Of a stretch of 64,000 bases of DNA, positions 1-64,000 are shown piece after piece (within the stretch, counting starts at the first letter, position 1; each line of letters begins with the position of its first letter). The notes under the pieces were generated by a model. The model did no database searches. It saw only the letters and a program-made list of their open reading frames with translations, and was not told the DNA's origin. The stretch is from assembly GCA_010356995.1 (NCBI GenBank), contig ML996692.1, positions 383,933-447,932 of the forward strand, in the 5' to 3' direction. The translations under genes and the position numbers were made by a program. Source of the DNA: Trichodelitschia bisporula (Eukaryota).

Positions 1-1335
1 GACCAGTCCACTACCTCATCCCCGCAATGTACAGTCACCTTTCTTGCGAAAGTTATTTCCTGAACAATCCATCGCCTGGTGAACCACTCCCTTTGCAGAA
101 GCTCGACAAATGCCTGCAACTCTTCCTTGGCTTGTGGTGATGCCAAAGCTTCAGTATTGATGAACTCCAGAATCTCAGAAACAAAACGCATACCAGCATC
201 GCTTGTGGGGAGCTAGGGCCGAGCCAGACACAAAGATTCTCTGCCTTCTGACATATTCCGCCCATTCTGCGTACCTGGGTGTTGCGTTCTTGAACGTCTT
301 CTTGACAGATGCATAGTGCATCAATCCACATCCGCCTAGCAGCGTCAGGGCGTCGGAAATGGTGCAATGCGACATAGAGATTCTGAGTCACAGAATAATC
401 CCTCAGGCCGTCCAGATCCTGAGAGAATATTTGTATGGTCTCTTTCTGTTTGGTGTCTCCCCAGACGTAGGACAGAGTCTCATAGTGAGGGGGCGTATTT
501 AGGGCAGAGGGCCTATCCAGGTCCAAGGTGTACACTTCGAGGGATACCACAATCGGGTCATCGGCGCAGCCAGGCCAGATATCCAGCAGGCGAATCTCAT
601 TTTTCTGAAGAGGACGATATATATTCCACGAAAGTCTTCACTCGATTCCAGATCCTACTCGGTTTGGGATTCATCGTGCAGTGAGTAAGGTCTGGGGACT
701 TGACATCTTTGCGGCGTCTGCGCCGAATGAAATCCATCGTGCCGTGAGGCGCTAGAGGCTTGAAGTTGTTGCGGCGTCCGCTCCAAAGGAAATCAGCTTT
801 GCATCGGCCACTCCAGTTAGGATCTGTTGTAAGATGTGAAAAAGGACTAGGAAGTGCTTACGAGGCTTGTACAAATCGAGTTGAGGACTTTGAAGCGCTT
901 TCGAGTCAGCTCGAGGAAAGAGATGCCTACCCCAGCCTGCTGGGTGGTGAAATGCGGCTTGGGGCCTTTTGAACAGACGACCCCGCTTCAGTAACTCAGC
1001 CGCATGTACGGTAGTACGACTGGTCTCTGAGAAGGATCCAGCCGCAGTGGAGGATGCCACTGTGGGCTAGGATTGGAAGAAGGCATCCAATAAACAGAAC
1101 CGGAGCACAAGGCGATTTCGACAATAGTTCCGCCTTCAGTATCTGCACGCACCCGAGCCTTGCGCGAATAAGTTGGGCATGGCGACATGATGAAGCGGTT
1201 GTCCGTGTCCTCGAAGAATTCCGTGAACACAACTCGAGTTGCACAGTTTGACGTTGGCCGTGGCCCAGGCACGCCAGGTGTGGTCGCAACTTCCGCCTCG
1301 GTTTTCGTAGCGTCGGACCCCTCCAGGCCCGACAT
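1..1335 (-). pseudogene. HET-domain (heterokaryon incompatibility) gene, disrupted; runs off the left end of the window
   Basis: Minus strand carries HET motifs YRPL..EIRLL (551-620), YETLSYVWGD, WIDALCICQED..ERNTQV..M and VWLG. The distal motif WFTRRWIVQE lies in a different frame (<180). Frame breaks near 185-200 and at the (AT)4 run 617-624; stops at 638-640, 655-657 and 988-990. The upstream boundary is uncertain. Confidence 0.75.
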
Positions 1336-1533
1336 CCATCCAGCAGGAGAAAAAGCAATTATGCTGCATGAGCAACCTTGGCCCCCGACGTATCAACTTC
1401 TGAAGTCATAGCCGCTGATCACAACTACAGCACAGATAACGCCCGATATACATAGATATCCTGTAAAACCAGCATGTCGTGAACTGGGATAGCAATACGA
1501 ACACTCAGTGCCCTTAACCTTTGGTTCTGCACC

Positions 1534-2804
1534 ATGCTCGCCTCCACCAGGTCGTTGGTGATCGGGAGGACATCGGGGACACGGCGGCTCTTCTCCACCA
1601 CACCCCTCCGCAATGCCGATTTCACTCACGCCGTGATCGGTGGCGGTGCCGTGGGCCTAGCAATTGCCCGCCAGCTACAAGGCCGGGAAGGCACATCAAC
1701 AATTCTAATCGAAAAGCACGGTCACGTAGGCACCGAGACAAGCAGCCGAAACTCAGAGGTACGTCTACATAGCAGCCCTCAAGTCACGAACCCAATCCAT
1801 TAATATATACAAAAACCCAGGTCATCCACGCGGGGCTCTACTACGGCGCCAACACGCTCAAAACCTGCCTCTGCATCCACGGCCGCCACCTCATGTACGA
1901 CCTCTGCCGCCAGCACGCCATCCCGCACCGCAACTGCGGCAAGTGGATCGTCGCACAAGACGAACCGCAAATGGGCGAGCTGGAGCGCCTCCACGCCTTC
2001 GCCGCCTCCATCGGCGTCCCAACCCACTTCCTCGCCCGCGCCGTCGCCCACGACCGCGAACCCGACGTCCGCGCCGAAGCCGGCGTCCTCGAGAGCCCCA
2101 CCACGGGCATCATCGACAGCCATGCCTACATGCAGTATCTGCAGGGCTCCTTCGAGGACCGAGGCGGTATCTGTGCGTTGCGTTCTCCCGTGACGCGCGT
2201 TGTGCCTGTGCGTGCTGGTGCTGGTGGCTGGGAAATCTGGACGGAGGGGCCTGATGCTACGTGTGTGACGGCTGAGGCAGTGATTAACTCGGCGGGGTTG
2301 TACGCTGTTGCGCTTTCGAATTCGATTTTGCCGCCGGAGCGCCACCGCGAGGCGCATTTTGCAAAGGGCTCTTATTTTGCGTATGCGGCGTCCAAGCCTG
2401 CACCTAAGACCCTGGTGTATCCGGCACCGAGACCGGGGCACGGTGGTTTGGGCACGCATTTGACGCTTGACATGGCGGGTCGAGTGCGCTTCGGGCCGGA
2501 TGTTGAGTGGATTGATGACCCGAGTGACTATAGCGTCAACGAGTCACGACTGGGCGAGGCGTTGGATGAAATCCAGACCTACTTGCCTGGCATTGACAGG
2601 GACGCAATCCGGCTGGATTATGCGGGCATCCGGCCCAAGCTCGGCAGGATGAGCGCCGTGGTGAGCGGGAAAGGCTTTCAGGATTTTTACATTGCCAAGG
2701 AGGAGGGGTTTGAAGGCTTCATCAATTTGCTGGGGATTGAAAGTCCGGGGTTGACGAGTTCACTGGCAATTGGCGAGGAGGTGGAGAAACTGTTGTATGG
2801 GTAG
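1534..2804 (+). CDS. L-2-hydroxyglutarate dehydrogenase-like FAD-dependent oxidoreductase (mitochondrial)
   Basis: VIGGGAVG Rossmann motif; [17 protein letters not shown] joined across GT..AG intron 1759-1820; [30 protein letters not shown]; Arg/Ser-rich presequence. Confidence 0.92.
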
Positions 2805-3096
2805 ATCTTTCCCTATGCATAAACTTGAGTCTTTCCAACAGCGGACGCAGCTTGGATTAGTACCAGGTCGAATGTGGTCCTTCGAGCGCCCGCCTCGGCT
2901 AGCCCATCGGACTGGGGTTGCTGCCCGCAGAATTGACAGCTCCCGCGGCATCTCGCCCATCAGAAACGGGAGGCACTCTGGCGTTTGCCTTCTTGCGCGT
3001 ATCCGCAAGCTCTTCCTCCACTTGCGAGTCGTAATCGGCGTAGGAAGCGACTATCGACTCGGCATCTCTGGCCATGTAGGTTTCCTTTTTCCGGTC

Positions 3097-6000
3097 CTAT
3101 TTACTCTCAGCTTCATTGCTTAGCGCGTCATGGCCAGCAGAATAGTCCAGATCTGACAAGTCCTGGGGTTCGAATTTGTCCGGACCCAATAAGCAGCACT
3201 CATTCTCTCCACCCAAACCCCTCAAGACCTCGGACACGCGAGGCCGTGAATTGCCGTCGGGATCGAGCATGCTCTTCACAAGATCCCGGAGCTGAGTGCT
3301 GTTGCAAAGCTGATTCCGGCGGAAAGAGGGTTTCAGCAAGCTAAGATTATCGAACAGGCTGGAGGAGAATGTGTCGAGCCAATCCCTTACGACTTCAAGG
3401 CTTGATGAATAATAGACATTTCCGACCGAATTGGGAACCAAAGCCTCAAACAGGCGCGTTCGCTGTCGAGGCTCGCTTGAGATGGTAGCCATCATTTCGG
3501 TATAAATGGCGCCAAGGGGGAAGATGTCGGATTTGGTCGAAAAGATCTGCCTGGTTGTGAAGCTGTCACGGTCCATGTACTTCTCGGCTTCTTCGTCTGG
3601 ATTTAAGCCAAAGGTCAGAAGGCCCGAGAGGTAAATCTTATAGTATGTGTCTGGGTCGGTCTCAGTTGGCTGGCACATTCGCACAAGAAGGATTCCCGGA
3701 TGAAGATTTCCGTGGCAGAAACCGGAGGCGTGGATGTGGTTAAGTGCTGAAGCAATGCAGCTGAAGAAGCGCACAATGTGTTGCTTCACCGGACTTGCTG
3801 TCTCGGCACCCCCGAGACGAGGACTCAGACCTTCTTCCGTACTGTTGAGGAACTGGTCCAACGTCCAACTGATGGCTGGATAAATCAACATTGGCATTTT
3901 GTCGGGAAGTTCATAGTAGCCAACGCTTTGCACAATGTGGCTGTGGCTGAACTTCTTGAGCCAGAGATATTCTTCGGGGCCTTGACGCTTGCGCGAGATT
4001 TTGCAAGTAAGGTTCCAGTTTTTCCAGCGAACGCGTCGAAGGTCGAAACCTCTTGTCACCTTCGTTGTCTTCTGGTACTCCAAAGGTACGTCGGAGGCGT
4101 TCGCATACGTCGCAGTATCTCCATGGCCCGTCCAATTGGCAAATGGGTTCTCCGCTGGTGAGCTCGACCCCTCCAGAATCAGAGACTCCAGATGGGGAGC
4201 GCTGCTGTGTTGCCAAATCTTTTCAAACACCTCAAACTTCGAGTTTTCAGTCGCTTCTGCAAAATCTGCCCTCCTTTGCAAACCAGATGCGGATTCGATG
4301 CTGCTGTCCGTGCGATGGGAGTATTTCTGATGCCGGCGCAGATCTTTCTCGTACCGAAAACGCTCGCCGCACACGGGACAGTAATTCTTGCTTGAAGTGA
4401 TAGGGGGAGTTTGTGGGCCTTGGGAGGACGAGATTTCAGTCGCTTTTGTAAAATCGGTCCTCTGCGAGCCAGATGCCGACTTCTCGCTCAAAGCGATAGA
4501 GGAACTTACTGGGCCCCGGGAGGACGTGATTTCAGGCGCTTTTCCAAGATCGGTCGTTTGTAAACCAGATACCGGTTCCGGGCTCTGAGTCGTAACACTT
4601 CCGCGTCGACCACCGATGATCATCTTGGCCGCATCGTCGCCAGCAGGCTTCAGCTCAACTCTCCTACGCTGAAACTCCAACTCAAAGCTGTTGGTCGCAT
4701 CGATGCTCATCCCGGCCTCATCTACAGCCGGCTCGACACCCATGCTCATGGTTCCAGGCCCAGGAGGCACCAGAGCATCAGGGCCAGACTTGCTACCCGA
4801 GCTGCTTTCATGGAGGCTTGAAGTGCGACGGGAACTTGCTGGGCCTTGGGAGGACGATGCCGTTGGCGGAGAGGGGCCATCCGCATCCGATAACCGCTTT
4901 GGGATCTTCGCAGGCATATGACGTGTCAGAGCCAACAGGGTTTCCAAAGATGCCACATGCGCTAAAAGCCTTTCATTGAAGGACCCGAGACGAGGATGAT
5001 TGCTGGCTGGAGCGGAGGGCGATAGAGTGACGTCGCTAAACTCGGCTATGTCGGACAATGCAGAGTAAGCAGTTTCGCTGATGCGGGTCAAAACGCCGTC
5101 AGACCCTTCTAGTCGTTGGAATTCTGGTTCGGCCAGAAGGCGTTGGAGCTCGACGGTCACATTGTTAAGAGAGTACACTAGAGGCAGCTATTAAAGCATG
5201 TTCCAGCAAATAGAACTGGTACGCAAGAGGGAGCGAGAGAAGAAACAATAATGTCCAGAGAAGGTGCAGATAAGAAGAGCAGACTTACACATAAGGCTGG
5301 TCTTGTTCCCCTTGTCTTGTTCGTCCACCAAGTGCGAAACGGTGTTCTTCAATAGGTCCAGGCGCCCCAGAGTTGGAATGACCATTTCCGACGGTTTATG
5401 CGGCCCGTCGCATTGCCAACAGCGCTGGTGATTACAATCGGGGCTTAAACACTGCGGCGTCCGCGGTGTTGTGCTGACGAGCCATGCAGCGTGGCATCGG
5501 CAGCAATGCCATGTTTCCGACCGGATATCGGGGGAGGGGGGTTTGCTAGACGAGGGGTCGGGAATGTCATTGGGACGAGGAGCCGATGAAACTTGGGAAA
5601 GGTCGGCTGGAGCAGTTAGTACGGTGTCGAGCGCTGCCTGAAGTGAAGCAGATTTAGTCGAGTCTGCCGCAATTATGGGCGAGCTCATAAATTCGACAAG
5701 CAAATCTACAATGGAGTTTTTTACTTCACGAGTGGCGTCGGGATGAAGAGCTGCCATGGTGAGGGCGTACACGAATTTGGAAGAGGCGAGTTGTTCCACC
5801 AGCGGCGAGCCACAATGATCGACTAGAAATAAGGTCAGGTCGAGGGTAAGATGCTGTACCACTATGGTTGGCTGCTGGAGGCGCTGCATCAGAGACCGCG
5901 CAACGACTTCAAAACCAAGATCTGGGCGCATAGCGGCCATGCTGTCCACAAGAGACCGCAACTGTTGAGATGTCTCAGGCGATAACCCAGAATGAGTTAC

Positions 6001-9000
6001 GACGGCAACAACGGAGTCGAATTCCCAAGCGATTGCTTCAAAGTCTTCCGACATTTGAATGCGGTCTTTGGCAGGTGAACTAATTGTTGGTGGAACACCT
6101 TTTAGTCCTAGCATGGACGCCACGGACTCTCGCAACTCGGTATCTTGCGCTAGTTGTAGTCGATCACCGTTATCGGGAATCCGTGCAAGGGTAACGCGCA
6201 ATATTGAGTCATCAACTTCAAGCCCATCTAAGCTTGACGAAGCCAACTGCGCCGCATTCGAGTCTCCATATTCACAGTTGATAGTGTGAGTGTAGCTGGC
6301 AGTACGATTCGTTGCCTTGCCAGGACCGGATTTGACCCTGGAAAAGCTTCGGAGTTCTCCAAAAACACGTAGCATTTCCTTCATACGGTCGTCGTCAAAG
6401 GACGCTGGTATGTTGCTGATCGATAGGAGGTTCGGCGAAAGGTTAAGGCCAGGTATAGCCGCACTTGGAGCCTTCCCTTTACCGCCACCCGAAAACCCAA
6501 GACGTTGCGAAACAAAGTTATGACGTTTCAGTCCAGCCTCAATCTCAGGCCACTGGCTAGCCGCCTTCAAGGCCTCGGCATCGATCTTGGCCCCCCGGTC
6601 GAGAAGCAGCGTGATCTTCGACCCCTCGGCTCCGCTCGCCATGGCACATGTAAGAGCTGTACCAGCAGGACCAGAGATATTCACGTCCGCGCCAGCGTCC
6701 ATAAGGCGGATGGCACTCTTCCAGTCATTCATAGAAAGTGCTGCGTGTAGCACAGGCTCTCCTGACTTGTTGCGGGAATTTAGATCGAAGCCTTGCTCCA
6801 CAAGATACCGTAATACATTGACGTTATTGTCGCATGCAGCAAGCAGAATTCGTGAGCGTTCGAACTCTGATGTAGAATCTGTACAGGAGTGAAAGCGGAA
6901 CAAAAGCTCCATAACTTCCACTGGAGCATTCGCAGCGGCGGCCTCTAGGAAGCGGGGCATGTCCTCCGCAGTAATGCGGTGCTTACGAATAACGAGGAAA
7001 TGCTCTACAACTGACGAGTGACCAGTGTTGATGGCAGAATATAGAGGAGTTTCTTCTTTGGCGTTCCTCGCATCAAGGTTCGCCCCGTGATCGAGCAGAA
7101 TCGAGCAAATCGAGCGGTGGCCGTTTTCAGCGGCAAGATGGAGAGGTACATTCCTTTCGTTGTCGAGGTAATTGACGTTCGCGCCAGCGTCAAGCAAAAT
7201 GTGGGTGATCACAGAGATGCCGGCAGAAGCGGCCTGGTGCAGGGCAGAGGAGCCGTCGCGAGAACTCGGAGAGTTCACTGCCACACCAGATTTCAGGAGC
7301 AAATCGACTACGTCGGGATGACCAGCATAAGCTGCGATGTGGAGAGGATTGCCTTTTTTGGGATCTGCCCCTGCTAGGAGGAGAGTCCTAACAATCTTGT
7401 GGAAGCCGCGAGAAGCCGCATATCGAACTGGCGTGTCCACGGTCTCTTCCCCCGCCGAGGCGTCTGCATCCGCGCCTGCTGCGAGAAGTAACTCGACGAC
7501 GGTATCGTGCCCTCCGAGACATGCCAGATGCAGGGCACGAACATTGCTGCGGGGATTTCCTCCCGCTTCGGCATTGGGATCGGCACCGGCCCGGAGGAGG
7601 CATTCCACAATGGCGCGGTACCCCATCGAAGTCGCAATATGCAGGGCTGTGGTCTCCAAAACATTTCGTGAGTTGCTTCCGGAGTTCAGGTTGGCGTCCG
7701 CTCCCTGCGCTATGAGCAGCTGTACCATAGCGAGATTGCCACCCCGACAGGCGACCTGGAGCGGAAACCCTCGAGAAAAACTGAGGGCGTTGGCGTCGGC
7801 GCCGTACTCGAGTATTTTTCGCACTATGTCAAGATCGCCACCGAGAATTGCAGCGTGTAATGGCATACCCAAATCTTTGACGTCTTCGTTGATGTCCTCT
7901 CCTGAAGCAAGGAGCATTTCCACCTCGTCTTTGAGCTTCTGGAACGCGGCCAAATGTAACGGCGAGTCCTTTTTCTGTTCTAAAGCGATGCTCACAGGTC
8001 CAACAGAGCGAAGGGAGTCCGTCTGCGCTTCGGCCCCGGCTGCTGCTTGGTCCGAGTTCATATCGTCGTCTCCGGAATCAACGCCCCGCGGTATGGCGAA
8101 GAGGGCAAGCTGTTCCAGATGCCCTCCAAGATGCTGACGAAACTGGGTCGGTGTAACTGTAATAACGTCGTGCTTTTGAATGTGCGGATTTAACCCCCTG
8201 AGAGTCTGCTCCCATTCGTCACACAAGGGACAGCTGGCGGCAGGAATGCGCTCGACCTGCCGCTGGCTCACGTTGACAACCGCCTGTATTTGCTGCTCAC
8301 CAATCTGCTGCGCGTGCTGGTGGCGTAGATGTTCTTTGAACGCATATTGTGTTGGAAATACCATGGACGAGCAAAAATGACATTGGTAGTCCTTTCGGTG
8401 CATCTCGAGCTCATGTGAAAACCAAGCATGACGGTCGCCGAACATTTTGACGTCACACTCGTCGAATGTGCATATGTATGGCTTCAGATCCTGAAGAACA
8501 TGTTTTCTGGATCGTGGTTAGCCGCTGCTAAAGTACGAAATCACACTCTTGGTGACTGACCTCCAGGAACGCTGGCGGCGCGCTTGAACTATTCCCCAGC
8601 AATATGGGCATTCAAAAGTTGGCGTTCCAGATGAGACCCTTCCCAGCTCTACCACATGCAGCTGGCTGCTACTTGACGTATCTGCGACAGAAGTTGCATC
8701 AGACATCTCAGATTGCAGATCATCGGGAATGTTTTCGATCGCCTCGACAACTGCAGGTAGCAGTGTTGAAGCGGTGGTAGGCGCAAGAGTGCTGGTGGGC
8801 TTCGTTCTGATCGACGATGCACCGTCGCCGCGCATACCTATGTTGGGGTGCAGGTGCTCCTGCTTTTGAGCCCCGGCGTGGGAATCTTGAACTTCTGCTC
8901 TATGGGATCGAGGCTCTGCAGCGAGCTTGTCATGGTGTTCACGGCAGTATCGGAGAAACTGCCGCCTTTGGGTGATGGCCTTCCCTAGGCGGACCGCAAG

Positions 9001-9654
9001 CCACTCGTCCTTCTTGTTGTCGAGTTTTGGAAATTTTTGCCGAACATGGGAAACGTCGAAGGAATCATCAAAGGGGTCCAAAGGCGCTGCCGTGGCCTTG
9101 GCATAACGGTCCCGCGGCGTTGCATTTCTGATCAGCAGCGAAATCTTAAAGAGGCTGGATATGGAGTCCGATATTGACTTGTTCAGCTCCTCGGCCTCGG
9201 AAGCACTTTCAACGACTGAAGAAGCGAGGTCCGGGGGTTCGTCGTCCGAGTCCTCAAATTCGTCTTCAAACGAGACTGAGCCGGTCCTGTTGGGGCGCTC
9301 ACCAGATACAATTTCGGTAACTACAAAGTTCAGCTTATTTCGGCAACAAACGAAAAGTAACTTACGGTCCTCAACAGACTCATGCAGGTCTTCTAGCAGT
9401 TCATGGATGCGTGAAGCTAGCCGTGGGGCATCTCTCAGGCGATGCTCTAACGATGTAGCAACGCGGGCATCTTGGAGCGCGCCGATATTCCCGGCCCAGA
9501 TCCTCAATCGCCCTAGTTGGCCGGTGCAGTCATCGTAGGTGAAAGGGAAGCTCGCAGCCTCCTCGGAGCTTTTGAGGGAACCAAGCAGGTGGTTGAAGCT
9601 TCCCAGGCAATCTTTGGTCTGTTTTGCGATGGGAGAGAGTTCTGAGGCGTCCAT
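3097..9654 (-). CDS. ~2115-aa multidomain protein: helical N-terminus, C2H2 fingers, ankyrin repeats, RRM, VHS, Zn ribbon, C2H2, pseudokinase
   Basis: Three ORFs join in frame through GT..AG introns at 9321-9365, 8507-8560 (WR|KHVLQDLKPYICTF) and 5178-5288 (ATG T|TG TAC). Spliced length 6348 nt is a multiple of 3. Motifs: RLRIWAGNIGA..SLEHRLR, FECPYC, about 14 ankyrin repeats (~7965-6550). Confidence 0.8.
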
Positions 9655-10122
9655 GATGTCGACGGAACCCCTAAAGCTCGAGTTGCCACAAAGCAGCGGC
9701 GTAATCCGAGCTCAAGAGATGCAAAATTCGATCTCGGTCGCATTCATGAGCTACGGAATTTCTGACGCGGGCCTCTCCCTTAAAGTCGAGCCTTGAAGTT
9801 TTGAGTCCTTCGATTCTGCCTCGCTGACATGTTGCCTGGAGGGACTGTAAGATGGCCAAAGCCTCGTGAGTCCAAGGCGCTTTGAGCTTTGAGGATATGA
9901 TGTCGAGGTGAGGCTTTCCCGTCCCCACACCTGAAGAGGCTCTCTTGCAGCGCCAAGCGAGGGGCTGAACTTGGGTGATCTGCGGCTGGAGCCTGTTCAG
10001 CTCTGGCCCCCGCTCCCCCGCAGTGGCTCGTGGCTGGCCGAACTTAACGGCACTGTTCTCGTCGGACCCATTCAAAGTTGATGTTCGGCGGTCTCCTCAC
10101 TTACAACGCCTTTACCCTCGCG

Positions 10123-12056
10123 ATGAGCGGCATTGAGGTGGCGGGCCTCGTGCTCGGTGCGTTTCCCCTCTTAATAACTGCCTTGGAGCATTATCGTGAA
10201 AGCGCAGAGGTCCTGTCAGATTGGTGGAAGTTCAAGCGCGAGTATCGCAAGTGGAAGGATGAGGTGCGCTTCCATCAACTCGCCTTCGAACAGAACCTCG
10301 AAAAGTACCTATTGCCATTGATTGTCGATGATGATGAGCTTCAGTCTCTCATCTCCGACCCGGGTGGTGAACGATGGAGGCATCCAGAGCTTGAGGAGAG
10401 GTTGAAGACGCGCCTACCTCGCGCTTACGACCTCTACATTTCCACCATCGGAGATATGAACGAAACGATGGTAGAGCTCCAAAAGATGATGGGAGTGGAC
10501 AAAGTTCAGTTGCAGGAAAAGCTCAATGCTGAACGACCGGTACGTTCTTGTGGACGTCTGGGCATAAATTACCTGCCGCTCATGCTTCTCCAGGATTCGC
10601 CCTCCGAGAAGAAAGCCAAAAGCAAGCGCAAAAGACTTCCATCCAAGACCAATTTGGAATATGAGTTCCATCGCTTGAAGGCGAGCTTTGGCAAAGCAGA
10701 ACGAGCGAAGCTCTTTGGCGAAATATCCCATTACAATTTAAGATTGAAAGAACTCTTGGACACCAGCGACGAAATCAGCTCCTTACGTGCAACGAGACGC
10801 AACACGACAAAGGACCTGAGTCTCGTCAAGGGACTATCTACCTTTTGGAGGCATGCGACCAATGTCTTCAGGCTTGTGTATAAGGCGTGGAAGTGCGACT
10901 GTTCATCTCATCATCGCATAAACCTTTTGCTGGAGCATCGAACCACAATATCCGAGATCCGATTCAACTTACTCCTCCTCTATGCCCAAAATCTTCCTGA
11001 GCGCAAAGATGGCTGCTGGAGGTCTCTTGAAGCGCACATAAGTCTCGTCGAGGGTCTTTCCACTTCTATCTCCGAAGTCTCCCTTATAGGTCTGCGTTCC
11101 AAATCGGAGACAACGTTTGAAAGACGTCCACGGTCGAACCTTCGTTCGTACACCAACGAACCTTCCTTCAGCAAGACGTCAACGATGTGAGCCCAGGCCA
11201 CGTTATTTCGTGATGCCGTAAGACTGACAGTAGTAGGATCGACTCTACGGAATTGCCTCCACCAGCAGCAGTCCAGAAGCCATCTGTGGCCTGGGAGATT
11301 ACCCCACCTCCCTCTCGGGGCGCCAGCTTCCTCGAATCTGATGCAAGTGAAATCAGCAACCTTTGCCATTCGATCATGACCTGCGGCACACAAGAAAAGT
11401 GCCTAGGGTTTGTGAGGACGGATGAGCATTGCTACGTGTTGAATCCTGTCGCCATGGGTTCGTCCCCGCTGGACGAGAGCGACGCTGTGACACTAGGAAA
11501 CTTGCTTCGGAAAGACCTCAACTTTAAGCTCACGCGCAAACAGCGCTTCCAAGTTGCACTCACGCTGGCTAGCTCGCAGTTACAGCTGGACTCGACACCC
11601 TGGCTGCAGTCTGGTTGGAGCAAAGACGATATCGTTTTCCTTTGCCAGCCAGAGTCCGCCCGTATCGATGTTGAGCAGCCGTACATTTCCAGGGGTTCGA
11701 ATCTCGTCGCCACTGCCGCAAAGGGGCAGTCTACGGAGAATAGCATCCCCCAGCTGGGAATGATTCTTTTGGAGTTGTGCTTCAATACAGCATTTGAGAA
11801 CCACGAGATCCGCAAGAAGTACCTCTTGCCAAATGGCCAGTCGACTCCGTATATGGACCTCGCTGCGGCACTCGAATGGTGCAACCAGGAGGCGGCAGAA
11901 GAAGCTGGCCCGGATTTTGCGGATGCGGTCAAGTGGTGCCTTGGACAGTTTGGGTCCGCATCTTTGGATGAAACCAAAAGGCAAGAGCTTTATGAGAAAG
12001 TTGTGAAGCCGCTACAGTTCTGCCATAAACAATTCGAAATCAGCAGTCAGATGTGA
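10123..12056 (+). CDS. ~609-aa protein with HeLo-like N-terminus and kinase-like C-terminal domain (DUF7580-like, from recall)
   Basis: Starts MSGIEVAGLVLGAFPLLITALEHY; introns 10540-10593 and 11187-~11236; C-terminus QRFQVALTLASSQLQLDSTPWL..WSKDDIVF..LGMILLELCF..FADAVKWCL. Confidence 0.8.
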
Positions 12057-13156
12057 AATAAGACATCTGCCGAAAGTCTAGAAGCAGTTGGAGGTCAAGG
12101 CCGTCAGGACATTGCATACGGAGTACGGCATTGGGCATTGTGAATACAGCATGTTACAGCCGAGGTATGCTATTCCCAAGCCCTGGGGAGTCCTTTGCTG
12201 ATGTAATATGACAGTCAGAGGAGCGCTTGTGTTAATCGGTGGATTTGAGCCTTTGTACAAACAGAAGGCTGTACGACATGGTTACATGCATATTGGGCGC
12301 CAGAGGTGCAGCATGCAGGGCAGAGAGGGGGGGTTAAGCATCTGGCGGGCAAGTCAATAGCATTCGAGAGTTTGGTTCAAATACCCTGGCGGATCATTTG
12401 TCATGAAAAGCAATTGAATATCCCGTTGGGATTCATGTCGGTTATAGATGTGGTAACTCCGCTCTGACTGAAGCCAGAGCGATGGTACGAGTATTGGCCT
12501 CAGGCACCGACATGGAATAGTTGTCCAGGCGTTTATGACGCATATAGGATGGGTTTCGAAGTGATCGATATTTTGACATTTTGAGCCTGGTCACATCCCT
12601 GCTACCTACATGGATACCCCTGCTGTGCCAAGGCTGATAGACCCAGAGACGCCAGTATCTCTCCCAAATCACCCCCATCATGATATACTGCTTCCTAGGC
12701 TTTTATGTAATGATAACGACGTCTATATATCATCTACTAGGTATAATAGATATGTAAGCTCATTTCGGTGACGTTATAGTATCTAAAAGTATGGTAGTTA
12801 TGATAAGCTGCTGCCAAAGTGTTGCCAAAAAGCTCCTTTCTGTGGCATTTGGACATTCGGTGGCAAAGTCACTAGAGCTAAGCCTATTTAAGAAATAAGT
12901 AGGCCCTAAGCGCGCTTGACAGGGGGACCCTGCAAAATGCTGCATTTTAGGGGTCCAAATGCGGCACTTTGCAGAAACGCTTCCGGTATTTTCATTTATG
13001 GATGTCTGACGATGCCTAATTTCTGCCTTAGGCAAGAAAAACTGGTATTTTAGGGTCCAAAATGTTAAATGTCGATCACTTCGAAACCCACCCTAAATTT
13101 TCACAGCTCTTTATAGCCCCGCCATCACCATCAGCAGCAAATCCGATGCTCTAAAA

Positions 13157-16042
13157 ATGTCCGACCCACTACTCCAATACTTTAGAAAGGCCCTCCCGGA
13201 AGAACTCGCCGGCCTCTTGGGATCTCAGGTCAACCGTGTTGAAACGGCGCAGTTCCGCGATATCCTCGAAGAACCGTTGGTCCGCGTGCTTCTTGGCCAC
13301 GAACACAACAGTGAGACACAGAATGTCCAGCTCAAAGATTTTTCATGCTGGAGCGACTACATCTTTCACCGGCTAGGCCTCTTGCTAGGCAATAGACAGG
13401 AAAATGCCCCAGCTACGTCTGAAGATACTCCCGCTTACAGACAACATCTCTTTTTCCTTGTTGCTCTCGCAAGTCTAGGAGCATTCTTGCAGAGCAACGT
13501 TACCGGACCGCCCCTACCCTTTTCTTCCGCCAAAGTTCTTCTGCCTGAAGCGATCAACTCTGACTCTGCATCTCTTGCTGCTGTTCGTCTGGCCTTGGCC
13601 CTGTCTTTAACAGTGGACGGTGAAGCTGCTTACAAGCTCACCCCAAACCTTGAGCTGCTTTGCCTTGCGGACACCATCTTAACCTCCCCACCGATTTCAA
13701 AGCACATCAAACCTGCAAAATGGGCCCGGATAAGGGTGAACTTCATTCATCAGCGGCTCCTTTCCGCAAATGCACCAACATTGCAGCAGTCCGTTTACGA
13801 TGGGCTGAAGGACGTGGAAGCTCTCATATCAGATTCAGATCCCGAATCAGATCTCGTCGTGTCCTTTCTTCTTGAACGGGCCACCATTCACACTCACCAC
13901 GGATTTGACAAGCTTGCTCGGGAGGACCTCGAAAAAGCTGCGAAGCTAAGACACTTTGAGTTTGCGTTGACTGGCCTTCTGGGGAAGAGGACTCGCTATC
14001 AACAAAAAGATATCAGTCAGCTCGTGGTGCTAGCCCGCAGTGCCGATTCGTCTATCACAACATTAAACGGCGACGGCGAGGCCAGAGTCGTTGAGTCCGC
14101 TGATGTCTCACTCACTTCCACTCAGCCCAAGGCCTTGGACCTGAACGACGATACCTTGCTCGAGTCGATATCGTTCTCAGAGCGGCCAAAGCTATCAACA
14201 GACATCCAGGACGAGACGTCACTCCCCCCCAGTTTGGCGTCCATCGATCCCGAAAACCAGCCACAGCTTCACCCACTCGACTCCATCATCCTCCTCTCCC
14301 TTGCCTCCTCAATCACCAACACAGCACCTGAAAACGGCCTCACGCGCGAAGAAACACTTCCCTACGCCACGCGAGTCCTGGAAGGAGGCAGCTCGAACTG
14401 GCAGGTATACTCCCAAGCCCTGCTCATCCGCAGCAGAATCGAGGGCTACAAGTCCCGTACCATCGAACGCGGGCTCCTGCAGCTGCAAGCCATCGTCGAC
14501 CAAGTCATCGCCGAAACAACTTCCCTGGACGATAACGCTCCCGCTCCATCAACGTTCCTACCCCGTCCTAAGGACTCCGAGTCAGCCCCCGCCGACATCC
14601 GCCTCCTCTACATCTACGCCCTCGCCTCCCCCACTCGCTGGGGTCTCGAAGCCGAACTCGCCGCCAAATGGGTCAGTCTCGGCGGCCTCCGTTCCGCCCT
14701 CGAAATCTACGAGCGCCTGCAAATGTGGGCCGAGGCGGCGCTGTGTCTCGCCGCCACAGAGCGCGAAGACAAGGCCCGGCGCATGGTGCGCAGGCAACTC
14801 TTTCATCCTACCGCCGGTCCCGATGCCGTCGTGGATCCGGATTCCGAAGCCTGGACTGGTCCGCCGCGCGAGCCCGCACCCGCGGAAGCTCCGCGCCTTT
14901 ACTGCATCCTTGGGGATATGGACAAGGACCCGGAGATGTACGAGACGGCGTGGCGGGTGTCAAACCAGCGGTACGCGCGGGCACAGCGCTCCCTGGCGCG
15001 GTACTGGTATGAAAAGCGCGATCATGCGAAGGCATCTCTTGCGTATTCGCGCGCTCTGAAGGTGCAGCAACTGGATCATTCAACATGGTTTGCGTATGGC
15101 TGCGTGCTGCTTGAACTAGGAAAGTTTAAGCGCGCGGCCGAAGCTTTTTCGCGGGCCGTCCAGCTAGATGACGGAGATGCGGAGTCATGGAGCAACCTTG
15201 CGGCCGCGCTGCTGCATCAGGGGCCCCAGAATACAGCGGAAACCAAAGACGAACCCCTAAACGACACCCTAGACGAGGAATCCGCACCCACTACCCCCAC
15301 GAACCCGCAGAAATACAAAATTGACGCTCTCAAAGCCCTCAAGCACGCCTCCCGCCTCAAACACGACAGCTACCGCATCTGGGACAACGTGCTCACAGTC
15401 GCCGCCTCCCTCGACCCACCCTCCTGGTCTGATATCGTGACCGCGCAAAGGCGCATCATAGACCTGCGCGGCGCAACCGACGGTGAGAAGTGTATTGACG
15501 TCCGCATCGTCGCCGCCACGCTCAACCACGTCGCCAGCCTCGTCGCCGACACACCCCCTCCTGCCGAAACCGAAGCCGACGCCGACGGGCCTGCAGACCC
15601 GCTTAATAGGCCTGGGCTCCCGCGCATGCTGGTCCAGATGTTCACGGCTATTACGCCGCTGATCACTGCCTCGGCGCCGCTGTGGCATCTTGTTGCGCGG
15701 CTGGCACGGCTGAGGAATAGGCCGGGCGCGGCGCTGGTGGCGGAGGAGAAGGCGTGGCGCGCGGTGGTTAATCAGCCGGGGTGGGAGCATGCGGTTGATG
15801 AGGGGACGTGGAAGGGGGTTGTGAATGAGACGCTACGGTTGGTGGAGGCGTATCGTGGATTAGGGCCCTTGGAGCGGACGGAGGGGCTGGGTGCGGGGGC
15901 GGGGGAGCTCGTGTGTAAGGAGTGGCGGTTTAAGGCGCGGAGTGCGGTGCGGAGTGTGCTTGGGCGTGCGAAGGTGGGGGTTTGGGAGGGAAGTGAGGGG
16001 TGGGAGGGGTTGCAGGAGGGGATGGAGGCGCTGAAGGGGTAG
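13157..16042 (+). CDS. EMW1: TPR protein EMW1/TTC27 homologue
   Basis: Uninterrupted 961-aa ORF; LTGLLGKRTRYQQKDISQLVV, LDLNDDTLLE, RTIERGLLQLQ, ALEIYERLQMW, TPR repeats. Confidence 0.9.
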   Translation: MSDPLLQYFRKALPEELAGLLGSQVNRVETAQFRDILEEPLVRVLLGHEHNSETQNVQLKDFSCWSDYIFHRLGLLLGNRQENAPATSEDTPAYRQHLFFLVALASLGAFLQSNVTGPPLPFSSAKVLLPEAINSDSASLAAVRLALALSLTVDGEAAYKLTPNLELLCLADTILTSPPISKHIKPAKWARIRVNFIHQRLLSANAPTLQQSVYDGLKDVEALISDSDPESDLVVSFLLERATIHTHHGFDKLAREDLEKAAKLRHFEFALTGLLGKRTRYQQKDISQLVVLARSADSSITTLNGDGEARVVESADVSLTSTQPKALDLNDDTLLESISFSERPKLSTDIQDETSLPPSLASIDPENQPQLHPLDSIILLSLASSITNTAPENGLTREETLPYATRVLEGGSSNWQVYSQALLIRSRIEGYKSRTIERGLLQLQAIVDQVIAETTSLDDNAPAPSTFLPRPKDSESAPADIRLLYIYALASPTRWGLEAELAAKWVSLGGLRSALEIYERLQMWAEAALCLAATEREDKARRMVRRQLFHPTAGPDAVVDPDSEAWTGPPREPAPAEAPRLYCILGDMDKDPEMYETAWRVSNQRYARAQRSLARYWYEKRDHAKASLAYSRALKVQQLDHSTWFAYGCVLLELGKFKRAAEAFSRAVQLDDGDAESWSNLAAALLHQGPQNTAETKDEPLNDTLDEESAPTTPTNPQKYKIDALKALKHASRLKHDSYRIWDNVLTVAASLDPPSWSDIVTAQRRIIDLRGATDGEKCIDVRIVAATLNHVASLVADTPPPAETEADADGPADPLNRPGLPRMLVQMFTAITPLITASAPLWHLVARLARLRNRPGAALVAEEKAWRAVVNQPGWEHAVDEGTWKGVVNETLRLVEAYRGLGPLERTEGLGAGAGELVCKEWRFKARSAVRSVLGRAKVGVWEGSEGWEGLQEGMEALKG

Positions 16043-16236
16043 ACGAGTGAAGCCACCCAGGTATGATACTTCATTCTAACAAGAATACAATTAGGCATTC
16101 GAACGTCTCCATATCAGCACAAGAGAGTCATAACCTGCCGCCCAATGTTCCCATCGGGATCCCAAAGACTAAGGAGGTACAAGAGCGCAAGGAAAAGAGG
16201 ATAAGAGCCACCCGGCCAGCCATCCCTGCTGCCGTT

Positions 16237-17053
16237 CTAGTCCGAGTCCGAACTCGAACTGCTGCTGCTCTTCCCACCCCGACTCCGGCTCCGGTGCTTA
16301 TGCTTCTTGCCATGGCCCGACGCAGCATACAACCCGCCCACCGCCGCCCCCGCAGGCCCATACGAATGACTGCTATGACTCCCATGATGGCTCCCCCCGT
16401 GGCTACTCCCCGCATACGAGCTCCCATACGCCAAGCCATCATCATTCTTCTTATCCTTCTTCTTCTTCTTCCTACATCCACGATTAGCCCCGCCCAACAC
16501 TACTCCGCACGCAGGAAGACTCACTTATCCCCACCCAAAAAATTCGCCGCAATCGCGCCGCCTATCGCACCCAACCCCCCATGCCCAACCTGATGTCCGA
16601 GAAACCCGCCCCCGGCGGCACCAAGGATCGTCTTCCCGAGCCCGCGCTCGCCGTCCACAGGCTGCCCATCGGGCCCGAGCGCGGGCGGCCCGCCGTACCC
16701 GCTGTCTGGCGGCGGGGCGCCGTAGCCCTGGCCCTGGCCTTGTGGGTGTTGGCCATAGCCGGGCGACGGGCCGCGGCCGTCGTCGTAGCCGCCTTGGTGG
16801 GGGGGGGCGCCGTAGGGCGCGCCTTGCTGGGGGGTGTGGGACTGGAGGGGTTAGTCTTGGGTTAAGGGAGTGAGGCTGGGAGGGGTACCTGTTGCGGGGG
16901 GTACGGTGAGCCGCCCCCGTAGGTGCCGCCGGGGTTCTGGGGGGGGTATTGCTGGTGTTGCTGGTCGCTGCCGTAGCTCTGCTGGCCGCCGTAGGAGGGG
17001 GGTTGGTGGCCGCCGCCGCCGCCGCTGCTGCTGTAGTACTCGTTGGAAGCCAT
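16237..17053 (-). CDS. Gly/Pro/Gln/Tyr-rich protein with glycine zipper and basic/Ser-rich tail
   Basis: ATG 17053 (MASNEYY); introns 16842-16888 and ~16472-16524; middle exon [40 protein letters not shown]; last exon ends SSSSDSD-stop. Confidence 0.75.
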
Positions 17054-18032
17054 AGGCGTGATATGAAGGAGGTAAGTTTGCGTAGGTTGATGCGATTCGG
17101 CCTCCGTTCCGGGTAGTTGTGTAGTGTCGAACAAAGTAGTACAGTAAAAGCCTCAGTCGTCTCTTCCCAAAGCGTCCACTGAGCCTTCCTCAGATCGAGA
17201 GGGGAAACAAAGCCTTAAATACCACTCGCGATCCCAGGCCCATCATCCCAACACTCCCCAGCCCTGATCCACCCGCCCATCACCAGCTGAGCACCCCCGC
17301 TTCATCAGCACCACTGGCAACCCCTCACCAGGCCCTTCCCCTCCCTCGCCAAGCCATATCGAGTCCTGACTGGTGCCCCTCACCGATCAAGGGCCTTCTT
17401 CACCGGGGGCAGTGCCCGCAGTGCAGCGCCGGCGCCGCCGTCTCCGTTGATCTCCCCTGCAGACTCACTGCGAGCGAAGCAAGCAGCACGCAAAGAAGCC
17501 TGCAAAGCAGCCATGCACTGCACCACCCCACCTGCTGACCCCGCGCCCCACGCCCATCGCGACATCCCGTATCCATCCCCATTCGTGCCTAAATCTCCTC
17601 ACGCCTGTCGTCCCACGCTCCTGCAGCCTTCAGCTCCTCCCCCCATGTGCAGTTGTGCATCGCGCATTGCATATCTTCGGCGCAACCGCGTCCCGGACCC
17701 GTTCTAGCCCCGCTCGACAGAACCCCGCGATGACGCCACTTACTTAGAAAGTCGTTACCTGCGGCGGGGCTGTGCAGGCTGGGCAGCCATCCCGTGCTCT
17801 GGGGCCGGGTGGCGGGCGGGTGGTTCCGGTCCGGGCGTGCCGGTGCCAAGATCGGGCGCCCGCGCCGGAGGAGAGTCGGCGGACGGGGGAGGGTCGGGTT
17901 GAGAACACATGTCGTGATGATGGAGCTTCATGGTGTTTCGTGTTGTATACATTTTCCACATCCAGTGCCCAGGACCAATCTAGTCCAACCGTTCCCACGA
18001 GTCCCATGTCCAACGCCTTAATGCACCCAGGT

Positions 18033-20349
18033 CTACTCCTCCATAACCGCACTGGGGAACATCTTAAGCAACTGCTCCCCCTCGTCGGGACTCAAATACT
18101 CATCCAACAAGTGATGCGCCGCATCCATAACCCCCTCCTGCAGCCCTTCTTCCGCCGCCACCCTCTCCGCAAACGCAACCCGCGTGAGCGTCATAACATG
18201 CATGTGCATCCCGCCCTGCACTGTCGCCAGCCGCGCCCTTACCTCATCCACACTCAAGTAGCGCACGATAACATGGTGCACGACGCGCATGGCCGTGTTG
18301 ACGCTCGCGATCCGCACGTCGTGGAAGCCAGGCGCGAAGGAATATAGCGCCCCGACTACCTCGTGCAAGAAGCGGAATAACCGGCCGAGGGCGTACCGGT
18401 GGGAGGCGAGTGCCCGCCCGCCGTCTTCGGGTACGCACAAAGCGGCGAGGAGATGCACGACTGCGAGGCGCATGCTGAGCAGCGCGCTTTCCATGGTTAC
18501 GACTGGGGATGGGTCTTTGGGGTCTAGCGGCGGGGGCGCGGGCCGCTCGAAAAGGAGCTGTGTGAGCCGGTCTATTGTGTCTGTCTCGCGGCGGGATTGG
18601 CGGTCTGGTCCGTCGTCGTCGGGGCCGATGACAGCGCCGAAGGAGGTGCCTAAGATGGAAAGGTGGAGGAGTTTGAGCATAGCCATGATTTGAGAGATGG
18701 GTTGGGCCTTCATGAGCATCAGGAGGATGAAGTCGAATTTCATGTGTATCCAAAAGAGAATTTCTGCTTCGGGAGAGCGCGAGGCAGATTGGGCGACGCC
18801 GTGGAGAACGTCGAGGCACTGCAGGACGTCGATGTTTTTGGATAGGTCGTCTGCCGGCGGAATAGGAGTTTTGTCTTCTAGGGAGGCGCGGGCCACGGGG
18901 ATGGCCACAATATCGGCCGTTGCGATGGCTAAGGGAACGACGTCCTCAATGAGAGAGCGTGCAAAGGCGAAGGGCTCCGAGTCGATCACGTATTGCAAAA
19001 TGCCGATGATGACTTTGATGGGTTCATGCTTCCAAAGTCAGCGGAGAACCCGGCGTTTAAGCTAACTTACACATGGAAAGTTAAGACACTTCTTCCACTG
19101 CTCGATCAGAACTTTACAAAATCGTGTTTGCATGCTCCTGTCGACTTGATCATCGCTATAAACGTCTCGCAAAAAGCCGTCATAGACCGATGTAGAAAGC
19201 GGATAATCACTCCAAGGGACTGTGAGCTTCGCCAAAACTTCAAATACCCGTCCATTCGGGAGGGAGTGATTGAGCAAACGCTGAAGAAAGCTGAGGGTAT
19301 CCCTCTTTTCTGACAGCTCATGCAGCAGCTCCTTTCCAACGATGTCACCGACTGGTGTCTCAACCTGGGGCGGTGCACTCTGGTCGGGCTGACTCAATCG
19401 CAGAGGAAGCGCTTTTTGGGGACTCTCATCCTTACCACGCTTCCTCTTCCCTTTCGGAGTTAGCATTCGGGATTTCTCTTTCGCCCGCGATGGAGATAGC
19501 ATTATCATGTCATCATCAAATCCATCCCGGAACGGCTGAACTCTGCTTTTCCTGGGCGTCACAGCCGGGCTGCCTCCTCCCTTTTCCGCAGGGAAGCTTT
19601 TCTGGCGCACCTTGCCCTTATCCCGCGCAAAATCGTGTTCCAGAAATTGGTTGTCGGTAGCCACCCGCTCAGCATCTGCTTTGGCAGTCTCAAGGGCGGC
19701 CTTCAGTTTCTCCACCTCGCTAAGATGCCTTTGCTTCTGCACGGCCATCTCTCGCTCGTGGACTTGCGGTATGGTTTCGAGCCGCTTCCGCAGGATTGCT
19801 GCTTCTCCGGCCTTGGACTGCGCTGTTCTTGTGGCCTCATCGGCTTTCTTTTGGGCATCTTGTAAGGCAGCTTCGAGCTAGATGTATTAGACCAACTCAA
19901 TGAAAAGTACGCAACCTTACCTGTTGTATGCGCGCTTCGTGATCATCGAGCTCGCTCTTGACTACAACAGCGCTCCCATCTGGCTGCTCGCCATGATTGC
20001 CCGGCACATTGTAGTTCTGCTGCTCCCTCCTATTCTGCAAGACCGGACCCCGATTGGGTGGTACATATTGTCCCTGCACAGCCAGCGGCTGCGCAGTGAG
20101 GTCTATGATGTCTTCCCGGCCGTAGGAATGCGTGCGCGCGGGACCGGGGTGGTCAAATGTCTGGGGTGCGCGCTGGACCACGGGCACTGGGGCCCTTTGC
20201 GGTAGTTGGGAAGCATTATGGCGCGTTGAGGCGCTACGGACGCGCTGAGTGGAGAGCAAAGCATTGCGTTCGAGCTCGGCGAGAGTGCTAGCGGGGAGGT
20301 CGTCGAGGTCGTCTTCGAAGCCAAACTCTTCATCGTCTTCGTCTGCCAT
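18033..20349 (-). CDS. DNA damage checkpoint protein Rad26/ATRIP (UvsD/Lcd1)-like
   Basis: N-terminus DDLDDLPASTLAELERNALLSTQ, coiled coil with KSKAGEAAILR, FRDGFDDD, C-terminal FDFILLMLMKAQP..AAHHLLDEYLSPDEGE; introns near 19880-19920 and 19010-19070. Confidence 0.8.
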
Positions 20350-21605
20350 GCCATTTGGCTTGAATCATCAGGCTAGTGAGGCTGAGACTGAGCTGATTGC
20401 GGTTTTGGGAGGAAAAATACTTGGAATTGCGGGTTGAGTGTTTACCGCTGAGGATGGGGACGTTGAGTATCAAACGCCAAGATTTCGACAAACAGTTCGG
20501 ACCATTCATCTCAGATGCTCTCGCCAGCGCTGCGTCACCAGGCAAGAGCTGCTCTTTTGCTACACCATCCTTGCCATCACATCCCGAATCACGGGAATGG
20601 ACTAGGTGCCCCAAAAATAGAGAAAAAAGGGGAAGGTCCATTTGCACGGTTGGATGGAGCTTTCCCGCTTTATCTTCGCACGTTGGAGTTGCAAATCCTA
20701 TGAGATTCGCTCAAGATCCGGAGGCAATCACGGCAACATCAGTCATCATGCGGAGCGGGACATCAATGGCAAAATGCCACCAGATACTCCGTAGACGATT
20801 TGGGGACTGGCTGGTCAGCTTCTGTTCGTGGCTAAGGCACATAGCTGTCGACTTTCCGGATACCACGGCTTGATTTGGCAGTTGGCAGGCACTAGTTTTG
20901 GCGGAGAAGAGATAGAGTGCTCCGGCATTCGTATGTAGAAGAGACGAAAGCAGCTTCTGCGGAGATTCAAGACGAGGAGCCCGGAGATAGGGAAAAGCAA
21001 GCCGTTCGTCTTTTGCCAGCGTACCATGGTATGCCTTCGTATGCTATCAGCTCTGCTAAGTTGCCTGGTGCCAGCATCACACTCGGACGTTCGTTTCGTC
21101 CGACTCCCAATATCACAAGCACAGCCTACACGCCAAGGCCATGGGGCATTTGCAGAGAGAGGGCTGGAGGGATGGAAGGTGGAGAGTTGACGTATTTGAC
21201 GAGCGCAAACTGTTCATGCCCGGCCCTGGGGACCAGTCTAGTGAGGAAACACTTGAAAGTAGCCTCTCTTCCCCTCTTTTCCCGCCTTTATTCTCACCCA
21301 TACTCATCCCCAAACCCCCACGCTACCAAACCTCTTCGTAAACCAACCCTCTGTTCACTGCCACGCGTGGGCTCTTCTTCCGTCGTCATCCCCCTCCCGA
21401 TTCCCGGACGCCTGAAGCCTCTAGCCCTAAGCCCCAAGACAAACTTCACTCCGCAGTGCCGCACAGAGCAACGCAGGGGGGCTTCCAACCTTACGTACTT
21501 CCAAGCAGCTCAACACTCTCCTAGCTGCAAATACACTGTCTCTTTGACCACACTCATTCTCTGGTTTTCTGGCATAGCAAAGGCGCATTCGGGGAAGTGG
21601 ACATC

Positions 21606-23098
21606 ATGGCGAAGAAACGCGACGTCAAATTTCAGCACAGGAGCGGAAGTCAGAGCGCGAGACCGCGACGCGCAAGCAGCAGCCTCAGCGAGATCAGCGA
21701 GACAGCATCCGACAAGCAGGACAATGGTGTTGCTACAAAGAACGATGTGCGTTTTGCTGGCGCATTGGAAACATGTACGCATGCTGATACTTCTAGCCCC
21801 CAGCGCAGTCCGACTTTGAGAAGAAGAAGCAGACCTTCATCACGCGAACGATATGGACCTTCATAATGATCGGAGGCTTCTTTGCCGCCCTCTTCTCCGG
21901 TCACATCTACCTCATAATGGTGGTGACGGCGGTGCAAATCATATCCTTCAAGGAGGTTGTCAGCATCATCAATGTGCCCAGTCGCGCGAGGAGTCTGCGC
22001 TTCACCAAGTCCCTTAACTGGTACTTTTTGGGGACAGCCATGTACTTCTTGTATGGCGAGAGCGTCATATACTACTTCAAGCACATTGTGCTTATTGACC
22101 GGATGCTTTTGCCCTTCGCTACGCACCACCGCTTCATCAGCTTCATGCTATACATCTTTGGTGAGCAGGCCCTGTCTATACATGGGCGCCGGCTAATCCC
22201 CTAGGGTTTGTGTTCTTTGTGGGCTCCCTGCAAAAGGGACACTACAAGTTCCAGTTCACCCAATTTGCTTGGACCCATCTTGCCCTCTATCTCATCGTTG
22301 TACAGGCGCACTTTATCATGAACAACATCTTCGAAGGCTTGATCTGGTTTTTCCTCCCCGTCTCACTGGTCGTCACGAACGATATCTTTGCGTACATTTG
22401 CGGAATTACCTTCGGTCGTACCCAGCTCATCAAGCTGTCGCCAAAGAAGACAGTCGAGGGCTTCGTGGGTGCTTGGTTTTTCACTGTCGTTTTCGGTTAC
22501 GGCCTAACCAACGTCATGATGCAGTACAAGTACTTCATTTGCCCCGTCAATGATTTTGGCGCGAACATCTTCACCGGTCTCGACTGCACGCCGAATCCCG
22601 CGTTCACCAAGCAGCTCTACTCCCTGCCGTTCGAGCCGCCGGCCTGGACGGGTCTGCCGGCCAGCTTCAACATGGAACCGATCCAATTCCACATCTTTTT
22701 CCTCGCTACCTTTGCGTCTCTGATCGCGCCTTTTGGCGGCTTCTTCGCCTCAGGCATTAAGCGCACGTTCAAGATCAAGGACTTTGGAGATTCGATCCCC
22801 GGCCATGGTGGCATGACGGACCGCATGGATTGCCAGTTTATCATGGGTACCCTCGCCTACATGTACTACCAAGGCTTCATTGCCACGCACAAGGTGTCGG
22901 TTGGCAGTGTGCTCGAGATGGCCATCACTGGCCTGACTTTGGAGGAGCAGGTGGATGTCGTCAAGGTTCGTATTCTCGGCACAGTCAAAGTAGATTGCTC
23001 ACGTCTCGCAGACCCTCAGCAAGCACCTCGTCAACCAGGGCGTAATCTCCGGGACGGTTCTCGAATATATAGATGGCCATCTCCCGCGGAGACGGTAG
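21606..23098 (+). CDS. CDS1: Phosphatidate cytidylyltransferase (CDP-DAG synthase)
   Basis: LSPKKTVEGF and the KDFGDSIPGHGGMTDRMDCQ signature; multi-exon; last exon ends HLPRRR-TAG at 23098. Confidence 0.95.
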
Positions 23099-23566
23099 TA
23101 TCGTCTCCTAGATGTCTAATGATTCAACTCTTTCTCATCGGTTCCCTTTGTCACGGGGTTAAAGGGGGTCAAAATCCAGACAAGTGGGGGTTTGTTCGCT
23201 TTCGACAGACGAGCGTGGGCGTTTTTCTGTATCGCTCCTGTAATTTTTTCTTGTTCATCTTGTCGGCTTTTTGGGCTCGCTGATCTTCGTCCAACTTGAA
23301 GGCGCGTTCCCGTCCCCCCTGTTCGGCAGCCCTCGCCACTCTGTATGTATACCCAGGCATTACTTGTAGCAGCGCTTCGGTTTTTCTTTTTACGTTGAAA
23401 GGATGAAAAGCCAGTCAAGGGTGGGAGCATCGAATGGAATACCATGACAGCGCACGTTGGACTCATGCCATCAGCCGACACGGCATTGAACTGCAATCAA
23501 GAGTGCATACACGAATTAAAGACCTAAACTCCGCCCATGCACCCATACTTCCGTAATAAAGCGCAA

Positions 23567-25575
23567 CTAAGGTAAATACCCGCCATTCACATTCCCCTGC
23601 GTCTTCTCAGCCTCGCGGCCCCTCAGCCCCTCGCCCCCCCAGCCGGGCGCCTCATTCCCTCCCCATCTCCCCCCCGCGGCAAAGGCATCTTCTTCCCCGT
23701 CCCCTCCACCCAGGTGGCTGTCCCCGTCGCTCACCTCCCATATCTGGTGCAGCACTTCGTACTTCATGACCCACTCGCCATCCTCCCGCTCCTGCACGCA
23801 GAAGGGCTCGCGCACGACGCGCAATACCTGTCCGCGCTGCCGCATCACGAGCTTCAGCCCGAGCCACCATAGCGTGCCCCAGAGGGGTGCGGAAATTCCG
23901 ATTGCGGGGACGAGGACGGAGGGGTAGCCGGTGTGGGTGATGCCCGAGGGGGTCAGGAAGGCGGTTACGAGGCAGAAGGTATAGGCGATGAAGAAGATGA
24001 TAGCGGAGGTAGGTCCGCCCCACGGCTTAAACTCGGACACCCAATCATGGCGCACGTACTTGGCATATAGCAGGGCGAGCGAGGTGGCGACGCCGAGAAG
24101 CACGACGATGACGTAGCTGTACAGCGAGACGAGGAAAGTGTACTGGTCGAGGGGCTTCTTGATCATGCTCGTGATGCCGAGGAGGAAGAGGCTGGAGAGC
24201 CAGTGGAGGAAGAGGGCGGCCATGGGGGTTTGCTCGAGCGGGTCGACGGGGTCGCCGTGGCTGTCTAGCTCGGGGTTGTGTTTCTGCTTGCGCCAGCGCT
24301 CGAGCAGCCAGGCCGTGGGCGTGGTTTTGCCGCTTGCGAGGGGGAGCGACCAAGGGAGGATGCCCTCTTTGGCGATTTCTTGCTTCACGCGGGCGGCGGT
24401 GAAAGTCATGACGACGAGGTTGCCGAGGATGCAGAGGGCGATTGCGCCTTGCATGACGCGCTGTGCGGCATTGTTGCCGAAGAGGTGGTGGAAGAAGAGG
24501 GAGGCGAGGTCGGTTTTGGCGTTGGCTGGGTCCATGATCACGGACATGGGGACGACGCATAGCTGTGGCTGTTAGTCCTAGGGTTCAGGGATAGACTGAG
24601 CTTGTGGCTTACATAGGCAACGTTGGTCAGGAGAAACAGGCTGGTGAGAACTGCGAGGGCTCCCAATACGGACTTTGCGAAGTACTTCTTTGGACGATGG
24701 ACTTCGCTAAGGACCTGAATACGTCAGCTTGAGCCACGACACACCCGAGGGAGTCCTACATAGAAGGGCTGCTCGAACCCAGAGTACGTGTAGAGGACTA
24801 GAAGGAATGCCTGCGTGTAATTCGCCACACCGCCCGCTCCGCTCTCAACATTGGAGACGTCAAATGTCGTCTTGGGGCTGAAGTTCGAGCCTTTTGGGCT
24901 TGGGAACCGATTATGGTTGAAGTTCGCACCTCCGCGAACAGCAAATCCCAGGATGATAATGATCGCTAGGATGGCCACCTTCAAAAGGGCGAAAGCGTTG
25001 CTCAAGACGAGACCGCCGCTCCGGGAGAACACATGAAGCAGCACCACTGCCGACAGAACTCCGACAGCGATGCCAATGACCGGCTTTTGCTGCGGATCCT
25101 CATGACCAGCTGCCAGGAGTACATAACGTCCCAGTGCGATCGCATTCCCAGAGAGGTTGCCCAGAATGATGTAGAGAATCCCAAACTGGCATGTGACAAG
25201 AAATCGCGGCTTCCTCATCACCCACTCGAGGTAGTTCTTCTCACCGCCGCTTCGCGGAACGGCTTGAGGATGTCCAGTCTCTTCGACATCGTGGCGGGGT
25301 GTTGAGAGACCAAATTCGATCCAGATTAGAGAGCCGCAGACGACGACAAACCCGCCGATGATCCAAAAGATGAGAGAGATTCCGACGCTCTGGGTAGCGC
25401 GTAACACAGAGAGGGGGGTCACAAAGATCCCGCTGCCGATGCTGCGATTAAGTATAAAGCAGGCTACGGTGAACCAGCCGATCTTCTGTCGCGGACTTGG
25501 TGCGTACTCCTTTCGTGTCGTCGCGTCGTGGTCCTGCTCAAGCCTCGCGATCTCTTCCGGGTCGAGATTAATCAT
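23567..25575 (-). CDS. APC-family amino acid permease (MUP1-like)
   Basis: ILNRSIGSGIFVTP, PRSGGEKNYLE, YTYSGFEQPFY|VLSEV, AARVKQEIAKEGILP; many hydrophobic segments; two introns at ~24.56-24.76 kb. Start codon uncertain. Confidence 0.88.
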
Positions 25576-26355
25576 GTTTTCTACACAGGTGTTAGCCAAT
25601 AGGCTGCATGTTCAATGGCAGAAGTTAGCCCTACAGATATTGTCTTGAATATTGGACAGTCATAAGGGGCCCGCGTGGTATATGTAGGCCGGTCGCGGCT
25701 TGTTGCTGCGGCGAACTTCGGGAAATTTGATGTCACAATCTGTCATCGGGCCTTGAAGGTTGGCCCACCGGAGCTTTATGGCCTGAGTCAGATGGTCTGT
25801 CAAAGTAAGGCTGAGGCTGAGCGGACGCTGGAACCGACAAGTCCGCGTCGTGGGGGGAGCTGGGATTGGAAGGGGGTCAGGAGGGGGGATTAAATCGATA
25901 ATTGGGGGGATCATTCTTGTGCAAATAGCCTCATCGCTATGTCTGCCTCGCGCCCCCATGGCGTTCAAGCTAAGGAAATCACATCAATCGTGTGGTACAA
26001 GATGCGCCAGAGCGAGTCAATACGAGCGGTGGAGGTCGGTTTAGCGCGGTGGCTGCATAGCCGGCCGGTGTCCAAGTGGAATGCGGCTGTTGTGACTTGA
26101 GGCTGAGCCTACGCGCTACTGGGCCTCCACAATGCTACCGTCAATGAACCTTTACCCGTACACCCCTAAGTGTGGAGGTGCAGCCTGCAGCGTGGGAGAC
26201 ACCAAAAGTGAGGCGCCGATTAGAGCCGCGCCGACATTGGCTATCAAGGATACCACGCTTTGGAGGTATAAGGGCCGCATCGCAACCTTGTCGTTAACCC
26301 CACATACACCACCCGACCCAGTATTTGTTGATGGTAGTAAGCGCTGTTATCGTCG

Positions 26356-29206
26356 ATGTCGTTCGGCCTCAGTACTCAAGATATCGCGTTGGCCGCTCAA
26401 CTCATCCTCTACGTGAAGAAGACGTGCTTTACGGAGTCGAACCGCGCCGGTGAGTGCTGCAGCTCCCTTTGCGTTGGACCGTTCTAACGTCGCGTGAAGA
26501 TGCCCATTACCTAAACTTTTGTCGCGACGTCGAGACCTTTAGCAAACTCCTCCAGAAGGCGGACAGCGTACTTAAGAGACTTTCACAGCAGCGGAGGAGG
26601 GAGCTGTTGACTCCCGAACAATACGTACAATGGGAAGCACGCGCCACAAACGAGCTGGATGTCCTCATCGGCGGATACCGGGAGGACCTGGAAACGTGCC
26701 AACAGCTGCTGTATGAGAATCAGAACCTCCAGTCACGAAAAGCGACGCCGCTGGAGAGCATGAAATGGCATCTGGGCGGCAAACAAGAGAGAGTAGATGA
26801 GTTGCGGGCCAGTTTGGCGTCGCATGTGGAGAAGGTGAGATTTGGCTTTAGGGTTCACTCTGATCCCCACAAAACACCCCATATTTCAATGAACGGTCCG
26901 GGCCGAGTTCTGCACGGACAGCAGGCCGATCACAACTTGAACCGGCCTGTCGATCATCTTTTTTTATTCTCCTTCCGTTTCAAACATCTGATAATTGGTC
27001 TGACGTTTTTGCCTGTGTTGTCTAGATTAGCCTCTTCACCGAATCGGAGACACTGTAAGTCGACCCCATTGGTTATGTTGCCACTTCTTTTTCTGACGTT
27101 TCATTAGGCAAGTGCTCCTTGATCTGAAAGAGGATGTCGGCGCTCTTCGTGATGATGTGGAGAAGTTACCCGATCGAGTGTATCGCCAGTTCCGGGCGGC
27201 AGCAGCCAGTGATGGACGGTCCTCGACATCGACGGGACTGCTGTCCTTGTCGCAAGAGATTTGTACCCGCTATGAGGAAGGGCTGGACATCAATGCGCCA
27301 CCCACGTATATTACAGGCTCAGACTTTCCACTGAAGGAAGGCCTCGATGCGCTTATGGGAGCTTATCAGAAGGTATGCCTCGTCCATAATTGCTTGTCTT
27401 GGTCACTGACCGATCCCCAGAGCACTGTCGACTTCAGTAAATCGGCGCTCCGTATTTGGGGACCACCTGTTGAGCAATGGAACAATCTCTTCAAAGCAGG
27501 CTTCATCTTCGAGCGCATGGTCAGCAGCAAGTACCTGCGTGAAGCCGGACAAGACTCGCTCTGGAGATGGGCCTTGGAAAGCTTTTATAAGGTTTGTTCC
27601 CCGTTCATCTTTGCAAGGGTTGTCCTCATCATTAGCAGAAACTCAGAACCGAATTCGCCAGATTTGAAGATGATTTAGAGGCCGGTGAAAGAGACGTCCT
27701 ACAGCTGAGCCCTGAGTACTTCCAAATATGGCCCGCCGAGGTGAAGCGCAAAAGACCCCAGGATAAACTCACCGAGGCGCAAGAAGGAGAATTAAAAGTT
27801 CTTCAAGTACAGCTTGAAGATCCCGACGAGAGAGTTAGAAAGGATCTGGTGGCATTTCGACGACTACATAAGGACTTTACTGAGCTCCGAGTTGTCACGG
27901 TTCATTCCCTCAAGGATCCCTCAACAAGCGAGATCCTCATCGCGCCAGACGACGGCAACAAAGTCGCGAAGGTCCATAACGTTTCTATCATCCCGAAGTA
28001 TGCTTACCCTTTGGGGTACAGGGTGCGCCCATCCAAGATCATTGAGGTCTGCTTTCCTGGAGCCTCGCGGGGCTTTGACTATCCGTTCAAAATGCACGAG
28101 GAACTGCTCATGTTTCAGCAAACCTGGCTGGGCTATAAAGTAGTCTATGAAGAGTATGTTAGTACTCCCCGCACCCATGCAATGCTGACACCACACAGCC
28201 CAGGATGTGCATACACCGTCCATTACTCTCATGGACTCTTTAGTTCGAAGAACCTCAAGGGAATCGGCCGTGTTCAGATATGGCAACCAAAAGAGTTACC
28301 TCCAATTGGCCCACCGGCGTCACCCAATCCGGACCCTCGTACACCTCGAGCTCGAGCAGACTCCCTCTACAGCCAAACCAACTTCACTCTTCGCAGTAGC
28401 GACTCCTACTCCACCGTCACAGGGTCGTCGAAGGGCCACTCAAAACCCAAGGCGGCCAAACGGCCTCCAAGTCCCGTTGTCGTCATATTTACTGAGACTG
28501 AGGCCCAGGCTGGGCAACCCAGCGAGCCTATGGTGCTCTTTCTCCGGCGTAAGCTTCCCGTCGATGCCACCATTGGCTGGATTTTAACTTTGGATAGTCG
28601 AAGACAACCACCAGTCAGTCCACGTCAGCTATACAAACTGCAACTGTGCCTCACGCAACGAGAACACTCGCAAGGCTTGTAAGCGCGTCGTCCTCACCGC
28701 CTCTCGTGGCAAGTTCTCTATCACGAAGCTTCCCGCCACGAACTCCGTTGTTGATATATCCGTGTTCGCGCGCCCGCTGCGGCATCCCCAGTTTAAGACG
28801 TTGCCTAAAATCGAAGATGTCCAATGGATAAAGATCGATACAGCGGATCCCGAGAGTATGCCCGCGTTGTGTCTGCCCAATACATAGCTGACCTGACATA
28901 GAACGCGAGCTCCTTCAAGAAGCAGTTACTACTATGCGCCACCTCCACAGCCTGGATTGCCGCGATGCCGGCAAGCAAGAACGGGCCATGGGCGCGGCAG
29001 CAGAACGGCCCAAGCGAAGTGTCACAATGCACCATACCGGCTCTAATCTCAGCTATCTCAGCCCGTCATCGCAGCGGTTGTCGGTTGGCGGTTCTAGCAT
29101 GATGAGCACATCCTCGTCAGGGTTGTCACCCACGCGGGCAGATAAAATCGATGAAGAAGATTCAGAGGAGCCCGAGGTGGACATTATTGCTAAGCCATTC
29201 AGGTGA
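26356..29206 (+). CDS. Multi-exon hypothetical protein with fungal helical N-terminal domain
   Basis: MSFGLSTQDIALAAQLILYVKK start; successive ORFs joined by GT..AG introns, including a 29-nt microexon 27026-27054 that keeps the frame. Confidence 0.7.
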
Positions 29207-29927
29207 AGTAAAGGAAGTGGTGATCATGACGATGATGATGTGCCAAATGGGATTGTCGATGACGAGTAGATTCGTCGGGTGTGAGGGGCGCGGAAAGTCG
29301 CAGTTGTGGACATGCGACATATAAATACCGGCAGCTGTGTTCTGGGGATGATATGCTTTATGATTTGAGCTCCGAGGAGTCCGGATTGTGGGGGTGAGGC
29401 GTGTGCGATGATACCAAGAGGCCGGAAAGGAAGATCTATGTACATTAGAGCAACTAATCTTGAAATGCTGCAATTTTACGATTTGTGAATGTGGCTGTAC
29501 CACATCCGTACTATCTTTCATTCACTCTGCGGACGAATCGGCGCGGTAGCGGAGGCCGGATCAATGAGGATCACTATGTCCGCTACGGAATGACCCTCGC
29601 CCGTCATCGCGAGTTCCGATCCCCGTGGCGTTCCCCATCAGTTCCCGATTCGCCACTTTGCTGTTGCCTACCTCTCCTACCATCTCTTCCTCGTGGCATT
29701 ATTCTGTTCCTGGATGATATAAACACTGCTCCGCCCCTTGGAGCATGCTACTTACCTTTGTTTGAATCCCCTTCACCGTGGCGCTACTCCCCCTCCAGCC
29801 GCATCGTTTCGCAGCGGCAAGCAGCACATCGGCACTACACTCTATTCTGCGAGCCTTGCGGAGTCTGAATCGCAGTCGCCTCGCTCTCAAGGCTTCAACA
29901 GCTCGAGTCTACAGGGCCAATTCCACA

Positions 29928-31500
29928 ATGGCCACCACAAGTTCCGATGGGGATGTTCCCCAGGGTCACCAGCAAAGCCCGCTCGCAGGCCAGCGTACGG
30001 CCGAGCAGGCACTTGCCCGGCGTTCGTACTTTCCTCTAGGATACAAGGAGGGCTTCTATCAATGGGTGAGTTTTTCGTTGCGTGTCCTAACTCTGGGCTG
30101 ATCCTTTGAAGTGGACGTCCATTTCTCCAGCAATGGCGGAGCATCGAGTGCTGTCCCTTATTCCGAACCTCCAAAGGCCACCCACACACACGCAGACCGG
30201 CTCTGCACCGGCCTCAGCTGCGGCTTCAACTATGGACATAACCACAAACCCATCACATGAAGCTCAGCCAGTGACGTCAATCGACGACCCTTACGGGCCG
30301 CGGAGGTGGTTCTCGAATCTCGTACAGCTCTCTGGCCGTGACCGTGCACTCAATGAGTTCAGCGTCGAGCGTGTGGGCGAAGAGGTAGAAAACAATCTCG
30401 TTATGCTGCATGGCTACGGTGCGGGCCTGGGCTTTTTCTACAAGAACTTTGAGCCATTGTCACGCGCGGAAGGCTGGAAGTTGTATGCGCTCGACATGCT
30501 CGGTATGGGCCGGTCATCTCGTCCGCCATTCAAGATCCACGCGAAGACACGGCAGGAACAGATCATCGAGGCCGAGAATTGGTTCATCGATGCGCTCGAG
30601 GAGTGGCGCGTGAAGCGCAGGATCGAGCGGTTCACCCTCCTAGGACACAGCATGGGTGGTTACATGGCCGTGGCATATGCGCTCAAGTATCCAGGCCGGC
30701 TGAACAAGCTGATTCTTGCGTCGCCCGTCGGAATACCCGAGGATCCGTACGCCGTAAATGCCGACATGCCAGACCCAGACTCATCCACTATACAAAACGA
30801 GTTCACTCAAGACCAAGACGCCACTGTTGGAGATTCCCCAGCGCCTAATGGCGCCCGAAGCTCTGCGACTGCCACTCCGCGCCGACCGCTGCCGAAATGG
30901 GTGACATATCTTTGGGATGCGAACGTTTCACCATTCAGTTTCGTGCGCTGGGCGGGACCCTTGGGGCCGAGACTCGTGTCAGGATGGACGAGTCGCCGAT
31001 TCTCACAACTGCCGCCGGAAGAGGCCAAGACACTGCATGACTATTCCTACAGTCTCTTCCGCCAGCGCGGAAGCGGCGAATATGCCCTCGCATACATTCT
31101 TGCGCCAGGTGCCTTCGCCCGCAACCCGCTGATCCGCCGGATTCAGGGTGTTGGGCGGCAGTACATTGGTCTACACTCAGGGCCAACTGTTGATCCCGAG
31201 GGACAGTCGCGGCCGCGCGAGAATGGCGTTCCTGTTGTGTTGATGTACGGAGAACACGACTGGATGGATATTGCCGGGGGGTATGCCGCGGAGGCCAAGA
31301 TCAACGAGCAAAAAGAACGCCTATTAGCTGGAAAGAGTGAAGAGGAACGCAGCCAGGATCATGGAGATGCCAAGGTCGTGATCATTCAAAAGGCTGGCCA
31401 TCATCTTTACCTGGATGGGGCCGACCAGTTCAACAGCGTTGTGCTCAAAGAGATGGAGGATGTTCGCCGGAGAGAGCGGGAGCGGTTGGCGAGGCTCTAA
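29928..31500 (+). CDS. Alpha/beta hydrolase, CLD1/ICT1/ABHD4-5 family
   Basis: LVMLHGYGAGLGFF, ALDMLGMGRSSRP, GHSMGGY nucleophile, YGEHDWMD, AGHHLYLD; intron ~30066-30110. The true start may lie further upstream. Confidence 0.9.
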
Positions 31501-32675
31501 TTGTATACTTGTTGGGTTGTACTGGCGCATAGAGATATCCCTGGATTGCGTAGACATAGATCTCCATCATGAGCCCGGCCCGTCCGTTTTTGAGAGCATT
31601 GCTATCTCGAGTTCTAGGTTTTTGTGACGGCCATGCAATCATCCCGATCTGTGATCCCGGTCAAGGTATGTCAAAATTTCCGGTCCTCTTACCGGTCTAT
31701 GTACCGGTCTACGTCACTCCCGATTCGCAAGAAACTCGCATGTCTTGCCTAGATGGAAGCTGACCAAGGTACATGGAGCACCATTAGCCCTCAATAGCCC
31801 CCAAGTCGTATAGACTCAGCCAATCAACCTGACGAACCACACCGAAGGCTTGCCGATACCCGAATATAAACTGCCATATAGCAGTGCGGCCCACCTCTTG
31901 CTATACCGCTGCTATATTGACTTTAACATCCAGCTCCGTGGACGCTCTGCGGTACCGGATTAAGCCACCGTTCGCCCTGCCGGACCTGATCTGCCCCCAT
32001 GGTCTCTCCGCATTCAATATCGCCGTACCCAGTTTCCGAAGCTTACTTCGACGGGTACCTGTCTGAGCATCTTCCTGTGGGCCGCGGGGTCACGTTCCAC
32101 GTCGGGGACGCAGTTCGTAGCCCTACTATTCGTTGCCGCGAGCAACTGCTGGAAATTCCTTTGATGCAGCAGTGTCCGCTTCTCCCGACGAAGAGTGGGG
32201 GTTCTCCAGGACCTTTGTCTTGTGATCTTTGCCCGTTCTCCGTCGGTCGGCGGAGACTCCAGGTTTTCAATAGCGGCTCGCCAGCTACGGCATCACTTTA
32301 ACATGTACCTACTTTGCGTTACGAGGCACCCGACCTACCGTCTCCCCACAGATGCCCTAACTGGCGTGCCTGTCGTCTCCAGGGTTACATATCGGGCCAC
32401 GGGCATCCGACCTGGATACAGCCTCCTCAAGCCAGTAGCGACCTAAACCTTCCGCAGACTTTAGCGGGCGCCATATTCAGCGGAAGCGAGGTAGATACAA
32501 AATACATTAAACTTCACTATGTGCTGGACTCCACACCGTTGAGTAGGCCTCCACTCGCGATGCTGCTATTTTGCCCGCTGTATGCTATAAGGCGAGTTCG
32601 TGCCCCTTGATGCTGTCCGAATAGCGCTTGCTCCGTTCCATTTCCATCGAATTTCGGTCTCTCGTGTTTTGCACC

Positions 32676-34201
32676 ATGAAGATCCCTCTCTTCCTGATTC
32701 CCCTGACGTCCGTCGCAGCTCTTAATCCGCGCGAGCCTCTACATACCGAACGCCTCCGTAAGACGTAGCCCGTGCCTCGAAGCATCTCCGCTAACCTCCC
32801 AGATGCCCGGCAATTCGACCTGGCAGGCGCCTTGGGCGGCCTCTTCAACCCAGCGAATTTCATGCCATCTCTCAAAATCGCACGAGTCGAAGAACTAAAG
32901 CCCACTATCCGCCCCGGTCACGCGAAGCGTATCCGCATCCACTGGGGACCGGTATCCCTCCAAGCAGCCAACGTACGACGCCTCCCCCCCTTAACCTCCC
33001 AGCTAACCCATCAAGGAAACCAAACCGCTTCCAGGAGTCAGCTCGCTCCTGCCAACCTTCTCCCTCCCAGATACGCAATGGAACATGCTAATGCCCGGTC
33101 TGCCCCCAAGGGCGGCCCTCCTCTGGGCCAAACTGGACCTTTACTACCAGAACGGGAGCCGAGCGACATCGGACCAGGGCGTGTATCTGCACCACATCCA
33201 GATCCACAACCTCGACGCCAAGCGCGTGCGCAAGGCGTACTGCTTCGGCGAGTGGGCGAGCATGGGACGGCCAACGGAGATCTTCCTCTCAGCGGGCGCT
33301 AGCGACTACGAGCCCGGGTTCTATTTCACCGACCCCGCCGGGAAGCTGAACAGCGGGTATCTGACGGGTGACGAGAAGGAGCGGTACCTGATGAATGGCG
33401 AAGTGGTGAATTACCGCAACGAGCGCATCGAGGTGTACCCCACCGTCGAGATCGAGTACATGCCGTCCATCCCCAAGGGCTGCATGGAGTCGACGATCAT
33501 GCTGTTCAGCGTCACGGGATGTACGGCGCAGAACCCGACGTTGGAGCTTTTGCCCGGCCCGGGCGTTAAGGCGTGGAATATCACGTCGGATCCGTTCCCG
33601 CTGCCGGAGGAGGGTCTAATTCTCAATGCGCGTAGGTGATGCCCATCCCGCGGTGTATACGCATGCTGATAGCGCATCCAGTCGGCCACATCCACGACGG
33701 CGGCACGCGCGTCGAGTCCTTCCTCAACGGCAAGCCCGTCTGCGACTCAAAGGCGATTTACGGCAACCCCGCAACAGCAGTACACGACCACCTAGGCGAC
33801 AACCAAGAGACAGTCGTCTCGATGACCGAGTGCAGCGACATCATCCCCGTAAAGAAGGGTGACGCTATCAAGCTCGTCGCTCACTACGACTTGAACAAGC
33901 ACCCAGCGTACGTTTCCCGTTCCTCTGGTCCTGTCTCGGGTTCCGAAGCTAATGCTGTTGCAGACGCGCCATGGCCGGCGAGCACTCCCATGAAATGATG
34001 TCCCAGATGGGCGTTCAGACTATGTACTTCGCTGCGAAGAAGCCCTCGTCCATTGTGAACTGGTCGCCCGAGCTGGGTGGTGATGTTGCCTCCGCCCCGG
34101 TGGTTGCGCCTGCCGCGGCTGGGCCTGTCGCGCCTGCGCCGCGACCCGCTGCTGATGACGATGCGGAGGAGGATGACGACAGGCGCAGTCGTCGGGAATG
34201 A
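32676..34201 (+). CDS. Secreted hypothetical protein with His/Met motifs (copper monooxygenase-like?)
   Basis: Signal-like MKIPLFLIPLTSVAA; five exons join in frame; YLHHIQ, GHIHDGG, HSHEMMSQMG; Ala/Pro/acidic tail. Confidence 0.7.
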
Positions 34202-34674
34202 GTTCTCGGGGGAGGGTAGATGTAAAAGTGTGTAATCCCATACATAATATGAAGGTGTTGCCTGCTCTTGCCGTATCTGCACCGATGAAGTTAGTGTCTA
34301 TAACGTTTTGATTGTAACGGCTTGTCCTCGCCGTAGGGAAGGGCTTCAGACCGCATGTCCACGCTGCCGTGGGGAGGAGATATCACCGATTTGCAAGGCA
34401 GATATGCGCAATACACTTGACATCCTTCCTATGTGGAAGTTTGAAGTCCAGTACTTTGTACGAAGGCAAAGGGTGACCCCGTTGGAGCCGTAGACGCAAT
34501 TCCCTGCCGTCGTCAACCAACGGTACAGGACATGGCAAGAGTTCATCACACAGCATGCAGTATGGCTTCAGTGGCAATGCGTAGTAGTTACCGGAGAAGC
34601 ATCACGAACCCCAAAATCAATTGAAACCTCTTCTTCAACAGCCCGCACAAGGCGAACACGTCAATGAAAAGAAA

Positions 34675-34811
34675 AAGCAGATCCATCAAAAATTGTGCCA
34701 GTGAGGCCCCCGAAGGAGACTCATACCAGCACCTCTCCACGCTGTGCAATGCAGGAGGTCCTAGCAGGCTTTCGCATTCTTGAGCGCAAATAGCCCCAAC
34801 AAGGTAAGTAT
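34675..34811 (-). ncRNA. U1: U1 spliceosomal snRNA
   Basis: Minus strand begins ATACTTACCT (34811); stem-loop I with 10-nt loop GCTCAAGAAT; loop II CATTGCAC; stem III with CTTCGG loop; Sm site AATTTTTG (34694-34687). 3' end approximate. Confidence 0.93.
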
Positions 34812-34854
34812 GAAGAAAAGAAGAAGGGGAGAGGAGGAGGGGGAGTTGAAGGCA

Positions 34855-34860
34855 TTTATA
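34855..34860 (-). promoter_or_regulatory. TATA box of the U1 gene
   Basis: TATAAA on the minus strand about 45 nt upstream of the U1 5' end. Confidence 0.6.
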
Positions 34861-35557
34861 CCCCCTGAGTGATGGATAGAGGCTTGGCAGTCAGGTGGTT
34901 CGGGAAAACCTCTGAGTCAAGCTGGAGGATTTTCCGGGCCCTTAATGCCTGATGCCTGACTCCCGACTCCCGAATTCTCGTTTTCGTCTCGACTACCGCG
35001 CGGGGATTGTGCTATGGTGACACTGGCGACGTGGACAACGCAGTACAACTATTGTGTGTTGCTTTTAGCCTGCTCGAAGCAACTGTGTTATCGTCCCACA
35101 CTTCATCAGGCTGATTCTAAATTTAGCATTGTTGGCACGGTCCGGTAAGTTAGAATCCATTGGCAGGCGGTCCTGAAGTTCACGATTCAAAGGTTCAACT
35201 CCTCAAATGAATGAGAAGCACATCCTTTAGCACAGATTAAGGACAGTAATTCGAATCGAATCACATATCACAGGTCCAGTCAAGACAAATCATCATGTGA
35301 AAAGCAGTCCGATTGAGTATCATCAAATCAGCACATCGCCATTAACACCCCATCATCCATGCAGCCATTATGAGTATCTTCGCTAGGTTGTATTTCCATT
35401 TTGTCTCAACCCTTCAACGCAGACATGCAACGCATGTTTAACCCCCGAAGAAATAGACAGGAACGTCGCAAATCAATCCTCCCAACGATCATCCTTGGCA
35501 GACAAATCCTTCTGGAACCATCCACCACAAGCGATTGGGTTCATTCTGTGTCGCTCT

Positions 35558-35977
35558 TTACAACAGACCGGCAACCATGACGGCAGCACCGAAGACGGCA
35601 CCGGCGGGGACGGCAACATGCTGAGCAGCACCGCTGCTAGCAGAGGCGGCAGAGGCGGTCTTGCTGGCAACCGAAGCGGCGTTGGTGCTCGCGGCGCTGT
35701 TGGCGGAGGAGGCGACGCTGCCGGCGTGGCTGTTAAGGCTGCTGATCTTGGAGCTGATGCTGTCGGCGGCGCTGCCCGTAGCAGTGGCGGCAACAGACTG
35801 GGCGCTGCTGATGGACGAACCGATGTCGCTGAGAGCCGACGACTCCTTGCTGACGACCGAAGTCAAGACGCTCGAGCCCTGGCTGACGACCGACGAGATC
35901 ACGGAGGATGCCGACGACCCGACCTGCGCCGCAGCGAGGGAGGCGAAGAGAGCAACGAGGGGAGTGGAGAAACGCAT
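35558..35977 (-). CDS. Small secreted Ser/Ala-rich, probably GPI-anchored cell-wall protein
   Basis: Signal peptide MRFSTPLVALFASLAAA, Ser/Ala-rich body, SSGAA omega-like site and hydrophobic C-terminus; TATAAA upstream at ~36162-36167. Confidence 0.85.
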   Translation of the reverse strand: MRFSTPLVALFASLAAAQVGSSASSVISSVVSQGSSVLTSVVSKESSALSDIGSSISSAQSVAATATGSAADSISSKISSLNSHAGSVASSANSAASTNAASVASKTASAASASSGAAQHVAVPAGAVFGAAVMVAGLL

Positions 35978-38330
35978 TGTGAGGATTGGAGGTTGTGTGG
36001 TTGTTGCAAAGAGTGGGTGGTTGGAGGATTAGAGGTTGCAGGAGGACCGGTGAAGTTTTGCAGAGGGAGGATGTTGGTTTGCTTTCGGGTGAAGGTTGAA
36101 GAAGGCGGGTTGTGTGGATTGGTTTTAAGGAGCATCGAAGGTTCCGGCAGGCACCTGTGTCTTTATAATTCTGGCCTATGCATGGCGTCATAGTGTGAAC
36201 GGCCCACTCTCGTCAAACAAGGCAGTAACGACTCTCTCGCGCTTTCCCGCCCGTTACAACGGAGGAGCAAGTACCACCAGCTGCGCCCCAACCCCCAGGG
36301 AGGAGAGGGCGCATTGATCAATCCCTGGCCCGAATTGTCCCATCTTCTCCCATCTTGTGCCATCTTGTACCATTTTCAGCCACCGCCGCGGTCCGGGAGA
36401 GGTCAAAGGATGGATGCTCCCTTCCAAAAAGCAACTAGTATACCCTGCAACCGGCTGCTTCAGCCGTGGAACGAAGCAGAGAGCAACCAATTGTTCGCCT
36501 TCTCCAGCCCACTATCCCACTGATCCGGAGGTGTAAGCCCCACTCAGCTTCTTGCCACCCCAGTTCCTGCATTTGCATCGCCAGCCAAGAGAGGAGCTTC
36601 ATGGTGCGGCTGCAGGCTCCCGAACTCGCCAGCGGCAGCAGGAGCATCAGCCCCGCAAGCGGGAACAGCGCATCCCCCGCAGTGTGAGACGGCCTCACCC
36701 TCCCCCCCCCCGCCTCCATGCCCCAGCCAACCGGTCCACCCCAACGGCCCAAGCAACTTGCCCATGCAGCAATCCCTTCAGCCCCTCAACCCAAAAAACC
36801 AGAAAGCATGATGCGATTAGCCCCTTCTCGCTCGACGCAACCGCGGTGCCAGCCTTGCACGTTGGCCCTTCGACGTCGACCCTGGCACGGTGCCCCGGCT
36901 AGCCCGCCCCAGGCCAGCCAAGCCTCCTGGCGCGCATTCTGGAAACAAGGCCCGGAGACGGGCGGAGGCGCCACTGCCAAGTGCGCCCCGCCGCGAAGCC
37001 CGAGGCTTGTTTGATCAATCGACGTCATGGGCGGAATGTCAGCGGCGACATGGGGAAGCCACACTTTGTAATTCATTACCGTAAGCACTTCCTGGGGATG
37101 ATATTGTAAGGGCTGCTCGGATATTGCGAGGGCAATCCCTTGAGGGACGCGTGGCTGCTGCATGCCAGGTGCCGAGTTACGTAGCACAGGGCTGAGCGGC
37201 ACAAGGTTTCGTGTGACGGGGTTGCTGTGGCGAAGGTGCTGGGTGGGACAGCTCATGCCTCATTTTGTGTGGGGGAGAGGATGGCCGCGGGTGAAAGAGC
37301 CGCTTCTTCAAGCGCCGGCCTCGCTGGGGAGATAATGGTACTGGCTCATTACTGCTGTCCCTCAGTCCCAACGCGGGAGCCGAGCCTGATGCGAGAGCGA
37401 ATCAGTGTACCATCACCGCACCGCCATCTGGCCAGTTCCCTTCACCAGCAGCAGAACCTGCAGCACCCTTCCTCCGTTCAACCCTCTCTCCACTCCCTCC
37501 GCCACCGTAGCTGCCGCTGGACGAGTACGGTAGCACGTTACACGTCCAAGGTCTCAGACACCGCCGAGGCCGGCTCGCAGCTCCGCAGGTCGCAGCCTCG
37601 TAACTGCAAACCCGTATCCAATGCACCTTGCATCTGCAGCCTGCGGCTGCACTCCGCAATCCGTCCAATGTGTCCCGCGGCCCCACCTCCGAGACAGCAA
37701 AGCCAGCGTCACCGACGTTGGAGGCTAGCAGAGGGGGATCGAGATCACCCACGACGGGCGCTCCACTTACGTACGTGGGACGACAAACAGGCGCCCACGG
37801 ATGCTCAATGGATGCCGCTTAGGCGCTGTGGCATTTGGAAGCTTCCGTAGTCGCATTGTCTGGCTCGAAGCTCTCTCGTGGGTGCGGCAGGTTGGGGGGA
37901 AATGATACATAATGAATACATACAGTCTATGCCCAAGCACCCGCCCGTTGTTCCTGAACGCATGTAAGAAATCAAGCAAGGAAACATCAGACTTCGCCAC
38001 CCGCGATCCTCCTGCGTCCAACCGCTGTCTCCGTACCACATGGAGTGGGGAACACAGTACAAAGCGCACCCGCCCCTCGTCATGATCCGTCGGTTGCCCC
38101 GCAACAGTCAGTTTACAACACACAGCAACCGAGACACAAAATACACCACGGTCAAGCAAAGCAAAAGCTAAGTAAAGCTGCCAGGTTCATGCACTACTGA
38201 GCCCTTCAGGAATACATAGAGGCGCATTATTGCGCGGGAACATAATAAACCACCAAACAACGCTCCACGATAACCCTCGTTTGCCATGAACCCAGCATTG
38301 TGGCACCCTCCCGCTTACACTTTCCTCTCT

Positions 38331-40758
38331 CTACGCCAGATAGCCGAGCTCGTCGCCCTCGAGACGCTCCAGGTAGTCCTTTTCGAGCAGGATGTCGATA
38401 CACTTCTTGATGTCAGACACCTTGGGCGTGAAGCGGTTCTTGATCTGCTGGATCGTGTCGTTGACGAGCAGGGCGTGCTTGAGCTTCTTGCGCGACTTCA
38501 TGATGCGCACAATGGCCGACTGCACACTGTTAGCTACCCCGCCTCGCAAAACCATACGCAACAAGGGAAGGGGCTGAAAAACTCACCTGGATAAGCATCT
38601 TGCGGTCTTCCTCGATCGTCTTATGCGTATCCTCGACTTCCTGCTTAGACTCCGAGCGGACAGTGATGTTGAGGTTGATCTTGAGCTTCTTGGCCTTGAA
38701 GCCCAGGTTTAGCTTGTAGACCGTACCGCTCTCAGGCTTTGCGTTCTCCGGCTCGGCGAACAGCACGCGGGCCTTGACTAGTATGCCCAGCGACGGGTCC
38801 AGCGTCTCCTTGTTCAGCTTGGTTGCCGACGCCATCTCGTCGTACGTCACCGTGTCGGACTCGTTGAACAGCAGAAGCATAGCCATCTGGTACGTCGACA
38901 CCTGGAACGTGGGCGCAACGCGGGTGTTCTGGGCCCGCGCATAATTGGCACGCATTTCGCCCTTGCACAATTGCCACAGCCAGGAAAGCTTGCGTCCCTG
39001 GTGCTTGTTGTTGTAGAAGCTCGCGAACCGATCGGACGTCTTGGTGATAATCTGCGGCGGAGCAAAGGTCGTGGTCGGCGCGTTGAGCGGCCAGAAGCCG
39101 GTGCCGAGGATATGGTAGCTGGCGTCAACAGCGTTCTTGAGATCAGTCTCCTCCAAGTTGGTCGCGAGCCAGCCCTTGTAGGCCGAGTTTAGATCTTTGC
39201 TGATCTGGATGTCCTGGAACATGCGCTGCAGCTTGTTGGTGTACTCGAAGCCGCACGCCTCCTTGAGCTTCCCGATCATGCTTAACTCGGCGTCCTCCGA
39301 CGAGCTGGTGGTGTGCACCAAGCGCTTGGCTAACATGCGCGAGTAGAATTTCTGGAACACATCCTTGTCCTCAATGTACTTGAACACCGTCATGATATCG
39401 GCCTGGCACTTTTCCATGTCGTCCTCCTCCGACATCTTGGCCCCCGACTTCTTGAGCAGAGTATCCGTGTACTTGGCCAAGAGCTCAGGGCTCCGCGTTG
39501 ATCCAGATTTGCAGACCTTGTTGCGGTTGACGAATTCACGGCAGGCATTGTCCAGTGAGCGAACGAACTCGGAATCGCCGTTAAAAGCTGTGTTAACCAA
39601 AGCCTGGTATTGCGTATGAACCTCGAGCAGTGCATCGACATACACCTTGGGGTCAAGATTGTCGCCATCGGCAGCCACCTTCTCCACGGCAGAGAGACCG
39701 CACTTGCGTACGTGAGTCTCGAAGCGCGTGCGGAGTGGATCCAGGCCCTCTTTGATGCGGGAAAGCAGGCGATACATGCGAGCAAGGTCCTCCTGGCGGT
39801 CAGCGTCGAGCAGCACCTGGAACTCTTCGCGGAGGACAGCCGAGTGCTCCGTGATGAGCACGCTCTCACAAGCTTCAGCAAGCGGCGTGACAATCTCAGG
39901 CAGAAGGTAGAGAAGAGCGCGCGATTTCTCCTCCTCTAGCCTAGTCTCAGCCTTCTTCATGTACTCCACCACAGTGTTGTCGGCGAGAAACTGCTTCGAT
40001 TCCCGGGAGTAGTACTCAGATGTGGCCGCGAGGAAGGGTTTCTCGAAGTAGTCCTTGTAGACCTCGAGGGTCGGCTTGCGGCTGTCTGACTCGTCCAGCC
40101 CGAGGCAGACGAAAGATTGCACCACCGCCTTCACTTGCATGTTCTCCACTGTCTCCCCGTTGCGCTCCTTCTCTACAAGCCGTAGGCAGGCGTTCATGAT
40201 GCTGTCGTGTGTTGAGGCGAACATGTCTAGCTTCCACCGGACCAAGTGCAACGTGTAGATGTCGTAGACATTTTTCTTACCCTCATCCACCTCGCGCTTC
40301 ACCCAGTGCCGGTTCAAGTAATGGAATAGGTTATTGATGTAACGTGCCGCTGTCGTGTATCTATCCCACTCCTTGATGTAGAAGGCGATGAGCGCCTCAT
40401 TGGTGTGGGTTTGGGATTTCTGGTTGACGCCGTCCAAATGAGCCTGCAGGTAGTTGATGAGATGCTGGTAAAGATCCTCCCCAAGCAGATGCGCTGTGGA
40501 ACTACTGGTTAGTTCGGAAATGAAGCAGGTACGAGAAGACTGACCGCCACCTTTGGTGCCGTTGCTTTGAAATGTGCCAGTACTCGGGACCTTCTGCGCT
40601 GTGCAGAAGTTGTGGATGGCCGAGTACAGTCCCAAGTACGTCTTGCTGTCCATACCCTCTGACAGCTGTGTCATGATGCGATCGACGCCGATTTCGAGGA
40701 ACTCCCACGTTGCGACGGGGTCGTCCTTGTTCGGCATCTTAGGCATGGGAGCGGGCAT
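38331..40758 (-). CDS. CUL1: Cullin-1 (SCF scaffold)
   Basis: [34 protein letters not shown]; last exon [11 protein letters not shown] (neddylation motif); introns ~40496-40544 and ~38522-38587. Confidence 0.96.
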
Positions 40759-41440
40759 GGCAGATGTGGTTGCCGTGCTGCGCGCACGGAAAGCGTTGGA
40801 TGTATCCTTTGACGGTCAAGGTTTGACGCAGTTCGACCGTCGGGTTTGCCTGGTCCTGGAGTCGTGAACGCGTGGCTTAGGGTGAGGTGGGAGTGGGGAT
40901 GGCGGAGCAGGCGGAGTCGATCCCTAGAAAAGGGCAGGCAGCGGGGAGTGAAACTGGAAACGGGGAGGAGTGGACGGTGTAGGTGGTGAAGTAGAAGAGA
41001 GAGACGAAAGGTAAAGCAGTGCGTTGTCGGAAGAGCTCAGTGACTGATCACACCTGTAGTGCCGCTGCCTGTCTCGTGGACCGTGTTGAGGTTGGCCGCT
41101 GACGCCTTGGTCTTGGCCTGAGGCGCTGATTTGGAGCCACTATCTTTTGGTCACCGCCAGCACAAATGAGAGTCAGGCGGTCTGGCCCACCGCGAAATCA
41201 CCAAACTTATTGGAAAAGCACAGCACATTGGATGACAGACATGAGCTTTCTGTCGGTTTCCATATTGCAGATGCCTATTTGTGACTTCTAGCTACCTAAT
41301 CTAGTGCGTACCGTACGTATGAGCATAATAGCATCAGTCCGGAGACCTGAACCACAAAACTGTTCCCTCAAGGCTCCCTCAGGTGACCTCTATATCGAAA
41401 CAAACCAAGGTACCAACGGCGCCGCAACTGCTCCTGGGCG

Positions 41441-44400
41441 TTACCTAGGCCGCGAACCCGGCCGGCTCGCAATACTCGGCCTCGAGTCCGGTCGTCCCCC
41501 TTCACCTGCCCGAGTGTTCATACGCGTCCGTTTGAAGCATACAAACTCGACCTTCGTCGACTCTCTGAGCCGCCTAAGCGTCGAGCGCATCTCCTGCAAC
41601 TCATCCTGCAGCCGAAGTCGCGCCTCGTTGTCTGTCCGCTGATCCAGCGACACGTAAATTGCATTCTGGATCTCACCAGCGCGTTCCGTAGTATAGTTAT
41701 TCATCGTTTGTGCGATGAACTCTACGTCCAGCGTCGCCTGTACCAAGGCTGACAGTGTGAAACGCGGCTTGGTCTTGAAGCAGACCATGAGTGTCCCGCT
41801 GAGAGCCTCAAGCAGGTGCTTGAGTATGGGAGCCGTGAGAGGTGCGGCTGTTGTGCTGACTTCCGAGTGTGTCAAGACGAGCGAAAGCAGGACCTTGTAG
41901 ACGTAGGGCCTGGCATCCGTCGGACGAGTGTTGTCTGGCTCCCATGACGGAGCGTTGATTCCATCGCGAATGATCTTATCAAGACGTGATGAAATGGGTT
42001 GCACGTATGACGTAAAAAGGCGCGAATCGATCTGGGAGAGCACGTCACGGATCGTGGCGGTCTCGTCTGTAAGCTTTACGCTGAAGAATGTCTCGAATTG
42101 GCCGACGAGGTGAGGGACAACGTCGTTACGAAGGGATTGGATATTGCTGAGGGTGAGCAAGATGCGTATGTTCTGGACACGTTAGTTATAGGCATCACTG
42201 AAAGCAGCGAAAGCTTTACCCGGTCCTGCGCATCCCAAGTGCCTCGTTTCCCATCCGCGTTTTCCTCGGCATCAACAGGCACGGCAAGGCCGTCCTCGCC
42301 ATCCCAGCTGTCGTCCATCATCTTCTCTTGTTCCGCAATCTCCACCATACCACTGAGCGCCTTGTAGATGCTTGCGGCGAACTGGTTCCGCACCGACTGC
42401 AGAACCTTGCCAGAAGGAGGAACCACGACTTCAGGAGCATCAGGCCTTTTCGTGGCTTCGGATAGGTACAGCAGCTTTTGCAGGTTAACCAGGAGGAAGG
42501 ACTCGACATGCAAGAATCTCTTCGGCATATTTGTCAGATCATGCCTGTCTGGAGCTTGCGTCCAGTCTTCCAGCACTTTGCAATTTTCCGCATCATGGTT
42601 CCACGCCGCACAAGCTGCCGATACACAGCGCTCTCGAACAGTGCCGACCATAAACTTGAGAGTATCGATAGAGCGTGCGCCGTCCTTCATGAAACTGATG
42701 TTCGCCATTTCGCTCGCCGCATTACCAACTAGCAGTAATATCTTAGCAAGATAATGGGCTCCACTAAGAGAATCGGCATACGGCGGCCAGAAGGCAAACT
42801 TTTCCCACGACTCCCCGGTGCGTGGTGAGGGAGGCGGTACGTTAGCCGGGTCGAACTTAAAGCGTGAGTCCACGAAGGGAGATAAGGTGGCAGACTTTGG
42901 CGTATGGGGAGTCCTCGGCGTGTCAGGTGTTGGAGGAATTGGGGAGAAGAGCAGAGATATGTCCTCGACGGGAGGATCCGAAAAGAACGATACAAGTTCC
43001 TCTCGTATGATCTTGATCAGTTCCTGTGCTCCGTTCGACAGATCCTTCACTCCGTCCATGGACAAGCGATGGTGCTTCCGGCTCGCGCCGTCTATGCCGA
43101 TTGGTAAGGTCTTTTGCGCACGACCTTCGATGAACGACTGCACCGTTTCCCAAAACTCGATCACCTCTCCAAGGACACCGCCCTGCGTAGACAAGAGGGT
43201 TGTGAGACATGTGTAGATGTGGTCCCAGGTTTCGATGACTTGGGGAGAGTCGAATCTCGAATTTGAACTACCATCGGGCGTTGCTGCTCGCAAATATGTT
43301 GCTAGCTGCCGTCCAGTAGGTTTGCCGGAGTTAGCGAGACGTCTTCGAAGGATCTCAATCTCTACCCGTGAGCGCTCAAACGTCGTGGTGATCTTGGACT
43401 TGAGAAAGTCGTATCGGCTAAGCAGCCAAACCCAGATGGGATTGTCTTCCACTCCAAGCTCGAGTAGCACACTGATGAGCTCCATGTGCTCCTCCGACTT
43501 GTTCGTTTCGGAAGCAGGGTGCTTAGAGAAGTGGGTTCCGGCCAGCTTCCGCCATACTTCCCGCTTAAAGTCACTGACCTGCTTCTCAACATCTGCCCAC
43601 ATACGAGCGGTGACGATGACCTGGTTCACTTCCTGGTCCGTCAACGGTATCCTGTTTTCCACGGACGTTTCCACAATGCTTCGAGCGTCGTCGGCGGCTT
43701 TTCGAGTTCTGATGTATTCCTCAACGAGCGCCTCATTGTCCCTGCGCTTGATGCATTCGCTGATGGAAGATCCGAGTTCGAAGAGACTTCTATGCTTCTC
43801 CATGCACGAAATGACCGCCTTGAGGCTATCTTCCTTCTCTCTTCCTCCTAGCGCCGGCCCCCAGACCTCCTCTGCCTTGACGGCGACTTCAGTGAGGGGT
43901 ACTTTGATCGGCAGAACGCCGTATTCCATCTCCTTGATCAAGGCGTTTTTCCGCTTGTCGTTTGGTAAAGGCTTGTCACCAAGAGAAGGGAGAGCCATGC
44001 TCATTCGCTTGAACTGCCCACTGTTCTTGCTCTGGTGTCTTCCTTGCGATCTGCGCTGCCCAGGCTGAGCGTCCGACTCCAGGCCTTGGTTGCGCATCTC
44101 ATTGTAGACATTGTCGATAGTGGCTTTGGCGCGAACGAAGCGCTCAAAGTTGGACTCGACTAGCACTTTGAGGGATGCTGACTTCTTCTCGATAGACCGA
44201 GAAAGAAAGTCAAGTCCTGCCAGCAGGGAATCGGTGGAGTCTCCGTTGTGAACTTGTGCAAGGAACAGTGAAGGTGAGAAAGTTGTGGAGGAGAGCAAGA
44301 AGCGATTGCCTGCAACGCGTCAGTTTTCGTATGCACACGTGTAGTTTCATGAAGCATACGGAGCTTGGAGTCCTCCTCAATAGGCAGGCCGCGCTGGCGC

Positions 44401-44672
44401 AGTATCTGGATCACGCTCTGGGGACCACCAAGGGGGTCGGGTTCGTCCTTTTGCACCAGATTCTCCACGCCATCCTTGGTCCTCTCTGCGCCAGGAATGC
44501 TCGAGCGGTAGCTGGCATTGCGATCAAGGACGGAGAACCGCGACTTGCGCTTCGTGATTCGGGCAGGCTCCTGCTCGTCTTCAGAGCTGTCATCATGGTC
44601 CTTTCCGGCAGGCCATTCGGCAGGGAAGAGAGTGTCGATTTTGTAGTGATTGAGCAAGGTGCTCTCGATCAT
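41441..44672 (-). CDS. SEC5: Exocyst component Sec5
   Basis: LLSSTTFSPSLFLAQVH, LKVLVESNFERFVRAKATIDNVY, LLTLSN, QATLDVEFIAQT; two introns. Confidence 0.93.
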
Positions 44673-45448
44673 GGTGAGTAGGAGTACGGTGTTATGAAGG
44701 ACGGTGTGGCTTATGTAGACTCCCCGCACTTGTCAACAGATCAATGTGCTACCTCCCGGGTGCTCCACAGTTCGATGCTCAACGGTCAACGGTCAATGTT
44801 GGCTCGTGCTTAGGACACGCCCGGCGCTTGGCAACCGAGTACTACACACTACGTACCAACGTACGAAGTACAGTCTACAAGATGCCACACCTTTGGCTAC
44901 GCCGTTTTCGTCTGGCAAAGAGTGGGGGCTTGGGACTCGTCACTGTATAAAAACTTGGTGGAGTGAGAGGAGTAACTTTGTGTGCCTTGCCCTTGCGTCG
45001 CTCTGAACCTCAGCCGGCGGGGCAGCGGGAAGTCGAGTTGGTGAGGACGTGGAGTGAGGGGAAGGCAAGGCTTTAATTCCCGCAAAGAACAAGAAGCAGA
45101 ATCCAAGAAGTGTTTGCTGTTTGGATTTCCACTCCATATCAAAAGCACCCAGTGCTAGTTACGACCATTTTGCTTCGTGTTGTTCCCTCTTGGTTCTGCC
45201 CTCACAGAATTCCAGTGCTCAAAACAAGCCTATCACAGGCCCGCCGCCCTGCCCTCCCGCCGCAGCTCCACCTTGCTTTTGCGCTGCCATCCACCCGACT
45301 TATCGAAGCTCTGTGGAGTGAACGGAAATCCCACCACCACCACCACCACCAACCCACCAACAACCCCTCACGTCTCACAATTCTTACTCCTCGAGCGCTG
45401 AACTCACTTTCACACACCTAATTGGTGCCATACAACACCCCCTTCGCC

Positions 45449-46821
45449 ATGCTCAGCACTCGTTCCCTCCACGCGCCGGCACGCCAATGCCTCCGCCAAC
45501 TCAAAACCCCGCACCGCTTCGCGCCCGCTTGCCAGGTACCTATGATTCTTTGCCAGTACACTTGAAACTCTGGCTAACTTGCGCTCACAGCAGGCGCGCT
45601 ACCTCCAAACCACACCTGAGTCCGAGAAAATTGCTCGCTTCAAGGGTACCAAGGGCAGCGATGTACGCCCCCACGCTTTGAGATAGGAACGAAAATAGGA
45701 TGGAGGGCTAATCAGACCTCCAACAGGGCAAATACACAGTCACGCTTATTGAGGGTGACGGCATTGGACCTGAAATATCCAAGTCGGTTAAGGAAATCTT
45801 CGCCGCTGCTGGTGTACGTTTCTCAGCCCCGCCCGCTTCCGTGCTAACCTTTGCAGGCACCTATCAAGTGGGAACCTGTTGATGTCACGCCGACCCTTAA
45901 GGATGGCCGCACTGTCATTCCCGACGATGCCATTGCCAGCGTAACCCGCAACTATGTCGCGCTCAAGGGTCCCCTGGCTACCCCCATTGGCAAGGGCCAT
46001 GTGTCGCTGAACCTGACGCTGCGTCGCACCTTCAACCTGTTTGCCAACGTCCGGCCCTGCAAGTCCATTGTCGGCTTCAAGACGCCGTACGACAATGTCA
46101 ACACCGTGCTCATCCGTGAGAACACCGAGGGCGAGTACAGTGGCATCGAGCACGTTGTCGTCGACGGCGTCGTGCAGAGCATTAAGCTCATCACCCGCGA
46201 GGCATCGGAGCGCGTTCTGCGCTTTGCCTTCCAGTATGCGCGCGAGGTGGGCCGGAGCAAGGTGCGGGCGGTGCATAAGGCGACCATCATGAAGATGAGC
46301 GACGGTCTGTTCCTCAGCACAGCGCGCAACGTGGCCAAGGAATACCCCGATATCGAGTTCGACGCTGAGCTGCTTGACAACACCTGTCTGAAGATGGTGA
46401 CGGACCCGACGCCCTACAACGACAAGGTGCTCGTCATGCCCAACCTGTACGGCGACATTCTTTCCGACATGTGCGCTGGTCTGATCGGCGGACTGGGTCT
46501 GACGCCGTCGGGCAACATTGGCGACGAGTGCAGTATCTTCGAGGCCGTTCACGGAAGCGCCCCCGATATCGCGGGCAAGGCCCTTGCCAACCCCACGGCG
46601 CTCCTGCTCAGCAGCATCATGATGCTGCAGCACATGGGACTGAACAGCTATGCTGACCGGATCCAAGCAGCCATCTTCAAGGTTCTGGCTGAGGGAAAGG
46701 TGAGCTTCTTCGGATTTTGGGATTGGAGCAAACGGCTAATGTATCACAGACCATCACAGGCGATCTGGGCGGCAAGGCGAAGACGCACGAGTATGCTAAT
46801 GCGGTCATCAAGGCGTTGTAA
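45449..46821 (+). CDS. IDH2: NAD-dependent isocitrate dehydrogenase subunit 2, mitochondrial
   Basis: [73 protein letters not shown]; several short 5' exons. Confidence 0.95.
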
Positions 46822-46974
46822 GCGGTACATGAGTGGGTTGGATCTGTGGACGGTCATATGAGTTTTCGGGTTTATAGAGAGCTCTAATGACGACATGCGA
46901 ACGGTTTGGCTTCGAAGGTTGTGCATATCGGTGTACCATAAGGAGGGGAATGAAGAGTTGACGCGACCTTTATG

Positions 46975-47009
46975 TACTGCTGCTGCTACTGCTGCTACTG
47001 CTGCTACTG
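46975..47009 (+). repeat. (CTG/CTA)n microsatellite
   Basis: tactgctgctgctactgctgctactgctgctactg downstream of IDH2. Confidence 0.8.
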
Positions 47010-47678
47010 AAGTCATGATAAAACCTCAATGGGTAATTTCCCCAGCATTGATATATCGACCGTTTCCGCCGTTAGGTTTGCAGCATTTTAGATGCCAAAG
47101 GCCACGCCAAATGACAACGGCGAATAACATGTGCATCAATCCCAAGCCACACGCAACGCGGAATTAAACCGCCCAACCGCGCAAGCGTCCCGGTAGCGGT
47201 ATGCGGCACCTGAACGGGAATAACCGACGGGCAGTGCGGTGGCAAGGCCTTCAATTAGCCTACGAACGAATGCAGAGCGTGGGCGTAATCCCGATGGTGA
47301 CCGAAGGGTGCCATAGGAGCCTCTCCTAACGAGCAACAGGAGAATGCAAGGACATCCCCGCGCCCCTCCTCTTATCGGGTAGGCCTTCGGTCGTGCTCTC
47401 CTGGTCGGGGCCCGGTGAGAGCAGAATGGAGGGACAGATGCGGAGAAGCCTGTAAGCTGCAGGCGGGCCGAGCGCAACCCCACATCTTTTGTGGGGACTA
47501 CCTTAGCTCTGCAGAGTATAAGGTTGGGGAGCTCCTGCGTGCTGCGATTACTTGGACTTTTGCTCACAGGTTCAAAGTACGTCTTTCCATCTGAGGACGG
47601 GGCGTGTGGAGTGTTGAAGCCCATTCAATTGCGGTGTATATCGGGCACGTCGAGAGAGATACAGAGACAGTAGACAAA

Positions 47679-49663
47679 ATGTAAGATCCCCCATCGGCCC
47701 TGATCCATCGCTAACTAATACTAGGTATACAACTTCATTCGCCTTCTTTGAGGCGCTATGGGAAGCCGGTATCACGCATTGCTTCGGTATGCTTCACTAC
47801 TCGACACCACGCTCTCACTGACCTCCCAGTGAACCTGGGCTCTGACCACCCCAGCATCCTAGAGGCAATGGTGAAGGGCCAGCGCGAGCATACGGATGTC
47901 TTCCCACAGATAATCACCTGTCCAAACGAAGTACGAACCACCCACCTCCTTCCCCTCGGCCAGCCACTAACTCCCCGTAAAGATGGTCGCCATGTCCATG
48001 GCCGACGGCTACGCCCGCCTAACCAACAAACCGCAATGCGTAATCGTCCACGTCGACGTCGGCACGCAGGGCCTCGGCGCAGCAATGCACAACGCAATGA
48101 CGGGCCGCGCGCCGGTCCTCGTCTTCGCGGGCCTCTCGCCGTACACCCAGGATGGCGAGCTCCGCGGCAGCCGCACGGAATTCATCCACTGGATGCAGGA
48201 CGTACCGGATCAGAAACAGATCGTAGCCCAGTACTGCCGGTACACCGCCGAGATCAAAACGGGCGTCAATGTCAAGGTGCGTTGGGTGTGGACGGGAAAC
48301 GAGCGCGCGGCTGACGGAGACAGCAAATGGTGAACCGCGCTTTGTCGTTCGCTATGAGCGAGCCCAAGGGCCCGGTGTATCTATATGGCGCGCGCGAAGT
48401 CATGGAGCAGGAAATCCAACCATACCACCTCGACAAGGCGCATTGGAAGCCCATCGAGCCCGCCGCGCTCCCTCCCGCCGGCGTGACCCTCATCGGCGAC
48501 GCACTGATTGCGGCCCAGCGTCCACTCCTCATCACCGGCTACAGCGGGCGCAACCCGCAGGTCCCCGGCGAGCTAGTCAAGCTCGCGAACACGATCAAAG
48601 GCCTGCGGGTCCTTGACACAGGCGGCTCTGACATGTGTTTCCCAGCAGACCACCCGTAATCCCCCCCTCCCCAAGCCCAAACCCCTCTAACCCTTCTCGT
48701 AGCGGCTGGCTAAGCGTCCGGTACGGCAACGAAGACGCCATCCGCACCGCGGACGTGATTCTCGTGCTCGACTGCGACGTCCCCTGGATCCCGACACAGT
48801 GCAAACCCGCGACTAGCGCACGCATCTACCACATCGACACCGACCCGCTGAAAACTAACATGCCCGTCTTCTACATCAACGCGCTGGCACGCTACCGCGC
48901 CGACGCGCACCTCGCCACGCAACAGCTAAACAGCTACATCAGCAGCTCCGCGGCCCTGGTGCCCCGTGCCGCCGCCTACGCTTCCCGCTGGGACGCGCTC
49001 GTTGCGGACCACGCGCAGCGCCTCCAAGCGATCGCGCTGCAGGCCCAGCCGCTGCCGAATGGGCACTTCCAGACGCCGTACCTGATGCGGCGCCTGCGCG
49101 CGCTGTGCCCGGCCGACACGATCTGGGTCGTGGAAGCCGTGACGCAGACCTTCGCCGTCGCAGACCACATCCAAGCCTGCGCACCAGGCTCGTGGTTCAA
49201 CTGCGGCGGAGGCGGGCTGGGGTGGAGTGGGGGCGCTGCGCTCGGTATCAAACTCGTGACCGCGAAGTTCGTAGTCCAGATTGTCGGGGACGGGACCTTC
49301 CTCTTCTCCGTGCCGGGGAGCGTGTACTGGATCGCGCGGCGGTACGGGATTCCAATCCTCACCGTGGTGTTGAATAATAAGGGGTGGAATGCGCCGCGGA
49401 AGAGTCTCCTGCTTGTGCATCCCGAGGGCGAGGGGAGTAGGGTTAGTAATGAGGAGATTAATATCTCGTTCAGGCCGACGCCGGATTATGCAGGGATTGC
49501 GAAGGCGGCGGCAGGGGGGGGGATTTGGGCGGGTCGGGCGAGTACAGTGGAGGAGTTGGAGAGGGTGCTGCCTGAGGCGGTGGATTCGGTGCATAGGGGA
49601 CGGGCGGCGGTGTTGGATGCGCAGCTGGATGGGTCGGATGGGAAGTTTGTGGCTAAGATTTGA
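47679..49663 (+). CDS. Thiamine-pyrophosphate-dependent enzyme (acetolactate synthase/benzoylformate decarboxylase-like)
   Basis: MYTTSFAFFEALWEAGITHCF|VNLGSDHP, E|MVAMSMADGYAR, HVDVGTQ, TPP motif GDGTFLF..VLNNKGW; multiple short introns. Confidence 0.92.
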
Positions 49664-50293
49664 GGATGGCGGTTGAGGGGGGGTGGAGTGCCGTGGCTGG
49701 GCTGGCGTGATACTATATGTCCAAGGGAGGGTTGAGATTGAAATTGGCTGAACCCTCATCTATCCTATTAGGTAGACTACGACACTTTGTCAACCCCATT
49801 TCGTTGATAGCCTTGCCGTTGTAAAAAGGCACCCTTCCATATAACGCCGGCCAGTCCCCCCTTCTTCGCCAGCCTGACTCCACTAGAGCAGAACCTGTCA
49901 CTGTAACATGTCAGAGCTGATACATTGTTAATGCAGTCTCATGGCAACACCGTCCCACAGAGTATGCGGGTACGAGAGATCGAGATGGCATAAAAGGTTG
50001 GTCATTACACCTCTCTAAGACTCCACTTGCGTCTAGAACACCGATCGCTTTTTCGAGTCCTGTTGTACAGAATGAATACCAAAGAGGAACATATAAGATC
50101 CCCAAAAAGTTGCCGCAGCAACGTCAACCACTCACCGAGAAACGCCGAACAAATGCCCCACACCTTCCTCACCGATCTTTAGACCACATCCCATTCACAG
50201 TCGGCTTCGGAGAAGGTCATTTCGGGCCGCCGCGACGGCCATAACGGGTGTAAAACAAAGCAACATAGCAAACGCGTAGATCAACCCGAAAAT

Positions 50294-53200
50294 CTAGTGC
50301 CTAGCTGTAATACCACTGCGCTCGGTAAACATGCGCGGGGCAATGTTCATGCTCATCAACTCCTGGAAGAGCAACTTCGCCGCATACGGCATGAAGACCT
50401 GCGCAATTTTGGTCTTATTTTTGCAAGGCCGGCACTCAAACTGCTGCTTCTTTATGCTCCTATAAACAGTTAGCAATGCACGCAGTAGTATGCACCGGGA
50501 AACGTACGCAACCGGCGTCATCAGGCCACAAATCTCGCAAACGTGAACCCGATAGGCGTCCGAGACTTCGAAGAGGCGCTCCTTGAGGAAAGCCGCAGCA
50601 CCATGGGCAATCATGCAATCACGTTCCATCTCTCCGAACCGAAGGCCACCGTCCCTAGCGCGACCTTCTACGGGCTGGCGAGTCAGAATCTGCACGGGTC
50701 CACGGGCACGCGCGTGGATCTTGTCGTCCACCATGTGGCGGAGGCGCTGGTAATAGGTCGGACCGAGGAAGATCTGGGCGCGAAGCTTCTTGCCGGTGTG
50801 GCCATTGTACATGATCTCGAAGCCGCGTGACTGGTAACCGCTCTCGCGGAGCAAGCGGGACACGTTGGTGACCGTGACATCGGTGAAAGGAGTAGCGTCA
50901 CCCTCGCATCCACGGAGGGATCCAACCTTGCTGAGAAGACACTCAATCAAATGGGCGATCGTCATACGAGACGGAATGGCGTGCGGATTGATGATGATGT
51001 CAGGAATGATTCCTTGACGGGTGAACATCATGTCTTCCTGTCGGTAAGTGATACCGATGGTGCCTTTCTGCCCGTGACGAGAGGCGAACTTGTCACCGAT
51101 CTGGGGAACCTTTGTCGTCCGAGTACGAACCTTGACGAACTTCAGACCCTCCAGACTGGTGGTGAGAATCACTTGATCGATGATGCCGTTCTCGGTTGAC
51201 CTTAGCGGAGTAGACGCATCGCGCTTGATATGCAGCTTTGTCCGCTGACCCAATTCTTCAGCATCGGGAGCAATAGGCGCAGTCTTGCCGATGATGATAT
51301 CTTCGCCAGACACCCGAACACCTGGGGCGACAATACCATCGTCATCCAGCTTATCGTACGTGCCATGCTTGAGACGCAGGGTGTCGCTCCGCTGAGGCTT
51401 CTCGAAGTCCTCGACGATGTTCGCACCCACACGCTTCTGAGAGTCGGTGTAGGTACGATAGAACAGACTGCGGAACAAGCCGCGATCAATGGAGCTCTGG
51501 TTCATGATAACCGAATCTTCTTGGTTGTAGCCGGAGTAGCAGGCGATAGCCACGATTGCGTTTTGACCGGCAGGAAGTTCCCGGAACTTCAGGTACTCCA
51601 TGGACCGAGTGGTAGCAAGCGGCTTCTGCGGGTAATAAAGCACGTTGACCATCGTTTCCATACGCATGAAGAAGTTGGTCAACATGATGCCCATAGCCTG
51701 CTTTCCCATAGCAGACTGGTAGGTGTTACGCGGAGACTGCTCATATTAGCGACATCATTAGACATGCAAACAGACATACCTGGTTGTGATCAGGGAACGG
51801 AATGATGCTCGCGCAAACGCCAAGGATCATGCTGGGATGAATCTCGCAATGAGTGTAGTTCTTCACGTTGGGATTCGGCTTGGCCTTCACTCGAGCGTGC
51901 GGATCGTCGTTGGAGCTATAAATCGGCTGGCCCGTCTTCATCTGGTGGTGCTCGTCAAGATCGTCGGGCGTCATGATGATCATAGCACTCTCTTCTTCTT
52001 CCGCGTCCAAGTATTCCACGACGCCACTCTTGATAAGGTACTTCCAACCCAAGTCCGATTGTTGCTCCTCTGAGAGAGGAGTCCGAGGCATCTCAGAGAT
52101 CTCGCGGTCCGCTTTAATCTTTTCGATGTGATCGCGCTTGAGCACCAGATAGCCCTTGCTCGCGCTTTGTGGATCATTGTCGACAACAAATAGCGGCCGA
52201 CAGATGCGACCAGCATCTGTAAAGATGCGCAACTCACGGTCGCGAATATCGCGGATGATGCTGACTTCCTCAGTGATCGTGGTACCGCGGATTTTGCGAA
52301 GGGCGCGATGCAGAGTATTGGGATCTCGGTGAACACCGACCCACACCCCGTTGACAAACACCTTGGTCGCATTGGGACTAGTTGCTTGGTCGTATTCCTC
52401 AAGGAGATCCATACCGCGCGAGATCATGAAGTCGACGATAGGCTCGCCGGGAGAACCAACGGTGACGTAGCACATCAGTGAGAGGTTCTTCACCAGACCA
52501 CAGGCTTGCCCCTCCGGCGTCTCAGCCGGACACACCAGACCCCAATGCGTGTTGTGAAGTTGGCGTGGTTTTGCAATCTTTCCATCGCGCCCAACAGGTG
52601 TGTTTGTGCGTCGCAAATGCGACAATGTCGAAGCAAATGTGTACCGGTTGAGCACCTGCGAAACTCCGGCTTTGGAAGACGCCGCTTTTTTCTGTTCTCC
52701 CCAGTTTCCAGTTGCGAGCGAGTACTTCAAGCCGTTGGTGATGGTCTGACCCCTGACAGCCAACAGCATGTTGAACTCGCGACCGGTCTCAACACACCTC
52801 TGCAGGTGCTTGAGAATGTCCTTCTTCATTTTCGAGAACATCTGGCGGAAGAGCAACGCCATAAGCGGTCCAGCGAGATCAAGACGCTTCTTGCCAAAGT
52901 GGTCACGGTCATCCTCCTCTCGCCGACCGAGAGCGACCTGAAGCAGCTTGTGGATAACATAGCCCAGGAAGTAGGCCTTGCGAGTCTCACTACCCTCTTT
53001 TTGTGAGATATGCGGCAGGAATTCCTTCTGCAAGATATCCCGAGCATATTTGATACGCTTATCGCGCGCGCCCGCCTGGCTACCACGCTTTCCGATAAAA
53101 TCCAGGGCAACCTCTCGGTCTTGGATAATAAATGCCTCCTCTAAGCAGGGCTGCAGCAGTTCAAGCATGGCGGTATCGTTCTTGTCTCCAACAATGTGAG

Positions 53201-54143
53201 TCAGGATGTCCTCGTCGGAAACAACACCCAGGGCCCGGAAGACGAGCACGATGGGAATGTCCGCTTTGATGTATGGCAGCGTCGCCTTGATGGTCTTGCC
53301 GTGGCCACCCTTAGCTTTCTCACCTTTTTCGAACATCTTGACCTGCATGCTCGACAACAGGCGGGAACCACGCTCAGCAGCGCTCCGGATCTCAGCAACG
53401 AAGGGGGTTGGACTCTGCTTCTTTTTGAACACCTGGACGATGTTCGATGCGCTGCGCTCCTGGGCAATCAATACTTTCTCGCTACCGTTGATGATGAAGT
53501 ATCCGCCCTGATCGTATGGACACTCATCGTGGGCGAACAAGATTTCCTGTGACTTGCCCTTCAGTCCGCAGAACGAGGACTTGAGCATTGCGGGCATGCG
53601 ACCAATGTGCGGCCGGATCTGTTCGGCGCTAGGCTCGTCCTCCCGCGTCCAGTAGAGACCAGCGCTACCGGCTTCTGGGGGTTCTTCGTCGTCGTCCTGA
53701 CCGCCGACCGGCCGCTCGCGCGCGACCGAAATCTTCTTGTCCATATACATGTACATCGGGCAGGAGTATGTGAGGTTGCGAAGGCGCGCCTCGTTCGGCG
53801 AGACCGACGTGTTCGAACCATCATTCTCAGTGATGAACGGAAGGCCAACAACGAGTTTGCCGAACATGATCTCGAAACGCCGTTTGATGATCGGATTCTC
53901 CTCGTCGTCCGAAGGGGGAGAGTTTTGGTCAAGGATCAGATTGTGCTCTTCGGCGATGATTTCCTGCATTTGACGAATGACAAAATCATCATAGGAATCG
54001 ATTTGTTGGGCGACCAAGCCCTTTTCCTCAAAGAAAGATGAGATCACAGCCCAGCAGTCCTCCGCCGTGATGAGGTTGTCGTCCTCATAGTCATCGAATT
54101 CCTCCGGGTAGGGATCGATCTCCATGTTATCCGTCGTTGCCAT
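50294..54143 (-). CDS. RPB2: RNA polymerase II second-largest subunit
   Basis: [70 protein letters not shown]; introns ~51738-51780 and ~50460-50505. Confidence 0.98.
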
Positions 54144-54979
54144 ATCGGAGTATTGGAGGCTTTGGGCCCAGGAGCTCCAAGGAATGGGGGTTTGTTTTCT
54201 GACGGGCGGTTTCGCGCCAGAGCGCGTACCGAAGTCAAAGGCACTGCTGTCAGCGCAAGTCGGCGGCTCAAGTTGGAGTTGTAGTGCTTGAGTTCTTTGC
54301 GAAGAGATGCTATCGTTAAAAGGACGGTGATGTGAGTTGAGAGAAGGGTGGCAAGGTGTGGTGCGAAGAGGATGGTTGATGCCGCGTTCAGGCACACGAA
54401 AGAAGCGTCGGAGGCGGACTTGCCCCTTGGCATCCCTTGGCACCGGCGCGGATGCGGGGAAATAAAATGCCGCAACAAAGCGGGGTGCAGGGGTTAGGTG
54501 CACGGATCTTGGCACTCACGGGGCTTTGGTGACGATGTGCTCTCGTTGGATTCCCCAAGTACGGTAGCAATGGCAAGGCAGATATATCCTTTTTCTTTTG
54601 AGGCTAGCACGCGCAGCTCCATCTACGACTAGCTGTCATTCAGTCATCTGCGCGGTTCCCGAAAGTGTATCATCGCGTCCTAGCATCCGACATGTGCCAT
54701 AGCCCAGATGTTCGACCCCGCAGCACCAGGCTATTGAGGGGTACCAGGGAGCACACCACGTTTTAATCAAGGCCTTTTATGGAGTAGACGACTAGATTAC
54801 AACTACGAGCGGGCAGCAGGTGAACTCGGGTTTCGTTTCATAAACTGCTTTGAAGTATGCCCGCTGTCACTGGCCATAAGTCCTCGTCGCCATCCTATGC
54901 TCCTGACAACGGTGTCATCATGTCCCCTCGGCCAGTGCTGGTACCACGCATCTTCCGTCTATCCATGCCCCACGACAAC

Positions 54980-55440
54980 CTAGCTGTGTACACCAGGGGC
55001 TCCGGCTCCAGGACCGTTGTTCGGGTTGCGTTCACCTTGCCGGCCACCAGCCTGCAGAACTGTCAGTACACTGGACTGCAACCGGATGCTGATAAAACAT
55101 ACCTTGGCCTCCTGAACGTCACCCTTCTCCAGGATCATCTTAACAACATCATCTTCGTTCTTGGTGCCGAACTCGTTCTCCAACGCGGCGTTGGATGCAC
55201 GATCTAATTGGCCTTGAATACCCTGCCTGCATAATGTCAGAGGAGCCCAGCAAATCGTTTACGTTATGTTAGTACGTACTTGTGCGTGCAGAAGACCTGA
55301 AAGCTGTTGACTACATCGACCAGAGGGACTGTCTTATCGCCCTTCCACTTCTGAACAGCCTCGACACTCTCCGCGATGACAACGAAGTCGTCATCGGTAC
55401 CCTGGTAGTGGACCTTGGCAACAAGGGAGTCAGCGCGCAT
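54980..55440 (-). CDS. RTC3: SBDS N-terminal-domain protein RTC3-like
   Basis: KVHYQGTDDDFVV..WKGDKTVPLVDVV..FCTHK|QGIQGQLDRASNAALENEFGT; two introns. Confidence 0.85.
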
Positions 55441-56173
55441 TGTGATGGTATTTGAAGGAGATAAAGAGTTGTTTGCGTGTGTGGTAGAGGGGTTGGAAGT
55501 CTGTGAAAGAATCTTTTTGGAGGTACAGTTGGGGAAAGACTTTACTTGGATGGAGTGATGATGTGGTATGGGAGTGTGGGGCCTTTTGAAGGAGCGTCGG
55601 GAGCTTGGGCCCATCGAATGACATCATGGGCCAGGATCACACGCACACATGCCGGACATAGAAGGCTGACCCCACAGGAAGCCAAACAAAGAACACGAGC
55701 CCAAATGGCCATGATTGACAGAGCCTTAATTGCTGCATGTATAGTGCAGACCGGGAGGTTTCTCCGCTTGTAAGGTCAAATAGCGCCCAACGTCATGGAG
55801 TTCTTGGGCGCTGATGCGTCGGCCACTGTGCCCTCCTTGTCGTCATAGGCGGTCTGTGAGCTTCCCAAGAGTGAGCGCAGATCATCTCCCAAAATGATAA
55901 GCCGGAAAGTGAGTTATTGAATATCTCGTCAAGACTACACTCTACTGGTTCAGACAGCAAGCAACAGCTTTCCCCCAAAAGACGTGGTGCGGGTACCTTG
56001 CATGCTCCCATGTTTCAAGGCCCTGTTTCCAGAACGATCTACACTGTTGTCCTTCAGACACCTGCTTTGCTGTTCATCCCAATCAATTCACCAAAAGGCA
56101 GCACTTCGCTCCGTGACGCCAATTTCAAAGAAAACGTAGCACTTTTTGCCGATTCCGAAAATCTTCTTTCCAC

Positions 56174-59100
56174 TCAGCTTTGCAGCCATCGGAACAACCG
56201 ACTGCGGGACTTCGTTGGGCCTCTCATCGGTCCCACAGTGGATGCGAGAGGCGAGCTGGATTGCAGGGGCTGTTCATGATGGAGAACAGTTCTATCACTC
56301 CGCGACGAGGATGAGCTTAGACCTGTGTTTCCCTCGCGCCGTGGGAGACTCGGAGTAGTGGGAACGGGGCTTGGGATAGCCATGTCTTCCGGCAGTGATC
56401 CATTGCAACGTCCTATGGGTGTAATCGGTCGGGAGATGGCAGACTTATCATTAATGCCAGTGGTCCGTATGCCCTGCCGCCGCCGCTTCCGGGTAGAGCC
56501 GCCCTTCTCAAGCGTGTTAAGAGTGAAATCTTCGGGAAGAAAAGCCGCAGGGTCGGTGTGGAAGTCCACTCGCTGGTATCTGCTCGAGGCGCTGCTGTGG
56601 GACTGCTGATAGCGCTGTGATGGGTAAGCGTCGTCCATGCGGCTGCTCACGCTTGTGTAGCTGGCCGACCGCTTGGAAAAATTGCTGGTTATGCTCACCA
56701 TGCTCAGTTTTCGCATGACCGTGTTGATGGGGTTTTCGGTCCTGCGAACAGCAATGCCGGGATACGGGAGCGCATGCCTCGACCAGACGTCTGTCAATGC
56801 CGTTTCTAATCTGATCCGCTCGTTACGTCGTGGTGCCAGGGTCGGGATGTGAGTTGATGAAAGGTGCGACTGTGAACGCGTAACTAAAGGGCCCTTTTCG
56901 GATGGCTCATCCGAATGCCTTTGAGCCTCGGTATTTTTGATAATGACCTGATGCATATTGGTGTTGGGACCAACAGTGGCTGCACGGTGAACAGGCATGC
57001 GCCGTGCAAATCTGTCATAGCCGAATGCTGCACCCAGGGGCTTCATGTTGAGGCTTATGGAGCAAAATAGATCCGTCGTTGTCGTGCGGCCTTCGGAGAA
57101 GTCCAATGTTTCGGCTGCGACGCGGGAGCGCAACTCGGTCTTCCACACCTGTTCTTCCTTCTCTGAACAGGCGCTCATGATGATCTCATATTGCTGGTAT
57201 TCGAATTCGAATACAAGCTTCCAAGTGTATGGGGCCGTGTGGCATTGCAGCCCTGTGAATTTTAGCCACCACCAACTGGTGTGGAGTGGCTTACACACCT
57301 CGGCCGTTATCAGGAGCCTCTACGACACCGTTCAGCAATGGTATGACCGCCATAACCGTGTATTTGCCAGACTCTTTAGCCGCGACACCCAGCACGAGAC
57401 AGGAGCGGTAGAGTATGCAAATCATATACTGCCCCTTTACCCGATCGTCACCTTCGTAGGCTACGTGAAGGGCACCGCACAGTAGGACATGGCCAAGCAA
57501 CCGCATGACTGCTTGCTTGGCGAGCCCGCACTGGTGAGAGTAAGTAAACGGAATAAGACAACCAGAAAACATTACTGTGTCTTGAAAAATCAGGCGGTCT
57601 TGCAGGCGCCAGGAGATTTCGATCAGTTGTCTAGTCGTAGGGTTATCCGTCGCTCGGTTAATTTCGTCCGCAGTCTCGCACAGCTTTTGGCGGACCTTGC
57701 CTAACTCCGCATTCGCAACCGGGTCGTCACAGGCCGGCGTCTCCTTTTCAAGATTCTTGAAGAACAACGAGTACTTCAGAAAGTGCTGTACAGGCTTGAT
57801 CAGCAAGTCGGCAAAGGTCAGTCCTTTGTGGCTGTTTGCCTCCCGACCGTTGATCGAAGCAGTGGTCGTCGCAAGGACCTCGATTCCCCTTTCATAAAGC
57901 CGCCAACTTGGAATGACTTTCATAGTCGATGCCGCATCCCGGTCCATCAGCTCGTTGTGGGCGACGTATGCCTCGTATGTCAGGAAGCGGCCCATGAACT
58001 TGTCGAAGACTTGAGCAACCTTCATCACAGTACCAGCGTCGGCCGTCATAGGTCGCTGGGCAGACACCACAGCATCAATAGAATTGCGATACCGCCGAGG
58101 ATTTGCCCTCAAGTTGGCGTAGGACGGCATGCGCTCCTCACTCATCCATCGCTTGTGGACTGGTGCCTTTTTATGCCAGAGGGGAACTGCGTCATCATGT
58201 GCATACTCGGCATTCGGAACAGCTTGTTGTAACTCGACCAGAAGTTCTGAATGCAGCTGGACCAGCTGCGTGATGGAATGTTGGATGGACTTTCGCCTCT
58301 GGGCCGTTAAAGTGGGAACAGTTGCTAGAAGCGTGAAATAGACCTGACCAAGTTATTGAATAGCCGGCGAAAAGGCGGCCCAACTTACGTTTGATAACGC
58401 TTTCAAGTCGCCAAGGTAGCTTTCCTCTGTAGAGACGAGCTCGTTTAAAATTCTCTGACGCTGAAGTGCCCTGAGCCACGCCTTTTCGTCAAGAATCGGT
58501 CCAAGGGATGGCGTCGCGCTGTCCGTCGACATCCGAGTTTCCGAGGCCGAGCCATTACGGAGCCTTGATTGTGAAGGCCTTTGAGATCGCGCAGCAATAC
58601 TCGTGCTGGCAAGCGTCATGGTAGCTGACTGGACAGCCGTCACAAGTCCAAGCGACGATGACAAGGAGGCAGTTTGACCCAGGCCATATAATCGACCACT
58701 TTGCGGGCGCTGAGTTAGCACAGTCTGTGTCTTGAAGTTTACGTCAAGCGTCTCCACGACCGCTTTAGACTCAAATGCTTTCTTTCTCTGCGTGTTGCGC
58801 TTCCTTAGAGTGCTGAGCCATCTCTTGAAGGGCACGGTAGTTGGTCTTGGACTATCCTGGCCATCGGGAAGACTGGGCTGGAGCTGCGATTGTTCACCAG
58901 CAGGGTCGTCAAACACAAATCGGATAGGCGCTCCGGCAATCGCTTGTTCTTCGTATTCATCAGGATCCTCGTACCCGGAAAGAGGCGATCCTGGCGACTT
59001 CGAGCCCGTGTAGTCCATATCACTGCTTGCGTCGAGGTTGTCGAACCCTCGTACTGGGTTCACATGCCGCAGCTGCATGCCAGAATGCCAACTAGATCTC

Positions 59101-59393
59101 AACGGTGTGCGGTCGGAGGCACGTCGAGAGAGGAGGCTTGCGTCGAACTCGTGAATGAGGTTAAGGAGCGGCCGAGGATGAAGCTGAGGCGACGCATTTT
59201 CGCTACCGTTTCGCCTAGTCGCGCGTGGAAAAGTCGAGATAGAATGCAAGGACGCCGCCGATGCGCTCCGAGAGCTGTTGGGGATGGGGCCCGCTGACAC
59301 ACTCTCTGCAAAGGACGAGCACGACCGCATGAACGAAGAATCAGTGAAAGGCCGATCCAGCGGGTTTGTTGGCAAGGAGAGGACATAAGCCAT
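56174..59393 (-). CDS. RhoGEF (DH domain, followed by a PH-like region)
   Basis: RQRILNELVSTEESYLGDLKAL, LTFADLLIKPVQHFLKYSLFF, LLGHVLLCGALHV; multi-exon. Confidence 0.85.
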
Positions 59394-60165
59394 GATCAGT
59401 ATGGGTGAAGAGGTGATTGCCACGAGACAGTGGAGAGCCCGCGCATGGACATGAGACGAGAATGCGGCGATGGAATCTGGGCTAGATGTGACATGAGCGA
59501 TGAGTTGAGCTCAGGAAAGGACAAATGCTTCTGTTGTATCTGGAAGGCCGTTAGGGTGCTTACAGCCTTCTGAGTCCCCAATGCTGGGGTAAGTACTTCT
59601 GGAGCGGTGAAGTGGTGACAGGCAGTCGTCACGATATCAGGGTGCCGGCCACGACGATCGAGACACACGATCGAGACACGTGCTGAAGCTTCAGATCTGG
59701 TACATCATCGATAGGATTTTATGACCGACAGGATATGTGAAAGTGTCATTCTTGAAAGCCTATTTGACGTCGTTTCGACATGATGACCATTTTGCAACAG
59801 GTATCGTCCGGAGTGATAGATATGAGCCACAAGCTTTCATGCGCAGTGGCGGACTTAGCCTTTCCCCATCCTAGCTCTTCCGGTGATGCTAGCTTCCCGT
59901 GAACTGGTCGTGCTTTCCGCTTCGTCATCCTGGATCGATCCCCTTGATTGAGGAAAACCAATCTGGAGCGTTGGAAGTCTTGGTGTTTGACCATTCGACG
60001 TCGGCCCGGATCATCATTCCGGAACGGTTCCCTCCCCCCTAGCAGTCCAACCCCTCGTGACATCATTGGCTAGTGAGCTCTTTGGTGCCTGTTCGCGTCC
60101 CCCGCGCGTTCAGTGACCGTGTCAACCGCGAACATTCGATCTCCATTGCACAAAATAGGCCGAAT

Positions 60166-60997
60166 ATGGTTATGGGCTCTCGAATGGATAACTTGCATGC
60201 TCCCACGGTCGCAGCGACTACAAACGGTTCATCGAACGGAGTTCCTGCGTCGCAGCTGAATTTCCAGCAGCTCCTCGCCGAAAAGGACCGCCTGGAAAGC
60301 GAGCTGTCAGCGCTGAGCGCCGTCCTTGACTCTGTAAGAACCTCCTCGCGTTTCGCGGTCAGCTTCTGATTGCGTATAGCATGGCGTTAACATGAACACG
60401 GGCTTGACCACTTTCGATGGCTATCCGCGAGCCGACCTAGATATCGCACAGAGTACTGTGCTCTGATCCTCCTTTGGTGGACTGTGTTGACGTACACCCA
60501 GTAAGAACGACGCGAGCGCGGATAATACATCTGAAGAACGACTACAAGGCTCTGTTAGACGCGCTTGAGAAGCAGGTTCACGCCAGATTTGCTGAAGCAG
60601 CAGCCCAACCGGCGACAGTGCAGTCCCAGGCCGAGCCCTCGATTCCACAACCGATGGAAGATACATCCACACCTTTTGCGCAGGTCAACGGCGTCAGTCC
60701 AGGCAGCCCGGCTGAAGCTGCTGGACTGCGGGTAGGCGACAAGATAACGCGGTTTGGAACCGCTAACTGGCTCAACCATGACAAACTGGCAAAGATTCCG
60801 GAAGTTGTGGCGCAAAACGAAGGGGTATGGAGCGCATCTTTCCCGAGAGCTAGTGCTAACGGGTGTAGCGTGCGGTAGCTGTAACGTTGTTGCGCGAAAC
60901 ATCTGACGGCACAACAGAGCGCGTGTCTCTCATAGTTACGCCGCGGCCAAACTGGGGAGGAAGGGGGATGCTAGGTTGCCATTTGCTTCCCTTGTAA
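60166..60997 (+). CDS. NAS2: 26S proteasome assembly chaperone Nas2/PSMD9 (PDZ)
   Basis: HGVNMNTGLTTFDGYPRADLDI, IIHLKNDYK, PFAQVNGVSPGSPAEAAGL, WGGRGMLGCHLLPL; three introns. Confidence 0.93.
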
Positions 60998-61591
60998 GCA
61001 GCAATGCAGGGCGACCTCCTTCAGGATGTGGTCTGCAGTCACTGAGGGCTGATATGCTCTACTCCCGATGACTCGAACAGGGCATCAGGCCTTTAACGAG
61101 AAAGAGACAGTTGGTCAAGAATACAAAGCACAAAGTATGTGCATAGAAAAAATCCACTCACCATCATTCAAGGGATGAAGCGTGCGTGTCAAAACAATCC
61201 GTGATGCCCGGGAGGACTTTCTAGAAGTACTCCTTCATCCAACTTTGACTGGACCAGCACACGACCCAGTCGTGCCAGTTTGAGGTGGCGCCAGTTTTGA
61301 CGTCGTTGCCTGGCTTCCCCCTCTGATGCCCAAACTTCCGCTTAGTCATGAATACTTGGCATTAAGCCCTGGACAACAACAAAATCTCCCACCAGCCCGC
61401 AGTCGCCGCCCCACTACACACACATCCCCCCCTCAACCTTCTCTATCGCACAACCCTCCATCGCCGGCATCTCAACTTGTAAGTACACAAACTGTGGAAG
61501 AGCTTTTATTGCAATTTTCCTCAGCCCTTGCATCGCTTACTGACCATTTGACATAGCGTCCAGCCCACCTTTCCCACGTCACAAACACATT

Positions 61592-62442
<851 letters not shown>

Positions 62443-63758
62443 AGTCGGAGCCGACGACGGATCTTGCGGGAGGTGTCGGAGGAGGGTAGCAACGGATGAT
62501 GGCAGTTAGTTTCGATAGCGGAGTGCAGCATGATAATCCGGGGGCTTTCTTCCTCTCCTTCACCTGCTTTCGAGCGTTCTATCTAGACAGGAGGGGTACG
62601 ATAAGATATTCCAATGAACAGATCAACGCGTGAGAGCTATAAGCGGTAGCAACGAAAAGCAAGTGTCGATGATTGAGCTGCTTATGGCAGAGGGTTCGCC
62701 TCGACAGCTCCGTCGATGAGGCTATTGTGAGAGGCTGTGACGGGCGCGTGCGCGTCTGCTGCGGCACGTACGTGAATGGCAGCATATCTGCACCTTTACA
62801 TCTCTTCACCTTTTACAGTGTGCGTCGTGAACTAGTCAGGCACAGGCCGACTTCAGGTCCGGGGGTCTGGTACTGGCAAGGCTGCTTATGCTGTGTGCGC
62901 AGCAGGCTGTGCATGTCGCCTAGATGGAGCTTACCTGCGGCCAATGATGGGAAGCAAAAGAGGGTAAGAAGGGGGTCTGGTGATTTGATGATTTGATAAT
63001 GAGGCTGGTGAGCGAGTTGACGGACGACATGCCTTCGCGGCCCATGATATCTCAGATTCCTGATGGCGTTGTTGAAGGTAAGCAATTCGGTGCAGATGTT
63101 TTTGTTTTCTGCTTACTGTATCCGTATCTACGCCTTCAGCTACGCCCTTTGATGGCAACTGTTCAGGACGGCGGGCAACGGCACAGCGTGGCAGTCCAGA
63201 CGGGATGCCGTAAGCCGGGACGCGCCTATGTCGACGGTTTCGTAGGCCGAACAACAGCCGCATTTGTTCTCGCCGGGATGATGCTTCTGGCTCCCAATTC
63301 GCCTTGCCGGTGTCACTCTTCTGGACTACAGTATGAGCGTCCCTTCAGAAGCCGCATCGCGCATGAATAAGCCCGATAGCCGATCAGCAAGTGCTCTTCC
63401 CGATAGCAAGACATGGCAAAAAGCAGTGCAAGCATGGCAATCCGCCTTTCCACGAACCGGGATGTCGGGCATCATCTTAGTCGCTGAGAGGGAAGGCCAG
63501 TCAAGTGGCCTGGGCCTTTTGACAAGTTTCCCCAGCAGAGCGAAAAAGCTAGGAGCAGAGCAGGGGCGAGAACTGACATGTTCCGCAGCGTCATATCAAA
63601 GCCACCGAGAACGAGATGCGACCGGGGTTTTGTCGCATTCTGCAGATATTGCACGCGTCTGCGCCCATGCTGTACTATGTATTATGTATGTCAACATCCT
63701 CAAAAAGCCATAGTTATCAAGGTGGTCTACCAGTTGGCTAGACCAGACGGCCTTCACA

Positions 63759-63807
63759 CTTGTCGCTTGTCGCTTGTCGCTTGTCGCTTGAAGCTTGACG
63801 CTTGACG
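63759..63807 (+). repeat. 7-bp tandem repeat (CTTGTCG)4 plus three degenerate units
   Basis: cttgtcg x4 followed by cttgaag cttgacg cttgacg. Confidence 0.85.
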
Positions 63808-64000
63808 CTCTTGTCACTTCCTCTCCGCCCTCCCCCAGGTCCACCTCTTCCCCTCATCTTCTCTCCACGCCGATAATCGCGGGGAGCTTTCCGAAGCTAG
63901 CACTTGTACCGTACTGGCGCAACACGTTCCAGCGAGTGGCTCGTCCTCGATTCCAACGGCAATCCCTCTCCTCCCCCCCCCCCTTCTTCCTCCCCACGAA

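Follow-up and report, generated by a model that had tools for sequence, protein, structure and literature searches.

The gene pair and its transcripts

The window (i.e. the whole stretch of DNA analysed, 64,000 nt from Trichodelitschia bisporula) contains one pair of divergently transcribed genes, which are referred to below as the small and the big gene:

10123..12056, + strand: small gene, 609 aa; CDS exons 10123-10539, 10594-11186 and 11237-12056; ATG at 10123, stop at 12054-12056
10540-10593 and 11187-11236, + strand: introns of the small gene, both GT..AG
9655..10122, no strand: intergenic spacer, 468 bp between the two ATGs
3097..9654, - strand: big gene, 2115 aa; CDS exons 9654-9366, 9320-8561, 8506-5289 and 5177-3097; ATG at 9654, stop at 3097-3099
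9321-9365, 8507-8560 and 5178-5288, - strand: introns of the big gene, taken from cDNA, CT..AC on the forward strand

The model of the small gene agrees exactly with the deposited protein (P0001) and also with a spliced cDNA contig that extends over 10034-12164, from which both introns have been removed. For the big gene, each run yielded a single spanning cDNA contig (upper ends 9921/9896), one of them a spliced contig of 6.7 kb running from 9921 down to 3000, which means that the whole coding region is covered by one transcript. Its translation has no internal stop, and a Venturia inaequalis homologue (P0068, 1747 aa) aligns to the gene in three blocks that together extend from 9630 to 3079. 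Both genes are expressed (the depth of the cDNA contigs being uninformative on the level), and since the contigs reach 9921 on the - strand and 10034 on the + strand, the gap between them is 112 bp at most. The 468-bp spacer is a bidirectional promoter region common to both genes. The first-pass annotation was right in its coordinates and gene content, including the divergence from this spacer, and for the big gene it had the start, the stop and the content correct, but it missed the 45-nt intron at 9321-9365 that is evident from the cDNA.

The small protein

The small protein can be divided into two parts:

10123..10893, + strand: N-terminal helical part, with a hydrophobic first helix (aa 3-28), a bundle and a long helix (aa 173-237)
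10894..12053, + strand: kinase-like domain, DUF7580 (PF24476), aa 240-609, with a disordered insert at aa 301-366

The second part matches DUF7580 with E 2.3e-19, and the same profile (70.7-80.3 bits against a cut-off of 27) is matched by 70 of the 71 aligned relatives. In the structure model (pLDDT 82.9), a kinase-like fold, as had been proposed from the sequence, is supported by several comparisons: all 50 Foldseek matches listed against the PDB are kinases or pseudokinases (best E 1.3e-3, probability 1.00), VIA gives Z scores of 8-9.4 for the domain, and AtMLKL3 (6ka4) superposes on model residues 205-608 with Z 8.0 and an rmsd of 4.6 over 191 residues. HRD, DFG, VAIK and the Gly-loop are all absent from the near-invariant columns of the small-family alignment, so the fold lacks the conserved catalytic motifs. 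Searching all PDB sequences with a profile of the 71 relatives returned no MLKL at E<=10 and nothing useful. In the model, the C-terminus is a helix that belongs to the kinase-like domain and is well folded (pLDDT ~90 or more), which would leave no room for a terminal prion-forming region.

At the other end of the protein, the first helix contains the near-invariant residues M1, G3, E5, G8, L11 and P15. The name 'HeLo-like', given earlier to this N-terminus, agrees with its fold class and with its ESM features, for which the closest clusters are HeLo (0.93, with 173/256 features common, and 0.90), but not with Pfam, where the HeLo profile matches 1 of 71 family members at E 0.045. One source calls a relative (P0248) a HeLo-domain protein, and VIA relates the bundle to other helical bundles at Z 8.5-10.3, where the noise bar for such bundles lies at ~13. 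The label is thus reasonable but unproven. The family itself is large, with 2023 representative clusters at E<=1e-3 and members named in at least five ascomycete classes.

The big protein

The big protein is made up of a series of unrelated segments, given here from its N-terminus to its C-terminus:

8875..9654, - strand: helical N-domain, aa 1-245, with the motif WAGNIGA at aa 53-59
8086..8613, - strand: cluster of ~4 C2H2-type zinc fingers, aa 333-490, with the intron 8507-8560 inside; last letters HLEQLALFAIPRG
6571..7965, - strand: ankyrin repeat array, ~aa 531-995 (Ank_2 1.3e-61, Ank 1.5e-57)
5686..5904, - strand: VHS-like segment (PF00790 VHS 4.2e-8, 33.6 bits against a cut-off of 29.8)
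4315..4383, - strand: single C2H2 finger (zf-C2H2 5.4e-4, under the Pfam cut-off)
3223..3987, - strand: C-terminal kinase-like domain (Pkinase 3.5e-9, profile positions 43-258 of 263)

These Pfam matches bear out the earlier description of C2H2 fingers and ankyrins followed by unrelated domains. The N-domain matches no Pfam family and has 57 homologues at E<=1e-3, which span E 1e-70 to 1e-21 and most of which are annotated with PF26082 (zf-C2H2_AcuF). The big protein belongs with this family, in which the conserved helical N-domain with WAGNIGA precedes the C2H2 cluster; PF26082 is newer than the Pfam release that was scanned, so that membership goes by the annotation of the homologues rather than by a direct score. 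The zinc-finger columns are conserved in the alignment of the N-block of the big family. The model of the N-domain (pLDDT 71.2) shows a four-helix bundle at residues 5-181, for which Foldseek gave nothing better than E 0.2, while an ESM Atlas search with the big N-domain (P0013, residues 1-250) returned only the domain's own family. Against plant CC-type folds it reaches Z 10.6 (Rx CC) and 11.7 (Sw-5b SD), again with the noise bar at ~13, and the N-domains of both proteins, compared with the bundles of MLKL, CC and HET-S, give Z 7.3-11.7, which is under that bar.

In the C-terminal kinase-like domain, HGN stands in place of HRD and LSG in place of DFG (read by eye from the translation), and it is probably a pseudokinase; it has no sequence match in the PDB at E<=0.01. 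The two kinase-like domains of the pair show no likeness to each other by BLASTP, and the two N-domains no homology in hhalign (probability 0.25%). A NACHT or NB-ARC domain was found in neither gene, by Pfam even at E<=5, and the pair is hence not a canonical NLR system, as the first reading had concluded.

Conservation of the head-to-head arrangement

It had been proposed to look for genes with the WAGNIGA N-terminus and C2H2 fingers head-to-head with the small family in other genomes, and this arrangement is what the relatives show. Among 80 metagenome loci with relatives of the small gene (975,985 bases in all), 48 were informative, i.e. had at least 800 bp upstream of the small-gene start, and counting from these relatives to the upstream N-domain, tblastn placed an N-domain of the big family directly upstream and on the opposite strand in 48/48 (29/29 distinct pairs when clustered at 90% nucleotide identity). 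Left out were 11 loci with at most 771 bp upstream, 19 without the small-gene start, and L037 and L076, which are one decayed copy of the pair. Apart from the partner genes, nothing in these 80 loci matched the N-domain. The arrangement recurs in four named fungi: in V. inaequalis the two genes have neighbouring accessions or locus tags in each of four assemblies, in Mollisiaceae it is EG329_006583/006584, in Beauveria asiatica ARSEF4850_008513/008512 (both adjacent), and in Melanomma the two genes lie together on one contig of 9,973 bp. Spacers in the relatives measure ~240-900 bp.

The conserved pairing exceeds chance. Local synteny as the whole explanation is ruled out by the 29/29 distinct, diverged loci, among which the median p-distance is 0.62. 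The two genes also diverge together, with a Spearman correlation of 0.40 between the distances of the small N-part and those of the big N-block (reached by 3 of 2000 permutations), to be compared with 0.44 between the two halves of the small protein. More than one copy can occur in a genome, as Diplodia seriata and Hypoxylon trugodes are both listed with two members, and a single metagenome contains three distinct pairs (L007, L010 and L012).

Variable tails of the big-family partners

While the front of the partner is conserved, its C-terminal domains vary, which is what the first-pass annotation had expected for such a pair. They comprise ANK, TPR, NB-ARC, NPHP3_N P-loop, kinase, tyrosine phosphatase, SH3/RhoGAP, C2, Sec3-PH, PNP_UDP, cNMP-binding, GTPase, PHD, ARID and Myb domains. 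Some relatives have NLR-like tails (NB-ARC in P0033, NPHP3_N with ANK in L007), others have nuclear-type domains (Zn2Cys6, Myb, PHD, ARID, bromodomain, CCCH), and yet others tails of a cortex or polarity type (C2, annexin, Sec3-PH, Bud6_N, RhoGAP/SH3). Many of these are ordinary cell-biology domains, unlike the classical immune repeats, and this counts against an immune reading. Excerpts of a study on Neurospora crassa strains place zf-C2H2_AcuF among the most copy-number-variable families, beside HET (PMC13412767).

A predicted complex between the two proteins

Modelled together, the small protein and the big N-domain gave ipSAE values of 0.67, 0.67 and 0.68, against 0.00 for the best of three controls, so that the complex prediction suggested at the outset passes its controls. 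The runs, made without alignments and with a partner chain that had 15 intron-encoded residues (positions 97-111), agreed in at least 73% of the contacts, with a partner pLDDT of at least 60. The mark set for ipSAE is attained by 51 of 78 solved complexes and by 2 of 108 mismatched pairs; of 44 blind-drawn pairs of neighbouring genes, 7 pass the test. Within these terms, the big N-domain is predicted to bind the small protein. The interface would involve I52, W53, G55 and N56 on the big side, at the WAGNIGA motif, which faces the invariant EAG loop of the small family, and on the small side the near-invariant R437, E559 and G561. On the big side, conservation at the interface (0.554) is higher than in the rest (0.465, p 0.007), whereas the interface residues of the small side are no more conserved than the rest (p 0.13).

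A putative sensor/executor module and its alternatives

Following these results, the best explanation seems to be that the window carries one copy of a widespread two-gene sensor/executor module of filamentous ascomycetes, with an executor shaped like MLKL, although we would put its chances at slightly less than even. Both genes would then use the short bidirectional promoter and be inherited as a unit. The small protein would be the MLKL-shaped partner, in which a helical bundle with a hydrophobic helix from Met1 is connected by a long helix to a kinase-like domain that is catalytically dead. The big protein combines the conserved front, i.e. the helical N-domain and ~4 C2H2 fingers, with a tail that differs between copies; in T. 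bisporula this tail has the ankyrin array, the VHS-like segment, the single C2H2 finger and the probable pseudokinase. The big N-domain may grip the small protein at the C-lobe of the kinase-like domain and at helix 2 of the bundle, thereby keeping it inactive, until an event sensed by the variable tail alters this grip. The freed small protein could then oligomerise and insert its N-terminal helix into membranes, leading to cell death or a membrane signal, possibly in immunity or allorecognition. With regard to the original proposal of a linked sensor/executor pair outside the NLR class, the conserved pairing, the variable tails and the predicted binding speak for the linked pair, whereas the cell-death or immune function is something we only infer.

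A non-lethal regulatory complex is a less probable but serious alternative, in which the big protein would be a zinc-finger regulator or scaffold and the small pseudokinase its obligate partner (e.g. a membrane tether or retention factor that governs the place and time at which the big protein is active), with divergent transcription serving only to balance the two. The four-finger C2H2 cluster, which is conserved and adjoins the N-domain, fits a DNA-binding regulator as well; the nuclear-type domains and the cortex or polarity tails of the relatives point the same way, and the predicted binding would fit equally. Pseudokinases, moreover, frequently serve as scaffolds. Less easily reconciled with such a complex are the strictly conserved hydrophobic helix from Met1 and the HeLo-like features, which are typical of membrane-attacking executors, and the absence of a DNA motif common to 30 spacers (the most frequent 7-mer is present in 10 of them, where resampled sets reach up to 11, and the most frequent 8-mer in 7, equal to the resampled maximum). 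The NLR-like tails (P0033, L007) and the copy-number variation beside HET, as far as the excerpts of PMC13412767 describe it, would also be unusual for housekeeping regulators.

It is rather improbable that the two genes are merely co-regulated neighbours without contact, i.e. that the promoter is kept for reasons of expression and the interface is a false positive, even though 7 of 44 blind-drawn neighbours pass the same complex test and the conservation on the small side of the interface is not significant. Adjacency and orientation are held across all 29 distinct loci, whose proteins have diverged by 60% or more, and their being kept while the remainder of the big gene is exchanged argues for selection on the unit of N-domain and small gene itself; in addition, the predicted interface coincides with the hallmark motifs of both families. 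A selfish toxin/antidote element in the manner of spore killers (where loss of the antidote is lethal and the host has no benefit) would account for the tight linkage and co-inheritance, the several copies in some genomes, the decayed copy and the variable copy number of the family (in the excerpts of PMC13412767), but it is very improbable, since the presence of the pair in at least five ascomycete classes at such deep divergence suggests long vertical retention, and an antidote would hardly need to be so large or to have such elaborate and varied sensor-like tails.

Comparison with known systems

The order of parts in the small protein is that of MLKL: in animal MLKL and AtMLKL1-3 alike, an N-terminal helical bundle, whose first helix is directed to the membrane, is connected by a long helix to a C-terminal pseudokinase. 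The likeness of the small protein to MLKL is structural (the match to AtMLKL3), without detectable sequence homology, and DUF7580 is a separate Pfam family with a disordered insert of 65 residues. Where MLKL is controlled through phosphorylation by RIPK3, the control proposed here is binding by a genetically linked partner.

Among fungal systems, het-S/nwd2 and HELLP/PNT1 likewise consist of a HeLo-type executor (here a candidate) adjoining a large protein with sensor-like repeats, and the excerpts of PMC10197012 and PMC12881547 describe these two-gene units as conserved across fungi. Their partners, however, are NLRs that template a short amyloid motif onto the C-terminal prion-forming domain of the executor, whereas the small protein has a globular pseudokinase at its C-terminus and its partner usually has no NOD domain; the contact predicted here would be between a folded N-domain and folded domains, unlike in amyloid signalling pairs. 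The gasdermin/protease clusters are also two-gene units with a conserved front and a variable tail beside a small executor gene: for rcd-1 and het-Q1/het-Q2, the available parts of PMC10197012 report a large protein with an N-terminal activating module followed by ANK, TPR or WD repeats or further domains, which vary. In contrast, a gasdermin or protease domain is absent from both genes here, and the proposed control is binding rather than cleavage.

The plant pairs RGA4/RGA5, RRS1/RPS4 and Pik-1/Pik-2 resemble the present pair in that they diverge from a common promoter and that one member has unusual extra domains, the other being the presumed executor, as is the small protein here. Plant CC domains also resemble both four-helix N-domains in shape, a likeness that lies under the noise bar, but an NB-ARC or NACHT domain is absent from both genes of the pair. 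Head-to-head NLR pairs are rare in Sordariales, according to excerpts of PMC12258605.

Implications

A literature search of main texts (supplements aside) found no description of a pair of the DUF7580/zf-C2H2_AcuF type. The cell-death units known from fungi are of two types, HeLo/NLR amyloid pairs and gasdermin/protease pairs. This pair would add a third and abundant type, one that combines an MLKL-like architecture, as found in animals and plants, with a regulator encoded next to it. A wider reading, which we regard as possible though doubtful, is that such pairs form a large and so far overlooked class of immune or surveillance modules outside the NLRs in filamentous ascomycetes, in which an MLKL-like executor is wired to its own sensor through a promoter and a binding domain. 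As part of the same tentative reading, the tail of the sensor, in which kinase, phosphatase, RhoGAP, exocyst PH, chromatin-reader or ankyrin/TPR parts can be exchanged, might be an integrated decoy, or a guard of a cellular process attacked by antagonists. The modules would then be a fungal counterpart, built from different parts, of the plant paired NLRs with integrated domains, and an example of kinase-free control of an MLKL-type killer. Control of an MLKL-type executor without RIPK3 and integrated-decoy sensing in fungi have become testable, with the predicted interface residues open to mutation, and DUF7580 and zf-C2H2_AcuF, both of them large families of unknown function, gain a functional lead.

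A neighbouring HET-domain reading frame

Outside the module, one further feature lies at the low end of the window:

3-637, - strand: HET-domain open reading frame (PF06985, E 3.8e-11)

It sits 2.46 kb beyond the stop of the big gene and had been described as a HET pseudogene ~2 kb away. The HET domain and its proximity stand, while 'pseudogene' is a candidate label only: the frame has no in-frame ATG before the conserved N-terminus, changes near 212-240, and leaves the window.

Gene structure and expression

Both genes of the divergent pair are expressed. The region is present as spliced contigs in two small public runs, and in both runs all stretches skipped by the contigs have GT..AG ends on the strand of their own gene, from which it follows that the contigs are cDNA.

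cDNA contigs of the pair (window positions)
10034-12164, plus strand: small gene, introns 10540-10593 and 11187-11236
9921 (9896 in the second run) to 3000 (low end of the stretch examined), minus strand: big gene, 6.7 kb, one contig per run, introns 9321-9365, 8507-8560 and 5178-5288

For the plus-strand small gene, the 609-aa model is the same, residue for residue, as the deposited protein EJ06DRAFT_528881 (P0001). The minus-strand ORFs form one gene, as the spliced 6.7-kb contigs demonstrate; joined, they give 2115 codons with no internal stops, and a V. inaequalis relative of the big gene (P0068, 1747 aa) can be aligned over the same span. The start codons in the first-pass annotation (ATG 9654 and ATG 10123), its 468-bp spacer and its 609-aa length are correct; only a 45-nt intron of the big gene (9321-9365) had been overlooked. 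Since the two sets of contigs approach each other to within 112 bp, the genes share a promoter region.

An in-frame ATG at 10081 lies within the small-gene contig (window 10081-10122), and a start there would place 14 extra residues ahead of Met1, which the family conserves strictly (the -3 base is T for ATG 10081 and G for ATG 10123). Such an extension could matter, as the first helix of the small protein is its putative active part. Both small-gene contigs depart from the genome at 12164 and resume with sequence near 12215 (the stretch was compared to 12200), which suggests an intron of ~50 nt in the 3' UTR (12165 to about 12214).

Architecture of the two proteins

Features of the big protein, from front to end
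Front: helical N-domain, outside any Pfam family, WAGNIGA motif at aa 53-59
Behind the N-domain: about four C2H2-type fingers (sequence and alignment), last part HLEQLALFAIPRG
Long ankyrin array (Ank_2, 1.3e-61)
VHS-like segment (4.2e-8)
Single C2H2 finger (domain scan)
C-terminal end: kinase-like (Pkinase, 3.5e-9, profile positions 43-258)

In translation, the kinase-like end has HGN in the place of HRD and LSG in that of DFG, which makes it a probable pseudokinase. A segment that separates the ankyrins from the VHS-like part (aa about 1040-1125; window about 6180-6440, minus strand) resembles an RNA-recognition motif; the Pfam scan gave no match there, and RRM_1 is present in the relative P0044. 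A Cys-rich stretch (aa 1348-1385) was assigned to no family.

The sole Pfam match of the small protein is DUF7580 (last exon, 2.3e-19), and the Pfam scan found no NACHT or NB-ARC in either gene, as had been claimed from the sequence. In its structural model (71 relatives, mean pLDDT 82.9, pTM 0.73), residues 3 to 237 are helical, the first helix spanning 3-28 and one long helix of 65 residues spanning 173-237, followed by a two-lobed alpha/beta domain (240-609) that is interrupted by a disordered insert (301-366). The fold of the proposed kinase-like domain was borne out: all 50 rows listed by Foldseek against the PDB are kinases or pseudokinases (best Pan3, E 1.3e-3, probability 1.00), and VIA-align gave Z 8-9.4 to TNNI3K, CRAF, CTR1, RIPK1/2/3 and IRAK, and Z 8.0 (rmsd 4.6, 191 aligned) between AtMLKL3 and residues 205-608. 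Judging from the family alignment, the domain is a pseudokinase, since HRD, DFG and the lysine motif are absent among the near-invariant columns. Five residues (C240, C242, H246, C380 and C571; window about 10894-11940) show conservation of 90% or more across the family and could form a zinc site tying together the N-lobe of the kinase-like domain.

The HeLo-like N-terminus fared less clearly. The first 15 residues of the family are nearly invariant from Met1 (M1 G3 E5 G8 L11 P15). In a language-model feature search with residues 1-240 the nearest clusters were HeLo (0.93, with 173/256 features in common, and 0.90), ahead of PigL_N and SesA, and one source names the relative P0248 a HeLo-domain protein. 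On the other side, Pfam HeLo matched only 1 of 71 family members (E 0.045), and the VIA scores of the N-part (Z 8.5-10.3, to a designed repeat, THATCH, Sw-5b SD and Rx CC) lie below the noise bar for helical bundles. Because of this mixed evidence the small protein, with its MLKL-like order of parts and dead kinase fold, is described as MLKL-shaped (less certainly so for the N-terminal part) and not filed as a member of the MLKL or HeLo family.

The N-domain of the big protein was modelled from 46 relatives (pLDDT 71.2), with residues 5-181 predicted as a four-helix bundle. Among its VIA rows the highest scores go to Sw-5b SD (Z 11.7), GCP4 (11.4) and Rx CC (10.6), followed by the MLKL 4HB (9.1), NRG1.1 CC-R (9.1), the AtMLKL3 N-domain (8.9), MLA13 (8.5) and HET-S (7.3), a list that is suggestive, though with all rows below the helical noise bar. 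Foldseek returned no useful match for this model, and profile comparison found no homology between the N-domains of the two proteins.

Conservation of the divergent pair

The divergent pairing is deeply conserved. Scanning metagenome contigs with the small-family alignment gave 80 loci (oriented with the small-family gene on plus), which were queried with the N-domain of the window and with residues 1-450 of 57 relatives. In all 48 informative loci (800 bp or more between the contig end and the small-gene start) the minus strand carries an N-domain match immediately upstream of the small gene, the spacer being estimated at 240-900 bp, and after grouping at 90% nucleotide identity all 29 clusters are paired. 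The count excludes 32 loci: 11 in which the start is placed but no more than 771 bp precede it, 19 without a small-gene start and two that represent a decayed copy (L037 and L076). Elsewhere in the 80 loci, which total 975,985 bases, no N-domain match was found; locus L022 has one distant match, in the finger region only.

Named genomes agree, and the head-to-head arrangement with varied C-termini, put forward for checking in the first-pass annotation, is confirmed. In four V. inaequalis assemblies the closest relatives of both genes have consecutive accessions or locus tags, tags are adjacent in Mollisiaceae sp. (EG329_006583/006584) and Beauveria asiatica (ARSEF4850_008513/008512), and in Melanomma pulvis-pyrius both genes are on a single 9,973-bp contig. 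For Monosporascus sp. 5C6A and Oleoguttula sp. CCFEE 5521 one member per family is listed, on different contigs, and these may be parts of different pairs.

The pairs are, going by sequence divergence, old (median p-distance of small N-parts 0.62). Distances of the small N-part and the big N-block correlate with a Spearman coefficient of 0.40 (reached by 3 of 2000 permutations), which nearly matches the 0.44 obtained when one half of the small protein is compared with the other (0 of 2000) and fits duplication and descent of the pair as a unit. In the decayed copy (L076:9664-11357 and L037:1690-3389) the partner N-domain is reduced to residues 1-111 and abuts, without spacer, a small-family gene beginning at residue 233 or 374; L076 also holds a stray N-terminus fragment of the small family (5413-5640).

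Behind this conserved front module the tails are exchangeable. Annotated relatives carry ankyrin, TPR, NB-ARC, kinase, SH3+RhoGAP, PNP_UDP, cNMP-binding, septin/dynamin-type GTPase, PHD, ARID, bromodomain, MIF4G, Zn2Cys6 or Sec3-PH+HR1+RING. In the metagenome, 95 of 226 minus-strand ORFs (at least 170 aa, within 6 kb, 27 representative loci) were scanned and assigned to the partner gene from strand and order only, giving ANK, NPHP3_N P-loop with ANK, TPR, kinase with ANK, tyrosine phosphatase, C2, Sec3-PH/RING, DUF7104, DUF6590, PigL_N, Myb, annexin and Bud6_N. One partner (L007:4174-8460, minus) has an NPHP3_N P-loop NTPase (2.4e-22) and then a very long ankyrin array, i.e. an NLR-like architecture behind the N-domain/finger module, as does Boeremia exigua P0033 with NB-ARC. 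At L039:4295-6060 (minus), two PigL_N ORFs (PF17111, a HeLo-like N family; 1.3e-41 and 8.8e-14) downstream of the partner N-domain may be the partner's own HeLo-like domain or a third gene.

Predicted complex and possible function

The full small protein was co-folded, in a job without alignments, with a 364-residue read-through of the N-domain that included 15 intron-encoded residues (97-111). The ipSAE was 0.67, 0.67 and 0.68, against 0.00 for the best of three controls, with a contact agreement between the runs of at least 73% and a partner pLDDT of at least 60, so that the complex proposed for prediction passes its controls. Of 78 solved complexes, 51 reach the ipSAE mark, as do 2 of 108 mismatched pairs, and 7 of 44 blind-drawn neighbouring gene pairs pass the same complex test. 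By the verdict of the prediction tool, the model supports, but does not show, direct binding. On the big side the predicted interface comprises residues 41-56 (including I52, W53, G55 and N56 of WAGNIGA) and the conserved helix SE..EL..LF.IS.LIR at 153-179 (spliced numbering 138-164); on the small side it comprises helix 2 (35-61), R437, the EEAGP loop (557-564) and the last helix (598-603). On the big side, conservation is higher at the interface than elsewhere (0.554 vs 0.465, p 0.007); this does not hold for the small side (0.44 vs 0.424, p 0.13), where R437, E559 and G561 are conserved at 90-99% in the family.

The front module is predicted to bind across the pseudokinase C-lobe and bundle of the small protein. 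The partner would hold the small protein in check until something is sensed by the partner's tail, upon which the hydrophobic first helix might attack membranes, by analogy with HET-S, MLKL and plant CC domains, for which membrane attack is described (PMC12881547, PMC9815663). To this hold-and-release reading we give slightly less than an even chance. The pairing, the varied tails and the predicted binding favour the sensor/executor pair proposed from the sequence, of which the function, from sensing and inhibition to membrane attack, is the part that we infer. The predicted contact could also be that of a non-lethal regulator complex, which is rather unlikely. Co-regulation of neighbours that do not bind would draw on the shared promoter region and has against it that the pairing is kept in all 29 diverged clusters and that the predicted interface falls on hallmark motifs of both families; it is quite improbable. 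A selfish toxin/antidote element, for all the constancy of the pairing, is hardly to be expected.

Pfam lists both families, as domains whose function is unknown or nominal. A literature search found nothing on DUF7580, and in the texts accessible to it PF26082 occurs only in an N. crassa list of the most copy-number-variable families, alongside HET (PMC13412767). Two-gene clusters have been described for fungal cell death and NLRs (het-S/nwd2-type, gasdermin/protease; PMC10197012, PMC12881547), and head-to-head NLR pairs are rare in Sordariales according to one survey (PMC12258605). The searched portions of the reviews and surveys on these subjects do not mention the pair, which we group, as a candidate, with the known fungal two-gene sensor and executor clusters.

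The HET pseudogene reported near the pair corresponds to one feature.

HET-domain feature (window positions)
3-637, minus strand: HET-domain ORF (PF06985, 3.8e-11)

The domain itself stands. No in-frame ATG precedes the conserved block at its N-terminus, the reading frame shifts near 212-240 and the ORF exits the window; it may be either a pseudogene or a gene with introns. A related pair also has a HET-domain ORF (L050:3-1526) about 4.5 kb away.

Follow-up and report, generated by a model that had tools for sequence, protein, structure and literature searches.

The window analysed here, a 64,000-nucleotide stretch of Trichodelitschia bisporula contig ML996692.1, carries one very long expressed gene on its minus strand, and the stretch originally flagged (5400-6435) is the middle of it. 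Three ORFs are joined by spliced RNA contigs into a single 2,115-codon frame with three GT..AG introns, encoding, in order, an unmatched N-terminus, C2H2-type fingers, an ankyrin array, an RRM, a VHS domain, a cysteine-rich motif, a low-complexity linker, a C2H2 finger and a pseudokinase. Neighbouring genes are a HET-domain ORF and a DUF7580 gene that is transcribed divergently, head to head; together with the short introns they point to a filamentous ascomycete. The features of the gene are:

3097..9654, minus strand: whole coding region, 2,115 codons in four exons, ATG at 9654, stop ending at 3097
9654-9366, 9320-8561, 8506-5289 and 5177-3097 (stop included), minus strand: exons
9321..9365, minus strand: intron 1, 45 nt, GT..AG, in frame and stop-free; RNA joint
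8507..8560, minus strand: intron 2, 54 nt, GT..AG, interrupting a C2H2-type finger; RNA joint
5178..5288, minus strand: intron 3, 111 nt, GTAAGT..TAG, frame kept; RNA joint
8620..9654, minus strand: N-terminal region, residues 1-330, without a family match
8146..8619, minus strand: region of C2H2-type zinc fingers, residues 331-470, the pattern being found at 362, 392 and 442
6556..7953, minus strand: ankyrin-repeat array, about residues 535-1000 (Pfam Ank_2 E 3.2e-61; Ank E 2.5e-57, 10 stretches)
6190..6438, minus strand: RRM fold, derived from U2AF large subunit RRM2, residues 1040-1122, RNP1 and RNP2 eroded
5620..6048, minus strand: VHS domain of ESCRT-0/TOM1 type, residues 1170-1312 (Pfam, fold match, relatives P0004 and P0007)
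5407..5511, minus strand: cysteine-rich motif, 7 Cys and 2 His in 35 residues, presumed metal-binding
4390..5177, minus strand: Ser-, Thr- and Pro-rich linker in which a unit of roughly 20 residues recurs imperfectly, three copies in all
4312..4383, minus strand: single C2H2 finger, residues 1688-1711 (C2H2 pattern; Pfam zf-C2H2 E 5.5e-4, 20.7 bits, under the cut-off of 25.2)
3160..4152, minus strand: pseudokinase, residues 1765-2095, kinase-like without catalytic residues

The region 3000-9800 is spanned by one RNA contig each in runs X3 and X4; the two runs represent one sample, and assembled contigs of this kind may fuse overlapping transcripts and drop rare isoforms. All three joints are seen in the RNA contigs and are absent from the DNA contig X1, and a frame check across them leaves the joined frame open from the ATG to the stop. 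Intron 1 is read through in P0002. The gene is one transcription unit encoding a single 2,115-residue protein. The first-pass annotation had missed its extent: it does not end at the cysteine motif, and the exon carrying that motif is spliced in frame, across intron 3, to 690+ further codons that include the C2H2 finger and the pseudokinase. Third-position GC content (GC3) is 0.565, whereas six housekeeping ORFs in the window have 0.61-0.76, a difference that would fit either weak constraint or low expression. Database searches found no orthologue.

In the N-terminal region, Pfam searches with E limits of 1 and 10 and a PDB sequence search with a limit of 5 give no match; the C2H2 region that follows scores 25.3 bits with Pfam zf-C2H2_4, under the cut-off of 27. 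A tandem DNA repeat was looked for within the ankyrin array and none was found. The protein has no Pfam match to NACHT or NB-ARC and no Walker A motif, and identification as an NLR was rejected on these grounds. The RRM, VHS and cysteine segments do lie in one minus-strand frame right behind the ankyrin array, as first described.

The likeness of the first segment to RRM2 of U2AF65 is borne out by several searches. With a 380-aa segment as phmmer query against the PDB, 15 U2AF65 entries match at E 2.4e-6 to 2.1e-5, all over RRM2, and the next match outside U2AF65 is at E 0.0058. The NCBIfam model of the U2AF large subunit, TIGR01642, matches at E 1.9e-11 over profile positions 295-376, although its 43 bits are far from the cut-off of 310; Pfam RRM_1 gives 15.4 bits, under the cut-off of 20.7. 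The AlphaFold model is a beta-alpha-beta-beta-alpha-beta unit with block pLDDT values of 74-92 (the 54-59 loop is below 50), and its top 16 Foldseek matches are all U2AF65, the best being RRM2 in 5w0h (E 1e-5, TM 0.85, 34% identity). The segment thus has the fold of U2AF large subunit RRM2, its top match among all RRMs in both sequence and structure. It keeps 21 of the 34 columns conserved in >=80% of 18 U2AF RRM2 relatives, an acidic helix 1, and a heptapeptide, F-G-E-L-R-S-F, that is identical in several fungal U2AF proteins; best identity to the relatives is 32-42%. Most RNP consensus residues are lost, unlike in U2AF: the RNP1 core S-K-G-x-A-F has become T-A-S-Y-T-H with a 3-residue insertion, and the K and G of RNP2 are replaced by L and S. 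Loss of the RNP aromatics, as originally proposed, is therefore incomplete, one RNP1 tyrosine being retained. The setting also differs from that in U2AF, this being a single RRM within an ankyrin protein, with no RS region, RRM1 or UHM.

The second segment has a VHS fold. It scores 33.6 bits with Pfam VHS in the whole ORF and 37.3 bits as a segment (cut-off 29.8), and is modelled as a helical domain at pLDDT > 90. Its superhelix matches those of TOM1L1 (Z 13.3, 131 of 141 residues, rmsd 2.4), GGA2 (12.8), STAM2 (12.8) and Hrs (12.5), with alignments covering 131-145 residues at 9-19% identity to the solved domains. In searches with a 3-sequence profile, TOM1/TOL9 came first (3e-4), followed by STAM2 (2.2e-3) and STAM1 (0.025), and Hrs was also matched. 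The original assignment to Hse1/STAM therefore has to be broadened: profile and fold matches are spread over TOM1, STAM and Hrs, making this a VHS domain of ESCRT-0/TOM1 type, not specifically of Hse1/STAM. In ESCRT-0, TOM1 and GGA adaptors the VHS domain is N-terminal; here it is internal, followed by a pseudokinase, and the protein has no UIM, SH3, FYVE or GAT match. A helix 2 position that is Trp in STAM2, and which we take to be a ubiquitin contact there, is Ser in the window, Trp in P0004 and Phe in P0007. The RRM and VHS models reach pLDDT of 80-96 from only 6 aligned sequences, and such confidence argues against decayed relics.

What had been called a zinc ribbon does exist as a cysteine-rich motif, presumably binding metal, but has no significant family match (best E 0.18 in Pfam and 0.24 in the PDB) and is modelled at pLDDT < 50. 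Its pattern, C..C.{6,25}C.{1,6}C.H..C..C, occurs once in a six-frame translation of the window, at 5410-5505. The only PDB matches, not significant at E 0.24 and 3.1, are to RING2 (Rcat) of ARIH1/HHARI, an Ariadne-type RBR ligase, with which it shares spacing, six aligned Cys and a C-W-x-C-x-G-P stretch. Unlike ARIH1, the protein has no RING1 or IBR, and the motif has no later Cys to complete a second metal site. A Pro in the motif aligns with an ARIH1 residue that is Ser in the solved construct, and that is presumably the catalytic Cys.

Beyond the linker, which has no Pfam match, the C-terminal domain was called a pseudokinase from a Pfam Pkinase score 5 bits over the cut-off (36.9 vs 31.7) and a reading of two pairwise alignments. 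The catalytic loop is H-G-N-L-H-P-G-I, vs H-R-N-L-K-P-S-N in PERK; HRD is replaced by HGN here and by HGA in P0007, and the DFG position is not conserved, so that the catalytic residues are lost at the level of sequence. The predicted structure of this domain has a mean pLDDT of 30.9.

The closest relative in architecture is P0007, an unnamed database protein of 686 residues in which a VHS-like domain (E 1e-12) is followed by the same pseudokinase (E 5e-39, 29% identity), in the same order as in the window. Both have an H-G-x catalytic loop and the motifs HSHI.Q and WTL.QFL. Unlike the window protein, P0007 has no Pfam match to Ank or RRM, and the alignment shows its VHS and kinase parts without an intervening cysteine motif, long linker or C2H2 finger. 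Its VHS-like domain and that of P0004, a 158-residue fragment, are 29-31% identical to the window VHS. Because P0007 has both domains in the same order, the VHS is not the stand-alone capture behind ankyrins first envisaged; judged by these alignments, VHS and pseudokinase are an older, pre-existing module. An exhaustive search of 1.84 billion representatives yielded no protein in which both the RRM and the VHS part are matched, in keeping with the initial impression that no such architecture had been described: it is new. The evidence supports the two segments being diverged, partly disabled copies of U2AF large subunit RRM2 and an ESCRT-0/TOM1-type VHS, and, with best identities of 32-42% to U2AF RRM2 relatives and 9-19% to solved VHS domains, neither has the appearance of something copied recently from a host gene.

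Several other explanations of this gene can be considered. It may be a young chimera without selected function, arisen when exons were shuffled or adjacent genes fused, with its domain relics drifting: the fruitless orthologue searches, the degenerate functional motifs and a GC3 below that of the window's housekeeping genes all fit. This is nevertheless rather unlikely, given 2,115 stop-free codons with three correctly spliced introns in a full-length RNA contig, compact high-confidence models of RRM and VHS, retention of those 21 structural RRM columns, and a VHS-pseudokinase order whose sharing with P0007 at 29% identity implies long retention. We also doubt that these are two genes, a possibility to which we would assign very little weight: an ankyrin-RRM-VHS-cysteine gene would end after the intron-3 donor region, and the RNA contig would merge its transcript with that of a separate pseudokinase gene. 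A contig across two genes is indeed no proof of one transcript, and use of an alternative AG ending at 5188, 10 nt upstream of the intron-3 acceptor, would bring a stop after 7 codons; but the joint is a clean, frame-keeping intron, the first Met of the downstream frame comes only after roughly 90 open codons, and P0007 has VHS and pseudokinase in one chain.

Another possibility is an integrated-decoy sensor, in which the disabled RRM, VHS, RING2-like motif and pseudokinase mimic U2AF, ESCRT-0, RBR ligase and kinase hubs; a mycoparasite effector or mycovirus protein would bind a mimic domain, and the ankyrin/N-terminal part or the DUF7580 neighbour would trigger a response. Like the integrated domains of plant NLRs, several consecutive domains on this repeat protein copy housekeeping folds with the usual active residues changed; the unmatched RRM-VHS combination is as expected of a fast-evolving gene, and HET-domain and DUF7580 genes adjoin. 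VHS domains can be effector targets, since the fold matches include 9rdc, the solved structure of a plant TOL VHS/ENTH domain bound to an oomycete effector. In fungal NLRs, C-terminal kinase domains have been proposed as integrated decoys (PMC12258605), and the window protein also has its kinase-like domain at the C-terminus. The receptor core of the plant-style model is missing here, however: the protein lacks a nucleotide-binding oligomerisation domain, and no cell-death, signalling or known N-terminal effector domain is recognised in it. The ankyrin array is without the internally conserved DNA repeats of diversifying fungal receptors, VHS and pseudokinase are a pre-existing module and not independent captures, and no highly similar donor gene was found, the identity to U2AF RRM2 being too low for a recent donor. 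On balance a decoy is unlikely. A working RNA-binding or cargo-sorting protein, its RRM binding RNA and its VHS binding ubiquitinated cargo so as to connect RNA or ubiquitin signals with ankyrin-bound partners, seems more doubtful still. Both folds look intact, the RNP1 tyrosine and acidic helix 1 remain, and the VHS profile is nearest the ubiquitin-binding ESCRT-0/TOM1 class; against this stand the replaced RNP cores and the insertion, the Ser opposite the STAM2 Trp, and an internal VHS where known sorting adaptors have it N-terminal.

We put roughly even odds on a different role, read from domain content only: a non-catalytic protein-interaction scaffold or sensor, encoded within a single expressed mosaic gene. 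Each recognisable module would be a binding fold with its usual chemistry disabled (ankyrins, an RRM that has lost the face contacting RNA, a VHS, a dead kinase), and a scaffold or sensor is therefore the most likely function. Such a protein would probably neither phosphorylate substrates nor bind RNA sequence-specifically; with the RNP1 tyrosine in place, non-canonical RNA binding is possible.

On the reverse strand, ORF translation gives three long open frames lying head to tail (9711-8518, 8517-5191 and 5187-3100), and the stretch singled out by the first-pass annotation makes up the latter half of the middle one; the gene to which it belongs is much longer, as spliced contigs and a continuous frame of 2,115 codons indicate. 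Two sequencing runs of one sample (X3 and X4) each yielded one contig (6,701 and 6,726 nt) spanning 3000-9800, from which 9321-9365, 8507-8560 and 5178-5288 are omitted, all three with GT..AG ends on the reverse strand; a DNA contig (X1) is collinear with the window. No run is recorded as RNA, and the RNA label for X3 and X4 is only a guess: they are taken as RNA because their contigs carry the three spliced joints. Joining the exons gives a single open frame from an ATG at 9654 to a stop ending at 3097. Independent support for one long gene comes from P0007, a 686-residue database protein that aligns to the VHS part of the product and then to its kinase part, in the same order.

The third intron (5178-5288, reverse strand) has two candidate acceptor AGs, 10 nt apart (5178-5190). 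The RNA contigs, which cannot reveal rare isoforms, splice at the distal one, so that the pseudokinase is read in frame; splicing at the proximal AG, whose end is at 5188, would lead to a predicted stop 7 codons later and a product without the kinase. At 45 nt, the first intron (9321-9365, reverse strand) preserves the frame and has no stop codon, and its retention would only add 15 residues.

Likeness of the RRM (6190-6438) to RRM2 of U2AF65, proposed from the sequence at first inspection, is borne out by phmmer, a family profile and Foldseek, which agree. When the 380 residues encoded by 6477-5338 were compared by phmmer with every PDB sequence, 30 matched at E up to 10, and the top 15 are all human U2AF65, over RRM2 (E 2.4e-6 to 2.1e-5); the best match after these is an unrelated RRM protein (E 0.0058). 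The NCBIfam profile for the U2AF large subunit, TIGR01642, aligns by its positions 295-376 with residues 694-781 of the middle ORF (E 1.9e-11), and fails as a full-length match (RS region, RRM1, RRM2, UHM), at 43.2 bits versus a cut-off of 310.3. Pfam RRM_1 (PF00076) scores under its gathering cut-off on the 380-residue segment (15.4 bits, E 0.017, versus 20.7), and the whole middle ORF has no Pfam RRM match at E up to 1. AlphaFold was run on these 380 residues with a 6-row alignment, from which full-length U2AF proteins were left out because their third RRM would otherwise be forced onto the VHS region. The resulting model shows the beta-alpha-beta-beta-alpha-beta order of an RRM (strand 17-23, helix 29-37, strands 42-49 and 64-70, helix 73-83, strand 94-97), with block mean pLDDT of 74-92 over residues 17-97 and a loop, 54-59, below 50. 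Of the 65 PDB chains that Foldseek matched at E up to 0.001, the approximately 45 listed are all RRM chains, and ranks 1-16 are all U2AF65 (best 5w0h: E 1e-5, target TM 0.85, 34% identity). Identity as a UHM was also considered, and dropped on inspection of the sequence by eye: the motif of that group is R-x-F after helix 2, and none is present there.

The RNP1 and RNP2 consensus of RRMs includes aromatic and basic residues that contact RNA. In 34 columns, at least 80% of the 18 U2AF RRM2 relatives used as a baseline agree; the window RRM retains 21 of these, among them F-G-E-L-R-S-F, C-E-Y-x-D and the hydrophobic core. Changes at the other 13 include RNP2 Lys to Leu and Gly to Ser, and the RNP1 core, where S-K-G-x-A-F has become T-A-S-Y-T-H with a 3-residue insertion. 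The aromatic and basic contact residues of the consensus are not found as a set. The loss of RNP aromatics that had been suggested for this domain is mostly correct in this alignment, except that one Tyr remains.

The domain that follows (5620-6048) exceeds the gathering cut-off of Pfam VHS (PF00790; 29.8), with 33.6 bits for the whole ORF and 37.3 for the segment, the match covering ORF residues 872-944 and profile positions 44-118 of 141. In the AlphaFold model, residues 135-290 form a helical domain with pLDDT >90, a right-handed superhelix of about eight helices that run from residue 135 to 288. When residues 147-292 of the model were compared by VIA-align with 48,161 chains, VHS domains topped the ranking, led by that of TOM1L1 (3rru_B: Z 13.3, rmsd 2.4, 131/141 aligned), with GGA2 and STAM2 at 12.8, plant TOL9 at 12.7, Hrs at 12.5 and the UVSSA VHS at 11.9; a Z near 13 is barely above the stated VIA-align background for helical folds, so this match backs the Pfam result and is no substitute for it. 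The Pcf11 CID (Z 11.8) fell under the VHS rows, and CID identity was rejected, the Pfam match being to VHS and not to CID. A profile of three sequences (the window, P0007 and P0004, a 158-residue database fragment) matched TOM1/TOL9 in the PDB at E 3e-4, STAM2 at 2.2e-3, STAM1 at 0.025 and Hrs at 0.13. From the profile and fold matches together, the domain is therefore a VHS of the ESCRT-0/TOM1 type: the VHS assignment of the first-pass annotation stands, and its narrower reading as Hse1/STAM-like is not specifically borne out. In Hse1/STAM the VHS stands at the N-terminus, with UIM and SH3 after it; the VHS here is internal (residues 1170-1312 of 2,115) and Pfam finds neither UIM nor SH3 in the ORFs of the gene at E up to 1. 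In VHS domains of the ubiquitin-binding class, the ubiquitin-contact residues lie on helices 2 and 4; at the position of the STAM2 Trp, the alignment has Ser in the window, Trp in P0004 and Phe in P0007.

The downstream frame (5187-3100) contains a C2H2 finger and a protein-kinase match that is over the Pfam gathering cut-off (Pkinase, PF00069: 36.9 bits versus 31.7). Its AlphaFold model is unusable (mean pLDDT 30.9), and the kinase fold assignment is that of the sequence profile only. Aligned with PERK, the catalytic loop reads H-G-N-L-H-P-G-I against H-R-N-L-K-P-S-N, and the DFG region L-S-G-L; P0007 has H-G-A-I-R-P-R-L in the loop. Both the window protein and P0007 lack the catalytic Asp of HRD, the Asn of the catalytic loop and the Asp of DFG. 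These two align over the VHS part at E 1e-12 and then over the kinase part at E 5e-39 (29% identity over 361 columns), and on this comparison the window VHS is part of an older VHS-pseudokinase module, present in the same order in P0007. A literature search found no paper combining a VHS domain, a pseudokinase and fungi. The linker at approximately 4240-4600 (reverse strand) has three imperfect copies of a unit of about 20 residues, S-G-[LS]-Q-x-x-D-[LF]-x-[KE]-A-x-E-I/N-[ST]-S.., two of them preceding and one following the lone C2H2 finger.

Between the VHS and the third intron, 5511-5407 (reverse strand) encodes 7 Cys and 2 His within 35 residues, in a spacing found at a single place when all six frames of the window are translated. 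The best Pfam match is only at E 0.18, with no IBR match at E up to 10, and the only PDB matches are to RING2 of ARIH1 and are not significant (E 0.24 and 3.1); in that non-significant alignment, six Cys and a C-W-x-C-x-G-P stretch line up; a complete zinc-binding RING2/IBR domain of the RBR type has eight metal ligands. Model residues 304-380, which include the motif, have pLDDT <50. The motif is probably metal-binding, and no fold is assigned to it.

Ankyrin repeats in the middle frame (Pfam Ank_2, E 3.2e-61) include no tandem DNA repeat; the only one in the gene is a 26-nt array of 9-nt period at 7090-7115. The N-terminal 330 residues match neither a Pfam family nor a PDB sequence. Pfam, searched at E up to 1, finds neither NACHT nor NB-ARC in the three ORFs, and the Walker A pattern G-x4-G-K-[ST] is absent from the 2,115 residues; the NACHT or NB-ARC domain with Walker A by which an NLR/STAND protein is recognized is thus missing.

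Searched by phmmer against 1.84 billion representative proteins, the same 380 residues gave 20 matches at E up to 0.001 and nothing at E up to 1e-10. In 18 of the 20 the highest-scoring alignment is to the RRM part (28-42% identity), and three of these 18 had a further aligned stretch, its position not displayed. In P0004 and P0007 the highest-scoring alignment is to the VHS part, and in a multiple alignment of the hits they are the only rows to align there. A Pfam scan of 8 of the 20 found six RRM proteins, VHS only in P0004, and VHS with Pkinase in P0007. Organism names were obtained for 8 of the 16 matches looked up (20 in all): four are named as U2AF subunits (Mixia, Synchytrium, Puccinia, Thelohanellus) and four as hypothetical or RRM-domain proteins (Neoconidiobolus, Naganishia, Entophlyctis, Nowakowskiella); of these eight genera, seven are fungal and one is myxozoan. 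Neither an ascomycete protein nor a near-identical donor is among the 20 (eight with an organism name), and the window's own protein is absent from them. Word-indexed homologue searches returned nothing at E up to 0.001, either for residues 680-1060 of the middle ORF (at near and longer lengths) or for the kinase part. In metagenome contigs, 589 pattern stretches for the VHS alignment and 284 for the kinase alignment included none confirmed by tblastn; within the window, tblastn of eight protein segments found only the gene itself and one weak ankyrin self-match.

The gene is flanked by the following:

56-637, reverse strand: HET (heterokaryon incompatibility) ORF, E 1.7e-23, approximately 2.5 kb past the 3' end of the mosaic gene
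1773-2801, forward strand: FAD oxidoreductase
10048-12056, forward strand: DUF7580 gene (about 10120-12056), divergent from the mosaic gene (DUF7580 in its second ORF, E 2.5e-19)
13097-16039, forward strand: TPR protein, a 981-codon ORF

The start codons of the mosaic and DUF7580 genes are approximately 470 bp apart. The predicted N-terminus of the latter is hydrophobic and Gly/Ala-rich, its first ORF has no Pfam match, and a literature search on DUF7580 found no papers. Elsewhere the window carries housekeeping genes, among them those for an Rpb2-type polymerase subunit, a cullin, Sec5 and an isocitrate/isopropylmalate dehydrogenase. The mosaic gene (3097-9654, reverse strand) has a GC3 of 0.565, versus 0.61-0.76 in six housekeeping ORFs of the window, and no single domain within it departs sharply from the rest. 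Overlapping the TPR ORF, G+C is raised at 14001-18000 (0.62-0.63, versus approximately 0.54 elsewhere).

The anatomy of the mosaic protein is well supported. A chain of binding folds without their usual chemistry suggests, from domain content, a non-catalytic interaction scaffold or sensor. Another possibility, put forward when the domains were first noticed, is that they are degenerate copies of splicing and ESCRT-0 domains acting as integrated decoys. Such a decoy resembles a host target and is bound or altered by an effector of the pathogen. C-terminal kinase domains of Sordariales NLRs have been proposed for such a role, within NLRs, in the available text of one report (PMC12258605); here there is no receptor core (neither NACHT/NB-ARC nor Walker A), no highly similar donor was found, and the VHS belongs to the older VHS-pseudokinase module. 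Literature searches on integrated domains with NLR, VHS and RRM, and on acuF with zinc-finger and ankyrin, returned nothing bearing on the mosaic protein.

A further and, in our estimate, quite unlikely reading is that this is a fungal surveillance protein without a nucleotide-binding domain, in which disabled copies of host hub domains would serve as baits for mycovirus or mycoparasite proteins. The baits would be the U2AF RRM2, the ESCRT-0/TOM1-type VHS, the RING2-like metal motif and the kinase; output could be via the N-terminal region, which matches no known family, or via the divergent DUF7580 neighbour. If true, this would extend the logic of integrated decoys beyond the NLR framework.

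Filamentous fungi have many lineage-specific multidomain proteins, and the mosaic protein is one orphan among them. If its anatomy is right, a VHS followed by a pseudokinase would be a rare module, and a U2AF-type RRM2 and an ESCRT-0-type VHS can remain compact folds in surroundings quite unlike their usual ones, in an ankyrin/pseudokinase protein and, for the RRM, without the RNA-contact residues. Whether bait-like domains exist beyond NLRs is a question so far raised, in the available text of that report, only for NLRs (PMC12258605); the mosaic gene offers a concrete, expressed candidate for asking it.
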